A stretch of DNA of 64,000 nt from Patescibacteria group bacterium (lineage in GTDB: Bacteria > Patescibacteriota > Minisyncoccia > Phycocordibacterales > Phycocordibacteraceae). The notes beneath the pieces are model-generated. The model had not been told where the DNA came from and did no database searches. It saw only the letters and a program-made list of their open reading frames with translations. A program made the position numbers and the translations under genes. This document shows positions 1 through 64,000 of this stretch, in pieces (the first letter of the stretch is position 1; each line of letters starts with the position of its first letter). Location of the stretch: positions 418,859 through 482,858 of the forward strand of contig JAIETW010000001.1 of NCBI GenBank assembly GCA_019744845.1. Reading direction: 5' to 3'.

Positions 1-128
1 GATTTCAAAGAGAAGTTCAAAGAAGAACACATAAGGACGCCACGATACCCACCATCCTTGAGAATGATGACTCCGTTTCGTACTTCCTTTACAGGAACGA
101 ATGACTGTGTGGGTTTCGCGTCCTGCAT
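1..128 (-). CDS. 5' part of a conserved CPR T4SS-cluster protein (TraC/VirB4 N-terminal-like), runs off the window
   Basis: Manual translation from ATG at 128: MQDAKPTQSFVPVKEVRNGVIILKDGGYRGVLMCSSLNFSLK...; directly follows the PrgI gene. Confidence 0.65.
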   Translation of the reverse strand, partial: MQDAKPTQSFVPVKEVRNGVIILKDGGYRGVLMCSSLNFSLK

Positions 129-129
129 A

Positions 130-558
130 TTACGGGATAGTGTTCATGTTCCGACTATCAAGAGAATTCGCGAGCTCGTGTAGCTTGCTGCCTGAAAGTC
201 CGAGCTTCTCGCGGGGCGGAGGAGCAACCATAGATACTTCGGTCATGGCTGCAATATCCGCCTTCTCCTGCGCTACTTCTTGTTCCTTCCGCCACAAATA
301 CAGACGACGATTCATATAATAGTTGAACCCCGCCTCAATAATATCTATGAAGGGTTTCCCATTGATCTTGTAGAACGCCAGCGCTGCGGCAAATGCACCG
401 ACAGGAAGGGCAACCATGATGCCGAAGATGAAGGGGAGATACAACACAGCAGCTGCCGCGATACCAATACCTCCGGCAAGATAGATGAACTGCTTTATTG
501 TGAGCGGTCCGAAAATCTTATCCTCAACTTCAATGAATTGCGGTACCTGATACTCCAT
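130..558 (-). CDS. PrgI-family membrane protein (VirB3-like)
   Basis: MEYQVPQFIEVEDKIFGPLTIKQF motif, two TM helices; TATACT just upstream of ATG 558. Confidence 0.85.
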   Translation of the reverse strand: MEYQVPQFIEVEDKIFGPLTIKQFIYLAGGIGIAAAAVLYLPFIFGIMVALPVGAFAAALAFYKINGKPFIDIIEAGFNYYMNRRLYLWRKEQEVAQEKADIAAMTEVSMVAPPPREKLGLSGSKLHELANSLDSRNMNTIP

Positions 559-616
559 CACGACTAGTATACCAAGCAAAACGACGGTTGCCGTGCATTA
601 TGCGCACGCGTTTGTG

Positions 617-1411
617 CTATTCAACCGGTTCGCGATACGGATCAACGCGCTTTGTCGGTTCCGGATTCTTTTGCGCGACAGGTGCAGCAGGTGTTTTTGG
701 TGGGACAGTTGAGGGAATGGGTGCAATAAGTGGGGATTTTGGTGCGGGTGCCGCTACGGGAGGGAATATGGAAGCAGGTTTCGGAGGAGGAGGCGTCGGT
801 ATTACTGGTGCAATTGGTTTTGGAGGCTGAATCGCAGGCATAGCTGGCTTCACAACCGGTGCGGACGAAGCTTTTGGCATGAGCGGAGGAGTGCTCTTTA
901 GAGGTGCTGGTACTGGCTTCACTGACGTCACGGGTGTTACCGAGGCTGCAGCAGCCACCACTGGCTTTGCATCCTCGTGTTTAGGGAGAAGTTTCGGTGC
1001 GGCAGGTGGCGCAAGACGATTTATTGGCGCGGGAGGTGCCACTGGTTTTGGAGGAACGATAGGTGCACCAGGCTTTGTTTTTGAAACCGGAGGAGCAGGA
1101 GGAAGTTTCTTTTCAAGAGGATCAAACACTGACGTCTTAATGTCTTCCAAAAGATCATCACATACTCTGATTGGAATATTGGTCCCCACCTTAATGCCAA
1201 CCTTCACATCTGCGAGCGTACTAATACCAAGGAGTGTCATAAGAATCTCGGTTCCTATGGTTGCCATCTCTGGTGAAGAGAAACGATACTGCCCACGAAT
1301 ACGTTCTAGGAATTTCTCAAATCCCCCAGACGCGATGTACTCACGAACTACCTGTGGAGCCTTTGCGTACGCTGCTGCTAGTTTTGCTTCAAAGTTTGTG
1401 TCGTCAGCCAT
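617..1411 (-). CDS. Hypothetical protein with Pro/Ala/Lys-rich tail ending DPYREPVE
   Basis: 264-aa ORF, helical N-domain then low-complexity linker. Confidence 0.75.
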   Translation of the reverse strand: MADDTNFEAKLAAAYAKAPQVVREYIASGGFEKFLERIRGQYRFSSPEMATIGTEILMTLLGISTLADVKVGIKVGTNIPIRVCDDLLEDIKTSVFDPLEKKLPPAPPVSKTKPGAPIVPPKPVAPPAPINRLAPPAAPKLLPKHEDAKPVVAAAASVTPVTSVKPVPAPLKSTPPLMPKASSAPVVKPAMPAIQPPKPIAPVIPTPPPPKPASIFPPVAAPAPKSPLIAPIPSTVPPKTPAAPVAQKNPEPTKRVDPYREPVE

Positions 1412-1416
1412 AAATA

Positions 1417-3705
1417 TTAGTGATCGCCGTGCGCGGACTCTTCAACTGTGGTGAAGGAAAGAGGTTTAACAGCGCCATGATCTCCGCCACCATGTCCACC
1501 TCCTGCACCAATGTTCTTAACTGCACCAAGAAGCTTCTCGTATTTAACTTCGTCATCTGAGCGACCTTGCAAACGACGGAGCTCAAATGCTGCTTCACGG
1601 TCAGCACGATACCCAACGCTCCCCCATGGTATTGGGTTCCAGAAGTCTGCACTCTCGCTGAGTTCTTGTATGTACGACATCTCTTCGTCGTGGAGTTTGT
1701 GACTTGCATCGTCAAATGCCTCCTTCGCACGCTGATGTTCACGGCTAAGGGTAAGAAGACGAGCATCGTAGTTTGCTGCTGCCGCGGCAGCCTCATCAGC
1801 TTGACGGCGAAGATTCGCAATATCAAGCGTGCGAGTAGGTTGCGTGCGCTCCATTTCATCAGCAGAAGCACGGAAGCGCTCTGCCTCGGCCGCACGTTCC
1901 TGCGCCGCTGCAGTAACCTCCTTGAACTCTCCATCCACCTTCTTCCAGTTCTTCTCACGAAGCTTCTTACGGCCCATCGCAGTCTTATCTATCTCCACCT
2001 GTGCATCCCTCATGTCTGCCTCAAACTTTGCGACAAGTCTTGTATCGCCTGCCTTTGCTGCCTTGTTTCGCTTATCCTCTGCAGTGTCATAGCGCTCTAT
2101 GTGCGCATTGACACGACGCTCGTTCTCTTCCTCTATTGCTTCATAGTGGTGGAGTTTCTTTTCCTTTTCACCCTTGATGACACCTACAAGACCACCGGCC
2201 GCAGCACCAGTTGTGGTACCCGCATTTATACCGGCCTTACCTGTTGCAAACTTGGCGGCACCAGAGGCGCGGAAGTCAAAGCTACTTGCTGCACCCTTAT
2301 CAAGGATATTGGCAAGCGGACGTCCCAACGGTGAACGCATCAGCCCTGCGTTACGACGAGCTGCAGATGCAAGATTGAGCGCTGCCTGTCCCATAGTGCG
2401 ACGACCGAGGAATGCGAGCGTCCCGTACGTTGCCCCACCTGCGGTCTTGATCGCAAAGTCGGCTCCTGCGGCACCAAGCTTCTGCGCCACCATAAGTGCC
2501 GCAATCATAAATCCGATGGTGAGTGCAAATACTACGAAAATGTCCGTGGCACTCACTTCTCCCGTGACCAGTGCACGACTCAGACTTCCATTGTTTAACG
2601 CAGACGCCAAAGAACTGCTATCAACGACCTTGAACCCAATGAATACAATTAACAAAAAGACGGGCACAAAGAGCGACTGTTTGATGAGCGCCTGCCACCA
2701 CTGTTTCGCGAGTCCACTTAAGAAGGGCACGGCCATACCCGCAAACCCAATCGGTGACGTCACCATCACAATGAGCAGCACCACCACACGAATGATGAGC
2801 ATAATTCCGGCCGCAAAGAACACCACGGAAAGAATAGTACTGAAAAGCACAAGGCCTGCCATGGTCATGGCATAGCGCAGACTGTAGTTAACGTGTACAA
2901 GTCCCTGCGCTTCCCACTCTGGCGCGGAATTCAAAAGTGTTGATCCTCCAGAGAACTGCATCACGAGACCAGTCACGCCATAGTGACGTGCACAGTACGC
3001 CTGTGCGCTCTCCCCTGCAGGCATTCGCGAGGTATCACAGGAAAGCCCTGCAGATGATTGCGCCACAATTGCGGTACTGACTCCGTTTGCCACATCTATC
3101 ACCGCCTCCGCGACAAAAAGACTGAAGTTAAGAAGCACCGCAAAAATAATCAGTTTCGGGAGTGCTTTCTTCACCGTGTAGTCGTGAAGATTGAGAATCG
3201 TACTTAGCCCCATGAACACGAAACTGAAGAGAAGGAATACGTTACCGAGATCACGAAGCACTCCCCAGGCAGTGAGAAGCCCTTCTGAGTTACCAAAGTT
3301 CTGGCCGAACTGGAGCACCGTCATGAGAAGCACTCCGTTTAGAAACTGCGCCGAGACCCACAAAATACCGTTTGCAAGGAAGAATACTATGTACAAAAGC
3401 GCAATGACGGGCTGAAGTATGACGTTAATGCCGGTACACAGAACCGAATTAACTCCATCACAGTTAAGTTCATCGCCTCCTCCGTTTGAAGCTTCTACTT
3501 CTGGACTAGCACTCGCTGCAGCTGCGGGTGGCTCTCCTGCCGGCGGGAGTCCGGCTGCGGCTGCTCCAGCATTTGCGGCTCGATCGCCGGGCTCTGCCTG
3601 TACAGTCAGAGGAAGAAAGGGAGCGAGAACAGAAGTGAGAAACACCGCCCCGAGTAGGAGTGTTCCTGCCTTGCGTATTACCGGTGTGCGAAAGAAATCA
3701 TTCAC
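1417..3705 (-). CDS. VirB6/TrbL-like polytopic membrane protein with C-terminal coiled coil
   Basis: Signal peptide, ~8 TM segments with WxxxRDLxN, KLIIFAVLLNFS and IIRVVVL..SPIGF motifs; clustered with PrgI. Confidence 0.7.
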   Translation of the reverse strand: MNDFFRTPVIRKAGTLLLGAVFLTSVLAPFLPLTVQAEPGDRAANAGAAAAGLPPAGEPPAAAASASPEVEASNGGGDELNCDGVNSVLCTGINVILQPVIALLYIVFFLANGILWVSAQFLNGVLLMTVLQFGQNFGNSEGLLTAWGVLRDLGNVFLLFSFVFMGLSTILNLHDYTVKKALPKLIIFAVLLNFSLFVAEAVIDVANGVSTAIVAQSSAGLSCDTSRMPAGESAQAYCARHYGVTGLVMQFSGGSTLLNSAPEWEAQGLVHVNYSLRYAMTMAGLVLFSTILSVVFFAAGIMLIIRVVVLLIVMVTSPIGFAGMAVPFLSGLAKQWWQALIKQSLFVPVFLLIVFIGFKVVDSSSLASALNNGSLSRALVTGEVSATDIFVVFALTIGFMIAALMVAQKLGAAGADFAIKTAGGATYGTLAFLGRRTMGQAALNLASAARRNAGLMRSPLGRPLANILDKGAASSFDFRASGAAKFATGKAGINAGTTTGAAAGGLVGVIKGEKEKKLHHYEAIEEENERRVNAHIERYDTAEDKRNKAAKAGDTRLVAKFEADMRDAQVEIDKTAMGRKKLREKNWKKVDGEFKEVTAAAQERAAEAERFRASADEMERTQPTRTLDIANLRRQADEAAAAAANYDARLLTLSREHQRAKEAFDDASHKLHDEEMSYIQELSESADFWNPIPWGSVGYRADREAAFELRRLQGRSDDEVKYEKLLGAVKNIGAGGGHGGGDHGAVKPLSFTTVEESAHGDH

Positions 3706-3710
3706 GGCAA

Positions 3711-5180
3711 TTAGTTACGGAAGATGCTGCACGCTGACTCCGCAATATCTTTCATTTCGGTGTAGAGAGAGGCGGGGGTAACGTCTGCTGTATTTGCCGT
3801 CTCCCGTGCTGCCTCCACGACCTCAGCTGAGGTTGGCATGAGATCAGACGCCATAAGTTCCTGGTAGTCAGCGACAATCTGCTCAAATCCTTGGTTTGCA
3901 TTTGCACCTGCGGCAGCGGAACGTTCTTCAAGATCCTCAAGTGCGGCAAGAGCTGCTGCTGCCTTCGTGCCCGCGGCCGTTGCTTTCGCAAGAGCGGGCT
4001 CCACCTTTTCTTCAAGAAGTTCATCGTTTCCATCGCGATTACAGCTCTCAAGCGCCGCCTTCGCTTCCTGTGCGGCGCTTCCAATCTTTGCCCAATTCAC
4101 CTGGTATTCCTCTACACGATCACGCTGCGTACTGAGAGTTCGTGCAAAGCTACTTGCCACGTTTGGTACCGTTCCTCGTGTGTCGCCCCCGCCGCCAGAC
4201 CCTCCCGCAAGCCCTCCTTCACCAATTGCCTTCTGAAGAAGAGAGTTAAGAAGTCCTGCAATTGCCTCATTCAATTCATCTGCGCTCACCAACTGTGCAA
4301 TATCAGACCCTACCGCTTCTTCAATCTGGGAATGAATCACCGATCCAGGTGTATTAATTTGGTGTTCAAGACAGGTCTCCCCGTCACTCAAGCTGAGGGA
4401 AAGACCATCTGCGGCAGTTGTTGTTGCCATCCCCCCATTACCATCTGACTGGAGCGCGCTCGTACATCCACCACGCCATGACAAAAATCCGTTGCCGTAT
4501 TCAAGTTCACGAAGACGTTGATCAATTTCTGCTTCGAGCTGCGTGCCGATTTCATCACGAAGCGTCAATTCAAAACAGTACCGATTATTACCACAAGTGC
4601 TATTGGCCTGATACCACGCACCCCATCCTCCCTGAGAGAAGTCACCATACAAAAAGCGAGAAGGGTTCTGGGAAAAACGATCAAGGGTGTACTCAAGACG
4701 TGCAGCAAGTCGGTCACTGCTCGTTTGAAGGTAATAGGCGGCAAACACACCGCTTGCGACCGTACTACCAAACGGTGTGTCTATCGCCCGCTGCAGCACC
4801 TCTCCCGCAATACGCGTTAACACTGCATCGCCCACCTGTCGTAGATTTGTATTCAAATCCCGCACAAAGGCTGGAGACCCTTCAAATCCAGATGCTACCC
4901 AGTTAAGGGTACTCACGATAATGGAACGAAGTGCTGCCTTCGCAATTCCGGTAGCGAGCCCATCAAGCGTAAACTCTTTTAAGAAATCATCCCCTGCAAA
5001 GATGGTCTGGATGGTGCTCTCAATCGTCGTCTTGATATTGGTGACTAGGTTCCCTCCGACTTCTACGACTGAAATAGCTTCCACCTGACGTGGGAACGCG
5101 CCAAAAGAAGTTGCACTCATCATGACAATGAGCGTTGCTGCAACAATTTGTTTTCCTACCCGCGTGAAAAAGTGCTTCAT
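3711..5180 (-). CDS. Secreted hypothetical protein of the T4SS-like cluster
   Basis: Signal peptide (…VEA), WVASGFEGSPAFV and TPGSVI motifs, paired Cys, helical C-terminus. Confidence 0.7.
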   Translation of the reverse strand: MKHFFTRVGKQIVAATLIVMMSATSFGAFPRQVEAISVVEVGGNLVTNIKTTIESTIQTIFAGDDFLKEFTLDGLATGIAKAALRSIIVSTLNWVASGFEGSPAFVRDLNTNLRQVGDAVLTRIAGEVLQRAIDTPFGSTVASGVFAAYYLQTSSDRLAARLEYTLDRFSQNPSRFLYGDFSQGGWGAWYQANSTCGNNRYCFELTLRDEIGTQLEAEIDQRLRELEYGNGFLSWRGGCTSALQSDGNGGMATTTAADGLSLSLSDGETCLEHQINTPGSVIHSQIEEAVGSDIAQLVSADELNEAIAGLLNSLLQKAIGEGGLAGGSGGGGDTRGTVPNVASSFARTLSTQRDRVEEYQVNWAKIGSAAQEAKAALESCNRDGNDELLEEKVEPALAKATAAGTKAAAALAALEDLEERSAAAGANANQGFEQIVADYQELMASDLMPTSAEVVEAARETANTADVTPASLYTEMKDIAESACSIFRN

Positions 5181-6187
5181 GGTGTATGTGGCTGTAGACG
5201 CTCAGAAAATACTCCTGCACGATGGATAAGGAGATAGAATTCATATCCTGGATCGCCCGACACGATTGTGTCGGTAATCTTCGCTGCGTCATATACTGCA
5301 TCAAAGGCAAGAATGGAGTCCGCCATCTCCTTTGCCGCATATTCGTACTGACCAAGTACCAAGAACGCACGAAGAGGGTCTTCGTTTACCGCCGCAAGAT
5401 CATTAATCACCGTGCCCATAAGTGCGAGTGCGTTTGCAAACCTGAGGTGAATGAGCGCAAGCTCTGGTGGCGCAGGAACACGGATATAGCTCTGAGCAAC
5501 TTTCTCATAGGCTGCACCGATAGCCTTTAGTTGTGTAAGCGCAGTCGTATCGTTTTCATACGTGACTTTCCCGAAGTAGTACATCGCATCTTCGGTTGCG
5601 TTGTTGGTGCTTGCAATGAGCGCCTGATCTGCCCCCGTCGCGTAGGCACGAAGTCCTCCCTCTCCGGACACCCCTGCGCGCACATCCTTATTGCTGTATG
5701 CCTTTGGGATCTCATTGTTTGCTGCAAGCTCCGCTACCTTGGTATTAATGAAGGAGAGAAGGGAATCGGTCGTGAGGCCACTTGAACCTCGCATGCGAAG
5801 ATACTCCTCAAAGAACTTGCGAGCGAAACGGTCAGTGACGGTCTCTGGTGCTGCCTGCACTCCTGGCACGTCTTCAATCGGCACGGTGACCGATACATCT
5901 GTTGACTCAAATTTAGGCTTCACCAGACCTGCGGTGACTGCCTCGCTATCGGTCATTGATGGATCAACTGAGTTTGGGTTCTCTGGATCCGTGTTGTAGA
6001 GCTGCTCCTGCCAGTCAGGAAGTCCATCGGCATCTGTGTCCTTCGTGGCGTATGCACGAAGCAACTCTTCTGCATTCTGTGCGCTTACTTCCGCTGACTT
6101 AGAAGAGATGACGAACGCGGTCGTCACAAGTGCGAGTGAGACCACGAGCGAACCTGCGATCAATGTTGTGCGAAGAGAATAAGCCAC
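5177..6187 (-). CDS. Membrane-anchored protein with a Ca-binding-type DxDxDG repeat
   Basis: N-terminal TM; DTDADGLPDWQEQLYNTDP motif. Confidence 0.7.
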   Translation of the reverse strand: MAYSLRTTLIAGSLVVSLALVTTAFVISSKSAEVSAQNAEELLRAYATKDTDADGLPDWQEQLYNTDPENPNSVDPSMTDSEAVTAGLVKPKFESTDVSVTVPIEDVPGVQAAPETVTDRFARKFFEEYLRMRGSSGLTTDSLLSFINTKVAELAANNEIPKAYSNKDVRAGVSGEGGLRAYATGADQALIASTNNATEDAMYYFGKVTYENDTTALTQLKAIGAAYEKVAQSYIRVPAPPELALIHLRFANALALMGTVINDLAAVNEDPLRAFLVLGQYEYAAKEMADSILAFDAVYDAAKITDTIVSGDPGYEFYLLIHRAGVFSERLQPHTP

Positions 6188-6253
6188 GGTAGTACATAAA
6201 TAGTATCACGGGCCCTTCATCCGAAGGCTAGGCAATACCTATATAGGTGTGTA

Positions 6254-7027
6254 TTAGATGCGCACCTTCCTTGCAATCGCTTTCCATGACGAAAGCGGCA
6301 CATCTTCTGGTCGTACCGTCGCAGAGACCTCTGCCTCCATAAGCGCCTCTTTCACCCGTTCTCCAGGTGCAATCTCTTCAAGATTCTTCGCAAGCTGCTT
6401 CCGTTTATGCATAAATCCAGTCTTAAGCACGGTAAAAAACCATTCTTCCTCTTCCAAAGATGAGAAAGGTGCCTGTATATCCGTAATAGTTAGGACCGCG
6501 GAGTCTACATTCGGAGCGGGACGAAACGCACCTCTTGGGACGGTGAAACAATAACGTGGTGTGCCATACGTCTTTACCGCAATGGAAAGAACGCTTTCTT
6601 TCTTGGAGCGTGCAATACGTTCTGCGACTTCTTTCTGTACCAAGAGCGTCATGGAACGCGGCTTTGCATTAGTGGTGAGAAACATACGAATAATTTCTCC
6701 AGTGATGTAGTACGGAATATTTGCGACGAGTCGGTATGATCCGAAGATCTGTGGATCCACATTCCGAATATCGTCATGAATAAGAGTCAGGCGCCCGTCG
6801 GCAATCTCTGTGGCGAAGGTGGTATTGAGTTCTGCAACTAACTCACCATCTGCTTCTACTGCAATGACTTTTTTTGCAGTACCAAGAAGTACGCGCGTGA
6901 GCATACCGGTCCCCGGACCAATCTCCATGACCGTATCGTCCTTCGTTACTTCCGCCGCCTGCACGATGCGTTCTGCAATCTGCCGATGCATCAAAAAGTT
7001 TTGCCCCAGTGATTTTTTTGGTCTCAT
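6254..7027 (-). CDS. rsmA: 16S rRNA m6,2A dimethyltransferase RsmA/KsgA
   Basis: KKSLGQNFL, EIGPGTG, ANIPYYIT, FRPAPNVDS. Confidence 0.96.
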   Translation of the reverse strand: MRPKKSLGQNFLMHRQIAERIVQAAEVTKDDTVMEIGPGTGMLTRVLLGTAKKVIAVEADGELVAELNTTFATEIADGRLTLIHDDIRNVDPQIFGSYRLVANIPYYITGEIIRMFLTTNAKPRSMTLLVQKEVAERIARSKKESVLSIAVKTYGTPRYCFTVPRGAFRPAPNVDSAVLTITDIQAPFSSLEEEEWFFTVLKTGFMHKRKQLAKNLEEIAPGERVKEALMEAEVSATVRPEDVPLSSWKAIARKVRI

Positions 7028-8946
7028 GCTTCTATGACGTCTTCTTCAACCTCATGCGCATACTGTATCAGTGAATCATCAATGTCATCCAAAAACGATG
7101 AAGGGTCTGAAAGGAAGTCGGTTCCGTAGATGCGACGTACGCGCGCAAGCGTGAGATAGAGCTTTCGTCGCGCACGAGTGATCGCAACATAGAAAAGACG
7201 ACGTTCTTCTTCCTCATCACGCTCTTCTTCGTTCATACCTTCGTGTGGGAACAATCCTTCTTCAAGCCCCGAGACAAACACCACATCAAACTCAAGGCCC
7301 TTTGCGGCGTGCACCGTCATCAAGGTCACTCCTCCTTTTTCTTTGGTACGGTCTAATTCGTCTTGATCCCCCGCAAGTGCAGCTTCTGCAAGAAATGCAT
7401 TAATCCCGTCCATACCTGGAAGATCATCATGACGGCTCGCAAGTGTCGCAAGCTCCTGCGCGTTTTCCAATCGCTCAGCATCATCCTCTCCTCCCTTTTC
7501 AAGAGACGCTTTCATACCGCTCTCTTCAATCACGCGACGCACAAACGCTGAAGGAACATCCGTCTGTGCAGCGGCATTGAGGTTCGCCACAATCTTTTCA
7601 AAGGCTTCTACTTTTGCGCGTTCACCAGGGCGAAGCTCATCGCGTTTGCCTGCAACAAGTTTCCCGAGTGTCGTTTTTCCGATACCGCGAGACGGTGCCT
7701 GCACGGCGCGCACCCGATCTGCCTCCCGTCCTGGCTCAAGTGCAAGTCGTACCCATGCAATGACATCTTTCACTTCCTTCCGGTCATAAAACTGCGTACC
7801 CAGGAGCTTATACGGCACTCGTGTGGCAAGGAATGCTTCTTCCATCGCACGTGACTGAAAGTTCGTACGATACAACACCGCAATCTGTGTCGGGTCGGTG
7901 CCGCACGAAATGAGACGTGACGCTTCCTGCGCAATGTATGCTGCCTCGCGTTCTGCAGTGTCAGACACCGACACAATAATTGGTTCACCAGATGCATTAC
8001 TCGTCACTGACTTCTTCTCTTTCCTGTTTCTGTTTTTCTCTATGATCGTATTTGCCGCATCCACAATGTTCTTTGACGAACGATAGTTGTGTTCAAGAAC
8101 GATGGTCTTTGCTTCAGGATACGTTTCGTCAAAGCGAAGCAAGTTTTCAATCGTCGCGCCACGCCACGTGTAAATGGTTTGATCTATGTCGCCGACGACA
8201 AACAAATTCTTTCTCGCACCGGTAAGGAGTGTCGCAAGACGACCTTGGAGTTCGTTGGTGTCTTGAAACTCATCAATGTGCACGTAGTGGAATCGTTCTT
8301 GTACCTGCTTCCGCACCTCTTCGTGTTCAGCAAGAAGTTTCACCGGAAGCGTAATCAAGTCATCAAAATCTAGTGCGCGTTCTTTTTTCAACACCGCGTC
8401 ATACTTGAGCCACACATCTGATGCCACACGTGAACGGAATCCTTCGCGTGAAAACTTTTCTGCAAACTCAGTTGCAGACAATCCTTCCCCTTTTGCACGA
8501 GAGATACGGGCAAGAAGTGCACGTGGTGGATATTCTTTTGGATCCATATCCAATTCCTTGAGTGCATTCTTGATTGCACGTTCAGAATCCTCACGATCAA
8601 AAATAGAGAAGTGTCGTGGAATACCGAGCGCACTTCCGTACGATTCAAGCAGTTCACGTCCAAGTCCATGGAACGTCGCAACGAGTGGAAGGTTCCCTCG
8701 CTTCCATGTCGTCAATTCCTCTCCAAGTACGCGCGACAAACGTTCACGCATCTCACGCGCTGCTTTGTTGGTGAACGTCACCGCAAGAATCTTTTCTGCA
8801 GGAACTCCTTCGCGTATCAAATGATAGATGCGTGTGGTAAGTACGCGTGTCTTCCCGGACCCCGCACCTGCAAGCACCGAGACAGGACCATCGGTCGCAA
8901 GTACCGCTTCTTTTTGTCTGTCGTTCAGTCCGTCCAGATATTTCAC
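7024..8946 (-). CDS. pcrA: SF1 DNA helicase PcrA/UvrD
   Basis: AGAGSGKT, DEFQDTN, NYRS, TVHAAKGLEF, EERRLFYVAITRA. Confidence 0.94.
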   Translation of the reverse strand: MKYLDGLNDRQKEAVLATDGPVSVLAGAGSGKTRVLTTRIYHLIREGVPAEKILAVTFTNKAAREMRERLSRVLGEELTTWKRGNLPLVATFHGLGRELLESYGSALGIPRHFSIFDREDSERAIKNALKELDMDPKEYPPRALLARISRAKGEGLSATEFAEKFSREGFRSRVASDVWLKYDAVLKKERALDFDDLITLPVKLLAEHEEVRKQVQERFHYVHIDEFQDTNELQGRLATLLTGARKNLFVVGDIDQTIYTWRGATIENLLRFDETYPEAKTIVLEHNYRSSKNIVDAANTIIEKNRNRKEKKSVTSNASGEPIIVSVSDTAEREAAYIAQEASRLISCGTDPTQIAVLYRTNFQSRAMEEAFLATRVPYKLLGTQFYDRKEVKDVIAWVRLALEPGREADRVRAVQAPSRGIGKTTLGKLVAGKRDELRPGERAKVEAFEKIVANLNAAAQTDVPSAFVRRVIEESGMKASLEKGGEDDAERLENAQELATLASRHDDLPGMDGINAFLAEAALAGDQDELDRTKEKGGVTLMTVHAAKGLEFDVVFVSGLEEGLFPHEGMNEEERDEEEERRLFYVAITRARRKLYLTLARVRRIYGTDFLSDPSSFLDDIDDSLIQYAHEVEEDVIEA

Positions 8947-9140
8947 TAGCGCACTATAGCAGAGAGGCCCATGCGCACCTGGCGGATAGTCTCTATCGCT
9001 TCACTCAATATATATAGGTATTGGCGGGGGTTTGCTTTCTTGATCTCTGCGCACTCAAGAAAGATCGCATCAATGGTCTGGTTTCGCTCCTCTTCAGAAA
9101 GCGATGCGTCCCGGAGTTTTTCTATGAGTTCGCGTTTCAT
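8946..9140 (-). CDS. Small hypothetical protein
   Basis: 64-aa ORF; start overlaps the upstream stop (ATGA) and stop overlaps the pcrA start. Confidence 0.55.
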   Translation of the reverse strand: MKRELIEKLRDASLSEEERNQTIDAIFLECAEIKKANPRQYLYILSEAIETIRQVRMGLSAIVR

Positions 9141-9664
9141 GGCTTTGGTTCTCGGGTTTTAAGGACCATAATCAGTATCAAAAGCCCAAATACCTGGATT
9201 TGTTCTATGGCCGCTCCCACAAAGGCTGCATTCCGGAGCCCCTCGGAAGCTTCGGCCATGGTCCCTAGGTCCTGAAGCACCTCCTGTTCATCCAAGGAAA
9301 GATCTCTTCCTTCTCCGATGACCATAATGCGCGCATGTTCCGCAATGAGCTTCTCTTTGAGTACATGGAGATACGCCCCTCCCCCGGCAAGGAGCGCTGC
9401 CATGACTTGGGTGAATCCCGCATATGCGGTTATTGGTCCCCGACCACGGTCTAGCACCTTCTGCCAAAGTTCATTCACCTTCATTAGAAGCTTGGACCGC
9501 TCCTCTGGATCGTTCTCCTCGTTCAAGCGAACCTGAAGGGCCCCCCAATTCTCAGCAAGACCTGCGAGCTCCTCCGCAAGCCGTGCCTCTTCTGCGGTAA
9601 TGGCTCGCTCAAGTGCCTCTCCAGACTGTGGATGCGGTGCCCGATCGCCTGAAGAAGGAATCAT
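9137..9664 (-). CDS. Hypothetical helical protein
   Basis: ORF; TAAAAT 7 nt upstream of ATG 9664. Confidence 0.6.
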   Translation of the reverse strand: MIPSSGDRAPHPQSGEALERAITAEEARLAEELAGLAENWGALQVRLNEENDPEERSKLLMKVNELWQKVLDRGRGPITAYAGFTQVMAALLAGGGAYLHVLKEKLIAEHARIMVIGEGRDLSLDEQEVLQDLGTMAEASEGLRNAAFVGAAIEQIQVFGLLILIMVLKTREPKP

Positions 9665-9715
9665 TACCGTAATTTTACATGAAAAAGCGCTATCCACCTC
9701 TTCATCCTGGGGTCA

Positions 9716-9743
9716 TTGACCAGGCTCCCTCAAAGGGTATACT
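9716..9743 (+). promoter_or_regulatory. Sigma70 promoter for the LysM-M23 gene
   Basis: TTGACC-N16-TATACT. Confidence 0.65.
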
Positions 9744-9926
9744 CGGTCAATCGGCAGATACGGAAGCACGAAAGAAATGGCCTAGGTACGCCATTTTTGT
9801 ATATATCGGATACCCCTGAATCATCCCTACCACGCTCTGAATTCACACAACTCACATCTAGTTTCTCGTGCGCACAATCACGTTCGCAAGATAGCCATCG
9901 CCCTCACCGGGCTTTCGGGGGTATCG

Positions 9927-10919
9927 GTGGCCTTTTTTGCGATTATCTCTCTTGTCCCAGGATCGGTAGGGGCCTTTTGGCCATTCTCTATCGCCTCAGG
10001 CGCTGAGGGTGAAAACGAGACTCCAATCCTCCACGATGAGACCCTTCCTCTCCTTAAAGCGGCAGTAAACCTAGACCCGAACCCTTCTAAGGGGGGTGTG
10101 GACATTGCGATGAGCGAGGGGTCCGCCCTTATCGCCAACAGCGGTCCTGCCGGCACCCTTCCATACCGTGAAAGTGGGGTAAAGAACGGCCAGATCTCTT
10201 TGTATACGGTTCGCGAGGGCGATTCCCTCTCTGAGATTGCCGATATGTTCGGCGTGTCAGTCAATACGATTCTATGGGCTAACGACGTGAAGAGCGCCAA
10301 GCTCATCTCTCCAGGAATGGACCTTCTTATTCTTCCTGTCTCCGGCGTGCAGCATAAGGTAGGAAAGGGTGAGACCCTTGCAGGAATTGCCAAGAAATAC
10401 GGCGCAGATGCAGACGAGGTCGCACTCTATAACGGTCTGGAGTCTGGTGCTGCCCTTGCCGCAGGTGAGACCATCGTCGTTCCAGGTGGTGAAGTGCAGA
10501 AGACCGTTGCAAAATCAACGAGCGGAAGTTCAGTGAAGTCTTCAGGAGGAAGTGCGCTTCCTGCGCTCTCTGGCTACTTTGGTAACCCACTTCCGGGTGG
10601 TCGCCTTACACAGGGTATCCACGGATACAACGCGGTAGACATCGGAGCACCGAGCGGCACTCCTATCTATGCAGCTGCGGGCGGTACTATCATCGTCGCA
10701 AAATCAGGCGGAGGATATAACGGTGGATACGGAAACTACATCGTAATCAAGCACGATAACGGCACACAAACTCTCTACGCACACATGAGCTCTCTTGCAG
10801 TATCAGGCGGCGCCGTAGAGAAGGGTGAGTTGATCGGATACGTCGGTATCAGTGGTCGCGCGACTGGCTATCACCTCCACTTTGAAGTACGTGGTGCAAA
10901 GAACCCACTCGCTCGCTAA
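9927..10919 (+). CDS. LysM-LysM-M23 peptidoglycan endopeptidase (true start probably upstream)
   Basis: Two LysM repeats (YTVREGDSLSEIA, HKVGKGETLAGIA); M23 motifs HGYNAVD, YAHM, HLHFEV. Confidence 0.92.
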   Translation: MAFFAIISLVPGSVGAFWPFSIASGAEGENETPILHDETLPLLKAAVNLDPNPSKGGVDIAMSEGSALIANSGPAGTLPYRESGVKNGQISLYTVREGDSLSEIADMFGVSVNTILWANDVKSAKLISPGMDLLILPVSGVQHKVGKGETLAGIAKKYGADADEVALYNGLESGAALAAGETIVVPGGEVQKTVAKSTSGSSVKSSGGSALPALSGYFGNPLPGGRLTQGIHGYNAVDIGAPSGTPIYAAAGGTIIVAKSGGGYNGGYGNYIVIKHDNGTQTLYAHMSSLAVSGGAVEKGELIGYVGISGRATGYHLHFEVRGAKNPLAR

Positions 10920-10927
10920 GAGATAAC

Positions 10928-10961
10928 AAAAAACCGCACCCCATACGAGGTGCGGTTTTTT
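10928..10961. terminator. Bidirectional intrinsic terminator
   Basis: AAAAACCGCACC…GGTGCGGTTTTT between convergent genes. Confidence 0.85.
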
Positions 10962-10968
10962 CTTTTCC

Positions 10969-11634
10969 CTACACTACCGCTGCCGGTTGATTCCCTGCGA
11001 GTGTCTTATATGCGTGCACTGCCGCAAGCATGGTCACCGGAACGGTAACCAACAGACCCACCACAAGCAAAAGCATGCCGACGATGTTAAGACCGAGGAT
11101 TGCCGCGTAGAGCCCAAGAAGACGCCACCGATTTCCTTTGGTGATGCGTGCACTTTCCTTCATTGCAGGCACAGGATCCATGCCGCGATCCATCACGAGA
11201 TAGAGCGACATACCAAACATCAACATGGCGATAATGCCTGGGACAATGAGCAAGATAATACCGAGAAGAAATGCGAAGGCAACCAAGATGGTGGTGAACA
11301 CATACTTCCAGAATGGACGAGGCGCCCACAAATCTTTCACAGTAAGCGTCTCTGTGTTCTCATGTGCACGAAGGTAGAACTGCGTCACTCCCATGTTGTT
11401 CAACACTATATTGATGTAGACGGAGACGAGTGAGAGCAGTACAAACGCAATCAAGAACAAAATGATGGCAAGCGGGCTTGCCGTTGCCTCAAATCCAAAC
11501 TGGATTGCGGAGCTCATGATGTTGAACGCGATGCTCACGAGTGCAAGCGCAACTCCTGCTTTCACAAAAATCCACGGACGCTTCTTAAACGTCGTCCATC
11601 CGAACGAGAGACATTCTTTTACCGAGAGTTTCAT
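10969..11634 (-). CDS. DUF975-like integral membrane protein
   Basis: Multiple TMs; LLIVPGII and AMKESARITKGNRW motifs. Confidence 0.75.
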   Translation of the reverse strand: MKLSVKECLSFGWTTFKKRPWIFVKAGVALALVSIAFNIMSSAIQFGFEATASPLAIILFLIAFVLLSLVSVYINIVLNNMGVTQFYLRAHENTETLTVKDLWAPRPFWKYVFTTILVAFAFLLGIILLIVPGIIAMLMFGMSLYLVMDRGMDPVPAMKESARITKGNRWRLLGLYAAILGLNIVGMLLLVVGLLVTVPVTMLAAVHAYKTLAGNQPAAVV

Positions 11635-11651
11635 AGAGAGAATAATTATTC

Positions 11652-12002
11652 TTACAAATGTGCCTTGCAGGTACGCGCTGCAGGGTCCGCATTAAGCCGT
11701 GCGGGCTCAATCGCTTCGCCTGACACTTCGCACACGCCATAGGTCCCCGCCTCAATACGCGCGAGTGCGGCGAGTACGTGGTTGTAGCGAATCTCCAGAT
11801 CCTTAAGAATCGCCGTATTGCCTTCGTACCCTTCAATCAAGTCAGCAGCGTCGTTTGGATCTGACTCCTGACCTGTTTCTGGAGGGAGTGCCTCCCAGTC
11901 GTTTGGGTTCCCTGGGTTACGACGCCCGACGGTCGCAAGCTGTGTTTCAAGACCTTCCTTCTCTTCGGTAAGGCGCACTTTGTATTCGTTCATGTCGTTC
12001 AT
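11652..12002 (-). CDS. dksA: TraR/DksA-family transcription factor
   Basis: DPNDAAD coiled-coil tip; ALARIEAGTYGVCEVSGEAIEPARL.ADPAARTC. Confidence 0.85.
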   Translation of the reverse strand: MNDMNEYKVRLTEEKEGLETQLATVGRRNPGNPNDWEALPPETGQESDPNDAADLIEGYEGNTAILKDLEIRYNHVLAALARIEAGTYGVCEVSGEAIEPARLNADPAARTCKAHL

Positions 12003-12021
12003 GGTGGGAACTGTAGCACAC

Positions 12022-13335
12022 TCAAGGGGCAGCGGTTGCGGTAAGGCGGGACACCAATTCTGCGAACGCTGCTTCGTCGCGCGCGATGATCAATGTCTCC
12101 TTGTCACGGTATCCATAGAGAAGAATCGTGCGCTCGCGGTAATCCCGAAGGGCTCGCACGTCACGGCTCGCTACCACATCATCTACAAAGCGTGGAGGCG
12201 GGATTACTTCTGCGGGCGTAGTGGTACCTGTCGTTGGTGCAACCACTGGATCTACCGGATACGCAGGGTAGAGAATCGCGAGATCTCCTACCATGTCTAC
12301 TTCCCACTCAAGCATTCCGGCAAAGGTACGCTCAAAGGAAGAGACGCGCAGTACAAAGAAGGCATGCGCGTCCTGTTCGGTGCGTACGACACCGACGGTA
12401 CTTACATCTTCTATGTTTCTCAAAAGAATACTTGGTGCAGGAAGCTCCAGTGCACGTACGAGCACTCCTCCTGGCTGTGGGAAACGAATGATGTCGCTCT
12501 TTTCTGTAGTCGTGGCAGTCGTGATGTAAGTAATGAGGACGCTTCCTGGATCAAGATCTGGAGTGGCCGCATTGGCAAGGTTGCGCATAAGCTCATTGCC
12601 CGTTCCCGTAATTTCCGTACGTGCATCCGCAAACACGAGTGATGGTACGGCCTGTTCGGTCGGAATCACCGACAGGTCCTGCGACCAACGATAGGCCGCA
12701 TAGAGACCGAAGAGTCCAAGCAATATAAGCATCCCCCCGACGATGAACTTCGTGCGGTCTTTCTTTTGTGCGGCGAGTGCTTCGGGTGCTTTTACTCCCG
12801 AATCTTTTTCTGCGGCAAGCACAGAGAAGACCGATGCATTCTTGTCATCAATGTGTTCCGCAAAGTCGCTCTTGTATGTGTGAATCGGGGCAGGGCGAGG
12901 GGGTGTTGCTGGTTTTGAAAGAGGGATCGGAGGAGGGGGCGCTACCGGAGACGCAGTGGGCACTGGCTCCCCTGCCGCGCGTGCACGAAGGCGGGCAAGT
13001 ACTGCTGCACGCACCTCATCATCTTTCGGAGGAGCAGGTGGTATGGGAGTTGGAGGAAGCGGGGGAAGCGGAGTCGTCCCAGGCACTTCCGCACCAGGGA
13101 GTATTGGTGCCGCAGATACGATCTTCACTGGAGGCGCCGGAGTAGGTTTTGGCTCAACGACTGGTGCGGGTGTGGGCTCCACAGGCGGAGGCGCCACGAC
13201 TGGTGTCATGTTCGCGTCTTTTGGCTTCTTCCCACTTGCCGCTGCGACGTCTTTAGCAAAACTGCGCACATGAGAGGCGCGGTTTTGTGGAGCAGGAGTG
13301 TTCGCTTGGTCTGCCACGGTCTTTCTATTGTACAC
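12022..13335 (-). CDS. Proline-rich bitopic membrane protein
   Basis: Pro-rich N-half, single TM, extracytoplasmic domain (FAGMLEWE). Confidence 0.75.
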   Translation of the reverse strand: MYNRKTVADQANTPAPQNRASHVRSFAKDVAAASGKKPKDANMTPVVAPPPVEPTPAPVVEPKPTPAPPVKIVSAAPILPGAEVPGTTPLPPLPPTPIPPAPPKDDEVRAAVLARLRARAAGEPVPTASPVAPPPPIPLSKPATPPRPAPIHTYKSDFAEHIDDKNASVFSVLAAEKDSGVKAPEALAAQKKDRTKFIVGGMLILLGLFGLYAAYRWSQDLSVIPTEQAVPSLVFADARTEITGTGNELMRNLANAATPDLDPGSVLITYITTATTTEKSDIIRFPQPGGVLVRALELPAPSILLRNIEDVSTVGVVRTEQDAHAFFVLRVSSFERTFAGMLEWEVDMVGDLAILYPAYPVDPVVAPTTGTTTPAEVIPPPRFVDDVVASRDVRALRDYRERTILLYGYRDKETLIIARDEAAFAELVSRLTATAAP

Positions 13336-13359
13336 GGCACCACGTGCACTTTCCCCGCG

Positions 13360-13875
13360 TTATCCGCGAGAAGTGATGGTGTATTTCTTTGGATCCTCGC
13401 ACATATCCGTGAATGCATGTGCCGCCTCACGAAGCTTAGACGAAGAAGAACGGCCAAAGGAGATGACCTCCACCTGGCAGCCTTCGTTCATGTCTAAGTA
13501 CTCAATAAGAGGGACGAAGTCTCCGTCTCCGGTCGCAAGAATCACGGTATCAAGCTTTGGGGCGAGTTTGACGGCATCAATCGCAAGACCGACGTCCCAG
13601 TCAGCCTTCTTAGCACCATCGGAGAAGATCTGGAGACCTTTCACCTTAGTTTCAATACCCATTTTGGTGAGGGCTTCAAAGAAATTGGTCTCATCCCCGC
13701 TTTCGGTGGAAATGACGTAGGCAATAGCACGCACAAGGGTACGTCCACCGACTGCTTCTTCAAGGATCTTTCCGAAGTTTACGCGAGCTTTATAAAGGTG
13801 TTTGGCGCTGTGGTAGAGGTTCTGAGTGTCTATAAAAACCCCGACACGCTGCGCCGGATGTTTGATTACCGGCAT
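13360..13875 (-). CDS. NYN/LabA (DUF88) PIN-fold protein
   Basis: VFIDTQNLY, KADWDVGLAID, TGDGDFVP. Confidence 0.9.
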   Translation of the reverse strand: MPVIKHPAQRVGVFIDTQNLYHSAKHLYKARVNFGKILEEAVGGRTLVRAIAYVISTESGDETNFFEALTKMGIETKVKGLQIFSDGAKKADWDVGLAIDAVKLAPKLDTVILATGDGDFVPLIEYLDMNEGCQVEVISFGRSSSSKLREAAHAFTDMCEDPKKYTITSRG

Positions 13876-13937
13876 AGAATTGTATGAAAATGGTTAAGTG
13901 AGGGCGAGCGCCCTTCTATCATCTTACCAAACGACGA

Positions 13938-13956
13938 ACCGCCCTTCCGGGCGGTA
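13938..13956 (-). terminator. Hairpin after rpsO
   Basis: ACCGCCC-TTCC-GGGCGGT. Confidence 0.55.
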
Positions 13957-13961
13957 CTGCG

Positions 13962-14228
13962 TTACTTCTTCAAACCGAGCTTCTTGATGAGCGCGTTATA
14001 ACGGCGCTTATCATTCTTCTCTAGGTAGCGAAGGTGTGAACGACGATCGGCAACCATCTGGAGAAGACCGCGACGTGAGTGAAGATCCTTCTGGTTCTTC
14101 TTCAAGTGCTTGGTCAATTCATCAATCTGGCGGCTCAAAAGAGCGACCTGGACGTCGGCAGAGCCAGTGTCCGTGTCGTGTCGTGCGGCGTTTTTAACCA
14201 CCGTTGTCTTTACGCGCTTGGTAAGCAT
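13962..14228 (-). CDS. rpsO: 30S ribosomal protein S15
   Basis: DTGSADVQVALL, HLKKNQKDLHSRRGLL. Confidence 0.97.
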   Translation of the reverse strand: MLTKRVKTTVVKNAARHDTDTGSADVQVALLSRQIDELTKHLKKNQKDLHSRRGLLQMVADRRSHLRYLEKNDKRRYNALIKKLGLKK

Positions 14229-14345
14229 GATTCGTGGACTGTAGCACATCTTGCCAAAAAACGCAAGTGTTTCCTAGTGTTTTGGCCCTCCCCAGCCTGA
14301 GAGGCCCCGTGGCATATATATTGTGCGAAGTGCTACACTTCCTTC

Positions 14346-15245
14346 ATGGAAGCAGAGAGCCTCAAGCGCCAATTTCTTGAATATATAGAAATAGAGCGCG
14401 GACGTGCGGTGAAAACCGTTGAAAACTACGACCGATATCTCACGAAGTATCTGAAACAGATGCAAATCAAGAGTGTCAAAGACATCTCGGAGAACAATAT
14501 TCGTGAATTCCGCATGTGGCTGAACCGCCAGGCAGGTGTTTCAGGCTCAATGAAACGCCGAACCCAGAATTATTACCTCATTGCCCTCCGTGCGTTCCTA
14601 AAGTATCTCCGAAAACGGGACATAGAGTGTATTTCCCCTGAGCGCATAGAGCTCGCGAAACTCCCCGAACGCTCATTGGACCTTATTACCTCCGCAGAGC
14701 TTGAGCGCCTCATGAAATCTACGGATGGAACGGATGAGAAGTCCCTTCGTGATCGTGCAATTCTAGAACTCCTCTTCTCCACTGGTCTTCGTGTGTCTGA
14801 GCTCTGTTCTCTTGATTCTGATATTGACCTTACCCGTGATGAACTTTCCGTACGCGGAAAAGGCGACAAGGTGCGTGTGGTATTTATCTCCCCCTCTGCA
14901 AAAGAAGCGGTACGTGACTACCTGAAACACCGTAAAGATATGGAGGAGGCGTTGTTTGTAAATATTCCTGCAGTAGGGAAAGCAAAACATCCGTCTCGTC
15001 TCACGCCTCGTGCAATTCAGTTGCTTATAAAAAAGTATGCCGCGAAAGCGGGTATCACGAAGAAAGTCACTCCACACGTACTTCGTCACTCCTTTGCGAC
15101 TGATCTCCTTTCAAACGGCGCAGACATAAGAAGTGTCCAGGCACTTCTCGGCCACGCCTCAATCAATACGACGCAGATTTACACGCACGTCACGGATGCA
15201 CACCTTAGAGAGGTGCATAAGAAGTTCCACGGAAAGAATAGGTAG
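14346..15245 (+). CDS. xerC: XerC/XerD-family tyrosine recombinase
   Basis: TGLRVSEL, GKGDKVR, HVLRHSFAT, LGHASINTTQIY; XerC versus XerD not resolvable. Confidence 0.9.
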   Translation: MEAESLKRQFLEYIEIERGRAVKTVENYDRYLTKYLKQMQIKSVKDISENNIREFRMWLNRQAGVSGSMKRRTQNYYLIALRAFLKYLRKRDIECISPERIELAKLPERSLDLITSAELERLMKSTDGTDEKSLRDRAILELLFSTGLRVSELCSLDSDIDLTRDELSVRGKGDKVRVVFISPSAKEAVRDYLKHRKDMEEALFVNIPAVGKAKHPSRLTPRAIQLLIKKYAAKAGITKKVTPHVLRHSFATDLLSNGADIRSVQALLGHASINTTQIYTHVTDAHLREVHKKFHGKNR

Positions 15246-16040
15246 CTAGCGAGGTGCGTGCACCTGCTCACTCGTGGGCGCTTTGCGATCATATGCGTGC
15301 ACAAAGTACACAATCGCCCAGCGTGCGGCGTCATCTGACACGGTATCCTCTGACGCCTGAATCACATCGTGCCATGCGGCAGGAATCTCTCCTGCTGTAA
15401 GATCGGGGAAATGGAAGCCCGGCATAAAGATTGCTGTCTGATCTTTATGCACAATCTCGGTAAGAGTGGCGTCATTCGTACCAATACGAAGACCGGGTGC
15501 GCTTTCTGCCAGTGCGAGGGTGCAGCCACCTCGGTCATAGTGTGCACGCGCAAGAAACTTTCCCTTCCCTTGTGCATCATATTTCAAAAACCGTAGTGCT
15601 CGGTCAAGCGGACGCTCGGGATCTACAAAAGACGCATAGAGTCCAGGATATGTGACTTCAAGCTCCTGAAGCACGCTTCGTACACTCTCTTCTGCATGCG
15701 TAAAGATGGTGTGCGCAGCATCGGTAAGGGCCTTTAGTTTTGGCTCTCGTGTAATGGCATCTGCAAATTGCACCGAAAACTCAGGATGATAATGGAAGAA
15801 TTCTTTATAGTCGTAGTGTCCGTACTCTTCATCCTTCTCTCCTTGAGTGCGCATGTACCCCACGTCACTTCCCCGAGGATCATTCGGGTTCCGAATGAAG
15901 AAAAGAGAATTCTTGGTCTCTTGTGGAAGTGTGAGGAACTCAAAAAACTTCCCCGCAGCTCCTGAAAGCTCCTCCCGAGAGAGTGGAAATGGGCGGGCCG
16001 TGTGCGCACGCTCCTGAAGTTCGCGAAGAAGCTCACTCAT
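15246..16040 (-). CDS. 2-oxoglutarate/Fe(II) dioxygenase (IPNS/DIOX-like)
   Basis: DYKEFF, LRFLKY, HYD…H (AWHDV) facial triad, RWAIVYF. Confidence 0.8.
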   Translation of the reverse strand: MSELLRELQERAHTARPFPLSREELSGAAGKFFEFLTLPQETKNSLFFIRNPNDPRGSDVGYMRTQGEKDEEYGHYDYKEFFHYHPEFSVQFADAITREPKLKALTDAAHTIFTHAEESVRSVLQELEVTYPGLYASFVDPERPLDRALRFLKYDAQGKGKFLARAHYDRGGCTLALAESAPGLRIGTNDATLTEIVHKDQTAIFMPGFHFPDLTAGEIPAAWHDVIQASEDTVSDDAARWAIVYFVHAYDRKAPTSEQVHAPR

Positions 16041-16043
16041 GCA

Positions 16044-16427
16044 CTAGTCTACAATCCCGCGTGTGTTCTGCACTCCCTCATTTGTATCCCCTATAAGGTG
16101 ATAAGTAGTGACATCAATACTTGAGCCTCCACCAAATGAGCTTCCCCCACTCACCGTAGGAATAGAAATGGTACGCACCGACTGAAGCCAGCTCACAATC
16201 GCATTAGGAGTCACAGGCTGGAAACTGTAGGCGCCACCTGACGTAGGAGTCTCGGTGGCCGGAGTGACTGACGTACGTACAGGCGCACTTGCTCCTTCGG
16301 ACTGCATCTTAAGAATCAAATAGTCTATGTAACTTCCTGTGCCTCGTTCAATGGCGTATACGGGCGTCGCTGAGAGCGCAATTCCGATAAACACTGCACA
16401 CACAACAATGAATCGTGAATAGTACAT
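16044..16427 (-). CDS. Small secreted hypothetical protein
   Basis: Signal peptide ending VYA, Ser/Thr/Gly-rich. Confidence 0.55.
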   Translation of the reverse strand: MYYSRFIVVCAVFIGIALSATPVYAIERGTGSYIDYLILKMQSEGASAPVRTSVTPATETPTSGGAYSFQPVTPNAIVSWLQSVRTISIPTVSGGSSFGGGSSIDVTTYHLIGDTNEGVQNTRGIVD

Positions 16428-16469
16428 ACGTTTCAGTGGTAAGGATTTCTCCTTCAAAGTATATCGCAC

Positions 16470-17375
16470 CTATCCAAGCACTGGCGCTCCGAAGAGCACG
16501 TAGTTTCCAAGTACCAAGAGTGCAGCCATAAGCACAATGAGTACTACCGTGACAGTAACGTGCTTAAGGTGATGACGCTTAAATTCAATCCCCGTCACAA
16601 TCGCAAGCGCAGAGACCAATACAAATCCACAAAGAATGTAGAAGAACTGGAGTGTGGTAAGTGGAGACGCAAGCGCGCGATCAAGCACGGATACCGTTGC
16701 GACCTGTGGTAGAGGCGCAGCTTCCGTGGCACCAAGCACTGCAGTGTCATCTGACTCCTCAGTCGTTGCGACTGCCGTTTCTTCCGCAGGAATATCAGTG
16801 GGCGTCAGTGGGCGCACCTCTGCCGCAGCAACCTGTCGTGGCGTACCGAACATCTGTACGACAAACACCGCACGCTTCCCTTTGTGCTCCCCCACTGCAG
16901 TGGCAATACCAATCTCTGTAAACTTCTCGTTCAAAATATTGGCACGGTGAGTGGGTGACTCCATCCAAGCACGTTCTACATTCGCAGAGTCAGAGAAGTT
17001 CACCGCAAGATTCTCTCCGGCGTATGCGAAGGAATACCCTGCTTCCCTAAACCAGTACCAGGAATCAAGACCATCCGGTGAGTTGTGCGCAAAGTATCCG
17101 CGCGTCGCCATATCGTTTGCCTTAGCTTGTGCGGCAGCAACCAAGACTGGACTTACTGCAAGTTCTCCCAGATCACGCTCTACTCGGTCTTCGTTGGTGA
17201 GCTCTACAAGTGTTGCAGAGACAACTGCTGCCATTTGTCCTGAACGCACAAAGACATCTGCGTAGAGCGCGATGACTACGAACGCACCGATGATCACGGC
17301 GGAAGACGCCACGATACCGAGAACGCTAAAGAGATGGTGCGCAGGGTGGGCCGGCTTTTCGGTCTCCATTGACAT
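16470..17375 (-). CDS. CAP/SCP-domain membrane protein
   Basis: KANDMATRGYFAH, AGENLA, WMESPTHRANIL; TM helices at both ends. Confidence 0.9.
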   Translation of the reverse strand: MSMETEKPAHPAHHLFSVLGIVASSAVIIGAFVVIALYADVFVRSGQMAAVVSATLVELTNEDRVERDLGELAVSPVLVAAAQAKANDMATRGYFAHNSPDGLDSWYWFREAGYSFAYAGENLAVNFSDSANVERAWMESPTHRANILNEKFTEIGIATAVGEHKGKRAVFVVQMFGTPRQVAAAEVRPLTPTDIPAEETAVATTEESDDTAVLGATEAAPLPQVATVSVLDRALASPLTTLQFFYILCGFVLVSALAIVTGIEFKRHHLKHVTVTVVLIVLMAALLVLGNYVLFGAPVLG

Positions 17376-17450
17376 ATTCAGATTTTACCACATAACCAAA
17401 ATAACAAAACCACCCTCTCGGGTGGTCCTGTGTCGCCCTATCTGCCATGC

Positions 17451-20400
17451 TTATGGCAACTGAGGCATTGGGAGGTTAAGAGACGGACAGAAGATGTTGT
17501 TGATCTTGCGCTGCGTCGTCTTGTACACGTATCCCGTTGAGTCATCAGAGTCCTGAATACCTGACTCTGGGATGCTAAACCAAGGCTGGAGCACTTCCTC
17601 CCAGTACAGAACCTGGAAGGCACGTACTGCGGCATCGGTAAGCGGTCCGAATACTCCGGTCACTGGAAGCCCTGCACCCATGTGTTCGTTCAAGAAGCCC
17701 TGAAGATCCGTTACTTCTGCACCATCATTGGTGAGATTCATACCAAGGAAGGTATCAAGGAGCGGACCACATGACGTTCCGTCGGTAAACGCACCCTGGA
17801 CTTCACCGTCGTCATTGTTGTTACCACCGCCTCCACCTCCTCCCCCACCACCATTGGTGGTGAAGCTTTCATCCTGATCGTTCTCAAAGGTACAGACAAT
17901 TGTCTCATCCTCTACGATGGTGACCTGGTGACCATTCTCAATGACTGAGCCGGCGCTCTCTCCCTCGTACTCACAGGTGACGCTCAAGAGATTCCAGCCC
18001 TCAGGTACGTTCTCGGTCACTGAGTAGACTCCAACCTCAAGTTCACGCTCTGCTTCACCAGAGCCTTCTACGGTCGTAACCTCTACCTGTACAAGCTCCT
18101 CGTTTCCTCCGATCTGGAAGGAGAAGGTATTGTCAGATCCGATCACTTCCTTACGGATGATGAGTGTTCCCGTATCACTGTCGCCTCCTCCGTCATCAAT
18201 GACACGGTTCTGGATGGTGAAGGTCTCCGTTGCTGCATTCACGCTTACGCTCGTGCCATCAATCGCGGTGTCGCCATCAAAGGTTGCGTAGTGTGCCCAT
18301 CCGCTCTGAAGAAGCTCCTCGGCGCTGTAAACACCGTACGGCACATTCTCAAAGGTGACACAGCCATCTTCACCAGTCACCCCTGCGTATCCCTCGTAGA
18401 GATCCACTGCAAGCGTGCTGTTCACGTTATCGCCATACCATCCTGCTTGTACGAGTGGCACTGGATCTCCATCGTAGATGCGGAAGTTTGCAGACCCATC
18501 AACTGGCTGGATGAAGGACTGTGCATACACGTGAGACGTGTTGTACGGACCCCAATCACTTGCCGGATCAAAGGCGCTGTTGATCTGAAGTTCTAGGATG
18601 TCGGTTGAGTATCCAAGGAATCCATCAATCGGCGTCACCCATGCATCCGTGGTTGAGTACTCTGCGTCTACGACGTTTGCATTGTTTGCGGCACCTCCTG
18701 CGTTGGTCCAGAGACCAGAAGCGACTGCGAGGTATGACAGACCATCCTCAAGTGAGGTGACCGTGTTCGTACCGTTCACATCGTTCACGGCAACCGCAAG
18801 ACTTTCTACCTCATCGCCCTTGAGCATGAGCGTCCAATACTGAAGCGGCTCATAATCTTCCCCAATCTTACACATGGTCACTGAGGAGAATGGCTGTGGT
18901 GGGATCTCACACTCGTTTTCATTCACCACGAGCTTGTAGAGAAGACCCGCAGGATTGTTCTCTGGATCATTTGAGGTTGGGTGGTCCATGTTCACAATCT
19001 CAAAGGTGATGGTGTTTTCACCGTTCACCATGAGTGCGGCAGGAACGGCACAGGTCGTGGTGGCACCGTAGTTGAGTTCACCGGCATTTGCACAGATGCT
19101 CGTGCCGTTTACCTTCACGTTGTAGCCGTTGTCTGCGGCAATCTCAAGCGTTGAATCAAGAGGTGTGCCGACAATCTCAAAGGTACGGGTGAAGGTCTCA
19201 GAGGTACCGAGGTCTGCATCCTCTACTGAGGTGCTGTTGTCCTTCCAGATCCAGAGTGCATCAACCGTGTCTACCCATGACTCGTGGATGAATTCACCAA
19301 CGAGAGAGGCAGGGCCGCTTTCATCAAGAGTGAGAAGACCATCGTCTCCTGCATCGCTTGAGAGAAGGACGGTTGAGGCGCTTGGATTGCACTGATCCTC
19401 AGGATCCGTAGGGGCATTGAAGGCCACACAGTAGTAGATCTCGCCTTCCTCAACTGGATCAATCCAATCCCAGTTGTCGTAGTTGAGTACATCAGTAGAA
19501 CAGTAGATCTCTGCAGACACATCCTGGTCTACGTTTGCACCCGTGAATGGAATGAATCCATCCTTGAGTACTTCACGTACCCAGACCTTACCTCCTGCAG
19601 GAATCTCAGTCGTGAGAGAGCCGTCACCGACACCCTCTCCGAAGAGAGACCATGGTGCTGGGGCTGCGCTCACAATGTTATCGCCTGGGTTGGTGCTTGA
19701 GTCGGTGTCAGATACCCACTGGAACTGCCAATCTGGCACAAGACGACATCCTTCGTGCGTTGCAAGGAAGTCTGCTGCGGTGGTGGCAGTAATGTCTGCA
19801 CCTCCTGCACCCCAGTTTGGAAGATCCTCTTCGTAGTTACAGACAATCTTCGTCGCAACCAAGGTTGCAACTGGCTCAGGCTCCTCACACATGAGGCTCG
19901 TGTTGTCTATGAAGGTACCGAGTGAGTCGTTTGGTGTTCCGGCATCGCGGAAGGTGATCTCAGTTGAAGCCTGTGTAGATGAGGCGGTGAAACTGAAGGT
20001 GTGGCTCGTCCACTCGGTCTGGTTTCCTGCAGTTGCAAGAGGGCCGACAGAACCGAACACCACTCCGTTCTGAAGCACTTCTACTTTGTTCTGTGCGGCT
20101 GCAGTTCCTGGACGTGGAGAGAAGTCAAAGGAGATCGTGTATGTCTCACCCGGAACGGTGTCTACCGTCTGGGAGATTGCGACCTGTCCTTCTTCTCCGT
20201 TCAGACCAGAGTCCGGTCCTTCCCAGTCAGAATCAAGCTCAGTCCACTGAGTGCCCTCACCGGTTGCACTCCAACCGTTAAGACCTGCCTCCTGAATTTC
20301 AAGGTTTGCGACCTTTGGAGCAGACACATTTCCGGTCAACCACTGTGCTCCCCAGCCAAGATCCTCATCAGCTATAAGGTTGAAGATATCCCACATGCTG

Positions 20401-22974
20401 CCGTGGGTTACTTCTACGGCTTCAAAGTCACCGTTCACAAGAAGCTCTTCTCCTGGTTCACAGATAGCGCCTGCTTCACAACCCTCTACGACAAGAGATA
20501 CGACGACATCGTTGTAGTCCTCATCTCCTTCAGAGATAGAGAAGGTCTTCAAATGCAATTGCGTACGTATCGTCAGTCACGTTGTAGACAAGTGCGTGTG
20601 CCTCGCCTCCTGCGTTAAGCGCATTGTCCGTTGCGTAGTAGTCGTAGCTGACGCCATCCCAATCAGCCATTGCAAACACAAGGGTGTTTACGTTTGCCAC
20701 TGAGAAGTTCATGTCTGCGCCATACACAAGCTCGGTAGCTGCAGCGTATGGAGCTCCTACAAGTCCTTCGCGGAAGAGTGGGGTGAAAGATCCACCGTTG
20801 AGGAAGTATCCGAACACATGGGTGTGTCCAGAGTTATCGTCCTCGCTGATGTTCTTCACTGAGAAGTGCACAGTGTTCCCTGTACCACTCCAGCTTTCAA
20901 AGTTGTCCTGATCGTTTGCGGCGTTTGGTGCATCTCCTGCGTATTCCGCATCAAGGATCTGCTGGAGAGTGTCCTCGGCGAGTGGTGAAGTACCAATCAT
21001 TACTATGGAACCTTCCTCACTTGGAACGATACATGAGTTCTCAATCGTCTCGTCTACGACGCCACAGGCGCTGCCTTCAATAGAAAGGCGGTAGAGAAGA
21101 CCGGCTGGGTTTACCTCCGGATCCTGTGTTGCGTACGCAAGGTTCTTTACCGTGAACTCAATGGTGTTCGTACCAGTCTGGAGCTCGCTCGTGATGTCTA
21201 CTGAATCAACGGGGTCATTGTAGTTCTGGTCATCCCCATCAAGGAGGGTGAGCTGATCTACCACCTGAGTTCCGTTCACTTCAATAGCGACCCCATTATC
21301 TGCAGCAAACTCAAGATCTGCATTCGTTGGAATAGCGTCAAGAGAGAAGCTGCGGGTGAAGACGACAGTCTGATCAGAACCTGGAGCGGCTACGTAGTAG
21401 CTATCCCAGATCCACTGAGCGCCACTTGCATCAAGCGCATCTGCCCATGCAGTGTGTTCAAAGGTGAGCACCGATGGGTTGCCTCCGATAAGGGTCTGCG
21501 TGTCTGAGACCAAGGTGCACTGCCCTGCGGGCTCAGGCTCCCCATCTCCGATACATGCCTCCTCATCTGCTTCGTCCTCAATCAAGAAGTCACCGTGCGC
21601 CTCGTGTGCACTGAGTGCGTTCTGATTAATGGAGATGATTTCAGTTGGATTCGTCTCGCTCTCGGTGTAGTGACAGATATCTACCATTACCACTGGCACA
21701 CACTGATCCTGATTGTTCAGTTCGTAGCCCTGGTCGCAGGTTTCAGAAACTGGAGCGACATCAATATCTACCGTTGCGACGTTACTGTCGAGGGATCCGT
21801 CGTTTACACGGAAGGTGAACTGATCACTTCCGTAGAAGTTGAAGTCAGGATCATACGTAAGGTTTGGCGCAGTGCCCTCCAAATCTCCATGATCAGGACC
21901 ATCTACGATTTCCCAGGTGAGCGGATCGCTTTCTGAGTCAGTTGCATTCAATACGAATGCAACGTCTTGGTCTTCGTTTGTATCAACATCTTTGTCAAAG
22001 GCAACTGGTGCCTCGTTCACGTTGTACGTGACGACGTTATCAAGACTGGTTGAGGCATCGTTTGGATTTCCAGACGCATCCTGTGCACCTCCTGCAGGGA
22101 TAGAAACGACGACCGTGTCGTTGTTTGAGTTATCCATGCCACTCACCTTAATGGTGTAAGTGGTTGGTCCTCCCGTTACCTGTACCGTTGCGTTTACAGG
22201 AAGGTCAAACGCAGATCCAGATACAAGTACATCAGCTTCATCAAAGCCGACAACCGGCTCGCTGAAGACTGCAGTGAATTCAATTGGAGAAGAGGCGGTT
22301 GGGTCTATTTGGGTGTTCTTCTGATTTACGGTCACGGTTGGGTCCGTGGTGTCTGGGATGCTTCCTTCAATGAGGACTCCGTCTACGCGGAAGTACTCGT
22401 CGGAGGAACTGGCATCAGTACGGAAGCGGATGAACCAGGAAGAATCATTGTCTAGCTCATCGGGAAGGTTGATGGTCTGAAGTGGACTCCAATTCGTGTC
22501 CGAGTGCAATTCGTGGCTTGCAAGTTCGTCCCAGCTATTGGCATTAGAGTTACATACCTGATCGCTAGTGCCGTTTGCAGTTGCACGGTACTCAACCACT
22601 CCGTAGTCCTGATTATTCTCTGCATCACTGTCTCCATTCCAGTAGTACTTGAGAGTGAGGTTGGTGAGGCCAGAGGTATTCACCTGACGACAAATCCACT
22701 CTCCATCAGCAATCTTTGCAAAACGTCCGTCGTTTGGACTTTTCACGTCCTCACCACTGTTCTGGCCTTGTCGTGCAAGAGTGGAAGAATCATTATCATC
22801 CCCCTCTTCGTTCCATCCAGAAATGTCATTTGCGTTATTCCCTGTTCCAAACCCATCTGAAAGCACGGTGTCAGCAAGTGCTGGAGTGCTTACCGGAAGC
22901 ACAAGCGAAACCGCCACGGCAAGGACCAACAGAAAACGTCCCGACTTTTGTGCGGCTGAATAAAGATTTTTCAT
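17451..22974 (-). pseudogene. Giant multidomain surface/adhesin protein interrupted by one frameshift (~20541); ORF halves 20530-22974 and 17451-20558
   Basis: Signal peptide, Ig-like and Big_9-like repeats, two lectin-like WIW…AADN…GLLY modules, DUF4114 motif split as AFEDL / GDEDYNDVVV, DUF642-like, SpaA-like and C-terminal PG-binding domain. Confidence 0.75.
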
Positions 22975-23057
22975 GAAGTAAATATTTTGACGTGCGCTAC
23001 AAAAGCGACGCGCTATGTAATTGCACCTATTAAGTAAGAGAACGAAGAACCCCAATT

Positions 23058-23140
23058 GCCCCCGCTGCCGAGAGGTGAAGATGACCTGGAGTTCCTCAAG
23101 ATGAGGTACGCCCCTGAGATCTCCGCCCCAAGGTACGAGC
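23058..23140 (-). ncRNA. Candidate structured 5' leader of the adhesin gene
   Basis: Rod of stems GGGG-GGAGAT/ATCTTC-CCTC, GGGG/CTCC, apical CCTCA-TCT-TGAGG; downstream of TTGACA-N16-TAGGCT. Confidence 0.45.
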
Positions 23141-23238
23141 TATGACTCAGCCTATACTTATATGTCAACCTGTCAATGAAAATTTGATATGTCAAAAGGC
23201 CGTTTGTACACACCTTATCCCCTGCTACTATTGGGGAT

Positions 23239-24030
23239 ATGAAAATCGTCTCCTGGAATGTAAACGGCATACGCGCAGTACACAGAAAGGGCGTATTTAT
23301 GCCCTTTCTCAGGGACTTGAAACCCGATATCCTCTGTCTTCAAGAGACAAAGGCCGAAAAGGGTCAGGCAGAGATAGATCTCCAGGGGTATGAAGAGTTC
23401 TGGCACTCCGCCGAAAAGAAGGGATACAGTGGTACGGCAATATTCACTAAGACCACCCCTGTGAACGTACTCTTTGGTCTCCCAGAGGACCTAGTAAAGA
23501 AGTACGGTCTCGCAGACGATGGATACGGGAACCCTAATAAGGAGGGGCGCATTATCACCATGGATACGGGACAAATATATGTAGTGTCAGTATATACACC
23601 GAACGCAAAGGACGACCTTTCTCGCCTTCCCCTCCGGCACAAGCAGTGGGATCCAGCCTTTTTGGAGTATATGAAACGCCTAGAAGCTGAAAAACCCGTT
23701 GTTTTCTGCGGTGATTTGAACGTTGCCCATACTCCAGACGATCTTGCCCGTCCTAAGGCAAATGTAGGGGTAAAGGGATTCACCAACGAAGAGCGTGAAG
23801 GCATAGACCATATAATAGAGGGAGGCTTTGTGGACACCTTCCGCCTCTTCACCGAAGGGAACGGCCACTACACCTGGTGGAGTCACTTCGCACAGGCACG
23901 TGAACGCAATGTGGGTTGGCGCATTGATTACATTTTCGTTTCCAAGAAACTTGCTTCAAAGGTAAAGAAAGCAGAAATTCATGCAGACGTTCTAGGTTCA
24001 GATCACTGCCCTGTCTCCATCACGCTATAA
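23239..24030 (+). CDS. xth: Exodeoxyribonuclease III / AP endonuclease
   Basis: SWNVNGIRA, LQETK, GDLNVAH, GWRIDY, SDHCP. Confidence 0.96.
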   Translation: MKIVSWNVNGIRAVHRKGVFMPFLRDLKPDILCLQETKAEKGQAEIDLQGYEEFWHSAEKKGYSGTAIFTKTTPVNVLFGLPEDLVKKYGLADDGYGNPNKEGRIITMDTGQIYVVSVYTPNAKDDLSRLPLRHKQWDPAFLEYMKRLEAEKPVVFCGDLNVAHTPDDLARPKANVGVKGFTNEEREGIDHIIEGGFVDTFRLFTEGNGHYTWWSHFAQARERNVGWRIDYIFVSKKLASKVKKAEIHADVLGSDHCPVSITL

Positions 24031-24092
24031 AGGACATATAGGACACTATCCACACCCTTGTCCTTTACGTATGTCCTTTATACGACTATGAT
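24028..24092 (+). promoter_or_regulatory. Promoter (TTTACG-N17-TATGAT) embedded in four AGGACA motifs around a DnaA-box-like CTATCCACA
   Basis: TAAAGGACA 24028, TATAGGACA 24037, CTATCCACA 24046, TGTCCTTTA 24059 and 24072. Confidence 0.55.
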
Positions 24093-24098
24093 CGTACT

Positions 24099-24310
24099 TA
24101 GGTTCGCTCTTTGCCAGCTCTTTCATCAGCGCAGCACGTGCTCTCCTTCCAACGATTTAGGGCGTATCCCTCTAATAAAGATCGGATAGGAGGTTCCACG
24201 TGAAAAGCGAGATACCAGGAAGCCGTCGGGTAACCAACACTCCTGAGGATCATACAAAAATTGCCCCCGCCCCTTATTTTTGGTCCTCAATATGGTTCGA
24301 CGGCTTTTTG
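24099..24310 (+). ncRNA. Candidate structured ncRNA between convergent xth and cca
   Basis: Promoter upstream, two GCTCTTT boxA-like words, two long stems, final stem AAGCCGTCG/CGACGGCTT followed by a T-run. Confidence 0.5.
24192..24207. promoter_or_regulatory. parS-like site 1
   Basis: GGTTCCACGTGAAAAG versus consensus TGTTTCACGTGAAACA. Confidence 0.65.
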
Positions 24311-24323
24311 CTTTATTACCCCT

Positions 24324-24339
24324 AGTTTCACGTGAAAAG
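24324..24339. promoter_or_regulatory. parS-like site 2
   Basis: AGTTTCACGTGAAAAG. Confidence 0.72.
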
Positions 24340-24341
24340 CC

Positions 24342-25805
24342 CTAGGATACGTGATGTTTCTTGAGGATCTCCTTAAGAGCCTCTTCCTCCTTTTCTTCCT
24401 TCTTTTTACGGCCTGCCTCCCCCAAATCCTGCAGATCCTTATCTGAAAGCTTTAGGTACTCTTCAGTCTTTGCATCCAGATATTTCTCTGTATTCTTCTT
24501 AGGATCCTCAAGAACCTCCTCTAGGAGGGCGTTTAGGATCCATCCTATCTTTGGTCCTGGTTCCACGTGGAACTGGCTCATGAGGCGGTTCCCATCCGTC
24601 TTTAGCATACCTACAGATATAGGGTCACGGAGCGCCTCTTCCACCATAGCTTTGTACTTACGGAACCTGAATGGCTGTTCCTTAGGGCGCCCGGTACCAA
24701 TACGGTCACAAACCCGGAGATTAAGGAGATCTTCAATATTCTCCTCTCCTACGTTCCGTATAGTTCTACGGACGGCCGAAAGGGTGACCTGATCCGGATC
24801 TGAGAAAAACATGTGCCATCGCACCATTTTGCTAACCTTCTCTATGGTTTCACGTGAAAACTTGAGATCCTCTAGTGCTTTCTTAGCCACACGACCTCCA
24901 ACCACCTCATGCCCGTGGAACGTCCAGTCCTTCTTCTCATCAGACCAGCGGCGGGTCTCAGGCTTAGATATGTCATGAAACAGGGCAGAGAGACGGAGAT
25001 TTAGGTCCCATCCCTTATCCGCAGCATGCTGAAGACTTCGTAGATTGTGCTCAAAAACGTCGTAGCTGTGTGCCTGGTTTTGATCCACTCCTATGCCACG
25101 TGGAAGATCAGGAGCAATATACTGCAAAAGTCCGAGCTGCTGACAAAGCACAATTCCCATCATCGGCTGATCTGATTTCAAGAGCTTTACAAACTCATCC
25201 CGGATACGTTCCTTTGAAATATGGCCTAGATTATGGCTCTTTTCTTGAATTCCTGCTGCCGTTTCTGCATCAAGGGCAAGACCAAGCTCTGCAACAAAAC
25301 GAACCGCACGCATAAGGCGAAGGCCATCTTCTTCAAAGCGCTCTCTGGGATCCCGTACAGTCCTGAGCACCCTAGACTCAATGTCCTTTTGTCCTTTATA
25401 AGGATCTACCAAATGTCCTTTAGATTCATCGTACGCAATGGCGTTAATCGTGAAGTCTCTCCGAGCAAGATCCTCATCAAGACTCTGGCCAAATGACACC
25501 GCATCAGGACGGCGCTTGTCGGTATATCCGGACTCCGTGCGATAGGGAGTTACCTCAATCACGCGAAGTGTTTCATCCTCTGTTTCTAGCTTCACCCCCA
25601 CGGTTCCAAAGTCATTCTCATAGAAGGACTCGGGGAAGACTTTCTGAATCTCCTCTGGGGTGGCGTTGGTCGTTACATCCCAATCCTTGGGCTTCCGGCC
25701 CATGAGCATATCGCGTACACAACCTCCAACCAGGTACGCTTCAAAGCCCGCGTTCCGGAGAGCATCAGCGACTGTACGCACTTCAATCGGAACACTCATT
25801 TGCAT
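24342..25805 (-). CDS. cca: CCA-adding tRNA nucleotidyltransferase / poly(A) polymerase family with HD domain
   Basis: VGGCVRD…DWDVTT, RRDFTINA, EDGLRLMRAVRF, ERIRDE, HDISK. Confidence 0.9.
   Translation of the reverse strand: MQMSVPIEVRTVADALRNAGFEAYLVGGCVRDMLMGRKPKDWDVTTNATPEEIQKVFPESFYENDFGTVGVKLETEDETLRVIEVTPYRTESGYTDKRRPDAVSFGQSLDEDLARRDFTINAIAYDESKGHLVDPYKGQKDIESRVLRTVRDPRERFEEDGLRLMRAVRFVAELGLALDAETAAGIQEKSHNLGHISKERIRDEFVKLLKSDQPMMGIVLCQQLGLLQYIAPDLPRGIGVDQNQAHSYDVFEHNLRSLQHAADKGWDLNLRLSALFHDISKPETRRWSDEKKDWTFHGHEVVGGRVAKKALEDLKFSRETIEKVSKMVRWHMFFSDPDQVTLSAVRRTIRNVGEENIEDLLNLRVCDRIGTGRPKEQPFRFRKYKAMVEEALRDPISVGMLKTDGNRLMSQFHVEPGPKIGWILNALLEEVLEDPKKNTEKYLDAKTEEYLKLSDKDLQDLGEAGRKKKEEKEEEALKEILKKHHVS
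24559..24574. promoter_or_regulatory. parS-like site 3 (inside cca)
   Basis: GGTTCCACGTGGAACT, 14-bp perfect palindrome. Confidence 0.75.
24846..24861. promoter_or_regulatory. parS-like site 4 (inside cca)
   Basis: GGTTTCACGTGAAAAC. Confidence 0.72.
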
Positions 25806-25845
25806 ACACGCATTCTACCAGCAGAATGTGGTACTGTGCCCGTAC

Positions 25846-25917
25846 GCTCCCGTGGTGAAATGGATATCACATCAGTCTTCGGAACTGCGGTTCCAGGTTC
25901 GAGTCCTGGCGGGAGCA
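25846..25917 (+). tRNA. tRNA-Arg(UCG)
   Basis: Acceptor GCTCCCG/CGGGAGC, anticodon loop CTTCGGA, T-loop TTCGAGT; full CCA not encoded. Confidence 0.92.
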
Positions 25918-25936
25918 CCGGTATACTAGTTTCACT

Positions 25937-26287
25937 ATGAGTGACCCAGAATCATTTGGCCCAGCAACCCCTCGCGCAGAAAGGGAGCTGCCACGAAGCA
26001 CGCTTGTAGAGTGCATACAGAAAGCACGCAAAGAAGTGGGTCTCCACGTACTTGATGCGGGGCGGATTGGCGCTGCACTTGCGGAAGCATCTAAACCCTT
26101 TGCAAAAGATTTGAAACGTTCTGCGACCCAGGGTCGTGAATACATATATCCATCAGCAGACATGCAGCGCGCCGTACTCCGCGCAGCAGTACTTGAAGGG
26201 CCAAGTGCACGATATCTCACTGAAGATGAGAAAGAACGTCTCCTCACTGCGGCATTGCGACTGCTCGCTCACAAGCAGGGCGCATAA
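25937..26287 (+). CDS. Hypothetical protein
   Basis: 116-aa ORF, TATACT 9 nt upstream of ATG. Confidence 0.6.
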   Translation: MSDPESFGPATPRAERELPRSTLVECIQKARKEVGLHVLDAGRIGAALAEASKPFAKDLKRSATQGREYIYPSADMQRAVLRAAVLEGPSARYLTEDEKERLLTAALRLLAHKQGA

Positions 26288-26293
26288 CCTTAC

Positions 26294-27457
26294 ATGCAAA
26301 TAAAAAACCTTCCCACTCCGTGTTACGTGTATGATCGTGCGGTTATTGAGAAACGCTGTCGCGATCTCAAGACCTATTTCCCAGGCGTAAAGATTTTCTA
26401 CGCGGTTAAGGCCAACAGCAATCCTGAGCTCCTCAAGATCATCCGCAAAGAAGGACTTGGTATTGAATGCGTATCCCCAGGAGAAATCCGTGCGGGGCAG
26501 GCTGCCGGCATGACAAAAGAAAAGATCAGCTTCACCTGTTCCAACCTCTCTGAGTCTGACCTTGTATTTGCGGCGCGAAACGCCGGGTACGTACACATAG
26601 ACTCGCTCGTACAGCTAGAGACATGGGGGAAGAAGAAGCTCGGGAGGGATGTCTCCCTTCGTATTAACGAAGGCATTGGCACTGGCCACCATCGCCATGT
26701 TGTGACCGGAGGCCCGGATAGTAAGTTCGGCATAAGTCTCAAGGATCTCCCCGCCGCACGAAAGATTGTAAAGAAATACGGACTCCGTGTGGTGTCTCTT
26801 GAGCAGCACATTGGTTCTAACGTGCTTGATAAGGATGCAGATATTTTCCTCAAGTCCGTACGAAAGCTTCTTCGGTCTGCAGAAGAATTTCCTGAGGTGC
26901 GCCACGTAGACTTCGGCGGAGGGTTCGGTATTCCATACCGTCCTACCGATCGTGCGCTCAATCTCAAAACACTCGGAAAAGAATTCACCAGCCTCACCAA
27001 CGCATTCGCAGAAAAGAGGGGAGGGAAGGTCACCTTTGCGCTTGAGCCAGGACGCTACGTAGTCGCGGAATCAGGCACGCTCCTTACGACGGTGGTAGAT
27101 ATGAAGTCCACTAGCAAGCACCAGTTTGTAGGGGTAAATTCAGGCTTTAACCACCTTATCCGTCCTGCAATGTATGGTTCATACCATCCTATAGAGAACC
27201 TCTCCCGAAAGGGGACCAAGAAAACGGTAACCATTGCCGGGAATGTCTGTGAGTCAGGAGACATCTTTGCCACACACCGGAGCATTGTCGCTCCGAAGAT
27301 TGGGGACGTACTTGCAATAGGGAATGCAGGCGCCTATGGCATGAGCATGGCCTCGGTATACAACCTCCGTGAGCTGCCGCGAGAGTTCATCTTAGAAAAA
27401 GGGAAGGCTCGTGAGATCACCTTCTCTCCAGAAGCGCGCGTGCGCACAAAGAAGTAG
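26294..27457 (+). CDS. lysA: Diaminopimelate decarboxylase
   Basis: YAVKAN (PLP Lys), TGGPDSKFG, HIGS, DFGGG, EPGRY, CESGD, GAYG. Confidence 0.88.
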   Translation: MQIKNLPTPCYVYDRAVIEKRCRDLKTYFPGVKIFYAVKANSNPELLKIIRKEGLGIECVSPGEIRAGQAAGMTKEKISFTCSNLSESDLVFAARNAGYVHIDSLVQLETWGKKKLGRDVSLRINEGIGTGHHRHVVTGGPDSKFGISLKDLPAARKIVKKYGLRVVSLEQHIGSNVLDKDADIFLKSVRKLLRSAEEFPEVRHVDFGGGFGIPYRPTDRALNLKTLGKEFTSLTNAFAEKRGGKVTFALEPGRYVVAESGTLLTTVVDMKSTSKHQFVGVNSGFNHLIRPAMYGSYHPIENLSRKGTKKTVTIAGNVCESGDIFATHRSIVAPKIGDVLAIGNAGAYGMSMASVYNLRELPREFILEKGKAREITFSPEARVRTKK

Positions 27458-27492
27458 AACAGAAGCCAGGCACATGCTATGATGCCGGGCAC

Positions 27493-27566
27493 GCGGCTAT
27501 CGTTTAGTGGTAGGACGCGTCCTTGCCAAGGACGAGATGGGAGTTCGATTCTCCCTAGCCGCACCA
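27493..27566 (+). tRNA. tRNA-Gly(GCC)
   Basis: GCGGCTA/TAGCCGC, CGTCC-TTGCCAA-GGACG, encoded CCA. Confidence 0.96.
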
Positions 27567-27571
27567 AAGCC

Positions 27572-27598
27572 AAAAATGACCCGAAATGGGTCATTTTT
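27572..27598 (+). terminator. Intrinsic terminator
   Basis: AAAAATGACCC-GAAAT-GGGTCATTTTT. Confidence 0.8.
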
Positions 27599-27631
27599 CG
27601 TTATTTGAACTGTCGACAAACCTGTGCACAC

Positions 27632-27690
27632 TGGGGATAAAGGACAATAGGACAGTCCCTATAAAAATACCAAAGTCCTACGAATATGCT
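27632..27690 (+). promoter_or_regulatory. Promoter region with tandem AGGACA motif and DnaA-box-like TGGGGATAA
   Basis: TAAAGGACA-ATAGGACA 27638-27654, degenerate inverted copies AGTCCCTAT and AGTCCTAC, -10 TATGCT at 27685. Confidence 0.5.
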
Positions 27691-27788
27691 GTATATGTTC
27701 AGTATTTCTTTCGGTCGTCTTATATACACTAAATCTTCATCCAGATGAGATGTGTATTCCTAAGCGCTTCATGTTAGGATGCGCGGAC

Positions 27789-27859
27789 CGGGCCGTCGTA
27801 TACCGGTAGTACGCTTGCTTTGGGAGCAAGATGACAGGGTTCGATTCCCTGCGGCCCGA
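27789..27859 (+). tRNA. tRNA-Pro(UGG)
   Basis: CGGGCCG/CGGCCCG, CTTGC-TTTGGGA-GCAAG, TTCGATT; CCA not encoded. Confidence 0.93.
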
Positions 27860-27862
27860 TGA

Positions 27863-29062
27863 TTACTCAATACTGTCGTCCAGTATGTCGAGAAGTTCTG
27901 CAGCATCGTCCTCAAAGGAGGTGACGAGCGTTGAGAGATTGCCACGAAGGAAGTTATCCAAGTTACTTCCTGTATCTGCTTGGAAACTGCGGCGCAGGTG
28001 GTCAATCGTAATGGCCTGAAGATCCCGAAGAGAGAGGTCTGCTTTGACCGTACGCGTCGTGATGAGGCCTAGGAACTGATCGTCATCGTTCAAGACAGCG
28101 CCCCCAGAGGAGCCCTGCTGAGCGGCAGCGCCTGCATTTACCGCGAAGATATCAGTCGTATTGTTGGCACGGCTAAAGGTGAAGGCTTCTTTGATAGAAC
28201 CAAAAGTGATGGTTGGGTAGAGGCTGGAGCGCACCTGAGAACTGGTGAGGAACTCTGCACCGTAGGATCCTACGGACACATCGTCCTCTTCAGATACCTC
28301 TTTCCCAGAGGGTGCAAGCTGAAGACCTGGGAAGGAAGAAGGAGCAGGACCGCCAGATGCGTTTCCTGTAATCGCAAGGAAAGCGAAGTCGTGTTCTCCA
28401 GTACCCTTCGGATTGGAGGTCACAATGGTCGTCGGATTCTCTTCTATCCAGCTTGGAGAGATGTAAATAAGCTCTGCCACATATGCGTTCTTCGCTGGAC
28501 TTCCAGTCCGAATGACACAGGACCCAGAGTTCTTTTCTGGGTAATCAGTGACGAGGAAGTACTGGCCCACGTGTGCCACGGTCACGACGACCCCCTTGGT
28601 GCCTATAAGTACACCAGTTCCTGAGGTGCTGCGGAGATTATATCCCTTCGCAGGGGAACAGATGATGTTTACCAGGGCTCCCTTAAGGACATTAGTGGTA
28701 GAAATGTCTCCGCTTGGCTCAAGGACAGGCGGGAGAGGTTCATCTACCTCGGTCGGAGGTATCACTACCGGAGCGGTAGGGATGACTGGTGGGAAGGAAG
28801 GGAAGACAACTGGGGGGAGAACGGGGGTAGGGGCATTGGGCTCTTCTTCTGCATCGGGTATAGCACTCTCCGCGCCTCGGATAAGGCCATAGACCACCTC
28901 CTCAAGCGTAGGTGGACGGACGCCTGGGTTCCAGTTCTCAAGCGCTGGCATTGGGGGAGGGGTCACTGACACCTCTTCACGTGGCTCAGCACCAGTTCCA
29001 AGGAAAAAGGCCAGCACGCCGAACATAAGGGCGGCCCCGTTAGTAAGGAGTTCCTGGATCAT
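27863..29062 (-). CDS. Secreted trypsin-like serine protease with Pro-rich linker
   Basis: Catalytic triad motifs TVAHV, DFAFL, QGSSGG. Confidence 0.85.
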   Translation of the reverse strand: MIQELLTNGAALMFGVLAFFLGTGAEPREEVSVTPPPMPALENWNPGVRPPTLEEVVYGLIRGAESAIPDAEEEPNAPTPVLPPVVFPSFPPVIPTAPVVIPPTEVDEPLPPVLEPSGDISTTNVLKGALVNIICSPAKGYNLRSTSGTGVLIGTKGVVVTVAHVGQYFLVTDYPEKNSGSCVIRTGSPAKNAYVAELIYISPSWIEENPTTIVTSNPKGTGEHDFAFLAITGNASGGPAPSSFPGLQLAPSGKEVSEEDDVSVGSYGAEFLTSSQVRSSLYPTITFGSIKEAFTFSRANNTTDIFAVNAGAAAQQGSSGGAVLNDDDQFLGLITTRTVKADLSLRDLQAITIDHLRRSFQADTGSNLDNFLRGNLSTLVTSFEDDAAELLDILDDSIE

Positions 29063-29129
29063 ACCCGTACGCTACACCATAGACGCGGGCGCGCAAAGAT
29101 ACAGTCTTTATGGTATCCTCGCCCCTGAA

Positions 29130-29203
29130 GCGGGATTAGTTTAATGGTAGAACATCAGTTTTCCAAACTGAGAGCAGGAGTTCGATTCTCCTATCCCGCA
29201 CCA
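29130..29203 (+). tRNA. tRNA-Gly(UCC)
   Basis: GCGGGAT/ATCCCGC, TCAGT-TTTCCAA-ACTGA, encoded CCA. Confidence 0.96.
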
Positions 29204-29299
29204 ATCTGTACTAGTGCAAGAAAGACGCCCCAGCCCGACTGAAAATATTCAAGAAGCCCTGAATGCTTTCGTCCGGTGCCATTCAGGTATACTCAATAT

Positions 29300-29716
29300 A
29301 TGATCACCACACTACAGTACGTTTTGATATATCTTGTCTCAGTTCCTGTGTTTTTTATCATTGATATGTTTTGGTTAGGGGTTGTGGCTCCTGGGTTTTA
29401 TAAGTCGCAGATAGGCCACTTGCTTAGTCCAACGGTGAATTGGCCAGTCGCAATCGTGTTCTACCTGCTCTTTTTGGTTGGACTCATTATTTTTGCTATC
29501 GCACCAGCAATAGAGGCACGCGCGTGGACACACGCGTTATTGTATGGAGCACTGTTTGGTTTCTTTACGTACCTCACCTATGACCTCACAAACTGGGCGA
29601 CTATGAAGGATTGGCCAGCGCTGGTATCAATCGTTGATGTGGTGTGGGGGACAGTGCTTTCTGGAGCAGTCGCAACGATAACGTACTTGCTTGTTACGAC
29701 CTTCATCATTAAATAA
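29300..29716 (+). CDS. DUF2177 family membrane protein
   Basis: DMFWLG, GALFGFFTYLTYDLTNWAT.KDWP…DVVWG. Confidence 0.88.
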   Translation: MITTLQYVLIYLVSVPVFFIIDMFWLGVVAPGFYKSQIGHLLSPTVNWPVAIVFYLLFLVGLIIFAIAPAIEARAWTHALLYGALFGFFTYLTYDLTNWATMKDWPALVSIVDVVWGTVLSGAVATITYLLVTTFIIK

Positions 29717-29718
29717 TT

Positions 29719-30498
29719 ATGGACGCACTGGCTCTTTCGCTCGCAGCACTTCTTGCCTACATGGGCGTGTTGTTTATCGTGAGTCTTATCGTCAAGAACA
29801 ACGGCGTCGCAGACATAGGATACGGGATTGCGTTCATGGTTGTTGTTGCTGCAACCTTCGCTCAAACTACAATCACTGAACCATTCATATTGGTCATCGC
29901 ACTTCTCCCATTTATTTGGGGTGCTCGTCTCGCAACGAGAATCTATTTAAAAAATACCGGTAAGCCTGAAGATTTCAGGTACAAAGCGTGGCGTGATGCA
30001 TGGGGAAAGAGTTTCGTGGTACGGAGTTTCTTACAGGTGTACCTTCTTCAGGGACTGGTGGTCTTCATTGTGTCTCTTCCTATAACGCTTGCACTGTTGT
30101 ATCCCTCAGTGCAGCCAAACTATGCGTTTGCGTACCTTGGTCTTGCGGTGTGGGTGGTAGGGTTTTTCTTTGAAGTAGTGGCAGACCACCAGTTGGATCA
30201 GTTTATTAAAAATCCACAAAACAAAGGATCCATAATGATGCGTGGGCTATGGAGGTATTCACGGCACCCTAACTACTTCGGAGAAAGCACCATGTGGGTA
30301 GGTATTGCGCTTATGTCCTTGGCACTTTCCTCTATACCGTTCGTTGCGCTCGTAAGCCCACTACTCATTACCTTCCTTCTTCTGAAAGTATCGGGCGTAC
30401 CACTCCTCGAGAAGAGGTGGGAAGGCGATCCTGCATGGGAGACATACAAAAAAAGAACATCGGTGTTTATTCCACTGCCACCTCAGCTTCCCTCATGA
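29719..30498 (+). CDS. DUF1295 (steroid 5-alpha-reductase-like) membrane protein
   Basis: EDFRY, ADHQL, GLWRYSRHPNYFGE, SGVPLLE. Confidence 0.9.
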   Translation: MDALALSLAALLAYMGVLFIVSLIVKNNGVADIGYGIAFMVVVAATFAQTTITEPFILVIALLPFIWGARLATRIYLKNTGKPEDFRYKAWRDAWGKSFVVRSFLQVYLLQGLVVFIVSLPITLALLYPSVQPNYAFAYLGLAVWVVGFFFEVVADHQLDQFIKNPQNKGSIMMRGLWRYSRHPNYFGESTMWVGIALMSLALSSIPFVALVSPLLITFLLLKVSGVPLLEKRWEGDPAWETYKKRTSVFIPLPPQLPS

Positions 30499-31169
30499 AA
30501 AAATATATGTACATAACACTCGCTGTTGTTGCGCTGCTGCTTATTGTCTGGACTGCGTTGAGTTATCTTGTAGAACATTCAGTCAAAACACCCGCGTATT
30601 CAGTCATAGAAAAACGGGGCGGATATGAAGTGCGTCTATATGAGCCCTATATAACCGCTCGAGTGGAGGTGGGTGGCACCTACGAGAAAGCCTTAAATGA
30701 AGGTTTCAGCATCCTGGCTGATTACATTTTTGGAAATAATACGAGACAGGCGGGAATAGCGATGACCGCTCCGGTTATTGAGGGCGCATCTGAAAAGATG
30801 GCAATGACTGCGCCTGTCATGGTTAAGGATAATCAGGTGCTTGCTATGACTGCCCCAGTGATTACAAGCTCAAAGGGCGCAGGACGAACAGTTTCTTTTG
30901 TGATGCCGTTTGAATACACCCTTGAGACACTACCGAAGCCTAACAATCCTAGGATAGAAATTGTGCCGCAAGAAGCACGAAAAGTTGCTGTATTGAGATT
31001 TTCTTGGTTCAGGGACAGTGAGCGTATTGCTAAGAAAAAGCAGGAACTCCTCTCGCTTCTTGAGAAAGACTCAGTTGTCATTGTGGGGGAGCCAGAATAC
31101 GCAGGGTACAACGCACCGCTCACTGCGCCGTGGCTTAATAGAAACGAAATACTAGTTGAGATCAAGTAG
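30495..31169 (+). CDS. SOUL heme-binding family protein
   Basis: YEVRLY, GFSILADYIFGNN, three AMTAPV repeats, FVMP, RNEILV. Confidence 0.9.
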   Translation: MKKYMYITLAVVALLLIVWTALSYLVEHSVKTPAYSVIEKRGGYEVRLYEPYITARVEVGGTYEKALNEGFSILADYIFGNNTRQAGIAMTAPVIEGASEKMAMTAPVMVKDNQVLAMTAPVITSSKGAGRTVSFVMPFEYTLETLPKPNNPRIEIVPQEARKVAVLRFSWFRDSERIAKKKQELLSLLEKDSVVIVGEPEYAGYNAPLTAPWLNRNEILVEIK

Positions 31170-31314
31170 CATTTCACGGCTCTAGGGCGCCTGCGCTTAC
31201 GCAGTCCGCTAGTGAGATGGGCACTACCTCACCAATAGTTCACCAACGCGCATGGTATCTTTTATTACAGAACCCTCTGATGGGTGTGTATGTTTACTAA
31301 TTAATTTTAAAATT

Positions 31315-32454
31315 ATGTATAGCAACGTGATTGGGAAAATTGGTGCAACGGTGACTGCCCTCGCGCTCGCAGTCTCTGCGTTTGCGATGCTTGCGCCTAT
31401 AAGCGCACAGGCAGCGGGCTGTAACTTTACGCGCGACTTGTATGTCGGCGTCACTGGTGACGATGTGCGTTGTCTCCAGGTGTACTTGAACGGTGCAGGC
31501 AATGCACGCATTGCCGCCTCTGGTGTAGGTGCTCCAGGAAAGGAAACTACCACCTTTGGTCCTTTGACTGGCCAGGCCGTACTTCGTTGGCAGCAGGCAA
31601 ATGGTATTGCCGGCGCAAACGGTGTATTCGGTGCAGGATCACGCGCAAAGTACAACGCACTTATAGGAAGCGGAGGAGGTACGGTAGTGACCCCAACCGT
31701 ACCAGTGAGCGGTGCTCAGGATCAGATCCGCGCACGCATTGCGATCCTTGAAGCAATTGCGGCATACCAGGATGCGCAGGACGAGAATGGGGAGGAAGAT
31801 CTTCTTGAAGACTCTCTCAGCAACCTCTTGAACGCAATGGCTTACTACGTCAACAACAGCTACACCCAAGCAATCTCTGCCGCAAACAATGCAACGAACG
31901 ATGCGGAGGATGCAATGGGAGATAGCGATGATGATGACGAAGATGAGGACGCTGAGGAAGATGATGCGGAAGAGGCAGTTGATGAACTTGATGAGGCGAT
32001 AGACGAGGCAGACGATTTGGTTCAGGACTCAAACGCAAGCCAGGATGATCTTGAAGAGGCGTCTGACCTGCTCAACGATGCACGTGACGTGCTTGATGAG
32101 GCAGAAGAGGCACTTGATGATGAGGACTGGGAGGATGCGCTTGATCTTGCAGACGAAGGTCAGGATCTTGTAGATGAAGCGCTTGACGTAGTCGGCGAAG
32201 ACGCATCTGGTGACGAAGACGAGGCAGAAGAGGCACTTGATGACGCCTGGGATGCCTTTGACGACGCATGGGATGAGGTAAACGAAGCAGAGGACGACGG
32301 TGAAGACATAGATGATGCCGAGGACTTGCTTGATGAGGCAGAGGAGCTTCTTGATGAAGCAGACGAAGCCCTTGATGACGAGGACTGGGACGAAGTACTA
32401 GACCTTGTTGAGGAGGCAGAAGACCTCATTGACGAGGCACTAGACGAAATCTAG
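31315..32454 (+). CDS. Secreted PG-binding-domain protein with extremely acidic helical repeats
   Basis: Signal peptide, LYVGVTGDDVRCLQ…FGPLT..AV..WQ, C-terminal D/E-rich repeats. Confidence 0.8.
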   Translation: MYSNVIGKIGATVTALALAVSAFAMLAPISAQAAGCNFTRDLYVGVTGDDVRCLQVYLNGAGNARIAASGVGAPGKETTTFGPLTGQAVLRWQQANGIAGANGVFGAGSRAKYNALIGSGGGTVVTPTVPVSGAQDQIRARIAILEAIAAYQDAQDENGEEDLLEDSLSNLLNAMAYYVNNSYTQAISAANNATNDAEDAMGDSDDDDEDEDAEEDDAEEAVDELDEAIDEADDLVQDSNASQDDLEEASDLLNDARDVLDEAEEALDDEDWEDALDLADEGQDLVDEALDVVGEDASGDEDEAEEALDDAWDAFDDAWDEVNEAEDDGEDIDDAEDLLDEAEELLDEADEALDDEDWDEVLDLVEEAEDLIDEALDEI

Positions 32455-32470
32455 ACCATCGTTCGCAGAG

Positions 32471-32498
32471 AAAACCGCTCCTTCTGGGGCGGTTTTTT
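32471..32498 (+). terminator. Intrinsic terminator
   Basis: AAAACCGCTCC…GGGGCGGTTTTTT. Confidence 0.75.
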
Positions 32499-32530
32499 CT
32501 TGATCTGCCATGAAGGAGTACTATGGGCAT

Positions 32531-33679
32531 ATGGAACCGCTCGCCAATCGCATACGCCCAACCTCTCTCAAAGAGTTTGTCGGCCAAGAGCACTTGGTCG
32601 GCGAAGGGAAGCCCCTTCGTGTCGCGATAGAAAAGAAACATCGCTTCTCCTTTATTCTTTGGGGGCCACCAGGAACGGGAAAGACCACCATCGCTCGCAT
32701 CTATGCCTCTGCATTAGATGCAGAGCTGTTTGAACTCTCTGCGGTATCCGCAGGGAAAGATGACATACGAAAGATCGTGGACGGTGGCGCGCGAGAGGGA
32801 AAGCTCTCGCTTGGAAAACCAAAAGTACTTTTCTTAGATGAGATCCATCGTTTCAACAAAAGCCAGCAAGACTTCTTGCTTCCGTATGTAGAGAGTGGGG
32901 AACTCACCCTCATTGGTGCCACGACCGAGAACCCATCCTTTGAAGTGATCCCTGCACTTCTGTCGCGTGCACGCGTATTCGTGCTTGAGCCTCTTTCCGA
33001 AGAATCGCTCAAGGCAATTGTGAAGCGCACAAAGATAAAAGTAGGGAAAGAGGCCTTCGCCTGGCTCCTCGGCTACGCCAACGGAGACGCGCGGAGAGCC
33101 CTCACGATGCTTGAGGGCGCGCAGACGCTCTATGGAGAAGTGTCTGTGGATACACTCAACCAAGCACTGGAATCTCCACATCTTCGCTATGACAAGAAAG
33201 GGGAGGAGCACTACGACACTATCTCTGCCTTCATTAAAAGCATGCGTGCCTCCCAGCCTGACGCCGCCATGTACTACCTCGCTCGTATGGTGGACGCAGG
33301 GGAAGATCCTCTCTTCATCGCCCGAAGAATGGTGATCTTTGCGTCAGAAGATATTGGACTCGCGCAACCGACCGCGCTTGTCGTTGCAAACGCAGTCTTT
33401 CATGCTTGCGAAGTAATTGGATACCCAGAATGTGCGATCAACCTCGCTCATGGCGTGGCGTATCTTTCTAATGCTGCGAAAGATCGCTCTGCATACGATG
33501 CACTTCGCGCTGCGCAGGAAGATGTGCGTGCCCTTGGCAATCTCCCTGTACCAAAGCATATACGCAATGCACACACAAAGCTGATGAAGGATCTTGAGTA
33601 TGGAAAAGGATACGAAATGTATAGCAAGGAAAGTAATCTTCCTGAGAAACTAAAAGGGAAGAAATATTTTACGGAATAA
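32531..33679 (+). CDS. rarA: Replication-associated recombination protein RarA/MgsA
   Basis: PLANRIRP, GPPGTGKT, DEIHRFNKSQQD, ISAFIKSMR, ASEDIG. Confidence 0.93.
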   Translation: MEPLANRIRPTSLKEFVGQEHLVGEGKPLRVAIEKKHRFSFILWGPPGTGKTTIARIYASALDAELFELSAVSAGKDDIRKIVDGGAREGKLSLGKPKVLFLDEIHRFNKSQQDFLLPYVESGELTLIGATTENPSFEVIPALLSRARVFVLEPLSEESLKAIVKRTKIKVGKEAFAWLLGYANGDARRALTMLEGAQTLYGEVSVDTLNQALESPHLRYDKKGEEHYDTISAFIKSMRASQPDAAMYYLARMVDAGEDPLFIARRMVIFASEDIGLAQPTALVVANAVFHACEVIGYPECAINLAHGVAYLSNAAKDRSAYDALRAAQEDVRALGNLPVPKHIRNAHTKLMKDLEYGKGYEMYSKESNLPEKLKGKKYFTE

Positions 33680-33708
33680 GAAAAGCCCCGGATCTCCGGG
33701 GCTTTCTC
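33680..33708. terminator. Bidirectional terminator
   Basis: AAAGCCCCGGA-TC-TCCGGGGCTTT. Confidence 0.8.
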
Positions 33709-33722
33709 TTTGGAGAACGGGA

Positions 33723-33995
33723 TTACTTTACCGCGTCCTTGAGTGCCTTTGCGGGGCGGAACTTCGGCGTGCGGGTTGCCGCAATACGGATGGTCTCACC
33801 AGTACGAGGGTTGCGACCGGTGCGGGCTGGGCGGGCCTTTGCAACGAAGATACCAAGTCCTGCGACTGAGACTTCATCACCTCCCTTAAGACCAGACACG
33901 ACACAGTCAATAAAAGTCTCGACGGCGCGCTCTGCATCAGCCTTGGTGCCACCGAGAACTGCCTGAACTTTTGAGACGATATCTGCTTTATTCAT
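33723..33995 (-). CDS. hup: HU DNA-binding protein
   Basis: MNKADIV…GLGIF…RTGRNPRTGETI…PKFRPAK. Confidence 0.94.
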   Translation of the reverse strand: MNKADIVSKVQAVLGGTKADAERAVETFIDCVVSGLKGGDEVSVAGLGIFVAKARPARTGRNPRTGETIRIAATRTPKFRPAKALKDAVK

Positions 33996-34093
33996 AGTTC
34001 TCTTGTTAATTCGTAATCCCGCGGCCGGGTGGCTCCGGGTATACAAGAAGTATAGGAAATAAGCCATTCTATGCAATAGGCAGAAAGGACAAC

Positions 34094-34120
34094 AAAAAAT
34101 CCCTCACCAGAGGGATTTTT
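34094..34120 (-). terminator. Terminator after rny
   Basis: AAAAATCCCTC-ACCA-GAGGGATTTT. Confidence 0.75.
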
Positions 34121-34140
34121 ATACTTCATGTCAAGAGTAC

Positions 34141-35670
34141 TTAGCGCGCAAACTCAACGACACGATTCTCACGAATGATGTTGACCTTGATTTCACCTGG
34201 ATACTTGAGTTCACTCTGCACCCGATCAGCAATTTCTCGTGCCATTTTGTGCATCGCAAAGTCAGACACCTTACCTGGGTTCACAAAGATGCGGATTTCA
34301 CGTCCTGCCTGCACCGCATAGGTCTTCTCTACACCTGGGAAGGAGTTTGCAATGCGCTCCAAGTCTCCAAGGCGCTCAAGATAGCGCTCTACCGTATCAC
34401 GACGTGCACCAGGGCGACCGCCAGAGACTGCATCTGCTACCTGTACGATGACGGACTCGGGTGTTTCATACGGATATTCCTCATGGTGTGACTGCATTGC
34501 CTGGATAACGGCCTTATCTACTCCGAACTTTTCAAGCAGACGGCGGCCAATCTCTACATGTGTGCCCTGGACCTCATGGTCCACTGCTTTTCCAATGTCA
34601 TGGAGGAGAGCTCCTGCGCGTGCAACATCGGCATTTGCACCAAGTTCTTCCGCAAGCATGCCTGCCAAGTGTGCCATCTCAATTGAGTGCTGAAGCACGT
34701 TCTGCCCGTAGCTCGTACGGAAGTGCAGACGTCCAAGAAGAGAGATGAGGCGAGGATCAAGACCGAGGAGACCAACTTCGTATGCAGCTTGTTCTCCACG
34801 CTGTTTCACCATCTCGGCGACTTCCTGCTTCGCACGTTCCACCACATCTTCAATCTTTGCGGGCTGAATACGGCCATCCTCAATCAACCGCTCAAGTGCA
34901 ATCTTTGCGATGTGACGACGGAGCGGGTCAAAGGAAGAAAGAGTGATCTTGTCAGGCGCCTCATCAATGATGACGTCTACACCGGTTGCACGCTCAAATG
35001 CCTTAATGTTACGGCCTTCTTTTCCGATAACCTTCCCCTTGATTTCTTCAGAGGCAATAGAGACAGAGAGGGTCATCACTTCCGCATTTACTGCATTCCC
35101 CATACGGTGAATCGCGGTAAGAAGCAGAGCGCGCGCTTTCTCTTCAAGCTGTGCACGACCATGTGCCTCAAGCTTCTGAATGCGAGAAAGGAAGGACTCC
35201 TGGCTCGTCTGTTCAATATCTTTCATGAGCATCTCGCGCGCCTCTTTTTCTGACATATGCGCCAGACGCGTGAGTTCTGCACGGCGTTCATTCAAAAGCG
35301 TATCCGCCTCCCGGCGCGCATTGACTGCCTCGTTCTCACGAGCACGAATCTTATCCTCATCTTCGGAAAGACCACGTTCGCGTTCATCCAAAAACTCTTC
35401 GCGCTTTCCGAGGCGCTCTTCTTTTTCCAAAAGTTTCTCCTCGCGCTCTTCAAGAGGTTCAAGCCGGTTCTCTTCTATTTCCTTTGCGCGCTCTTCCGCC
35501 TCTGCCACCACGCGCGCAGCACGCTCACGCGCCTCAAGCATCTTCTGCTTGATCTCCAACTCCAAAGACCCTCGTTGCGAGAGGGTAATGAGCCATCGGA
35601 GCACGTAGCCAAGCGCAATGCCGGCAAGTCCCGAGAGGGCAAGAAGGCCAAGGACGAGTTTTATGGACAT
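34141..35670 (-). CDS. rny: Ribonuclease Y
   Basis: N-terminal TM, coiled coil, KH domain (KGKVIGKEGRNI), HD domain (LLHDIGK), QAGREIR. Confidence 0.96.
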   Translation of the reverse strand: MSIKLVLGLLALSGLAGIALGYVLRWLITLSQRGSLELEIKQKMLEARERAARVVAEAEERAKEIEENRLEPLEEREEKLLEKEERLGKREEFLDERERGLSEDEDKIRARENEAVNARREADTLLNERRAELTRLAHMSEKEAREMLMKDIEQTSQESFLSRIQKLEAHGRAQLEEKARALLLTAIHRMGNAVNAEVMTLSVSIASEEIKGKVIGKEGRNIKAFERATGVDVIIDEAPDKITLSSFDPLRRHIAKIALERLIEDGRIQPAKIEDVVERAKQEVAEMVKQRGEQAAYEVGLLGLDPRLISLLGRLHFRTSYGQNVLQHSIEMAHLAGMLAEELGANADVARAGALLHDIGKAVDHEVQGTHVEIGRRLLEKFGVDKAVIQAMQSHHEEYPYETPESVIVQVADAVSGGRPGARRDTVERYLERLGDLERIANSFPGVEKTYAVQAGREIRIFVNPGKVSDFAMHKMAREIADRVQSELKYPGEIKVNIIRENRVVEFAR

Positions 35671-35682
35671 AGGCGGGGAAGT

Positions 35683-35805
35683 TACCCACCTTCCGCTACC
35701 CGAGCGGATCTAGCAGCACAGTGCACATTTCAAGAATCTGAGGCTAAAGTTCGGGGCAGGAAGGCGGAAATACAGCGTTAAATAATCGTTTCAATCGTGA
35801 CTGGG
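35683..35805 (-). ncRNA. Candidate 6S-like RNA or structured rny leader
   Basis: CCGCCTTCC/GGAAGGTGG, CCGA/TCGG and TAGC/GCTA stems with internal bubbles; extended -10 TGcTAGTAT at 35812-35820. Confidence 0.45.
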
Positions 35806-35860
35806 AACGCCATACTAGCACGGAAACACGGTATGAAAAACGGCGCCGAAGCGCCGTGAT

Positions 35861-36256
35861 TTATGATGGATATCGTTCGTCTCTGACGATATCTTCCGAC
35901 TCTAGCGAGTTCGTTGCGCCCTTTCTCTGGAGCTGCCCGGCGTCTTCCGCAATATGATACGCGTCTCTGCGACCGTAAAACTGTCCATCGCTTCCTATGA
36001 AGCCGTCCGGGTCCATGTTTTGGTACATTTCACGAACCTGTCCACTAGAAAGACCGTAAGTTTTCATCACCTCCTCTTCAAAACGAGAACGAATAAATGC
36101 ATGCATACTTGCAGGCGCTTCTTTGCCCTCACGCACGACCGTACTAATGCAGACATCGCGAAACTTGATCGCGACACGGGTGATATGGAGCTTCGGAGGA
36201 CGTTCACTACCCCGGCTTTCGTGCACACTCCGCTCGCTTCGTGCGCCGTCGCTCAT
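35861..36256 (-). CDS. Hypothetical protein with a phage-type GF…R..A..IA..AGQL…SED motif
   Basis: DGFIGSDGQFYGRRDAYHIAEDAGQL…LESED; abuts the clpP stop. Confidence 0.6.
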   Translation of the reverse strand: MSDGARSERSVHESRGSERPPKLHITRVAIKFRDVCISTVVREGKEAPASMHAFIRSRFEEEVMKTYGLSSGQVREMYQNMDPDGFIGSDGQFYGRRDAYHIAEDAGQLQRKGATNSLESEDIVRDERYPS

Positions 36257-36258
36257 AG

Positions 36259-36861
36259 CTACTTGCTCTTGAAGACGGTGTCTACAAGACCGTACTTCTT
36301 TGCTTCGTCTGCGGTCATAAAGTAATCACGCTCCACATCGCGTTCAATCTTCGTAAGCTCCTGGCCCGTGTTCTTCGCAAGAATCTTGTTCAAACGATCA
36401 CGGGTCGCAAGAATGTGCTTGGCAGTAATCTCAATGTCGGTGGCCTGACCCTGTGCTCCACCCCATGGCTGATGAATCATCACCTCAGAGTTTGGAAGAG
36501 CGAAGCGCTTTCCTTTTTCTCCTGCAGCAAGAATCACTGCGGCAGCAGAGGCGGCCATGCCGACACATACCGTAGAAACAGCGGGCTTCACGTGGTTCAT
36601 GGTGTCAAGAATTGCCAGACCTGCCGTCACGGAACCTCCAGGAGAGTTGATGTAGAAAGAAATGTCTTTCTTGGGGTCTTCTGATTCAAGGAAGAGAAGC
36701 TGCGCGATGATGAGGTTCGCGACATCATCGTCCACCGGTCCACCAAGAAACACGATACGGTCCTTAAGAAGACGAGAATAAATATCGTACGCACGTTCAC
36801 CAGATGATGACTTTTCTACGACCATTGGCACAAGCATTGAAGCGCGGGGTTTCATATCCAT
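36259..36861 (-). CDS. clpP: ATP-dependent Clp protease proteolytic subunit
   Basis: [35 protein letters not shown]. Confidence 0.96.
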
Positions 36862-36927
36862 AGTGAGAAGATAGTACCAAAGAAACAGCCCCCACGCCAA
36901 AAGCGTGAGGGCCGTAATTCTTCTTAA

Positions 36928-37224
36928 TTACTGTGCCTCAAACGCTGCATCAAGCTCGGTGAATGCGGCGTCAAAGTCTTCAGAGAACTCATCTGGAGAT
37001 TCGGCGTTCAAATCAGACTCAATAACGGCGGGCTCCGTAGACTCACTTTGTGTTTCAAGAGAGGCAGCGTCCTCTTCCAGAGTAGGAGCCTGCGCCTGGT
37101 TCATCCAGACGTACGAAGCACCTGCAACGATGAGAAGAAGGATGATGAGAAGCGCAACGACAGGACCATTTGCCGGCTTTGCGGCTGGGGTCATTGGCGC
37201 TTCAGGGGTGGTGGTTGGTTCCAT
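36928..37224 (-). CDS. Small bitopic acidic membrane protein
   Basis: Single TM, acidic tail. Confidence 0.65.
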   Translation of the reverse strand: MEPTTTPEAPMTPAAKPANGPVVALLIILLLIVAGASYVWMNQAQAPTLEEDAASLETQSESTEPAVIESDLNAESPDEFSEDFDAAFTELDAAFEAQ

Positions 37225-37235
37225 GGTATTGGTTA

Positions 37236-37898
37236 TTAGTTTCCTGTCTCTTCCGTAGGCTCGTCGTTTCCATAGCCTGCGTTAGGCAAGGCACGAACGG
37301 CTTCAATGAGGGCGGTGTGTGCCGCGCGGATCGCCTCCTTTGCGGCATCTCCAAGTGGCTTCACTGCCTGAAGTGCCTCGCGAGGTGTCTCAGAATCAAG
37401 CGCCTCTTCAAGTCCTTCCTTCACCTCATCTACTGCGGAAGCGGCTTTTGCAATTGCAGCATCTGCTTCGGCGAGCTCAGTCTTTGCCGCCTCCGTGTCT
37501 GCATTGCGCTCTTCAAGGAAGGCAATGCGTGCCTCAATGCGATCAGAAAGTGTTTCAAGGCGTGCAATCATGGCGTCCAAGAGTCGTGCGACATGCTCGG
37601 TGCGCATAAGCACGCGCTCTTTGACGTTTTCCGTAAGCTCCGCGCGGCGAAGAGCGGTGGTTGAAGCAAACTGCGCACGGCGTTCGGCGATAGCTTCTTT
37701 CACCTCTGCGCGGTGTTCCCCAACCTTCTCTTTTACTTCCGCACGATGTTCTTCTCTCTGTCCGGCATTCTCAGAGAAGAAGAGGGTAGGACGAGCGTGG
37801 TCATCACCCGGACGCTCTCCCTCTCCATGCTCGGCGCTTACTGCAACAGGAACAAGCACAAGTGCCATGACCACTGCTGCAAGGTATTTCGTGTACAT
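37236..37898 (-). CDS. Secreted coiled-coil protein
   Basis: Signal peptide, EHRAEVKE repeat, Ala/Glu-rich helices. Confidence 0.7.
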   Translation of the reverse strand: MYTKYLAAVVMALVLVPVAVSAEHGEGERPGDDHARPTLFFSENAGQREEHRAEVKEKVGEHRAEVKEAIAERRAQFASTTALRRAELTENVKERVLMRTEHVARLLDAMIARLETLSDRIEARIAFLEERNADTEAAKTELAEADAAIAKAASAVDEVKEGLEEALDSETPREALQAVKPLGDAAKEAIRAAHTALIEAVRALPNAGYGNDEPTEETGN

Positions 37899-37974
37899 AA
37901 ATGAATGTTATTAAACCACTAAAGCGTATACCGACAGTATACCTCTTACAAAAGACGCGGGTTGCGCGTGGGGA

Positions 37975-38163
37975 TTACCGAGCTTCCTCGGTCGGCACGA
38001 TGCTGCGTACCTCGGCCACTCGTTCACCCCATACATACAGGGCGCCAATCACAATCACTGCAACGACAATCACGAGTGTAATCAGGGCTCCAGTGGAAGA
38101 AGGAGGGCGTACCGTCACGGCAGGAGCTCGTGAGAGATTCTGTGACTCAATAAAGTCTGCCAT
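37975..38163 (-). CDS. Small membrane protein
   Basis: Single TM ending GALYVWG; TATACT upstream. Confidence 0.55.
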   Translation of the reverse strand: MADFIESQNLSRAPAVTVRPPSSTGALITLVIVVAVIVIGALYVWGERVAEVRSIVPTEEAR

Positions 38164-38189
38164 ATGCGCCAAGTATACGACGGTGCGTA

Positions 38190-38738
38190 TTAAAGGGAAG
38201 ATGAAGCGAGATAGCGAAGCAAGATAAGGGCACTCCGCTCTTCTTGGATTGTTCCATCAAGACACATCTTCTTCACTGTCTCGCGATCAAACGCTTCTAT
38301 CTGAATATCTTCTCCTTCGCCGAGCTCTTGTGCGGTTTCAGAAAAAGAGTTCACAACGAAATAAAATAGATCCCAGACTACGGTCGTGCCACACACTGAT
38401 TTATGGAAGAAAGAAAGATCCGTGACCTCTATACCAACCTCTTCTCGTGCTTCTCGCTTTGCACCCTCGGCTGCTTCTGCCTGAATATCTTTTCCGCGTT
38501 CAAGTGCGGAAGAATATTCTTCAAGCGTATCAAACACTTTTCCACCGGGGAGACGATAGTCGTAGCCGCCCACTTCGTGTCGCTCTTCGCGAGACAGAAG
38601 AATCGTATCGCCCTTGGGAATAATAAGACGCACGCCGGGAGACCGGCGCGCGCATTCAAACACAAGTTGTTTCCCACCCTGGGTAACGTCAAACTCTACA
38701 ATCTCAAGTATCTTTCCTTTGTACTTGATCCGGTCCAT
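38190..38738 (-). CDS. NUDIX hydrolase
   Basis: LPGGKV…AKREAREEVG Nudix box with insertion; start overlaps ppa stop. Confidence 0.85.
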   Translation of the reverse strand: MDRIKYKGKILEIVEFDVTQGGKQLVFECARRSPGVRLIIPKGDTILLSREERHEVGGYDYRLPGGKVFDTLEEYSSALERGKDIQAEAAEGAKREAREEVGIEVTDLSFFHKSVCGTTVVWDLFYFVVNSFSETAQELGEGEDIQIEAFDRETVKKMCLDGTIQEERSALILLRYLASSSL

Positions 38739-39280
38739 TAGTGAATCTCGTTCTTCTTCTCGTCGTAGAGCGTGCACGCGCGCTCAAAGGCAGCAACGGC
38801 GGCCTCTTTTCCTTCAAAGCCTTCAATCACTACCTGATACTTTCCTTTCTCTCCCTTGAGTTCCTTGTAGGTTTCAAAGAAGTGCTGGATTTCCTTGAGC
38901 GCGTGCTTATTCAAATCCTTAAGATCTTGCACATCTTCCCAACGCTTATCATCCACTGGCACACCAATGACTTTGTAGTCATTGTCTCCACAATCCATCA
39001 TTTTCATAAGTGCAACCGGGCGCACATTTACGAGAATGCCTGAAGGAATAGGGAAGGTGGCAAGCACAATCACATCAAGCGCATCTCCGTCATCCCAGTA
39101 CGTCTGCGGTACAAAGCCGTATTCGCAAGGGTACGCGGCAGACGAGTAGTTGGCACGATCAAGCTTGATCATGCCTGTCTTCTTATCAATCTCGTACTTA
39201 TTGGCAGAGCCCTTCGGAACTTCAATGATCACATTGATGGCATCCTTGGTTCCTGCATCTACATCGTGCCAGAGGTTCAT
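38738..39280 (-). CDS. ppa: Family I inorganic pyrophosphatase
   Basis: EVPKGSANKYE, YGFVPQT, DGDALDV, FFETYK. Confidence 0.95.
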   Translation of the reverse strand: MNLWHDVDAGTKDAINVIIEVPKGSANKYEIDKKTGMIKLDRANYSSAAYPCEYGFVPQTYWDDGDALDVIVLATFPIPSGILVNVRPVALMKMMDCGDNDYKVIGVPVDDKRWEDVQDLKDLNKHALKEIQHFFETYKELKGEKGKYQVVIEGFEGKEAAVAAFERACTLYDEKKNEIH

Positions 39281-39295
39281 ATATAGGTGAGTATA

Positions 39296-40636
39296 TTATG
39301 CTTCGTCGCGAGATTCTTTGGCATCCACAACTGCCTCACCCTCTCCCGTCTCGGAGAGCTCTTCCTCTGCAGGAAGAACGGTGGCAGCTTCTGCCTCTTC
39401 TACCACTACTTCTGCAGGAGATTCGGTCGGTGCAACACCTGCTTCTTCCGCAGGATCTTCCGTCTTCTCGCTAATGTTTACTCCTTCGCCATCGCTCTCT
39501 GCGACGTTCTCGCCTGCGACAGAAACAATATCAATGTTCCAGCCGGTAAGCTTTGCGGCAAGGCGTACATTCTGTCCACCGCGACCAATCGCAAGAGACT
39601 GCTGATCCTCAGAGACGGTCACCGTTGCACGATGATCCTCTTCCTGAAGATCTACTTCAAGGACGGACGCAGGAGAGAGAGCTTCCTTGATGAATGCCTT
39701 CTGATCCTCGTTCCACTCAATAAGATCAATGCGCTCACCACCGAGTTCACTCATAACCGTAGACACGCGTACGCCGCGCTGACCGACGAGAGACCCGACT
39801 GGATCTACATGGGGATCAATAGAGGAGACCGCAATCTTGGTACGAGATCCTGGCTCACGAGCAATGCTCTTGATTTCAATTGCACCATTTGCAAGTTCTG
39901 GTGCCTCAAGCTCAAAGAGTTTCACCAAGAACTTTGGGTGTGAGCGAGAAAGGCGGAGGTACACACCGCGGAATCCTTCGTCCACTGCATGGAGGTAGGC
40001 ACGAATGCGCTCTCCTGGGCGGTAGCGCTCTCCAGGAATCTGTTCCTCGTAGGGAATAAGCCCTGTTGCACGGCCAAGGTCAATGTAGAGGGCGCCACGT
40101 TCCACGCGCTGCACGATACCGGAGACGATCTCTCCCTTCTTGTGACCGAACTCATCAAGGATAGAAAGCTTCTCTGCTTCGCGAATCTTCTGGATCACCA
40201 CCTGCTTTGCAGTCTGCGCAGCAATACGACCGAAGTCGTCCTGTGGTTCAAGAGGGAAGATGAGCTCTTCACCAAGTTCCACGCCCTTCTTCACGAGGCG
40301 CGCATTCGCAATAAGGATGTGCTTCTCCTCGTCGTAGCGAGGGAGTTCACCTTCCTCAAGCTGCTCGTTTTCAAAACGACCGTGCTCTACCACCTCCTCT
40401 TCTCCTTCCTGAGGGAAGCGGACGAGCGTATCGTCTACGACTACCTTTACCTGTTCAAAAGACACCGTGCCGGTGTTCATATCAAGCTTGGCGCGCACCA
40501 CCTGGCCACGCTTTCCGTACTCCTTCTTATACGCAGTTGCCATTGCAGCCTCAATGGCCTCAATCATGGTTTCCTTGCTGATGCCGCGCGTCTCAAATTC
40601 TGAGAGGACGACTTGTATTGTTTTTAGATCCAACAT
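39296..40636 (-). CDS. nusA: Transcription factor NusA
   Basis: FGRIAAQTAKQV, S1 and KH domains, AREPGSRTK, AIGRGGQNVRLAAKLTGW. Confidence 0.96.
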   Translation of the reverse strand: MLDLKTIQVVLSEFETRGISKETMIEAIEAAMATAYKKEYGKRGQVVRAKLDMNTGTVSFEQVKVVVDDTLVRFPQEGEEEVVEHGRFENEQLEEGELPRYDEEKHILIANARLVKKGVELGEELIFPLEPQDDFGRIAAQTAKQVVIQKIREAEKLSILDEFGHKKGEIVSGIVQRVERGALYIDLGRATGLIPYEEQIPGERYRPGERIRAYLHAVDEGFRGVYLRLSRSHPKFLVKLFELEAPELANGAIEIKSIAREPGSRTKIAVSSIDPHVDPVGSLVGQRGVRVSTVMSELGGERIDLIEWNEDQKAFIKEALSPASVLEVDLQEEDHRATVTVSEDQQSLAIGRGGQNVRLAAKLTGWNIDIVSVAGENVAESDGEGVNISEKTEDPAEEAGVAPTESPAEVVVEEAEAATVLPAEEELSETGEGEAVVDAKESRDEA

Positions 40637-40797
40637 ACCGTTCGCTATTTAATTGTCGCCCGACTTGTCTAAAAAGAAATGCCCGCAGAGCGGACATTCA
40701 CTTACGGGGACTGTACCACGAGGAGAGGAATTGGCAAGCTTTTCCCCCTAAAATCAAGTAAATATCACGCATCGTCGCGTTATACTCCTATATAGGT

Positions 40798-42543
40798 ATG
40801 AAGGTATCTGAAAAAGAACTGAAAGAGTTCATCTTGGACTCGGGACTGGTGTCTCGTAAGGACGTGGAGTCTGCCGAAACGGAGGGGAAGGAGCGCACGC
40901 AATCCCTCGGCGATATCCTCGTATCTCGCGGCTCCCTCTCTCCAGATGCACTCCGCCGCATCAAGGCCTACGTGCTTGGCATTCCGTTTGTGAATCTTAA
41001 GGATCGGAAGATCCCTGTAGATATCCTTTCTCTTATCCCGGAGCCGATTGCCCGTACACACAGCATCATTGCGTTTGATAAGAACGACGGAGAACTCCAG
41101 GTGGCCATGCTTGATACGGAAGATCTCCCGGCTATTGATTCGGTGCGCAAGAAAACAGGGCTCAAGATTCTTCCTCGTCTTACTGATGACGACTCAGTAA
41201 AGAACGCACTTCTTCAGTATCAGAAGTCTCTCAAAGAAGAGTTCGGGGACCTTATTGCCACTGAGGCAGGGAAGATCAAACTGGTAAAGGAAGCGGAGGG
41301 GCAGGAACACACGGGAGAAGATTTGAAAAAGATGGCAGAGGATCTGCCGATCGTGCGCATTGTGGACACCCTTCTTCGTCACGCCATCGTGCAGAAGGCA
41401 TCTGACATTCACATAGAGCCGATGGAGCTTGAGGTGCTTGTACGCTACCGCATTGACGGCATCTTGCATGACGCGATGACACTACCAAAAGCCGCAGGTC
41501 CTGGCATCGTTGCGCGTATTAAAGTGCTTGCGAACTTGAAGCTAGATGAAAAACGTTTGCCACAGGACGGTCGTTTCAAAATGGAAACAGAAACCGACAA
41601 GGTGTCGTTCCGCGTATCTCTTCTTCCAACGTACTTCGGAGAGAAGGTGGTGATGCGTCTTCTTCGCGAAACGGGAAGTGGGGAAGGGTTCACGCTTGAG
41701 ACCCTTGGCTTCCACGGCGAAGGACTTGAGAACATTCACAAAGCAACACGCGCCACGACCGGCATCATTCTCGTCTCTGGTCCGACCGGTTCCGGAAAGA
41801 CTACAACGCTGTATACGATTCTGGATATTCTAAACACACCAGACGTAAACATTTCTACGATTGAAGACCCGATTGAGTATCAGATGCCACGTGTGAATCA
41901 GACCCAGGTGAACCCGGCAATTGGATTTTCATTTGCGAACGGGCTCCGTGCCCTGCTTCGTCAGGACCCGAACATTATTATGGTGGGAGAGATCCGCGAT
42001 GGAGAGACGGCCGCGCTTGCAATTAACGCCGCACTTACCGGACACATCGTGCTTTCCACTATCCACACTAACTCCGCCACTGGTGCGATTCCTCGTTTGA
42101 TAGATATGGGTGTGGAGCCGTTCCTTCTTGTCTCTACGCTTCGTGTGGTCGTGGGGCAGCGCCTCGTCCGCCAGCTTACGGATGCCAAAGAACAGTACGC
42201 ACTTAATAAGGAGGAGCGTGCAAAGGTGACGAGTGAAGACCATTTTGATGCCGCACTCGCGGCCCTTCAGGAAGAAAAGCTGGTAAAGAGCGGCATGAAG
42301 CTTGATACGCTTCCGTTCTATCGTCCGAAGGAAGGCGCCGGATATTCAGGCCGTATGGGCATCCACGAGACTCTTACGGTCTCTTCCGCCATCCGCGATC
42401 TCATCATGCATAACGGCACGGGGGATGAGATTGAGGCACAGGCACGCAAAGAGGGAATGCTCACCATGCTTGAGGATGGTATTTATAAGAGTGCACGTGG
42501 CATTACTTCTCTTGAAGAAGTGCTCCGCGCGGTCTCCGAATAA
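40798..42543 (+). CDS. pilB: GspE/PilB pilus assembly ATPase
   Basis: ASDIHIEP, RLPQDGR, GPTGSGKTTT, TIEDPIEY, LRQDPNIIMVGEIRD. Confidence 0.93.
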   Translation: MKVSEKELKEFILDSGLVSRKDVESAETEGKERTQSLGDILVSRGSLSPDALRRIKAYVLGIPFVNLKDRKIPVDILSLIPEPIARTHSIIAFDKNDGELQVAMLDTEDLPAIDSVRKKTGLKILPRLTDDDSVKNALLQYQKSLKEEFGDLIATEAGKIKLVKEAEGQEHTGEDLKKMAEDLPIVRIVDTLLRHAIVQKASDIHIEPMELEVLVRYRIDGILHDAMTLPKAAGPGIVARIKVLANLKLDEKRLPQDGRFKMETETDKVSFRVSLLPTYFGEKVVMRLLRETGSGEGFTLETLGFHGEGLENIHKATRATTGIILVSGPTGSGKTTTLYTILDILNTPDVNISTIEDPIEYQMPRVNQTQVNPAIGFSFANGLRALLRQDPNIIMVGEIRDGETAALAINAALTGHIVLSTIHTNSATGAIPRLIDMGVEPFLLVSTLRVVVGQRLVRQLTDAKEQYALNKEERAKVTSEDHFDAALAALQEEKLVKSGMKLDTLPFYRPKEGAGYSGRMGIHETLTVSSAIRDLIMHNGTGDEIEAQARKEGMLTMLEDGIYKSARGITSLEEVLRAVSE

Positions 42544-42546
42544 TCT

Positions 42547-43758
42547 ATGAAATTCCGCGTCACCATAAAAAAAGAAGACGGGAGTGAAGAGAAGCGTGCA
42601 ATGGAAGCAGCGTCACGCTTTGCCCTCTACGAAGTCGTGGAGAAAGAAGGCGCGCACGTCATTGCGGTAGAGGAGGGGAGTGGATTTGCGATGCCGAAGT
42701 GGGCAAACGTACAGCTCTCAAGCGGTATCAATACAGAAGAGAAAATCATTTTCACCAAGAACCTTGCCGCCATGCTTGCGGCCGGTCTTACGCTGTCTCG
42801 TACGCTCTCGGTTATTAATCGTCAGTCAGCAAACAAATACTTCAAAACCATCGTTGAAGAACTTGAATCCCAGGTGAAGCAGGGAACCTCATTCCACGAT
42901 GCGCTTGCAATGCATCCTAAGATTTTCTCCAAGCTCTTTATCGCAATGACCAAAGCAGGAGAGGAGTCGGGAACACTCGCCGAAGCACTTCGTGTGGTGG
43001 CGCGCCAGATGGAACGCTCCTTTAATCTTGAGAAGAAAGTAAAAGGAGCGATGATCTATCCCTCTATTATTCTTATGGCCGTCATCATCATCGGTGTGCT
43101 CATGATGATCTACGTGGTACCAACGCTTTCAGCGACCTTTGCGTCTCTTGGCGTGGAACTTCCTGCCGCAACCAAGGCGATCATCTCTACCTCTGACTTC
43201 ATGGCAAGCAATGCCATCCTGACTCTTGGTCTTGTCGCAGTGTTTTTTATCAGCCTCTTCTTCTTTTTCAAAAGTAAACCAGGCGCAGCCTTTCTTCTTG
43301 CAGTGTCTCTCCGAGTCCCCGTGATTGGAAACTTGGTTCGCGAGACCATGAGTGCCCGCGCCGCACGCGCACTCTCGTCCCTTCTTTCTTCAGGAGTGGA
43401 GATGCTTACCGCAATTAGCATTGCTGAAGAAGTGGTGGGAGAGAACCGCTTTGGCAAAGTGCTTGGAGAGGCAAACGCCAAAGTGAAGGCAGGTGAATCT
43501 CTTTCGGTTGCCTTTGCTGCACACCCAAAGCTCTACCCGATTTTCATCGTAGACATGATTGCGGTTGGGGAGGAGACGGGAAAGGTGGCAGACATGCTCG
43601 GACAGGTGGCTGATTACTACGAAACGGACGTGGAAGATCGTACCAAAGACCTTTCTACCATCATTGAGCCAATGCTCATGCTCATTATTGGTGCGGTGGT
43701 TGGTGTGTTTGCGCTCTCCATGATCTCACCGATCTACTCACTCTCTGACAAGATTTAG
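42547..43758 (+). CDS. pilC: GspF/PilC inner-membrane platform protein
   Basis: AGEESGTL, AMIYP, VGEETGKV, IEPML. Confidence 0.92.
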   Translation: MKFRVTIKKEDGSEEKRAMEAASRFALYEVVEKEGAHVIAVEEGSGFAMPKWANVQLSSGINTEEKIIFTKNLAAMLAAGLTLSRTLSVINRQSANKYFKTIVEELESQVKQGTSFHDALAMHPKIFSKLFIAMTKAGEESGTLAEALRVVARQMERSFNLEKKVKGAMIYPSIILMAVIIIGVLMMIYVVPTLSATFASLGVELPAATKAIISTSDFMASNAILTLGLVAVFFISLFFFFKSKPGAAFLLAVSLRVPVIGNLVRETMSARAARALSSLLSSGVEMLTAISIAEEVVGENRFGKVLGEANAKVKAGESLSVAFAAHPKLYPIFIVDMIAVGEETGKVADMLGQVADYYETDVEDRTKDLSTIIEPMLMLIIGAVVGVFALSMISPIYSLSDKI

Positions 43759-43783
43759 TGCGTTCGTGCGCTATCATAAGCGC

Positions 43784-45247
43784 ATGCGTCCTTTGAGAGG
43801 AATGTCCTTGATTGATGCGCTTATCGGAAGCGCGCTGGTCCTTGTCGTGTTTCTCGCATTCTTCGGCCTCCTTCGTTCTTCTATTTTGGTTTCAGGCATT
43901 GCAAAAGCAAAGGCTGGCGCGACCACCGTCGCCAACTCACAAATAGAATATGTGCGTTCACTGGACTATGATTCCGTCGGAACCGTCGGTGGTATCCCTG
44001 CAGGAGTGGTGCCCCAGTATGCGACCACCACCCTTAACAACATCCAGTACGTGGCACGTACCTTTATAGAGTACGCAGATGATGATGCGGATGGGCTCGC
44101 GGGTGCAGACAGTAACGGCATTACCACCGACTACAAGCATGTGCGCGTGGCGGTCACCTACACTGTACGCGAACAGACTCGTGAAGTATCCGTCGTGACG
44201 AACGTTTCACCACCTTCTATTGAAACGACAACTGGGGGAGGAACACTTCGTATTAATGTGTCGGACGCTACAGGTCTTCCGGTATCAGGTGCGGAGGTGC
44301 GTGTGGTAAACGCGAGCACGACCCCAACGATTGATGTGACTACCTTCTCAAATAGTGGAGGGACAGTGGATCTCGGTGGGGCCCCCGTCTCATCCCAATA
44401 CCAGGTATATGTCACCAAAGACGGATACTCATCTGCACAAACCTATCCATACACCGTTGCGAATACAAACCCCACTCCGGGCTATCTCACCGTCGCCGCA
44501 AGTCAGACCACCACGAGTAGTTTTGCGATAGATCTTTTGGCGGAACTTGCGATTGCAACCTTCTCTCCCATCCAACCAAATACGTTTACTGACACTTTTG
44601 ATGACTCAACCAATGTAGGAAGCACCAACAACACGGTGGTCGCTCTCGGAGAAATTTCGCTCGCGGGTGCGCCTGGCTCCTACGCCGCAAGTGGAAGCGC
44701 AGACTCTGTGTCCATTGCGCCGCCGTACCTCACAGAATGGACGAGTGCGACGATCAGTGTGTCCACGCCCGTTGCCACCAACGCCATATTCTCCATTGAA
44801 TCAGGTGGAGCACTGATTCCAGACGCCGCACTTCCTGGAAACAGCGGCGGTTTCACTGGCACGGTAGATCTCTCTTCTCTTGCGACGACAACGTACCCTG
44901 ACCTTACACTTGTCGCGTCACTCACTTCGGGTGATGTGAATCTGACGCCAGCCGTACTTGAGTGGAGTGTGGGGTACGAAGAAGGCCCTGTTCCTCTGCC
45001 TGATGTGTCGTTTACGCTCACGGGAGGCAAGACTATTGGATCGGCGAGCGATGGATCAGCAGTCTTTAAAACAATTGTTGCGACGACGACTGATGCAACT
45101 GGCGTGCGCACACTCACCCTGGAGTGGGATTCATATGCGATTGAGGTGCCAGGCTACACCATAGATAACGCCACCTTGCTTGAACCACCGTACGAAGTGC
45201 TTCCTGCAGATGTACTAGAGAAGATACTTATACTGTCACCTATATGA
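43784..45247 (+). CDS. Large minor pilin with carboxypeptidase-regulatory-like domain
   Basis: Prepilin-like RG|MSLIDALIG; Thr-rich beta domains. Confidence 0.75.
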   Translation: MRPLRGMSLIDALIGSALVLVVFLAFFGLLRSSILVSGIAKAKAGATTVANSQIEYVRSLDYDSVGTVGGIPAGVVPQYATTTLNNIQYVARTFIEYADDDADGLAGADSNGITTDYKHVRVAVTYTVREQTREVSVVTNVSPPSIETTTGGGTLRINVSDATGLPVSGAEVRVVNASTTPTIDVTTFSNSGGTVDLGGAPVSSQYQVYVTKDGYSSAQTYPYTVANTNPTPGYLTVAASQTTTSSFAIDLLAELAIATFSPIQPNTFTDTFDDSTNVGSTNNTVVALGEISLAGAPGSYAASGSADSVSIAPPYLTEWTSATISVSTPVATNAIFSIESGGALIPDAALPGNSGGFTGTVDLSSLATTTYPDLTLVASLTSGDVNLTPAVLEWSVGYEEGPVPLPDVSFTLTGGKTIGSASDGSAVFKTIVATTTDATGVRTLTLEWDSYAIEVPGYTIDNATLLEPPYEVLPADVLEKILILSPI

Positions 45248-45825
45248 GAGGCTTCACCTTAACCGAGACATTGGTCGTGATCGCCATCGTCAGCACCGCG
45301 GGCCTCGCGCTGACGACCGCACTCGTAGACTTCTATCGGCAGAATGCGTATCTTTTTGAATCTACCAGTGCACTTGAGAACTCACGTCGTGCACTCTCTA
45401 CTTCAGTGGAGAACCTACGCGAAGCGACGTATGGAGAAGATGGGGCATATCCACTTATTGCAGCCGCAACGTCAAGTGTCACGTTCCACGCTGATATAGA
45501 CGCGGATAATTCAGTGGAACGAGTACGCTTCTTTATTTCTAACGGCACCTTTTACAGGACCACCACCAACCCAGGTGGGAATCCTCCCTCCTATACCGGC
45601 CAGACTGCCGCGACGTCTACCGTGATTGCGTACGTGCGAAACGCGACATCCACTCCATTCTTTAGATACTTTGATGCGACAGGAGCAGAGCTCGCGACAC
45701 CAATTGATATTGGATCGGTCACCCAGGTGCTGGTGCGGGTGGATATAGATCTAAACCCAAATCGGGCACCAGAGATATTCACGCTCTCTGGGCGCGCGAC
45801 GCTCCGTAACGTGGTACACCAATAA
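45244..45825 (+). CDS. Type IV minor pilin (PilW/GspJ-like)
   Basis: MRG|FTLTETLVVIAI. Confidence 0.85.
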   Translation: MRGFTLTETLVVIAIVSTAGLALTTALVDFYRQNAYLFESTSALENSRRALSTSVENLREATYGEDGAYPLIAAATSSVTFHADIDADNSVERVRFFISNGTFYRTTTNPGGNPPSYTGQTAATSTVIAYVRNATSTPFFRYFDATGAELATPIDIGSVTQVLVRVDIDLNPNRAPEIFTLSGRATLRNVVHQ

Positions 45826-45826
45826 C

Positions 45827-47236
45827 ATGATGCGCGGCTACCTCATGCTCCTTGCAATCGTGTTCGGCGCTATTTTCTTAACGGTGCTTGGCTCGCTTTC
45901 AAGTTACATCCTCACGACGAACCGCGTGCAGAATTCTGAGCAGACACAGGTACGGGCACTCGGGATCGCAGAAGCAGGTCTTGAATACTACCGTTGGTTT
46001 CTTGCGCACTATCCTGGCGATCTGACGAACGGTACCGGTGCTGCCGGACCATATGTGATTCCGTACAATGATCCCGAAGGAGGAGAGACCGGTACGATCT
46101 CTCTTGATATCGTGGGCAACACCTCCTGTGGAGAAACAACGTCTATAGAGATTCGTTCCACGGGTACCGCGTACGGAAGTCCGTCTGCCTCTCGTACCGT
46201 CTACACACGCTACGCACAACCTTCCGTCGCGCAGTATTCCTATGTATTGAATGACTCCGTATGGGCAGGTAGTGATCGTGTGATTAACGGTCCGTACCAT
46301 AGCAACGGCGGTATTCGCATGGACGGAACGGCAAACTCTTCTGTGACGAGCTCGCGCTCTACATGGAACTGCACGAGTGGGTACGGATGTAGCCCCGCAA
46401 GTTCAAGCGCATCTGGTGTGCTTGGAAATGGCCCTAACCAGGAGCTTTGGAGTTGGCCCGTGCCCCAGGTAGATTTTGCCGGTATTGCCGCAGACTTTGG
46501 ATCGTTGAAAACTCTCGCGCAGTCTGACGGTATTTACTACCCCCGCTACAGCACCACAAACAACCCCAGTGCTGCGGCGTACTGGCACGGCTACCATTTG
46601 ATATTTAATGCAAACGATACCGTCACGGTACGTCGTGTAACCTCCACCACGCAACGTACTGTAACGCCGGTAAACAGTGCAGATGATGACTGGGATCGTG
46701 CGCTGATTAATAACGAAACTAATTACGAAACACGAAACATTCCTGCGGAGTGTGGTCTCATCTTTGTAGAAGACCACGTATGGATTGAGGGCACCATTCC
46801 AAGCAAAGTGACCGTCGTTGCGGCAAACATTGTGAACGCCAACATCGCGCCAAATATTTATTTGAAAAATAACATTGTGTACGAAACGACAGACGGCACA
46901 GACGGCCTCACCGCAATTGCAGAGCACAACGTGCTCATCACTCCTGACTCGCCAAACACGATGACCTTAAACGGTATCTTTATTGCGCAGGGCGGCGCCT
47001 TTGGTCGTAACTACTATGGTGGCTCCTACGATCCTCGGGGCACCCTTACCATCCTTGGTACGACGGTCTCTAACAAACGCACCGGTACGAAGTGGTGTCT
47101 GAACAGCAGCTGTAGCTCGTATGGTGGATACGCTAACCGTATAGACTCGTATGACCGTAAGCTTGCGACCGACCCTCCTGCCTTCACTCCTATCGTGTCC
47201 ACGGACTATGAGTTCGTAGAGTGGAGAGAGGAGTAG
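45827..47236 (+). CDS. PilX/GspK-like pilus tip protein
   Basis: RG|YLMLLAIVF, ALGIAEAGLEY, GPYHSNG, C-terminal WRE. Confidence 0.78.
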   Translation: MMRGYLMLLAIVFGAIFLTVLGSLSSYILTTNRVQNSEQTQVRALGIAEAGLEYYRWFLAHYPGDLTNGTGAAGPYVIPYNDPEGGETGTISLDIVGNTSCGETTSIEIRSTGTAYGSPSASRTVYTRYAQPSVAQYSYVLNDSVWAGSDRVINGPYHSNGGIRMDGTANSSVTSSRSTWNCTSGYGCSPASSSASGVLGNGPNQELWSWPVPQVDFAGIAADFGSLKTLAQSDGIYYPRYSTTNNPSAAAYWHGYHLIFNANDTVTVRRVTSTTQRTVTPVNSADDDWDRALINNETNYETRNIPAECGLIFVEDHVWIEGTIPSKVTVVAANIVNANIAPNIYLKNNIVYETTDGTDGLTAIAEHNVLITPDSPNTMTLNGIFIAQGGAFGRNYYGGSYDPRGTLTILGTTVSNKRTGTKWCLNSSCSSYGGYANRIDSYDRKLATDPPAFTPIVSTDYEFVEWREE

Positions 47237-48331
47237 CTATTTAATCGTCATCGGTTTCCCGTTCTGTATCGTCCGCACGACTGGTTCTGAAACAACCAGC
47301 CCATCGTCATCAACAGATAGTTCCCCGACTGCACCCTTGTGATCTCTAATGTTGTGAAGTGCATTCGTAACCTGTTCAGACGTAGGCTTCATGACTCCTT
47401 GTGCAGCGGACTCTACGCCCTTCACAAACAACATCACTGCGTCATACCCATTGGCCGCTCCAACCGTGGGCGCAGTACCATATCGTGCTTCGTACTTTGC
47501 AACGAATTCAGTTGTAGGGTCCGCGGCATTCACAAACCACATTCCTTCAAATAGTTCTGGCTGCGTCGTCCATTCAAAAGATTCAATGGACGTAAGCGGC
47601 GCCGTCACTCCAAGCTCGCGCATTTGGTGCGTAATGATTTCAAGTTCAGGGGACATAGATACCAACATGTATATGTCTGCATTTGTGGTTTTGAGTTTCG
47701 CAATCTGTGTACGCATATCTGTTTCACCTGGGTTGTACATTTCATACCCCGCAAGGGTGACATCAGAGTTTGAAATGTCCTTCTCCACTTGTGTGGCAAC
47801 AGCAAGTGTCCCTGGTTGGTTCGCCGCAATGATTGCAACAGATTGGATACCGCGCTTCTGTAGCTCCTGGATAAGAAGCTCAGATTCTTTGTACGGTGGC
47901 GTCCAATGCACAAAGTTGTATCTTCCGACCGCAACATTCTGATCAGAGGCAATTCCGTTTATATGGACAATCTTGTAGTCCTCTGCGAGCGGGCTCACGA
48001 CATTTCCTACTGGAGATCCGAAAGAGAAAATGCCATCTACTTTGTTCACTGACAAAAGCTTGCTTGCGGTAGTAGCTCCCGTCTTTGGATCAAACCGATC
48101 ATCTTCGTAGATAATCTTGTACGTGAACGTGGTGTCCTGAAGCTCGGAAAGTGCGAGCTCCATCCCGTTCTTGTATCCTTCTCCTAGAAAGGCAAGATCA
48201 CCTGAGAGGGGTAGGGTAGCGCCCATAACCACCTCCTCGGTGCTCTTTGGGGTCATGGAACTAGAGACCCAAAGCACAGTCAGTGCCACAATAACCGCGG
48301 CAGCAAGGATAAATTTTGTCGTGACGTTCAT
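47237..48331 (-). CDS. LivK-family (type I periplasmic) substrate-binding protein 1
   Basis: GATLPLSG, YEDD, ANGYDA. Confidence 0.88.
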   Translation of the reverse strand: MNVTTKFILAAAVIVALTVLWVSSSMTPKSTEEVVMGATLPLSGDLAFLGEGYKNGMELALSELQDTTFTYKIIYEDDRFDPKTGATTASKLLSVNKVDGIFSFGSPVGNVVSPLAEDYKIVHINGIASDQNVAVGRYNFVHWTPPYKESELLIQELQKRGIQSVAIIAANQPGTLAVATQVEKDISNSDVTLAGYEMYNPGETDMRTQIAKLKTTNADIYMLVSMSPELEIITHQMRELGVTAPLTSIESFEWTTQPELFEGMWFVNAADPTTEFVAKYEARYGTAPTVGAANGYDAVMLFVKGVESAAQGVMKPTSEQVTNALHNIRDHKGAVGELSVDDDGLVVSEPVVRTIQNGKPMTIK

Positions 48332-48512
48332 ATGTAAGGTAGGTGAGTGGTGCGTTGGTAACGACACATTTCTACCTCATATGTCAAATTTGTTATTTAT
48401 TATTGACGGAAGATAGTGCAAAAATGCTTTATTTTATGTGTTTTATAGGTTATTTGAGTTTATTGTTCGTCTGAATTGACACTTTTTGCAGATAGCGTAG
48501 GCTTTAGGCCAT

Positions 48513-49298
48513 ATGGCAACGAGAATCCTAGAACGACTTAAGAAAGCTGGCCTCTCAGACAAGGCTGCGGTGGTCTATGAAGTGTTGCTGGAGCGTGGTG
48601 GTGCGTACCCATCCGCTATTGCGAAGGAAGCGAGATTGAACCGCAGTACGACATATAAGATTTTACTGGATCTCTCAGTGAAGGGACTCGTGACCGAAAT
48701 AAAGAAGGGGAGCAAGCTCTATTACCAAATAGAGAAACCTCAAAAGCTAGTGCGGTTTGCCAAGATGCGTGTAGAGCAGGGAAAAGAAATGCAGGCGACC
48801 GCTGAGGAGCTGCTTCCAGAACTTGAAGGACTCTACTCACTTGTTCCAAACAAACCGAAGATCACCTACTTTGAGGGGAAAGAGGGGATGCTCTCAGTAT
48901 ACGAAGATCACGTGCGGGTAGACGAGCCATACGAAATGGTGGCGTGGGCAAACACAGGACACTTGACTGAATTCTTTCCTATAGATTTCTTTAAATTCTA
49001 TAAAAAAGAAAAGGAGCGCATTGGCATTTCTGCGCGCGGTATTGTGCCTGACACCAATAAAGATAAAGCCTTTATTGAGGAGCAGTACAGCTATATAGAT
49101 AAAAAGTACTGGCCAAAGATTAAACACATCCCTGCGGCACAGTTTCCATTTAAGAGTGAGATCACGGTATACGGAAAGAATAAGGTTTCTATTCTTAACC
49201 TAGAGAATAAAAACTATAGCGGCGTGATCATCGAAGACCCCACCATTCACCAGATGATGCGAATGATGTTTGAGCTCTCCTGGAACGGCGTTACGTAG
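48513..49298 (+). CDS. TrmB-family transcriptional regulator 1
   Basis: GLSDKAAVVY…RSTTY..L..L..KGLV wHTH, PKITYFEGKEG, FELSW. Confidence 0.88.
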   Translation: MATRILERLKKAGLSDKAAVVYEVLLERGGAYPSAIAKEARLNRSTTYKILLDLSVKGLVTEIKKGSKLYYQIEKPQKLVRFAKMRVEQGKEMQATAEELLPELEGLYSLVPNKPKITYFEGKEGMLSVYEDHVRVDEPYEMVAWANTGHLTEFFPIDFFKFYKKEKERIGISARGIVPDTNKDKAFIEEQYSYIDKKYWPKIKHIPAAQFPFKSEITVYGKNKVSILNLENKNYSGVIIEDPTIHQMMRMMFELSWNGVT

Positions 49299-50088
49299 TT
49301 TTCTCTGGGAGAGTGCTATCTATGTACCGGAACAAGGCTTTAATCGTGTCGGCAATGCGTTGATCCGTAATGATCATTGCCCAGGGGTGGTCTTCCGCGT
49401 AGGAGACGATAAACATCTTATCGTCGTAGGCTGCGAGCTCAATGTCAAAATCAAATTCTTTTGGCAAAAACTTAGTGACACGCAATTGCTCCTTGTCGTA
49501 GACACTCATCTCTCGAGACTTTGCACTATCTACCGCAAGCGCAAGCCACTTTACTCCTGCAGATGGACGACGTTTAAGAATGTAATCTATCCAATCCATT
49601 CCCATGAGATTGTAAATCGCATGTATGCCAGTAAACCCGTACACTAATTTCTCTTTGTTTTCGCGCACCAAATCTTCGTATGCTTGTTTTATACCTTCTG
49701 ATCCATCAAAGAATCGCATCTTTGGTCTATATTGTTCCTCTTGTTCACGAATGCGCGTAATGTCTGGAATAATGTCTGCAACCTTCTTCGCATTCCGTGC
49801 AAGACGTTCTTGCGCGCGCTCTAGATAGTCCACGAGAGAGCGGGGATGAATAGACTGGAAGCGAAGCACGCCTCGTTCTTCTGACGAAGTCACAATTCCT
49901 TTTTCAGTAAGAGAGTTCAGTATGCCGTACAGGGTAGTGCGGTTAAGTCGTGTACGTCGTGCGATGTCCGAGACTCTAAGCCCTGCTTCATGCTGCAGTA
50001 GAAAAGTGAAGACCCGTATTTCTGTTTCAGAGAGTCCTGCGCCAGTAAGTGCTTCTTTGAGAGTATCTAGGGTGGTGTCCTTGGACAT
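49291..50088 (-). CDS. TrmB-family transcriptional regulator 2
   Basis: GLSETEIRVF…RTTLY, PKMRFFDGSEG. Confidence 0.88.
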   Translation of the reverse strand: MSKDTTLDTLKEALTGAGLSETEIRVFTFLLQHEAGLRVSDIARRTRLNRTTLYGILNSLTEKGIVTSSEERGVLRFQSIHPRSLVDYLERAQERLARNAKKVADIIPDITRIREQEEQYRPKMRFFDGSEGIKQAYEDLVRENKEKLVYGFTGIHAIYNLMGMDWIDYILKRRPSAGVKWLALAVDSAKSREMSVYDKEQLRVTKFLPKEFDFDIELAAYDDKMFIVSYAEDHPWAMIITDQRIADTIKALFRYIDSTLPEKTT

Positions 50089-50195
50089 ACGTCGTGTTGT
50101 CGGAATGTATCAACAATATTATATGAAAAATTGACAAAATACAATGAAAGCACATACTTTCCGCTAAGTGCGACTTTATAAGTTTGTCGACAAAT

Positions 50196-51311
50196 ATGAA
50201 CAATAAATCATTGGTGTGGCTCGTGATTGCAGTCATTGTGATCGCGGGCGCATGGTACATGTGGAAAGGGCAGGGAAACATGGCAGACGAGACGGGCCCA
50301 ATCCGTATCGGCGCCTCACTTCCACTTTCAGGGGAGGTAGCAAGCTTCGGTGAATTCACTAAGGCAGGTATTGATCTCGCTCTTAAGGAAATCAACGATG
50401 CGGGTGGCATTAACGGCCGTACACTAGAAGTAGTGTACGAAGATGACCGCTGTTCTGAAGCGGGAAGTACCGTCTTCAACAAGCTTGTAAACATAGATAA
50501 AGTACATGCAATCATTGGCCCTGTCTGTTCACCTGCAGCAGGTCCGGGTATTCCAATTGCGGAGAAGGCAAAGATCCCAACCATTATCTGGGCATCTGCT
50601 CCAGGTCTTGCAGATCTTGGAGACTACATCTTCCGCACGTATCCATCGGACGCCTTCCAGGGGAAGGTGGGCGCAGAATACGTATACAACGAACTCGGCA
50701 AACGAAATGTCGCTGTGCTCTACACGAAGAATGACTGGGGCCAGGGCATCACTGATGTCTTCTCCAAGCGCTTCACTGAACTCGGTGGAACGATCGTCGC
50801 AGTTGAAAGTGCAAGCCAGGAAACTACTGATCTTCGCACACAGCTCACGAAGCTTCGCGATGCGAATCCTGACTTGATCTATCTTCCACTCTTCACTGCA
50901 AGTGCAACTGGCGCGGTGAAGCAGGCAAAGGATCTCGGCATTACTGTGCCGTTCTTCGGAGGTGACGTGCTCCAGGTCACCGAATTCCTCTCAGTACCTG
51001 AGTCAGAGGGTGTGATGTATACCTTCGGCAAGCTCAACGAGCCAGATGCATTCAAGGCTCGTGTGCTTGAGGTGACAGGAAAGGAATCAAACGTGTTCAG
51101 TGGTCTTGGCTATGACTCTCTTAAGATCATGGCAAAGATTATGAGCGAAGTTGGTACCGACCCTGAAGCCATCAAGAAAGAACTTGAAAAACTTCAGTAC
51201 ACGGAGGGTGTCTCACTTCCTCTCATCAGCTTTGACGAGGCAGGAGATCTCGCCACTGCAGAAGTAGAAGTCCGCATCATCCGCGGAGGAAAGTCTGAGC
51301 TTCTAAAATAA
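50196..51311 (+). CDS. LivK-family substrate-binding protein 2
   Basis: IGASLPLSG, INDAGGINGR, IIGPVCS, FRTYPSD. Confidence 0.9.
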   Translation: MNNKSLVWLVIAVIVIAGAWYMWKGQGNMADETGPIRIGASLPLSGEVASFGEFTKAGIDLALKEINDAGGINGRTLEVVYEDDRCSEAGSTVFNKLVNIDKVHAIIGPVCSPAAGPGIPIAEKAKIPTIIWASAPGLADLGDYIFRTYPSDAFQGKVGAEYVYNELGKRNVAVLYTKNDWGQGITDVFSKRFTELGGTIVAVESASQETTDLRTQLTKLRDANPDLIYLPLFTASATGAVKQAKDLGITVPFFGGDVLQVTEFLSVPESEGVMYTFGKLNEPDAFKARVLEVTGKESNVFSGLGYDSLKIMAKIMSEVGTDPEAIKKELEKLQYTEGVSLPLISFDEAGDLATAEVEVRIIRGGKSELLK

Positions 51312-51325
51312 AGACTGTACAAGAC

Positions 51326-51357
51326 AAAAACCGGCTGTGTTATGCAGCCGGTTTTTT
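51326..51357. terminator. Bidirectional terminator
   Basis: AAAAACCGGCTG…CAGCCGGTTTTT. Confidence 0.8.
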
Positions 51358-52149
51358 GTTTGTATCTTTCTGACTATTCTGAACATCTAGGCGCTTTGCC
51401 TCTTCCCACGCAAGCTCATAAATCTTCTTCATCGCGTGTGCAATCTCCGCACTTTCTATAATAATGCCGAGTTTTTCTCTCCAGGAAGCAATCATTACTT
51501 TGTTGTCATAGATTTCAATATCGGGAGAGATATCAAACTTATCTTTTGGTATGACTGCCGCTTCACGCATTTCCTCTTTGTTTTTTTTCATTCGTTCAAG
51601 AGTAAGCGGTGTTTCCGGAACAATTCCACGTGCAAGAATTCCCTTCTCAGCACGCCGTTCATAGTATTTAGGAAAATAGTCACCGAGTGTACCGTGCATG
51701 TCTTCATATGCAGCGTAGGCATAGATCGGCATTGTTGCAGTTAGAGTGTCTTCATACACTTGCTTCAATCCCTCTATGCCTTCATAAAAACGAATTTGTG
51801 GTCTACTCCCCACACGATGTAGAGCGGTAAGTTCTGGAACGAGACTCCGAGCTTTATCTATATCGTCCTGTGTTTCTTTAAGACGCTTATCAAGCAGGGC
51901 GAGCAGAGAAGTTGGAGACTCAGCGACATATTCCTGTCGGGGTTCTTTTCCTGAGATGCTTACAAGCCCTTTCCCTGCCAAAGAAGAGAGGACATCATAC
52001 CCTGTCGTGCGATTTATATTTGCTTCACGAGAAACCTTAGAAACAGTACTGCGCCCTAACTCTAGGAGGGCGATATACACATTCGCTTCTTTGAGCGAAA
52101 GACCGAAAGAAAGCAGCCTTTCTACTACCGTTTTTGACTGATTTTTCAT
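51340..52149 (-). CDS. TrmB-family transcriptional regulator 3
   Basis: GLSLKEANVY…RTTGY, PQIRFYEGIEG, YELAW; TTGACA-N18-TATACT promoter 7 nt before ATG. Confidence 0.88.
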   Translation of the reverse strand: MKNQSKTVVERLLSFGLSLKEANVYIALLELGRSTVSKVSREANINRTTGYDVLSSLAGKGLVSISGKEPRQEYVAESPTSLLALLDKRLKETQDDIDKARSLVPELTALHRVGSRPQIRFYEGIEGLKQVYEDTLTATMPIYAYAAYEDMHGTLGDYFPKYYERRAEKGILARGIVPETPLTLERMKKNKEEMREAAVIPKDKFDISPDIEIYDNKVMIASWREKLGIIIESAEIAHAMKKIYELAWEEAKRLDVQNSQKDTNKKPAA

Positions 52150-52338
52150 TACATTGAGTATAAAGGAGGCCACATATTTGTGTCAATAGTATTCCACACT
52201 AAAATTTATATATTAAATATACGTTGTATTTAATATATTAAATTACATTTAACTTGACGAAATATATTGACAATAAAACAATCCAGGTGTACACATGGAT
52301 TGTTTCGTGGGCTAATAACAATTAACTAAATTACTCGT

Positions 52339-53487
52339 ATGCAGGAGGGAAAGAAGCGGAATGTTCTCACGGTAATTGTGCTCCTCATTGTTCTTATAGG
52401 CGGAGCCTGGTTCTTTGCGGGAAACTTGAAGACGTCCGTCACAGGCCCCGTGCGTATTGGAGTGATCCACCCATTTACGGGAGATGCCGCCGTATATGGC
52501 GAGCCCATGCTTCGGGTACTCAATCTCGCAGCAGAAAAAATCAACGCAGAAGGGGGTATAGATGGATACCCTATAGAGTTCGTCGTTGAGGATGGTAAGT
52601 GTGACGGAACTGCAGCAGCAAATGCTGCTCAAAAACTCGTCAACATAGACAAGGTAGAAGTGATAATCGGTGGGTTCTGCAGTGGGGAGGCTTTGGCCGC
52701 GGAGCCAATTACCACCGCTGCTGGAGTCGCTCTTTTCTCTTCAAGCGCGAGTAACCCAAAGTTGAGCGGAATCAGTCCGCTTTTTGTTCGCAACTACCCA
52801 AGTGACTCGTCACAGGGTGTGGTGCTTGCAGATGCAGCGATTGCAAACGGAATGAGAAAAATTGCAGTTTTGCAAGAGCAGACAGATTACGCAGCAGGAA
52901 TCTACGAAGTGTTTGACGCACAGATACAAGAGAACGGAGGTACGACGCATAAAGAAGAATACACAACTGACTCGTACGACTTCCGTACTTCAATAGCGAA
53001 GCTGCAGGCCGAACGACCAGATGGGCTTTTTGTGATAGCAAATAGTCCTGTATCCGCTGAACGTATATTCAAGCAGCTTAAAGAGATGGGATGGGAGTCC
53101 TCACTCCTCGTTTCAGACGTGATAGCAGGAGATCCAACTCTTGTAGCTACGCATGCTGATCTTCTTGAAGGTGCGTATGCGGCTGAGTTCGGCGTCGACG
53201 ACAACAATCCAAAGTTCCGTGAAGTAATAGACGCGTATTCTGCTAAATATATGACTGAACCTCCTTTTCAAGCATACGTACAAACGGGGTACGATGCGGT
53301 CTTTCTTATCGCTGAAGCTATCAAGGAGGTGGGGTATGACGGAGAAAAAATTGCAGCCTGGCTTCGCGATGTAGAGAGTTGGCAGGGAGCCTCAGGCACG
53401 TTGACCATAAACTCAAATGGGGATCCCGAGGTGGGACACAGACTTGAGGTAATTAAGAGCGGAAAGATAGAGGTAGTTGGAGAGTAG
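52339..53487 (+). CDS. LivK-family substrate-binding protein 3
   Basis: IGVIHPFTG, INAEGGIDG, IIGGFCS, VRNYPSD. Confidence 0.9.
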   Translation: MQEGKKRNVLTVIVLLIVLIGGAWFFAGNLKTSVTGPVRIGVIHPFTGDAAVYGEPMLRVLNLAAEKINAEGGIDGYPIEFVVEDGKCDGTAAANAAQKLVNIDKVEVIIGGFCSGEALAAEPITTAAGVALFSSSASNPKLSGISPLFVRNYPSDSSQGVVLADAAIANGMRKIAVLQEQTDYAAGIYEVFDAQIQENGGTTHKEEYTTDSYDFRTSIAKLQAERPDGLFVIANSPVSAERIFKQLKEMGWESSLLVSDVIAGDPTLVATHADLLEGAYAAEFGVDDNNPKFREVIDAYSAKYMTEPPFQAYVQTGYDAVFLIAEAIKEVGYDGEKIAAWLRDVESWQGASGTLTINSNGDPEVGHRLEVIKSGKIEVVGE

Positions 53488-53500
53488 TCAGCCCAATCAG

Positions 53501-53531
53501 AAAACCGGTCACCTTCGCGGTGGCCGGTTTC
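53501..53531 (+). terminator. Hairpin between SBP3 and livH
   Basis: AAACCGGTCACC-TTCGC-GGTGGCCGGTTT. Confidence 0.65.
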
Positions 53532-53549
53532 GCGTATACTAAACATCAC

Positions 53550-54425
53550 ATGGATATTGCGGCGCAGCTCACCGTAAACAGCCTCATTGCAGGATCTCTG
53601 TACGCGCTTGTGGCAATGAGCTTCAACCTCATCTTTGGCGCTACTCGCTTCTTTAACCTTGCACATGGCGCGCTTGCGACGGTAGGAGCGTATGGCACAT
53701 TTTATGTAGGAGTGGTGCTAGGGCTTCCATTGTCCGTTGCGGTCGCAGGGGGAGTGCTTACTGCCGCACTCGCAGGATACGCACTAGAACGTCTCGTGTT
53801 TCGTCCACTTCGTGCCCGCAAGGCGTCTAACCTTGTTCTTCTTATTGCGTCGCTCGGTATCCTCATTGCGGTTGAAGCCATCTTGGCAATCTTCTTTACA
53901 AGCCAGTTCAAGACGCTCTCTGTCCTTACGGGCGCTGCGCAAACTATCCATATAGGAAGTGCCGTAATCACTCACGTGCAACTTACAATGTTCGCCTCTG
54001 CGGTACTCGTGTGCGGCACGCTGTGGCTAGTATTGAGCAAAACTTCGTTTGGGCGTGCAATTCGCGCGGTATCTGATGACGCAGAGGTGGCAAAGATTGT
54101 GGGAATAAATACGAACGTGATTATTGCCGCTCTCTTCGTAATTGGGTCCGCGATTGTGGGATTGTCTGGCGTGCTCTATGGGCTTGATACGGGCATAGAG
54201 CCGCGCCTTGGGTTCATGCTTCTTCTTAAGGGAGTGATTGCTGCAATTGTAGGCGGGATCGGAAATGTGTATGGAGGATTCCTTGGGGCATTCCTTGTCG
54301 GATTCGCAGAGAACTTTGGTATTTGGTTTATCTCTGGTGAATGGAAAGAAGCAATCGCGTTCGGCCTACTGGTACTCTTCCTTGTATTCCGCCCTCAGGG
54401 AATTCTGGGAAAGAAACACACATAA
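53550..54425 (+). CDS. livH: Branched-chain amino acid ABC permease LivH
   Basis: GSLYALVA, FNLAHG, GRAIRAVSDD, GGIGNV, RPQGILG. Confidence 0.9.
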   Translation: MDIAAQLTVNSLIAGSLYALVAMSFNLIFGATRFFNLAHGALATVGAYGTFYVGVVLGLPLSVAVAGGVLTAALAGYALERLVFRPLRARKASNLVLLIASLGILIAVEAILAIFFTSQFKTLSVLTGAAQTIHIGSAVITHVQLTMFASAVLVCGTLWLVLSKTSFGRAIRAVSDDAEVAKIVGINTNVIIAALFVIGSAIVGLSGVLYGLDTGIEPRLGFMLLLKGVIAAIVGGIGNVYGGFLGAFLVGFAENFGIWFISGEWKEAIAFGLLVLFLVFRPQGILGKKHT

Positions 54426-54428
54426 CGT

Positions 54429-55295
54429 ATGGAGTACTTCCTACACCTCGCAATCCTTTTTTCCATCTTCGCTATCCTTGCGATTTCTCTTCAACTTATC
54501 GTGGGCTATACGGGCTTACTATCGGTCGCACATGCTGGGTTCTACGGTATCGGAGCGTACATAGTGGCTCTCTTGCTCAAGAATGCAGGAATGAACTTCT
54601 TTCCTGCACTTCTTCTCGGAGCACTTGGAAGCATGCTTGTTGCATTTCTAATCGGCATCGTACTTTCACGCTTCCGCGATGACTATTACGCACTGGGCTC
54701 ACTTGGCTTCGGCGTTATTGCATTCTCCATACTCCTTAACTGGCAGGAGCTGACTCGCGGACCACTTGGCATTCCTGGGATTCCTCGTCCAGAACTTTTT
54801 GGGTTTGAATTTTCTTCTAATCTTTCCTATTTGCTTCTTTCTTTCATACTTCTTGGTGCGGTATATGCATTCTCACGATTTCTCACTCTCTCTTCTTTTG
54901 GTCGTGCACTTCAGGCAATACGTGAAGACGAAGAAGCGCTGTCTGTGTTTGGATATCGCACGTCGTGGTTCAAGCTCGCCGTCTTTGTTATTGGCGCAGG
55001 AATGGCGGGAATCGCCGGTGGATTGTTCGCGTCCTACATCACCTATATAGATCCAGGATCTTTCAATGTGACTGAGTCTATATTTATTCTCTCCTTAATT
55101 ATTCTTGGGGGTCTTGGCTCACTGCGAGGAGCAGTCGTTGGTGCCCTTGTGCTTATCCTGTTGCCTGAGGCGCTTCGGTTTGTGGGCTTCACACCTGATA
55201 TTGCCGCACAAATGCGCCAGGTAGTATATGGAGTTCTCCTTATTGTGCTTATGCTCTACCGTCCACAGGGCTTGATGGGGAAATACAAACTATGA
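54429..55295 (+). CDS. livM: Branched-chain amino acid ABC permease LivM
   Basis: GYTGLLSVAHAGFYGIGAY, GRALQAIREDE, RPQGLMG. Confidence 0.9.
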   Translation: MEYFLHLAILFSIFAILAISLQLIVGYTGLLSVAHAGFYGIGAYIVALLLKNAGMNFFPALLLGALGSMLVAFLIGIVLSRFRDDYYALGSLGFGVIAFSILLNWQELTRGPLGIPGIPRPELFGFEFSSNLSYLLLSFILLGAVYAFSRFLTLSSFGRALQAIREDEEALSVFGYRTSWFKLAVFVIGAGMAGIAGGLFASYITYIDPGSFNVTESIFILSLIILGGLGSLRGAVVGALVLILLPEALRFVGFTPDIAAQMRQVVYGVLLIVLMLYRPQGLMGKYKL

Positions 55296-56023
55296 ACGCC
55301 ATTACTACAGAACGTTTGCGTAAAACTTTTGGTGGCGTCGCGGCAGTAGACGACCTATCTATTGTCATACAAAAAGGGAAGATCATTGGGATTATAGGCC
55401 CTAACGGCTCAGGAAAGACGACGCTTACCAACGTGCTCACTGGCATTCACCGCATGGACGGGGGAGTGGTGGTGGTTGGCAAGAAGGAGCGCACACGTAT
55501 TAAGTCATGCGAAGTATTTGGTCTTGGACTTACCCGTACGTTTCAAAATGTACGCGTGTTTGAACAAGTAAGCGTTTTAGACAACGTCCTTATTGCGATC
55601 ACGAAGAAAGGAGTACTTGGATCATTGTTTGAGCGCGCATCTGCTGCACAAATTCAGAATGCAGATGCAGTTCTTGCACGAGTAGGGCTCACAGAAAAGC
55701 GCGATGCACTTGCTGCTGAGTTGTCATATGGGCAGCGCAAACTTCTAGAGATAGCACGTGCACTTGCAACTGATGCTGAAATTATTCTCTTTGATGAGCC
55801 CTACGCAGGGCTTTTCCCAGAAATGGTGAAGCGAGTCTCTGGAATCATGCAAGAACTGAAGGCAGAAGGAAAGACCGTCATACTTATTGAACATGACATG
55901 GCACTCATTCGTGAGCTGTGTGATCACGTTCTAGTGATGGACGCAGGGAAGTTACTTGCAGAAGGAACACCTGAAGCAGTGCTTTCAAATCCCTCAGTCA
56001 TAGAGGCATATCTTGGCGTATGA
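55292..56023 (+). CDS. livG: ABC ATPase LivG
   Basis: GPNGSGKTT, RTFQ, LSYGQRK, DEP, VIEAYLG. Confidence 0.9.
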   Translation: MNAITTERLRKTFGGVAAVDDLSIVIQKGKIIGIIGPNGSGKTTLTNVLTGIHRMDGGVVVVGKKERTRIKSCEVFGLGLTRTFQNVRVFEQVSVLDNVLIAITKKGVLGSLFERASAAQIQNADAVLARVGLTEKRDALAAELSYGQRKLLEIARALATDAEIILFDEPYAGLFPEMVKRVSGIMQELKAEGKTVILIEHDMALIRELCDHVLVMDAGKLLAEGTPEAVLSNPSVIEAYLGV

Positions 56024-56745
56024 GTACCGAAACACTTCTCTTACTTCAGGATGCGCACGTGCACTATGGTGGAGTCAAAGCTCTTGATGGCGCATCAATT
56101 ACTTTGGACGAGGGCGAAATCATCGCACTCATGGGCCCTAACGGAGCAGGGAAGTCTACGGTACTTAAGGCGCTCTTTGGTCTTGCACCTCTCACTTCAG
56201 GTGAAGTGAAATGGGAAGGAACCGTCATCCGCCCTATTCCACATCAAGTCGTACGCCGTGGAATCTCTTTCGTCCCGCAAGGTCGCCGTGTCTTTGCAGA
56301 TCTTACCGTAGAGGAAAACTTAGAGATCGGTGGATACACCGTCGGAGATGCGCGCCTTGTACGAGAGCGTATGAATGATCTATTTGAGATGTTTCCTATG
56401 CTCCGTCAGAAGCGTCACGCAAAGTCAGGAACCTTATCTGGTGGGCAGCAACAAATGCTCGCTATTGCTAGAGGTCTTATGACTGATCCTAAGGTGCTGC
56501 TTCTTGATGAGCCTTCCTTAGGTCTTGCGCCGAAAGTGGTGAAAGAGGTGTTTGCTTTTGTGAAAGAAATAAACGAGAAGCGAAATATGGCAGTGGTAGT
56601 GGTTGAACACAACATCAAGTCCCTTCTTGAGATAGCGACTCGTGGCTATGTGCTTGATAAAGGACGTGTCGTTGCTGAGGGGTCTCCACAGGAGCTAGTG
56701 GCTGCAGGCACACTAGAAAAAGTCTTTACGGGCGTTGCCCTCTAG
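56020..56745 (+). CDS. livF: ABC ATPase LivF
   Basis: GPNGAGKST, LSGGQQQMLAIAR, LLDEPSLGLAP. Confidence 0.9.
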   Translation: MSTETLLLLQDAHVHYGGVKALDGASITLDEGEIIALMGPNGAGKSTVLKALFGLAPLTSGEVKWEGTVIRPIPHQVVRRGISFVPQGRRVFADLTVEENLEIGGYTVGDARLVRERMNDLFEMFPMLRQKRHAKSGTLSGGQQQMLAIARGLMTDPKVLLLDEPSLGLAPKVVKEVFAFVKEINEKRNMAVVVVEHNIKSLLEIATRGYVLDKGRVVAEGSPQELVAAGTLEKVFTGVAL

Positions 56746-56766
56746 CCTGGTATACTGAGTCCCAAT

Positions 56767-57510
56767 ATGCTCGTCGTCGGTAACTGGAAGACGTACGTCC
56801 GTACCAGGGAGAAAGCCAAGAAGCTGCTTGTAGCAGCGAAGCGCCTGGCGCTCGGAAGAAAGATAAAGATAGTAATTGCTCCTCCTGCGCCCTACCTTGG
56901 GCTCTTTACCGCAAGTCGGGGAGGAGTTGCCTTGGCTTCTCAGGATGTATCAGAGAGCCTAGACTCTACTGAGACTGGAGAAGTTCCTGCACCTCTATTA
57001 AAGGAGATGGGTGTCACTTATGCCATCATCGGGCACTCCGAGCGCCGCGCTCGTGGAGAGACTGATGCGCAGATCCGCGAGAAGGTGCAGCGGGCACTCG
57101 TACACGGTATTACTCCTATCCTTTGTATTGGAGAGAGCGAACGTGATGCAGATGCAAAGTATCTTGCACACCTTCGGACGCAAATCACGTCTGCATTGTC
57201 AGGCATTCCTGCGAAAGATCTTCTTGATATCGTTATTGCCTACGAACCAATCTGGGCGATAGGGAAGAGTGATGAAGATGCGATTCAACCTGCAGACCTC
57301 ATGGAGACAGTACTCTACATTCGTAAGGTGCTTGGTGATTTCATCCCGGGCAAAGGTGCGACCCGCGTAAAGATATTGTATGGAGGATCTGCAGAGCCGG
57401 AGAATGCGCGTGCGCTTGCCGGTGGTGGTGGCGTAGACGGGTTCTTGGTCGGGCACGCAAGCGTTGACGCCAAAATGTTTGCAGGCATAGTAAAAGCACT
57501 TAAACAATAG
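56767..57510 (+). CDS. tpiA: Triosephosphate isomerase
   Basis: GNWK, GHSERR, AYEPIWAIG, LYGGS. Confidence 0.94.
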   Translation: MLVVGNWKTYVRTREKAKKLLVAAKRLALGRKIKIVIAPPAPYLGLFTASRGGVALASQDVSESLDSTETGEVPAPLLKEMGVTYAIIGHSERRARGETDAQIREKVQRALVHGITPILCIGESERDADAKYLAHLRTQITSALSGIPAKDLLDIVIAYEPIWAIGKSDEDAIQPADLMETVLYIRKVLGDFIPGKGATRVKILYGGSAEPENARALAGGGGVDGFLVGHASVDAKMFAGIVKALKQ

Positions 57511-57512
57511 AT

Positions 57513-58649
57513 ATGCGCTCACTTTCTGATATCCAAAACCTTAACGGGGTACGGGTGCTTGTACGTGCCGCACTGAATGTGCCGGTTGCCGGCGGAAAAG
57601 TCGTAAACACCTTCCGTCTTCGCGGCGCACTTCCCACGATCAACTACCTGCGCGAGAAAGGGGCGAAGGTTATTTTGATGAGCCATATCAGTCACAAGGA
57701 GACTCCTTCACTCGCCCCTATGTGGGAAGCGATGAAAGAATTTATTCCTAACGTACAATTTGTCGCTGACATTGTGGGAGACGAGGCACGCAATGCGGTT
57801 GCTGCGCTCGCTCCTGGTGACGTACTCATTCTTGAGAATCTCCGACAAGACGCTCGTGAAGAAGGGAACGATGAAGAATTTGCACGTGAGCTTGCAAGTC
57901 TTGGTGAGATTTTTGTCCAGGATACCTTTGACGTATGCCATCGTGAGCACGCGTCTATCGTCGGTATTCCAAAGTTTCTTCCATCCTATGCAGGTCTCCT
58001 CGTAGAAAAAGAAGTGGCAGAACTCTCCCGTGCACTTGCGCCCGTTGCTCCTTCGCTTGCGGTCGTCGGTGGTGCAAAGTTTTCTACCAAAGAACCGGTG
58101 TTGAAAAAGCTCCTTACCGCATACGATCGCGTGTTTGTGGGTGGTGCACTCGCCAACGATTTCCTGAAGCTCGCAGGAAATCCAGTCGGCGTCTCTCTCG
58201 TATCGGGAGAACACGAAGAAGACATTAAAGAACTTTTGAAAAATGATCGCCTCGTCATTCCTGTAGATGCGATTGTCGCACCGAAGGGAGGAAGCCGCGC
58301 TGAAGGTCGCGTCGCAGAACTTGGTGACGTAAAAGACGATGAAGCAATTCTTGATATCGGTCCAAAGACCGTAGAAATGCTGGCGGAAATTGCACAGAAT
58401 TCAAAGTCTGTCCTTTGGAATGGCCCACTTGGAAACTACGAGAATGGGTTTACTGACGGCACCGAAGGCGTGGCACGCGCTATCGCGGGAAGCGGGGCAC
58501 ACTCAGTCGTCGGCGGAGGAGACACCATCGCTGCCATTGAACATCTCGGCATCGGCGAGCAGTTCTCCTTTATCTCTACCGGAGGAGGCGCCATGCTTGA
58601 TTTCCTTGCTGAAGGAACGCTCCCTGGCATTGAAGCCCTCAATTCATAA
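57513..58649 (+). CDS. pgk: Phosphoglycerate kinase
   Basis: LENLR, GGAK, DIGPKT, WNGPLG, GGGDT, STGGGA. Confidence 0.93.
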   Translation: MRSLSDIQNLNGVRVLVRAALNVPVAGGKVVNTFRLRGALPTINYLREKGAKVILMSHISHKETPSLAPMWEAMKEFIPNVQFVADIVGDEARNAVAALAPGDVLILENLRQDAREEGNDEEFARELASLGEIFVQDTFDVCHREHASIVGIPKFLPSYAGLLVEKEVAELSRALAPVAPSLAVVGGAKFSTKEPVLKKLLTAYDRVFVGGALANDFLKLAGNPVGVSLVSGEHEEDIKELLKNDRLVIPVDAIVAPKGGSRAEGRVAELGDVKDDEAILDIGPKTVEMLAEIAQNSKSVLWNGPLGNYENGFTDGTEGVARAIAGSGAHSVVGGGDTIAAIEHLGIGEQFSFISTGGGAMLDFLAEGTLPGIEALNS

Positions 58650-58673
58650 TCGTTTTGGTACACTAGGGCTCAC

Positions 58674-60383
58674 ATGTTTTCTCTCCGTGAGCCCCTCGAT
58701 ACTGCAGTTCGTGATGTATTAAAGGAATACGACGATCTATCGGCCCTCCTCCTTGCAGGAAGGGGTATTTCTTCTGCGGATGAAGCGCAGGTCTTTCTCT
58801 CTCCGTCCTACGACGAGCACATTCACGATCCAATGCTGATCAAGAACATGCCGAAGGCGGCAGAGCGTCTTGCGCGCGCCATAGAAACAAAAGAAAAGAT
58901 TGCCGTATGGAGTGACTACGACTGCGATGGTATTCCGGGCGGAGTGTTGCTCCACGATTTTTTGAAGAAGGCCAAGGCAAATTTCGTAAACTACATTCCG
59001 CACCGACACGACGAGGGATATGGGGTAAACAAAGCGGGGCTGGAGAAACTCTTCAAGCAAGGAGTTTCACTCGTCGTGACCGTAGATTCAGGGATTGTAG
59101 ACAATGAATCCGTTGCGTATGGAAATTCTCTTGGATTAGAGATCATAGTGACCGACCACCACGAACCACAAGAAGAACTTCCTCCTGCCTTTGCGGTTAT
59201 TGATCCGAAGCAGGAAGGAGAGACGTATCCGTTTCGTGAGCTTTGTGGCGCAGGACTCGCGTGGAAACTCGCCTGTGCGACACTCCAACATGGATGGAAA
59301 GGACGAGAAGAGATTCCTCCTGGTTGGGAGAAGTGGCTACTTGATATGGCAGGACTCGCCACGATTGCGGATATGGTTCCGCTCGTTGGAGAGAATCGTG
59401 TAATCGCACACTACGGGCTTCTCGTCATGCGTAAGTCTCCTCGTTTGGGGCTTCAGAAGCTGTGTCGTGTGGCACGAGTGAATCAGCGCAGTATTACCGA
59501 AGACGATGTCGGTTTCATGATCGCGCCTCGTATTAATGCGGCGTCTCGTATGGGAGATCCTATGGATGCCTTCCGTTTGTTTACGACAGAAGATGAAGTA
59601 GAGGCAGATACCCTCGCAAAGTTTCTAGAAAAAACAAATCGTAGCCGTCGTGCACTTGTCGGAAGTGTGACGCGCGTCGTGCACGAACGTCTCTCTGAGC
59701 GGGAAACGATTCCTGACGTTATCGTGATGGGAGACCCTGAGTGGCGCCCCGGACTTCTCGGACTTGTCGCCAACAGTCTTGCCGAAGAATATAGCCGCCC
59801 TGTCTTTTTGTGGGGTAAAGAGGGTTCGGGAATTATCAAGGGCTCCTGCCGTGCCGGACGAAAGAGCGTGAACGTGGTGGACCTTATGGCAGCCGCAGGA
59901 GATGCGCTCATTCAATTTGGTGGGCACTCTCAGTCAGGAGGGTTTTCTGTCCGTAACGACGCCGTGTTCTTCCTTGAAGAAAAACTGTGTGCAGCGCTTG
60001 CAGAGGTAGAAGCAAAGGCGGAGCATGCGCTCGTCCTTGCTGATGCAGAACTTGCGCCAGATCACGCCACGCATGATCTCCTTCGTCGTCTTGAACGGTT
60101 TGCGCCATTTGGAATGGGAAACCCAAAACCAGTGTTTGTATTTCGTAATGTGGAGATAGAGAGTGTGTCGTGGTTCGGAAAGGCAAATGAACATTTGAAA
60201 GTACGAATCGTACGAGAGTTCGGTACACCACTTGAAGGCGTATGTTTCTATGCGAAACGAGAGCTTGGGGTCGGGCATGAGTTTCTTGCGTCTGGCATGA
60301 AAGCGCAGGTGCTCGGCTCCCTTGAGTGTGATCAGTTTTCTCGCGGACGTCCGGTGCGTATTCGTCTCATTTCTATCGTATAG
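58674..60383 (+). CDS. recJ: ssDNA exonuclease RecJ
   Basis: DYDCDG, VTDHH, TIADMV, PRINAASR, GGH, PFGMGNP. Confidence 0.93.
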   Translation: MFSLREPLDTAVRDVLKEYDDLSALLLAGRGISSADEAQVFLSPSYDEHIHDPMLIKNMPKAAERLARAIETKEKIAVWSDYDCDGIPGGVLLHDFLKKAKANFVNYIPHRHDEGYGVNKAGLEKLFKQGVSLVVTVDSGIVDNESVAYGNSLGLEIIVTDHHEPQEELPPAFAVIDPKQEGETYPFRELCGAGLAWKLACATLQHGWKGREEIPPGWEKWLLDMAGLATIADMVPLVGENRVIAHYGLLVMRKSPRLGLQKLCRVARVNQRSITEDDVGFMIAPRINAASRMGDPMDAFRLFTTEDEVEADTLAKFLEKTNRSRRALVGSVTRVVHERLSERETIPDVIVMGDPEWRPGLLGLVANSLAEEYSRPVFLWGKEGSGIIKGSCRAGRKSVNVVDLMAAAGDALIQFGGHSQSGGFSVRNDAVFFLEEKLCAALAEVEAKAEHALVLADAELAPDHATHDLLRRLERFAPFGMGNPKPVFVFRNVEIESVSWFGKANEHLKVRIVREFGTPLEGVCFYAKRELGVGHEFLASGMKAQVLGSLECDQFSRGRPVRIRLISIV

Positions 60384-60403
60384 CCCCGTGCTACACTCCG
60401 CGC

Positions 60404-60814
60404 ATGAAGTACATCGTGTACGCAGATGGAGGAGCACGTGGGAATCCTGGTCCTGCAGGCGCAGGCGCGATCGTGCGTAACGAAACAGGGGACACCGTCC
60501 TTACCGTCTCAGAGTTTCTCGGACACACCACCAATAACGTCGCAGAATACACCGCGGTTCTTCGTGCCCTTCAGGGTATTCGCGACATTGCAGGGTCGGA
60601 GAGTGCAGAAGTATTGGTAAATATGGATAGCGAGTTGGTAGTGAAGCAGATGAAAGGGGAGTACAAAATCAAGCACCCGAATCTAAAACCCCTTGCAGAA
60701 GAAGTGAAGAAGTTACTCCCGCACTACGCACACGTTTCATTCACGCATGTACGTCGTGAACAAAACAAGGACGCAGATGCCCTTGCAAACGCCGCAATGG
60801 ATCGCGGTGTGTGA
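60404..60814 (+). CDS. rnhA: Ribonuclease HI family protein
   Basis: DGGARGNPGPAG, TNNVAEY, DSELVV, NKDADALAN. Confidence 0.9.
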   Translation: MKYIVYADGGARGNPGPAGAGAIVRNETGDTVLTVSEFLGHTTNNVAEYTAVLRALQGIRDIAGSESAEVLVNMDSELVVKQMKGEYKIKHPNLKPLAEEVKKLLPHYAHVSFTHVRREQNKDADALANAAMDRGV

Positions 60815-60820
60815 TGTCCT

Positions 60821-62311
60821 ATGCTGTCCCGCGTCTTTCTCGTCGGCGCACTTAGTTTTCCTCTCGGTATTCTTCTTGGTTCACTTACGACCCCTTCTAT
60901 CGGGTGGCTGCTCGGCCTCCTCGGTCTTGCGACTCTTTTGTTCGCCGCATTCACGCGCACGATCTATGTATATATAGGAGTGGCACTCCTCCTGTGTGCG
61001 CTTGGTCTCATCCGTACTTCCTACGCACCCACTACTCTTCCATCGGAATTCGTACCACTTCTTAGTACACAGGTGTCACTTGAGGGGCGGATCGTTGCGG
61101 ATCCCGATCAGCGAGAAACACACCAAAGAGTGACGATTGAAGTGAATCGTGATGACGTGCACACCAGAGTACTCGCTGTTGCTCCTTTGTATCCTAGCCT
61201 CCGATATGGAGAGGGTGTCACCGTACAAGGGAAGATGGTTTTGCCCGAACCGTTCGCCACTGATGGAGGGCGTGTCTTTAGATACGATCAGTTTCTCGCA
61301 AAAGACGGTGTCTTTGCCGTAATAGAGCGCGCATCAGTAGAAGTGACGGCGCCACGAGATACGCCCTACACGCATGTCCGCGGCGCGCTCTCTGATGTGA
61401 AAAGTTCTTTTCTTGCGTGGCTTACAGTCGCGCTTCCCGAACCGCACGCGTCCCTGGCAGGTGGCCTCATCGCAGGAGGGAAGCAGGGGCTCGGCACTAC
61501 GCTCCTGGATATGTTTATTGTGACCGGCCTTATTCACATCGTCGTGTTGTCGGGATACAACGTAATGATTGTCGCGGAAGGAGTGCTGCGCGCGTTATCA
61601 GTATTCCCACGTCGTATTGCCGTTTGGGCCGCAGGAGTTACGCTCGCTGCCTTCGTACTTGCTGCAGGAGCAGGGCCCGCAAGTATTCGCGCAGGACTCA
61701 TGGCAGGCATCGCCCTTTTTGCACGCGCGACGTACCGAACCTACGATGCGCTTCGTGCACTGGTGCTTGCGGGAGTTGTGATGTTGCTATGGAATCCACT
61801 CTTGCTCCTTCACGACCCTGGATTCCAACTTTCCTTTATTGCAACCGTGGGCCTTATCGTCGGTACACCTATTCTCACTCCCATGCTTGAGGGTATTCGT
61901 AGCATCTTTCTTCGCGACATCGTGTCCGCAACTCTTGCTGCGCAGATTGCTGTGCTTCCACTCCTCCTCTATCAAAACGGACTATTCTCAGTCGTTGCGC
62001 TTCCTGCAAATATTTTGGTATTGCCGATCGTGCCACTCGCAATGGCGGCGGGCGCACTGGCAGGACTTGGTGGAGCGCTGGTTCCTGCACTCGCGCCTCT
62101 CTTTGGTATCCCGGCGTACTTCCTCCTCTCCTATATCATTGTGATCGTAGAGTACGCCTCCGCACTTCCATTTGCCGCGTTCTCTATCTCCGCATTTCCT
62201 TTTATATACACGCTTATAGCGTATGTAGGGCTTGGGTACCTCATATGGAAGTACCGCGACCGTATTACTGGGTCGCCTTCATCATCCGTGCATCAACAAC
62301 TGTCCAGTTAA
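60821..62311 (+). CDS. comEC: ComEC competence channel (DUF4131 + Competence domains)
   Basis: GLIHIVVLSGYNV, ASIRAGLM, GFQLSF. Confidence 0.9.
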   Translation: MLSRVFLVGALSFPLGILLGSLTTPSIGWLLGLLGLATLLFAAFTRTIYVYIGVALLLCALGLIRTSYAPTTLPSEFVPLLSTQVSLEGRIVADPDQRETHQRVTIEVNRDDVHTRVLAVAPLYPSLRYGEGVTVQGKMVLPEPFATDGGRVFRYDQFLAKDGVFAVIERASVEVTAPRDTPYTHVRGALSDVKSSFLAWLTVALPEPHASLAGGLIAGGKQGLGTTLLDMFIVTGLIHIVVLSGYNVMIVAEGVLRALSVFPRRIAVWAAGVTLAAFVLAAGAGPASIRAGLMAGIALFARATYRTYDALRALVLAGVVMLLWNPLLLLHDPGFQLSFIATVGLIVGTPILTPMLEGIRSIFLRDIVSATLAAQIAVLPLLLYQNGLFSVVALPANILVLPIVPLAMAAGALAGLGGALVPALAPLFGIPAYFLLSYIIVIVEYASALPFAAFSISAFPFIYTLIAYVGLGYLIWKYRDRITGSPSSSVHQQLSS

Positions 62312-62861
62312 CATTTTCTAGAAAGGCTTCTACATAGGTTTTCTTTTCCGCAGGCACATAGTCCACCATGTAGGCGTGCTCCCAGAGATCAAGTGCAAGA
62401 ATGATGGGGAGGCCAGAGAGCTGTCCGAGTTCGTGATCATTTACAAACGCGGTGTGCAGGGTACCCGCGACTGAATCAAAGTACACCACCACCCATCCGA
62501 TACCGCGGGTACCTGCGACTTCTTTAACGTGCGCGATGAACCCCTCCCAACTTCCATAGCGGCTTGCGGCAAGCGTGCGAAGAGAACCTTCTGCGTCAGC
62601 GACCTGAGGTCCACCTTCAAATTGCTCAAAGTAATACTCGTGCATGCGCATACCATCAAACTCAAATCCAAGACGACGACGAAGTTCGTTGATGGTAAAC
62701 GCGTTCTTTTCTGCGTCTTCGCTCCTCAAGCGGGCAACCGTATCAAGAATAAGGTTCACGTGTGTCACGTACCCCGCGTAGAGAGCGAGGTGTACGTCTA
62801 TCTGCTTTTTGGAAAGGCCGGTGAGCTCAGGTAGGTCAAACGTGCGTGCGGTGTAGGTCAT
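62265..62861 (-). CDS. sod: Fe/Mn superoxide dismutase family protein
   Basis: HLALYAGYV, MHEYYF, GIGW, DLWEHAY. Confidence 0.88.
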   Translation of the reverse strand: MTYTARTFDLPELTGLSKKQIDVHLALYAGYVTHVNLILDTVARLRSEDAEKNAFTINELRRRLGFEFDGMRMHEYYFEQFEGGPQVADAEGSLRTLAASRYGSWEGFIAHVKEVAGTRGIGWVVVYFDSVAGTLHTAFVNDHELGQLSGLPIILALDLWEHAYMVDYVPAEKKTYVEAFLENVNWTVVDARMMKATQ

Positions 62862-62912
62862 ATACCCCAAGTATATAACTTCTTTTGATGAGGAGAGAAT
62901 GAGTATGATGGG

Positions 62913-63758
62913 GTGATGCTGAGCCGTCGCACCATTGCCTGGTACACCGTACTTATACTCCTCGGTGTCACTATTCTCTTTGGCATACTCCTGCTCCAAG
63001 AAGGGAAGCTCCACATATCCTTCCTAAACGTCGGACAGGGAGACGCTATCCTTATCTCAGGTCCAACAGGAATAGAAGTACTTGTAGATGGGGGACGAGA
63101 TAGGTCAGTCGTGCGAGAACTCCCGAAGAAAATGGGGGTGCTTGATAGAACCTTGTCTGCAGTGGTCGCCACGCACCCTGATGCAGATCATGTGGGCGGG
63201 CTTTCTGATGTGTTTGAACGATACCGCGTTTCCTATTACCTAGAGCCGGGGATTGTGCACGATACCGATGTCACGGAACGACTTGCCGCAGCAATTGAAC
63301 AAGAGGCAGGTCTATCTATTGTTACTGCAAGAGCAGGGCAGCGCCTCCATCTTGGTGGTGGAGCCTATGCAGACATTCTGTATCCTGATCGCGACGTTTC
63401 TCGTCTGGAACCAAACTCGGGCTCTGTCGCTATGCGGATCGTGTACGGGGACACTTCGTTTCTTTTAACTGGAGACGCGCCCTCTTCGGTAGAAGGAATG
63501 TTGATAAGTCGTTCCTCAATAAAAAGTGACGTATTGAAAGCGGGGCACCACGGATCACGCACCTCAACCAGCGCTGCATTTCTCGCCGCCGTTTCTCCGT
63601 CAGTAGTGGTGGTATCAGCAGGGAAGGACAACACGTACGGACACCCTCATCAGGATGTGTTGGACCGCATTACGAGCTCGGGAGCAGAAATCCTTTCCAC
63701 CGCCGAAGATGGGACTATTGAATTTGTGAGTGACGGGGAAGAGATCCGCCAGAAATGA
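62913..63758 (+). CDS. ComEC/Rec2-type metallo-beta-lactamase domain protein
   Basis: NVGQGDA, THPDADHVGG, LTGD, GHHGS, YGHPH. Confidence 0.9.
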   Translation: MMLSRRTIAWYTVLILLGVTILFGILLLQEGKLHISFLNVGQGDAILISGPTGIEVLVDGGRDRSVVRELPKKMGVLDRTLSAVVATHPDADHVGGLSDVFERYRVSYYLEPGIVHDTDVTERLAAAIEQEAGLSIVTARAGQRLHLGGGAYADILYPDRDVSRLEPNSGSVAMRIVYGDTSFLLTGDAPSSVEGMLISRSSIKSDVLKAGHHGSRTSTSAAFLAAVSPSVVVVSAGKDNTYGHPHQDVLDRITSSGAEILSTAEDGTIEFVSDGEEIRQK

Positions 63759-63779
63759 AAAACGCCCCGAGGGGCGTTT
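63759..63779. terminator. Bidirectional terminator
   Basis: AAACGCCCC-GA-GGGGCGTTT. Confidence 0.75.
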
Positions 63780-63780
63780 G

Positions 63781-64000
63781 TTACTTCTTGATCACTCCTG
63801 CCTTCTTGAGAGTGGCGTAGGCGCCGTTCTTCTTGATGTGGCGAAGGCCCTTTACGGAAATGTCTACAAGGACGGACTTTCCGAGCTCAGCGACGTAGAT
63901 ACGGCGCTTCTGGAGGTTCGCCTTGCGGCGTACCTTTCCGGTAGGGTTGAACTGGGTTGCACGGGTACGGTTAGAGTACCGTCCGCCGATCTGCGTGCTC
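63781..64000 (-). CDS. rpmB: 50S ribosomal protein L28 (5' end outside the window)
   Basis: Manual translation …GGRYSNRTRATQFNPTGKVRRKANLQKRRIYVAELGKSVLVDISVKGLRHIKKNG…KK*. Confidence 0.88.
   Translation of the reverse strand, partial: STQIGGRYSNRTRATQFNPTGKVRRKANLQKRRIYVAELGKSVLVDISVKGLRHIKKNGAYATLKKAGVIKK

Follow-up and report, generated by a model that had tools for sequence, protein, structure and literature searches.

A predicted stand-alone structured RNA gene between xth and cca in a small Patescibacteria genome

Introduction

C-rich small RNAs of the RsaE/RoxS type in Firmicutes pair with Shine–Dalgarno (SD) regions, and RNAs of the CsrB/RsmY type sequester protein by means of a GGA word. 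CcnA, as described in PMC8959179, is a 182 nt RNA whose gene, with DnaA boxes, is located at the origin; a CCCC loop serves it to bind GGGG. The boxA consensus is given as GYTCTTTAANA in PMC5725501, and the Bacillus sequence AUGAUCUUUGAAA is reported to be bound by NusB in PMC13753749.

The locus described here combines a C-rich loop with boxA-like words. It lies in a window of 64 000 nt (C1:418859-482858; C1 is contig JAIETW010000001.1 of assembly GCA_019744845.1) of a 760-kb CPR (Patescibacteria) genome that is 99% complete. These bacteria form a large and mostly uncultured group, a description of whose RNA regulation was not found in the literature searched. The RNA itself appears to be undescribed, in that it has no Rfam family and no paper on it was found in the literature searched, although motif tables in supplementary files may list it; the main text of PMC8040213 contained none of the CPR terms that were looked for. 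New here are the genus-wide count, the covarying pseudoknot and the order-wide boxA-like word, together with the exclusion of 6S RNA by way of a family linked to ndk and the case against pairing with SD sequences.

Locus and promoter

The gap between xth and cca spans 24031-24341 (window coordinates throughout, unless a contig is given). The following features were located in and around it.

23239-24030, + strand: xth, exodeoxyribonuclease III (TIGR00633 above cut-off), the upstream neighbour of the RNA gene
24028-24045, + strand: TAAAGGACA box plus the variant ATAGGACA, putative DNA sites conserved 5' of the DnaA box in relatives
24046-24054, + strand: DnaA box CTATCCACA, conserved among relatives and absent from the list of the earlier note on this DNA
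24059-24080, − strand: two TGTCCTTTA boxes, overlapping the −35 element and the spacer
24064-24092, + strand: predicted sigma-70 promoter (−35 TTTACG, 17 nt, −10 TATGAT; predicted start 24099-24101)
24100-24310, + strand: predicted non-coding RNA of ~210 nt (own promoter, model, fold)
24193-24208, no strand: parS-like site GTTCCACGTGAAAA, which makes the 3' arm of domain 1
24325-24340, no strand: second parS-like site, outside the RNA
24342-25805, − strand: cca, a gene of the CCA-adding-enzyme family (its top NCBIfam matches are CCA enzymes, under their cut-offs)

Of 80 related loci, 63 have xth and cca in convergent orientation. The box at 24046-24054 is of the TTATCCACA type.

The earlier note had given the gene a promoter of its own. 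In this genome alone the promoter match was at chance level (1 found, 0.8 expected); it is nevertheless judged to be real because it is conserved in relatives. A DnaA-like box followed by TGTCCTTTAC was present in 51 of 81 loci (the anchored set), and in 49 of these 51 a TAnnnT −10 box followed at the correct spacing of 16-18 nt past the −35 hexamer (control offsets, 0-6/51). Purines occupied both positions of the predicted start (48/49 and 49/49 loci). With plain blastn only the promoter could be recovered in relatives (this genome aside, in 9 of 60). Across the order the promoter pattern was found in 78 of 151 genomes, chance hits included; since a reversed control rang in ~51 genomes (hand count), the pattern is unspecific by itself, and adjacency to cca and a DnaA-box filter were used instead. 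Of the first 30 order-wide pattern loci 21 adjoin cca, and the filter retained 64 of the 78 loci, with 48 of the loci chosen by eye for a second box.

TGTCCTTTA is the inverse of TAAAGGACA. Six of the 11 exact copies of TAAAGGACA/TGTCCTTTA in the genome fall within 3.6 kb at the RNA locus, one lies near dnaA and four belong to a C2 gene (C2:583-1350), within or adjoining it. This gene, which encodes a 256-aa protein, itself holds four TAAAGGACA sites. The protein has a C-terminal DeoR-type helix–turn–helix (weak match, E 0.048), and this winged-helix protein is a candidate, chosen by position only, for the binder of the promoter boxes. Control of the RNA by an AGGACA-binding factor, as put forward in the earlier note, is likewise suggested by site position only. 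Further TGTCCTTTA boxes lie within the cca coding sequence (25382-25422), where they encode SKGH and YKGQKD; next to them are two parS sites (24560 and 24847) that are likewise coding. The stretch 25937-26287, in the tRNA-Arg–lysA interval, holds a 116-aa ORF with no Pfam or NCBIfam match.

The parS-like sites form a cluster of four in 24193-24860 (at 24193, 24325, 24560 and 24847); the sole further match with two mismatches genome-wide is weaker and lies at 52022. ParB is encoded in the genome, and parB, at C1:201796, is far from the cluster. The RNA had been said to contain parS. A parS-like site does lie within it at 24193, but the site is not essential: it is found inside the RNA in 65 of 88 homologues and is incidental to it.

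The possibility that the locus is itself oriC was dropped; a single DnaA box is found here, and a cluster of such boxes with an AT-rich stretch is found at dnaA–dnaN, ~46 kb off. The cluster follows dnaA at C1:489787-489961 (RNA at C1:442958), and oriC is likely to be at C1:489845-490070, between dnaA and dnaN. Between the latter interval and the minimum of the cumulative GC skew (C1:467042, flat around) there are ~22 kb, and the parS cluster is ~46 kb distant from it.

Structure and strand

The predicted RNA consists of a 5' segment with two short words and two domains, as follows.

24106-24123, + strand: two boxA-like words GCUCUUU, at 24106 and 24117, 11 nt apart (consensus GNUCYUU)
24135-24202, + strand: domain 1, an interrupted rod (CACGUG, CUCCU/AGGAG, UCC/GGA) topped by a small hairpin
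24152-24171, + strand: the small hairpin AGGG-CGUAU-CCCU with a predicted pseudoknot (covariation)
24220-24309, + strand: domain 2, with an outer stem and U-run (intrinsic-terminator-like), a C-rich 5' bulge ACACUCC and a 9-bp inner stem
24253-24280, + strand: open G-poor loop, GCCCC...YCC (anchored search, 36 sequences)

The GCTCTTT words, the two hairpins and the T-run described in the earlier note were all found in the sequence. In hairpin 1 the CACGTG arms are 24135-24140 and 24197-24202, and AGGG/CCCT is also paired. Hairpin 2 has an outer stem AAGCCGTCG (24220-24228 / 24298-24306), to which AACCA/TGGTT is added, an inner stem TGAGGATCA (24244-24252 / 24281-24289) and a T-run to 24309. 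The AAAAA/TTTT pairing that had also been proposed within hairpin 2 was not conserved, and this region is an open loop of 22-31 nt. In the loop comparison, for which GCC served as the search anchor, C was found past GCC at +3 in 35, at +4 in 31 and at +9 in 31 of the 36 sequences. About one homologue in three (by eye) has its terminator as a distinct hairpin farther downstream, and the inner stem is retained even in these.

The stretch 24099-24311 folded with −67.9 kcal/mol (z = −3.07; 1/200 shuffles equally good), and z was below −2 in only 15 of 34 homologue folds. Partial pairing was predicted for the boxA-like words, with a mean probability of 0.44-0.69. Among 74 homologues, 44 have a 5' extension longer than 30 nt, which in several of them can pair with itself or with the 5' words (by eye). 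No conserved ORF was found in the RNA; the longest ATG frame ranged over 0-77 codons among 36 homologues and was absent in five of them.

The RNA is assigned to the + strand because of the orientation of the promoter, the U-run and a bias towards G-U in the inner stem (9 G-U versus 2 A-C pairs); the outer stem carried no strand signal (8 versus 9). Counting against this strand, 31 of 34 sequences folded to a lower energy on the reverse strand, which is attributed to base composition, as expected for a C-rich strand. A transcript arriving from cca would encounter the outer hairpin before domain 1, which it would not reach if stopped there. A sequencing run flagged as 'probably DNA' (share 0.05) contained one 245-nt contig, from one study, that covered 24078-24316 with 13 differences and started upstream of the −10 box; it is given no weight here. 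The locus is very probably a real RNA gene, predicted to stand alone on the + strand, and we infer that it is transcribed.

Distribution and covariation

A covariance model of the RNA was built from 34 loci. It found one strong copy in 83 of the 87 genomes of the genus (training genomes partly included), none in 29 genomes of the sister genus and a single weak match among four genomes of a third genus; elsewhere in the order, over a further 150 genomes, no score exceeded 19.4 bits, which came from short fragments. Outside the genus the fold is lost, but the promoter and the GUUCUUU word recur. Retention in a 0.76-Mb genome and in nearly all genomes of the genus points to a core function. This genome, in which SRP, Rho and Hfq were not found, keeps the RNA in addition to a 6S-like RNA, tmRNA and RNase P RNA. 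Other families have different conserved-looking RNAs at the same xth–cca position, namely a central-bubble rod, a multi-hairpin form and a ~110-nt form beginning at GTTCTTT.

A homologue search with covariation analysis had been suggested as a check on the earlier reading, and the hairpins do covary. Counts were taken from 88 distinct aligned rows. In the outer stem and the small hairpin both-side changes occurred at all ten pairs; these pairs belonged to the model, so the counts are biased toward them. RNAalifold on a MAFFT alignment recovered no more than 10 pairs, since the inner stems have diverged too far to be aligned, and the inner stem was therefore checked by an anchored search with a swap control. 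With its own 3' arm it reached a score of at least 8 in 33 of 36 sequences, and with swapped arms in 151 of 1260 combinations; the 5' arms differ in 28 of the 33.

An unbiased mutual-information scan raised pairs absent from the model, e.g. C24150-G24185 in the rod. A further pair absent from the alignment model, G24154-C24163, joins the ACG 5' of the small hairpin to its loop; it was G-C in 77, A-U in 7, C-G in 1 and other in 3 of the 88 rows, the three exceptions resembling a one-column shift. Swaps at this pair fell on ~7 separate branches of a tree built without those columns. The neighbouring pair C24153-G24164 was C-G in 85 of 88, and a third pair, A24152-U24165, was not conserved (39 A-U, 45 unpaired). 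A compact pseudoknot of two pairs, which the earlier note did not list, is predicted.

The promoter and the boxes were conserved much further out than the fold. They would be so if selection acted on the DNA and on the act of transcription, namely on a promoter under DnaA/TAAAGGACA control and a terminator working in both directions, set in the parS cluster, with the RNA as a by-product. The parS sites within and next to the unit fit such an arrangement, and so do the many outer stems with an A-run before and a T-run after them, at which cca transcription could also stop. The compensated helices in 83 of 87 genomes, the covarying pseudoknot pair and the G-U bias would, however, be left without an explanation, and the DnaA-box cluster of the oriC type is ~46 kb away, after dnaA. 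A mere by-product is accordingly regarded as improbable.

Relation to known RNA families

At gathering score, Rfam 15 identified four tRNAs only in the window. E-value scans of the gap together with 30 homologous loci (10 and 20) gave nothing near threshold at the RNA, so that the proposed Rfam check left it without a family. The statement that SRP, tmRNA and RNase P signatures are lacking was also borne out. The genome has its own tmRNA and RNase P RNA elsewhere, above cut-off (92.7 and 117.5 bits, respectively). For SRP RNA there was no RF00169 match, and neither a small SRP RNA nor Ffh/FtsY was found in the 99% complete genome; the large SRP model was covered by the window scans only. 5S rRNA was dropped for want of an Rfam match and with the 5S of the genome located elsewhere, and T-box, Y RNA, HDV-like ribozyme and preQ1 were dropped as they had no Rfam match.

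As RF00013 gave no 6S match in this genome, 6S was the first guess for the RNA. Within the class, RF00013 had matches in 8 of 151 genomes, a single one of them above cut-off, and four of the five convincing matches adjoin ndk. A 6S model made from those five found matches in 63 of 151 genomes of the order, and 10 of the 12 best that were inspected adjoin ndk. The same model matched in 10 of 40 genomes carrying the xth–cca RNA, in all ten beside ndk. In this genome the core matched weakly (C1:391105-391176, 21.9 bits, own 6S model), giving the following feature.

C1:391086-391216, − strand: 6S-like RNA, near ndk

RNAs of this family are compact (~125-170 nt), have the core GGGAG...CACCCAC and usually lie between ndk and a membrane-protein/beta-CASP nuclease pair. 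The lineage model therefore places 6S near ndk and not at xth–cca, with both RNAs co-occurring. This 6S-like family, which is missed by Rfam, is a second and directly usable result.

That the xth–cca RNA might still be a highly diverged housekeeping RNA (6S, SRP RNA, tmRNA or RNase P RNA) was suggested by its single copy with its own promoter and terminator, by the failure of Rfam to find either 6S or small SRP RNA in the genome and by the Kaiserbacteria-like homologues, which fold as a central-bubble rod. Against this stand the location of tmRNA and RNase P RNA elsewhere, the failure to find Ffh/FtsY, the separate 6S-like RNA near ndk, both in this genome and in relatives that carry the xth–cca RNA, and the 5' and 3' ends, which form no closing stem in this genus. 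This reading has been largely refuted and is considered very improbable indeed.

Pairing with mRNA

The earlier note had the C-rich loop pair with G-rich targets. At 501 start codons GGAG occurred at −16..−4 in 11 cases and in 27 in the control window, i.e. it was depleted. Words resembling −10 boxes were strongly enriched before the same starts (ATACT, 72 versus 3.8 expected), which suggests many leaderless messages; TATACT words directly precede many start codons. The anti-SD CCUCC was absent from the 3' end of the 16S rRNA (C2 ~25650), and Hfq was not found in the genome. The lack of CCUCC is in line with PMC9297842, which reports that an anti-SD was detected in 48% of Parcubacteria. As neither an SD signal nor an anti-SD nor Hfq was found, pairing with or occlusion of SD sequences in the manner of RsaE is unlikely as the mechanism, and with messages that are apparently largely leaderless and free of SD sequences the textbook mechanism of C-rich sRNAs is unlikely to apply.

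Targets were searched for among 700 start regions and five stable RNAs. The top duplex of the 700 was at the start of a beta-CASP nuclease gene, where the G-rich stretch consists of Gly-Gly-Ala-Gly codons; it contains large bulges and reached −33.4 kcal/mol, compared with −29.6 for the best of the mid-gene controls. This candidate was traced in 25 of 30 genomes. A first covariation test gave p = 0.011 with 6 of 25 loop windows misplaced; a repeat, with 4 of 25 loop windows still misplaced, gave p = 0.12 when free and 0.83 within clusters, so that the best candidate target failed the test.

Pairing outside SD sequences would make the RNA a trans-acting, Hfq-independent sRNA whose open C-rich loop pairs with G-rich mRNA stretches in a CcnA-like fashion, the words only aiding its synthesis. 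The loop stays open and G-poor with its conserved GCCCC...YCC, its stem is retained even where the terminator is separate, and of 47 order-wide transcripts 12 have YCUCC in their terminator hairpin (5 in the control window). There is also the precedent of Caulobacter CcnA, whose CCCC loop binds GGGG according to PMC8959179. The genome shows no SD use, though, the top duplex did not covary across genomes and the loop fold is restricted to one genus. Such pairing is on balance unlikely, if a serious second choice.

boxA-like words and protein binding

The G, C, U and U of word 1 were invariant in 88 of 88 sequences. Of 64 order-wide transcripts 43 carry GTTCTTT, where 3.0 would be expected, and only 1 has it on the antisense strand; the word is often repeated, and its distance from the start varies. 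The word persists beyond every helix. It corresponds to the opening seven letters of the boxA consensus, and its variants resemble the 5' half of the rRNA boxA of this order (positions 2, 3 and 5). The 5' half of boxA (GYUCUUU / GNWCYUU) is thus present in the RNA. The 3' half is AANA in E. coli and GA(A/C)A in the rRNA leaders of this order; GNWCYTTGA[AC]A was found in 0 of 88 genus RNAs and GNWCYTTG in 45 of 88, and the full GNWCYTTGA[AC]A form occurred in 6 of 64 order-wide transcripts. For comparison, the strict rRNA-leader boxA pattern was present in 13 of 30 leaders.

The 16S and 23S genes are unlinked, with rRNA promoters at C2 ~24020 and ~8385. Each of the two is preceded by a DnaA-like box and comes with GYTCGTTGA, a variant boxA; DnaA-like/AGGACA words lie near just 3 of 30 other 16S starts.

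The genome codes for NusB and for a SuhB-family protein. Rho was not found, so that a role in antitermination is not obvious. Protein binding is favoured because neither SD signals nor Hfq, on which many similar RNAs rely, were found. The reading that we place first, tentatively, is that of a stand-alone RNA of ~210 nt on the + strand that acts by binding protein, NusB–S10 being the leading candidate; loop pairing is ranked below it, and the transcriptional by-product comes third. The predicted promoter, helices and pseudoknot pair, the words and the single copy are established at the level of sequence comparison, and we infer a protein partner and regulation in the following terms.

Transcription of the + strand would start at the gene's own sigma-70-type promoter, which is conserved. 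Proteins would bind mainly at the tandem GNUCYUU words, where the boxA-binding pair NusB–S10 might load on the nascent RNA or might later be sequestered, the RNA serving as a decoy. The pseudoknotted rod would lend the RNA a stable core, and the open C-rich loop would offer a further surface for binding. Synthesis could be linked to the chromosome cycle by the DnaA box and the TAAAGGACA boxes over the promoter, within the parS cluster. The words, however, are without the 3' half of the rRNA boxA of the lineage and are predicted to be partly paired, and a 5' extension able to pair with them is present in 44 of 74 homologues. A more specific version, in which a free-standing NusB–S10 decoy under DnaA/TAAAGGACA control couples ribosome production to the chromosome cycle in bacteria where Rho, Hfq, SRP and SD signals are not detected, and the 5' extension switches the words on and off in some species, is speculative and rather improbable. 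The covarying pseudoknot and the boxA-like words supply precise mutations and a binding assay.

Comparison with known systems

The RNA resembles the RsaE/RoxS-type sRNAs of Firmicutes in its C-rich open loop and intrinsic terminator and differs in having no Rfam match and in a genome without SD signal or anti-SD. With the CsrB/RsmY type it shares a short repeated word at variable positions in a fast-evolving RNA; here the word is GUUCUUU and not GGA, in 1-4 copies only. It is like 6S RNA (RF00013) in size, in its single copy and in having its own promoter, and unlike it in being without a closing stem, a central-bubble rod or the GGGAG...CACCCAC core.

Compared with CcnA of Caulobacter crescentus (PMC8959179), the RNA is similarly ~200 nt long, with its own promoter, one or more DnaA boxes, a place in a chromosome-cycle region and a C-rich loop. 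Unlike CcnA, it lies ~46 kb from the predicted oriC, in a parS cluster, has no Rfam match and no target found, and belongs to a host without SD signals.

From the boxA leaders bound by NusB–S10 (rRNA leaders, the suhB leader and CRISPR operons; PMC5725501, PMC13753749) it is set apart by two words 11 nt apart with no GA(A/C)A tail (0/88), by standing alone with no downstream gene, by its pseudoknotted domain and by a genome in which Rho was not found. It shares with them the 5' GYUCUUU near the start of an untranslated RNA, and both NusB and a SuhB-family protein are encoded in this genome.
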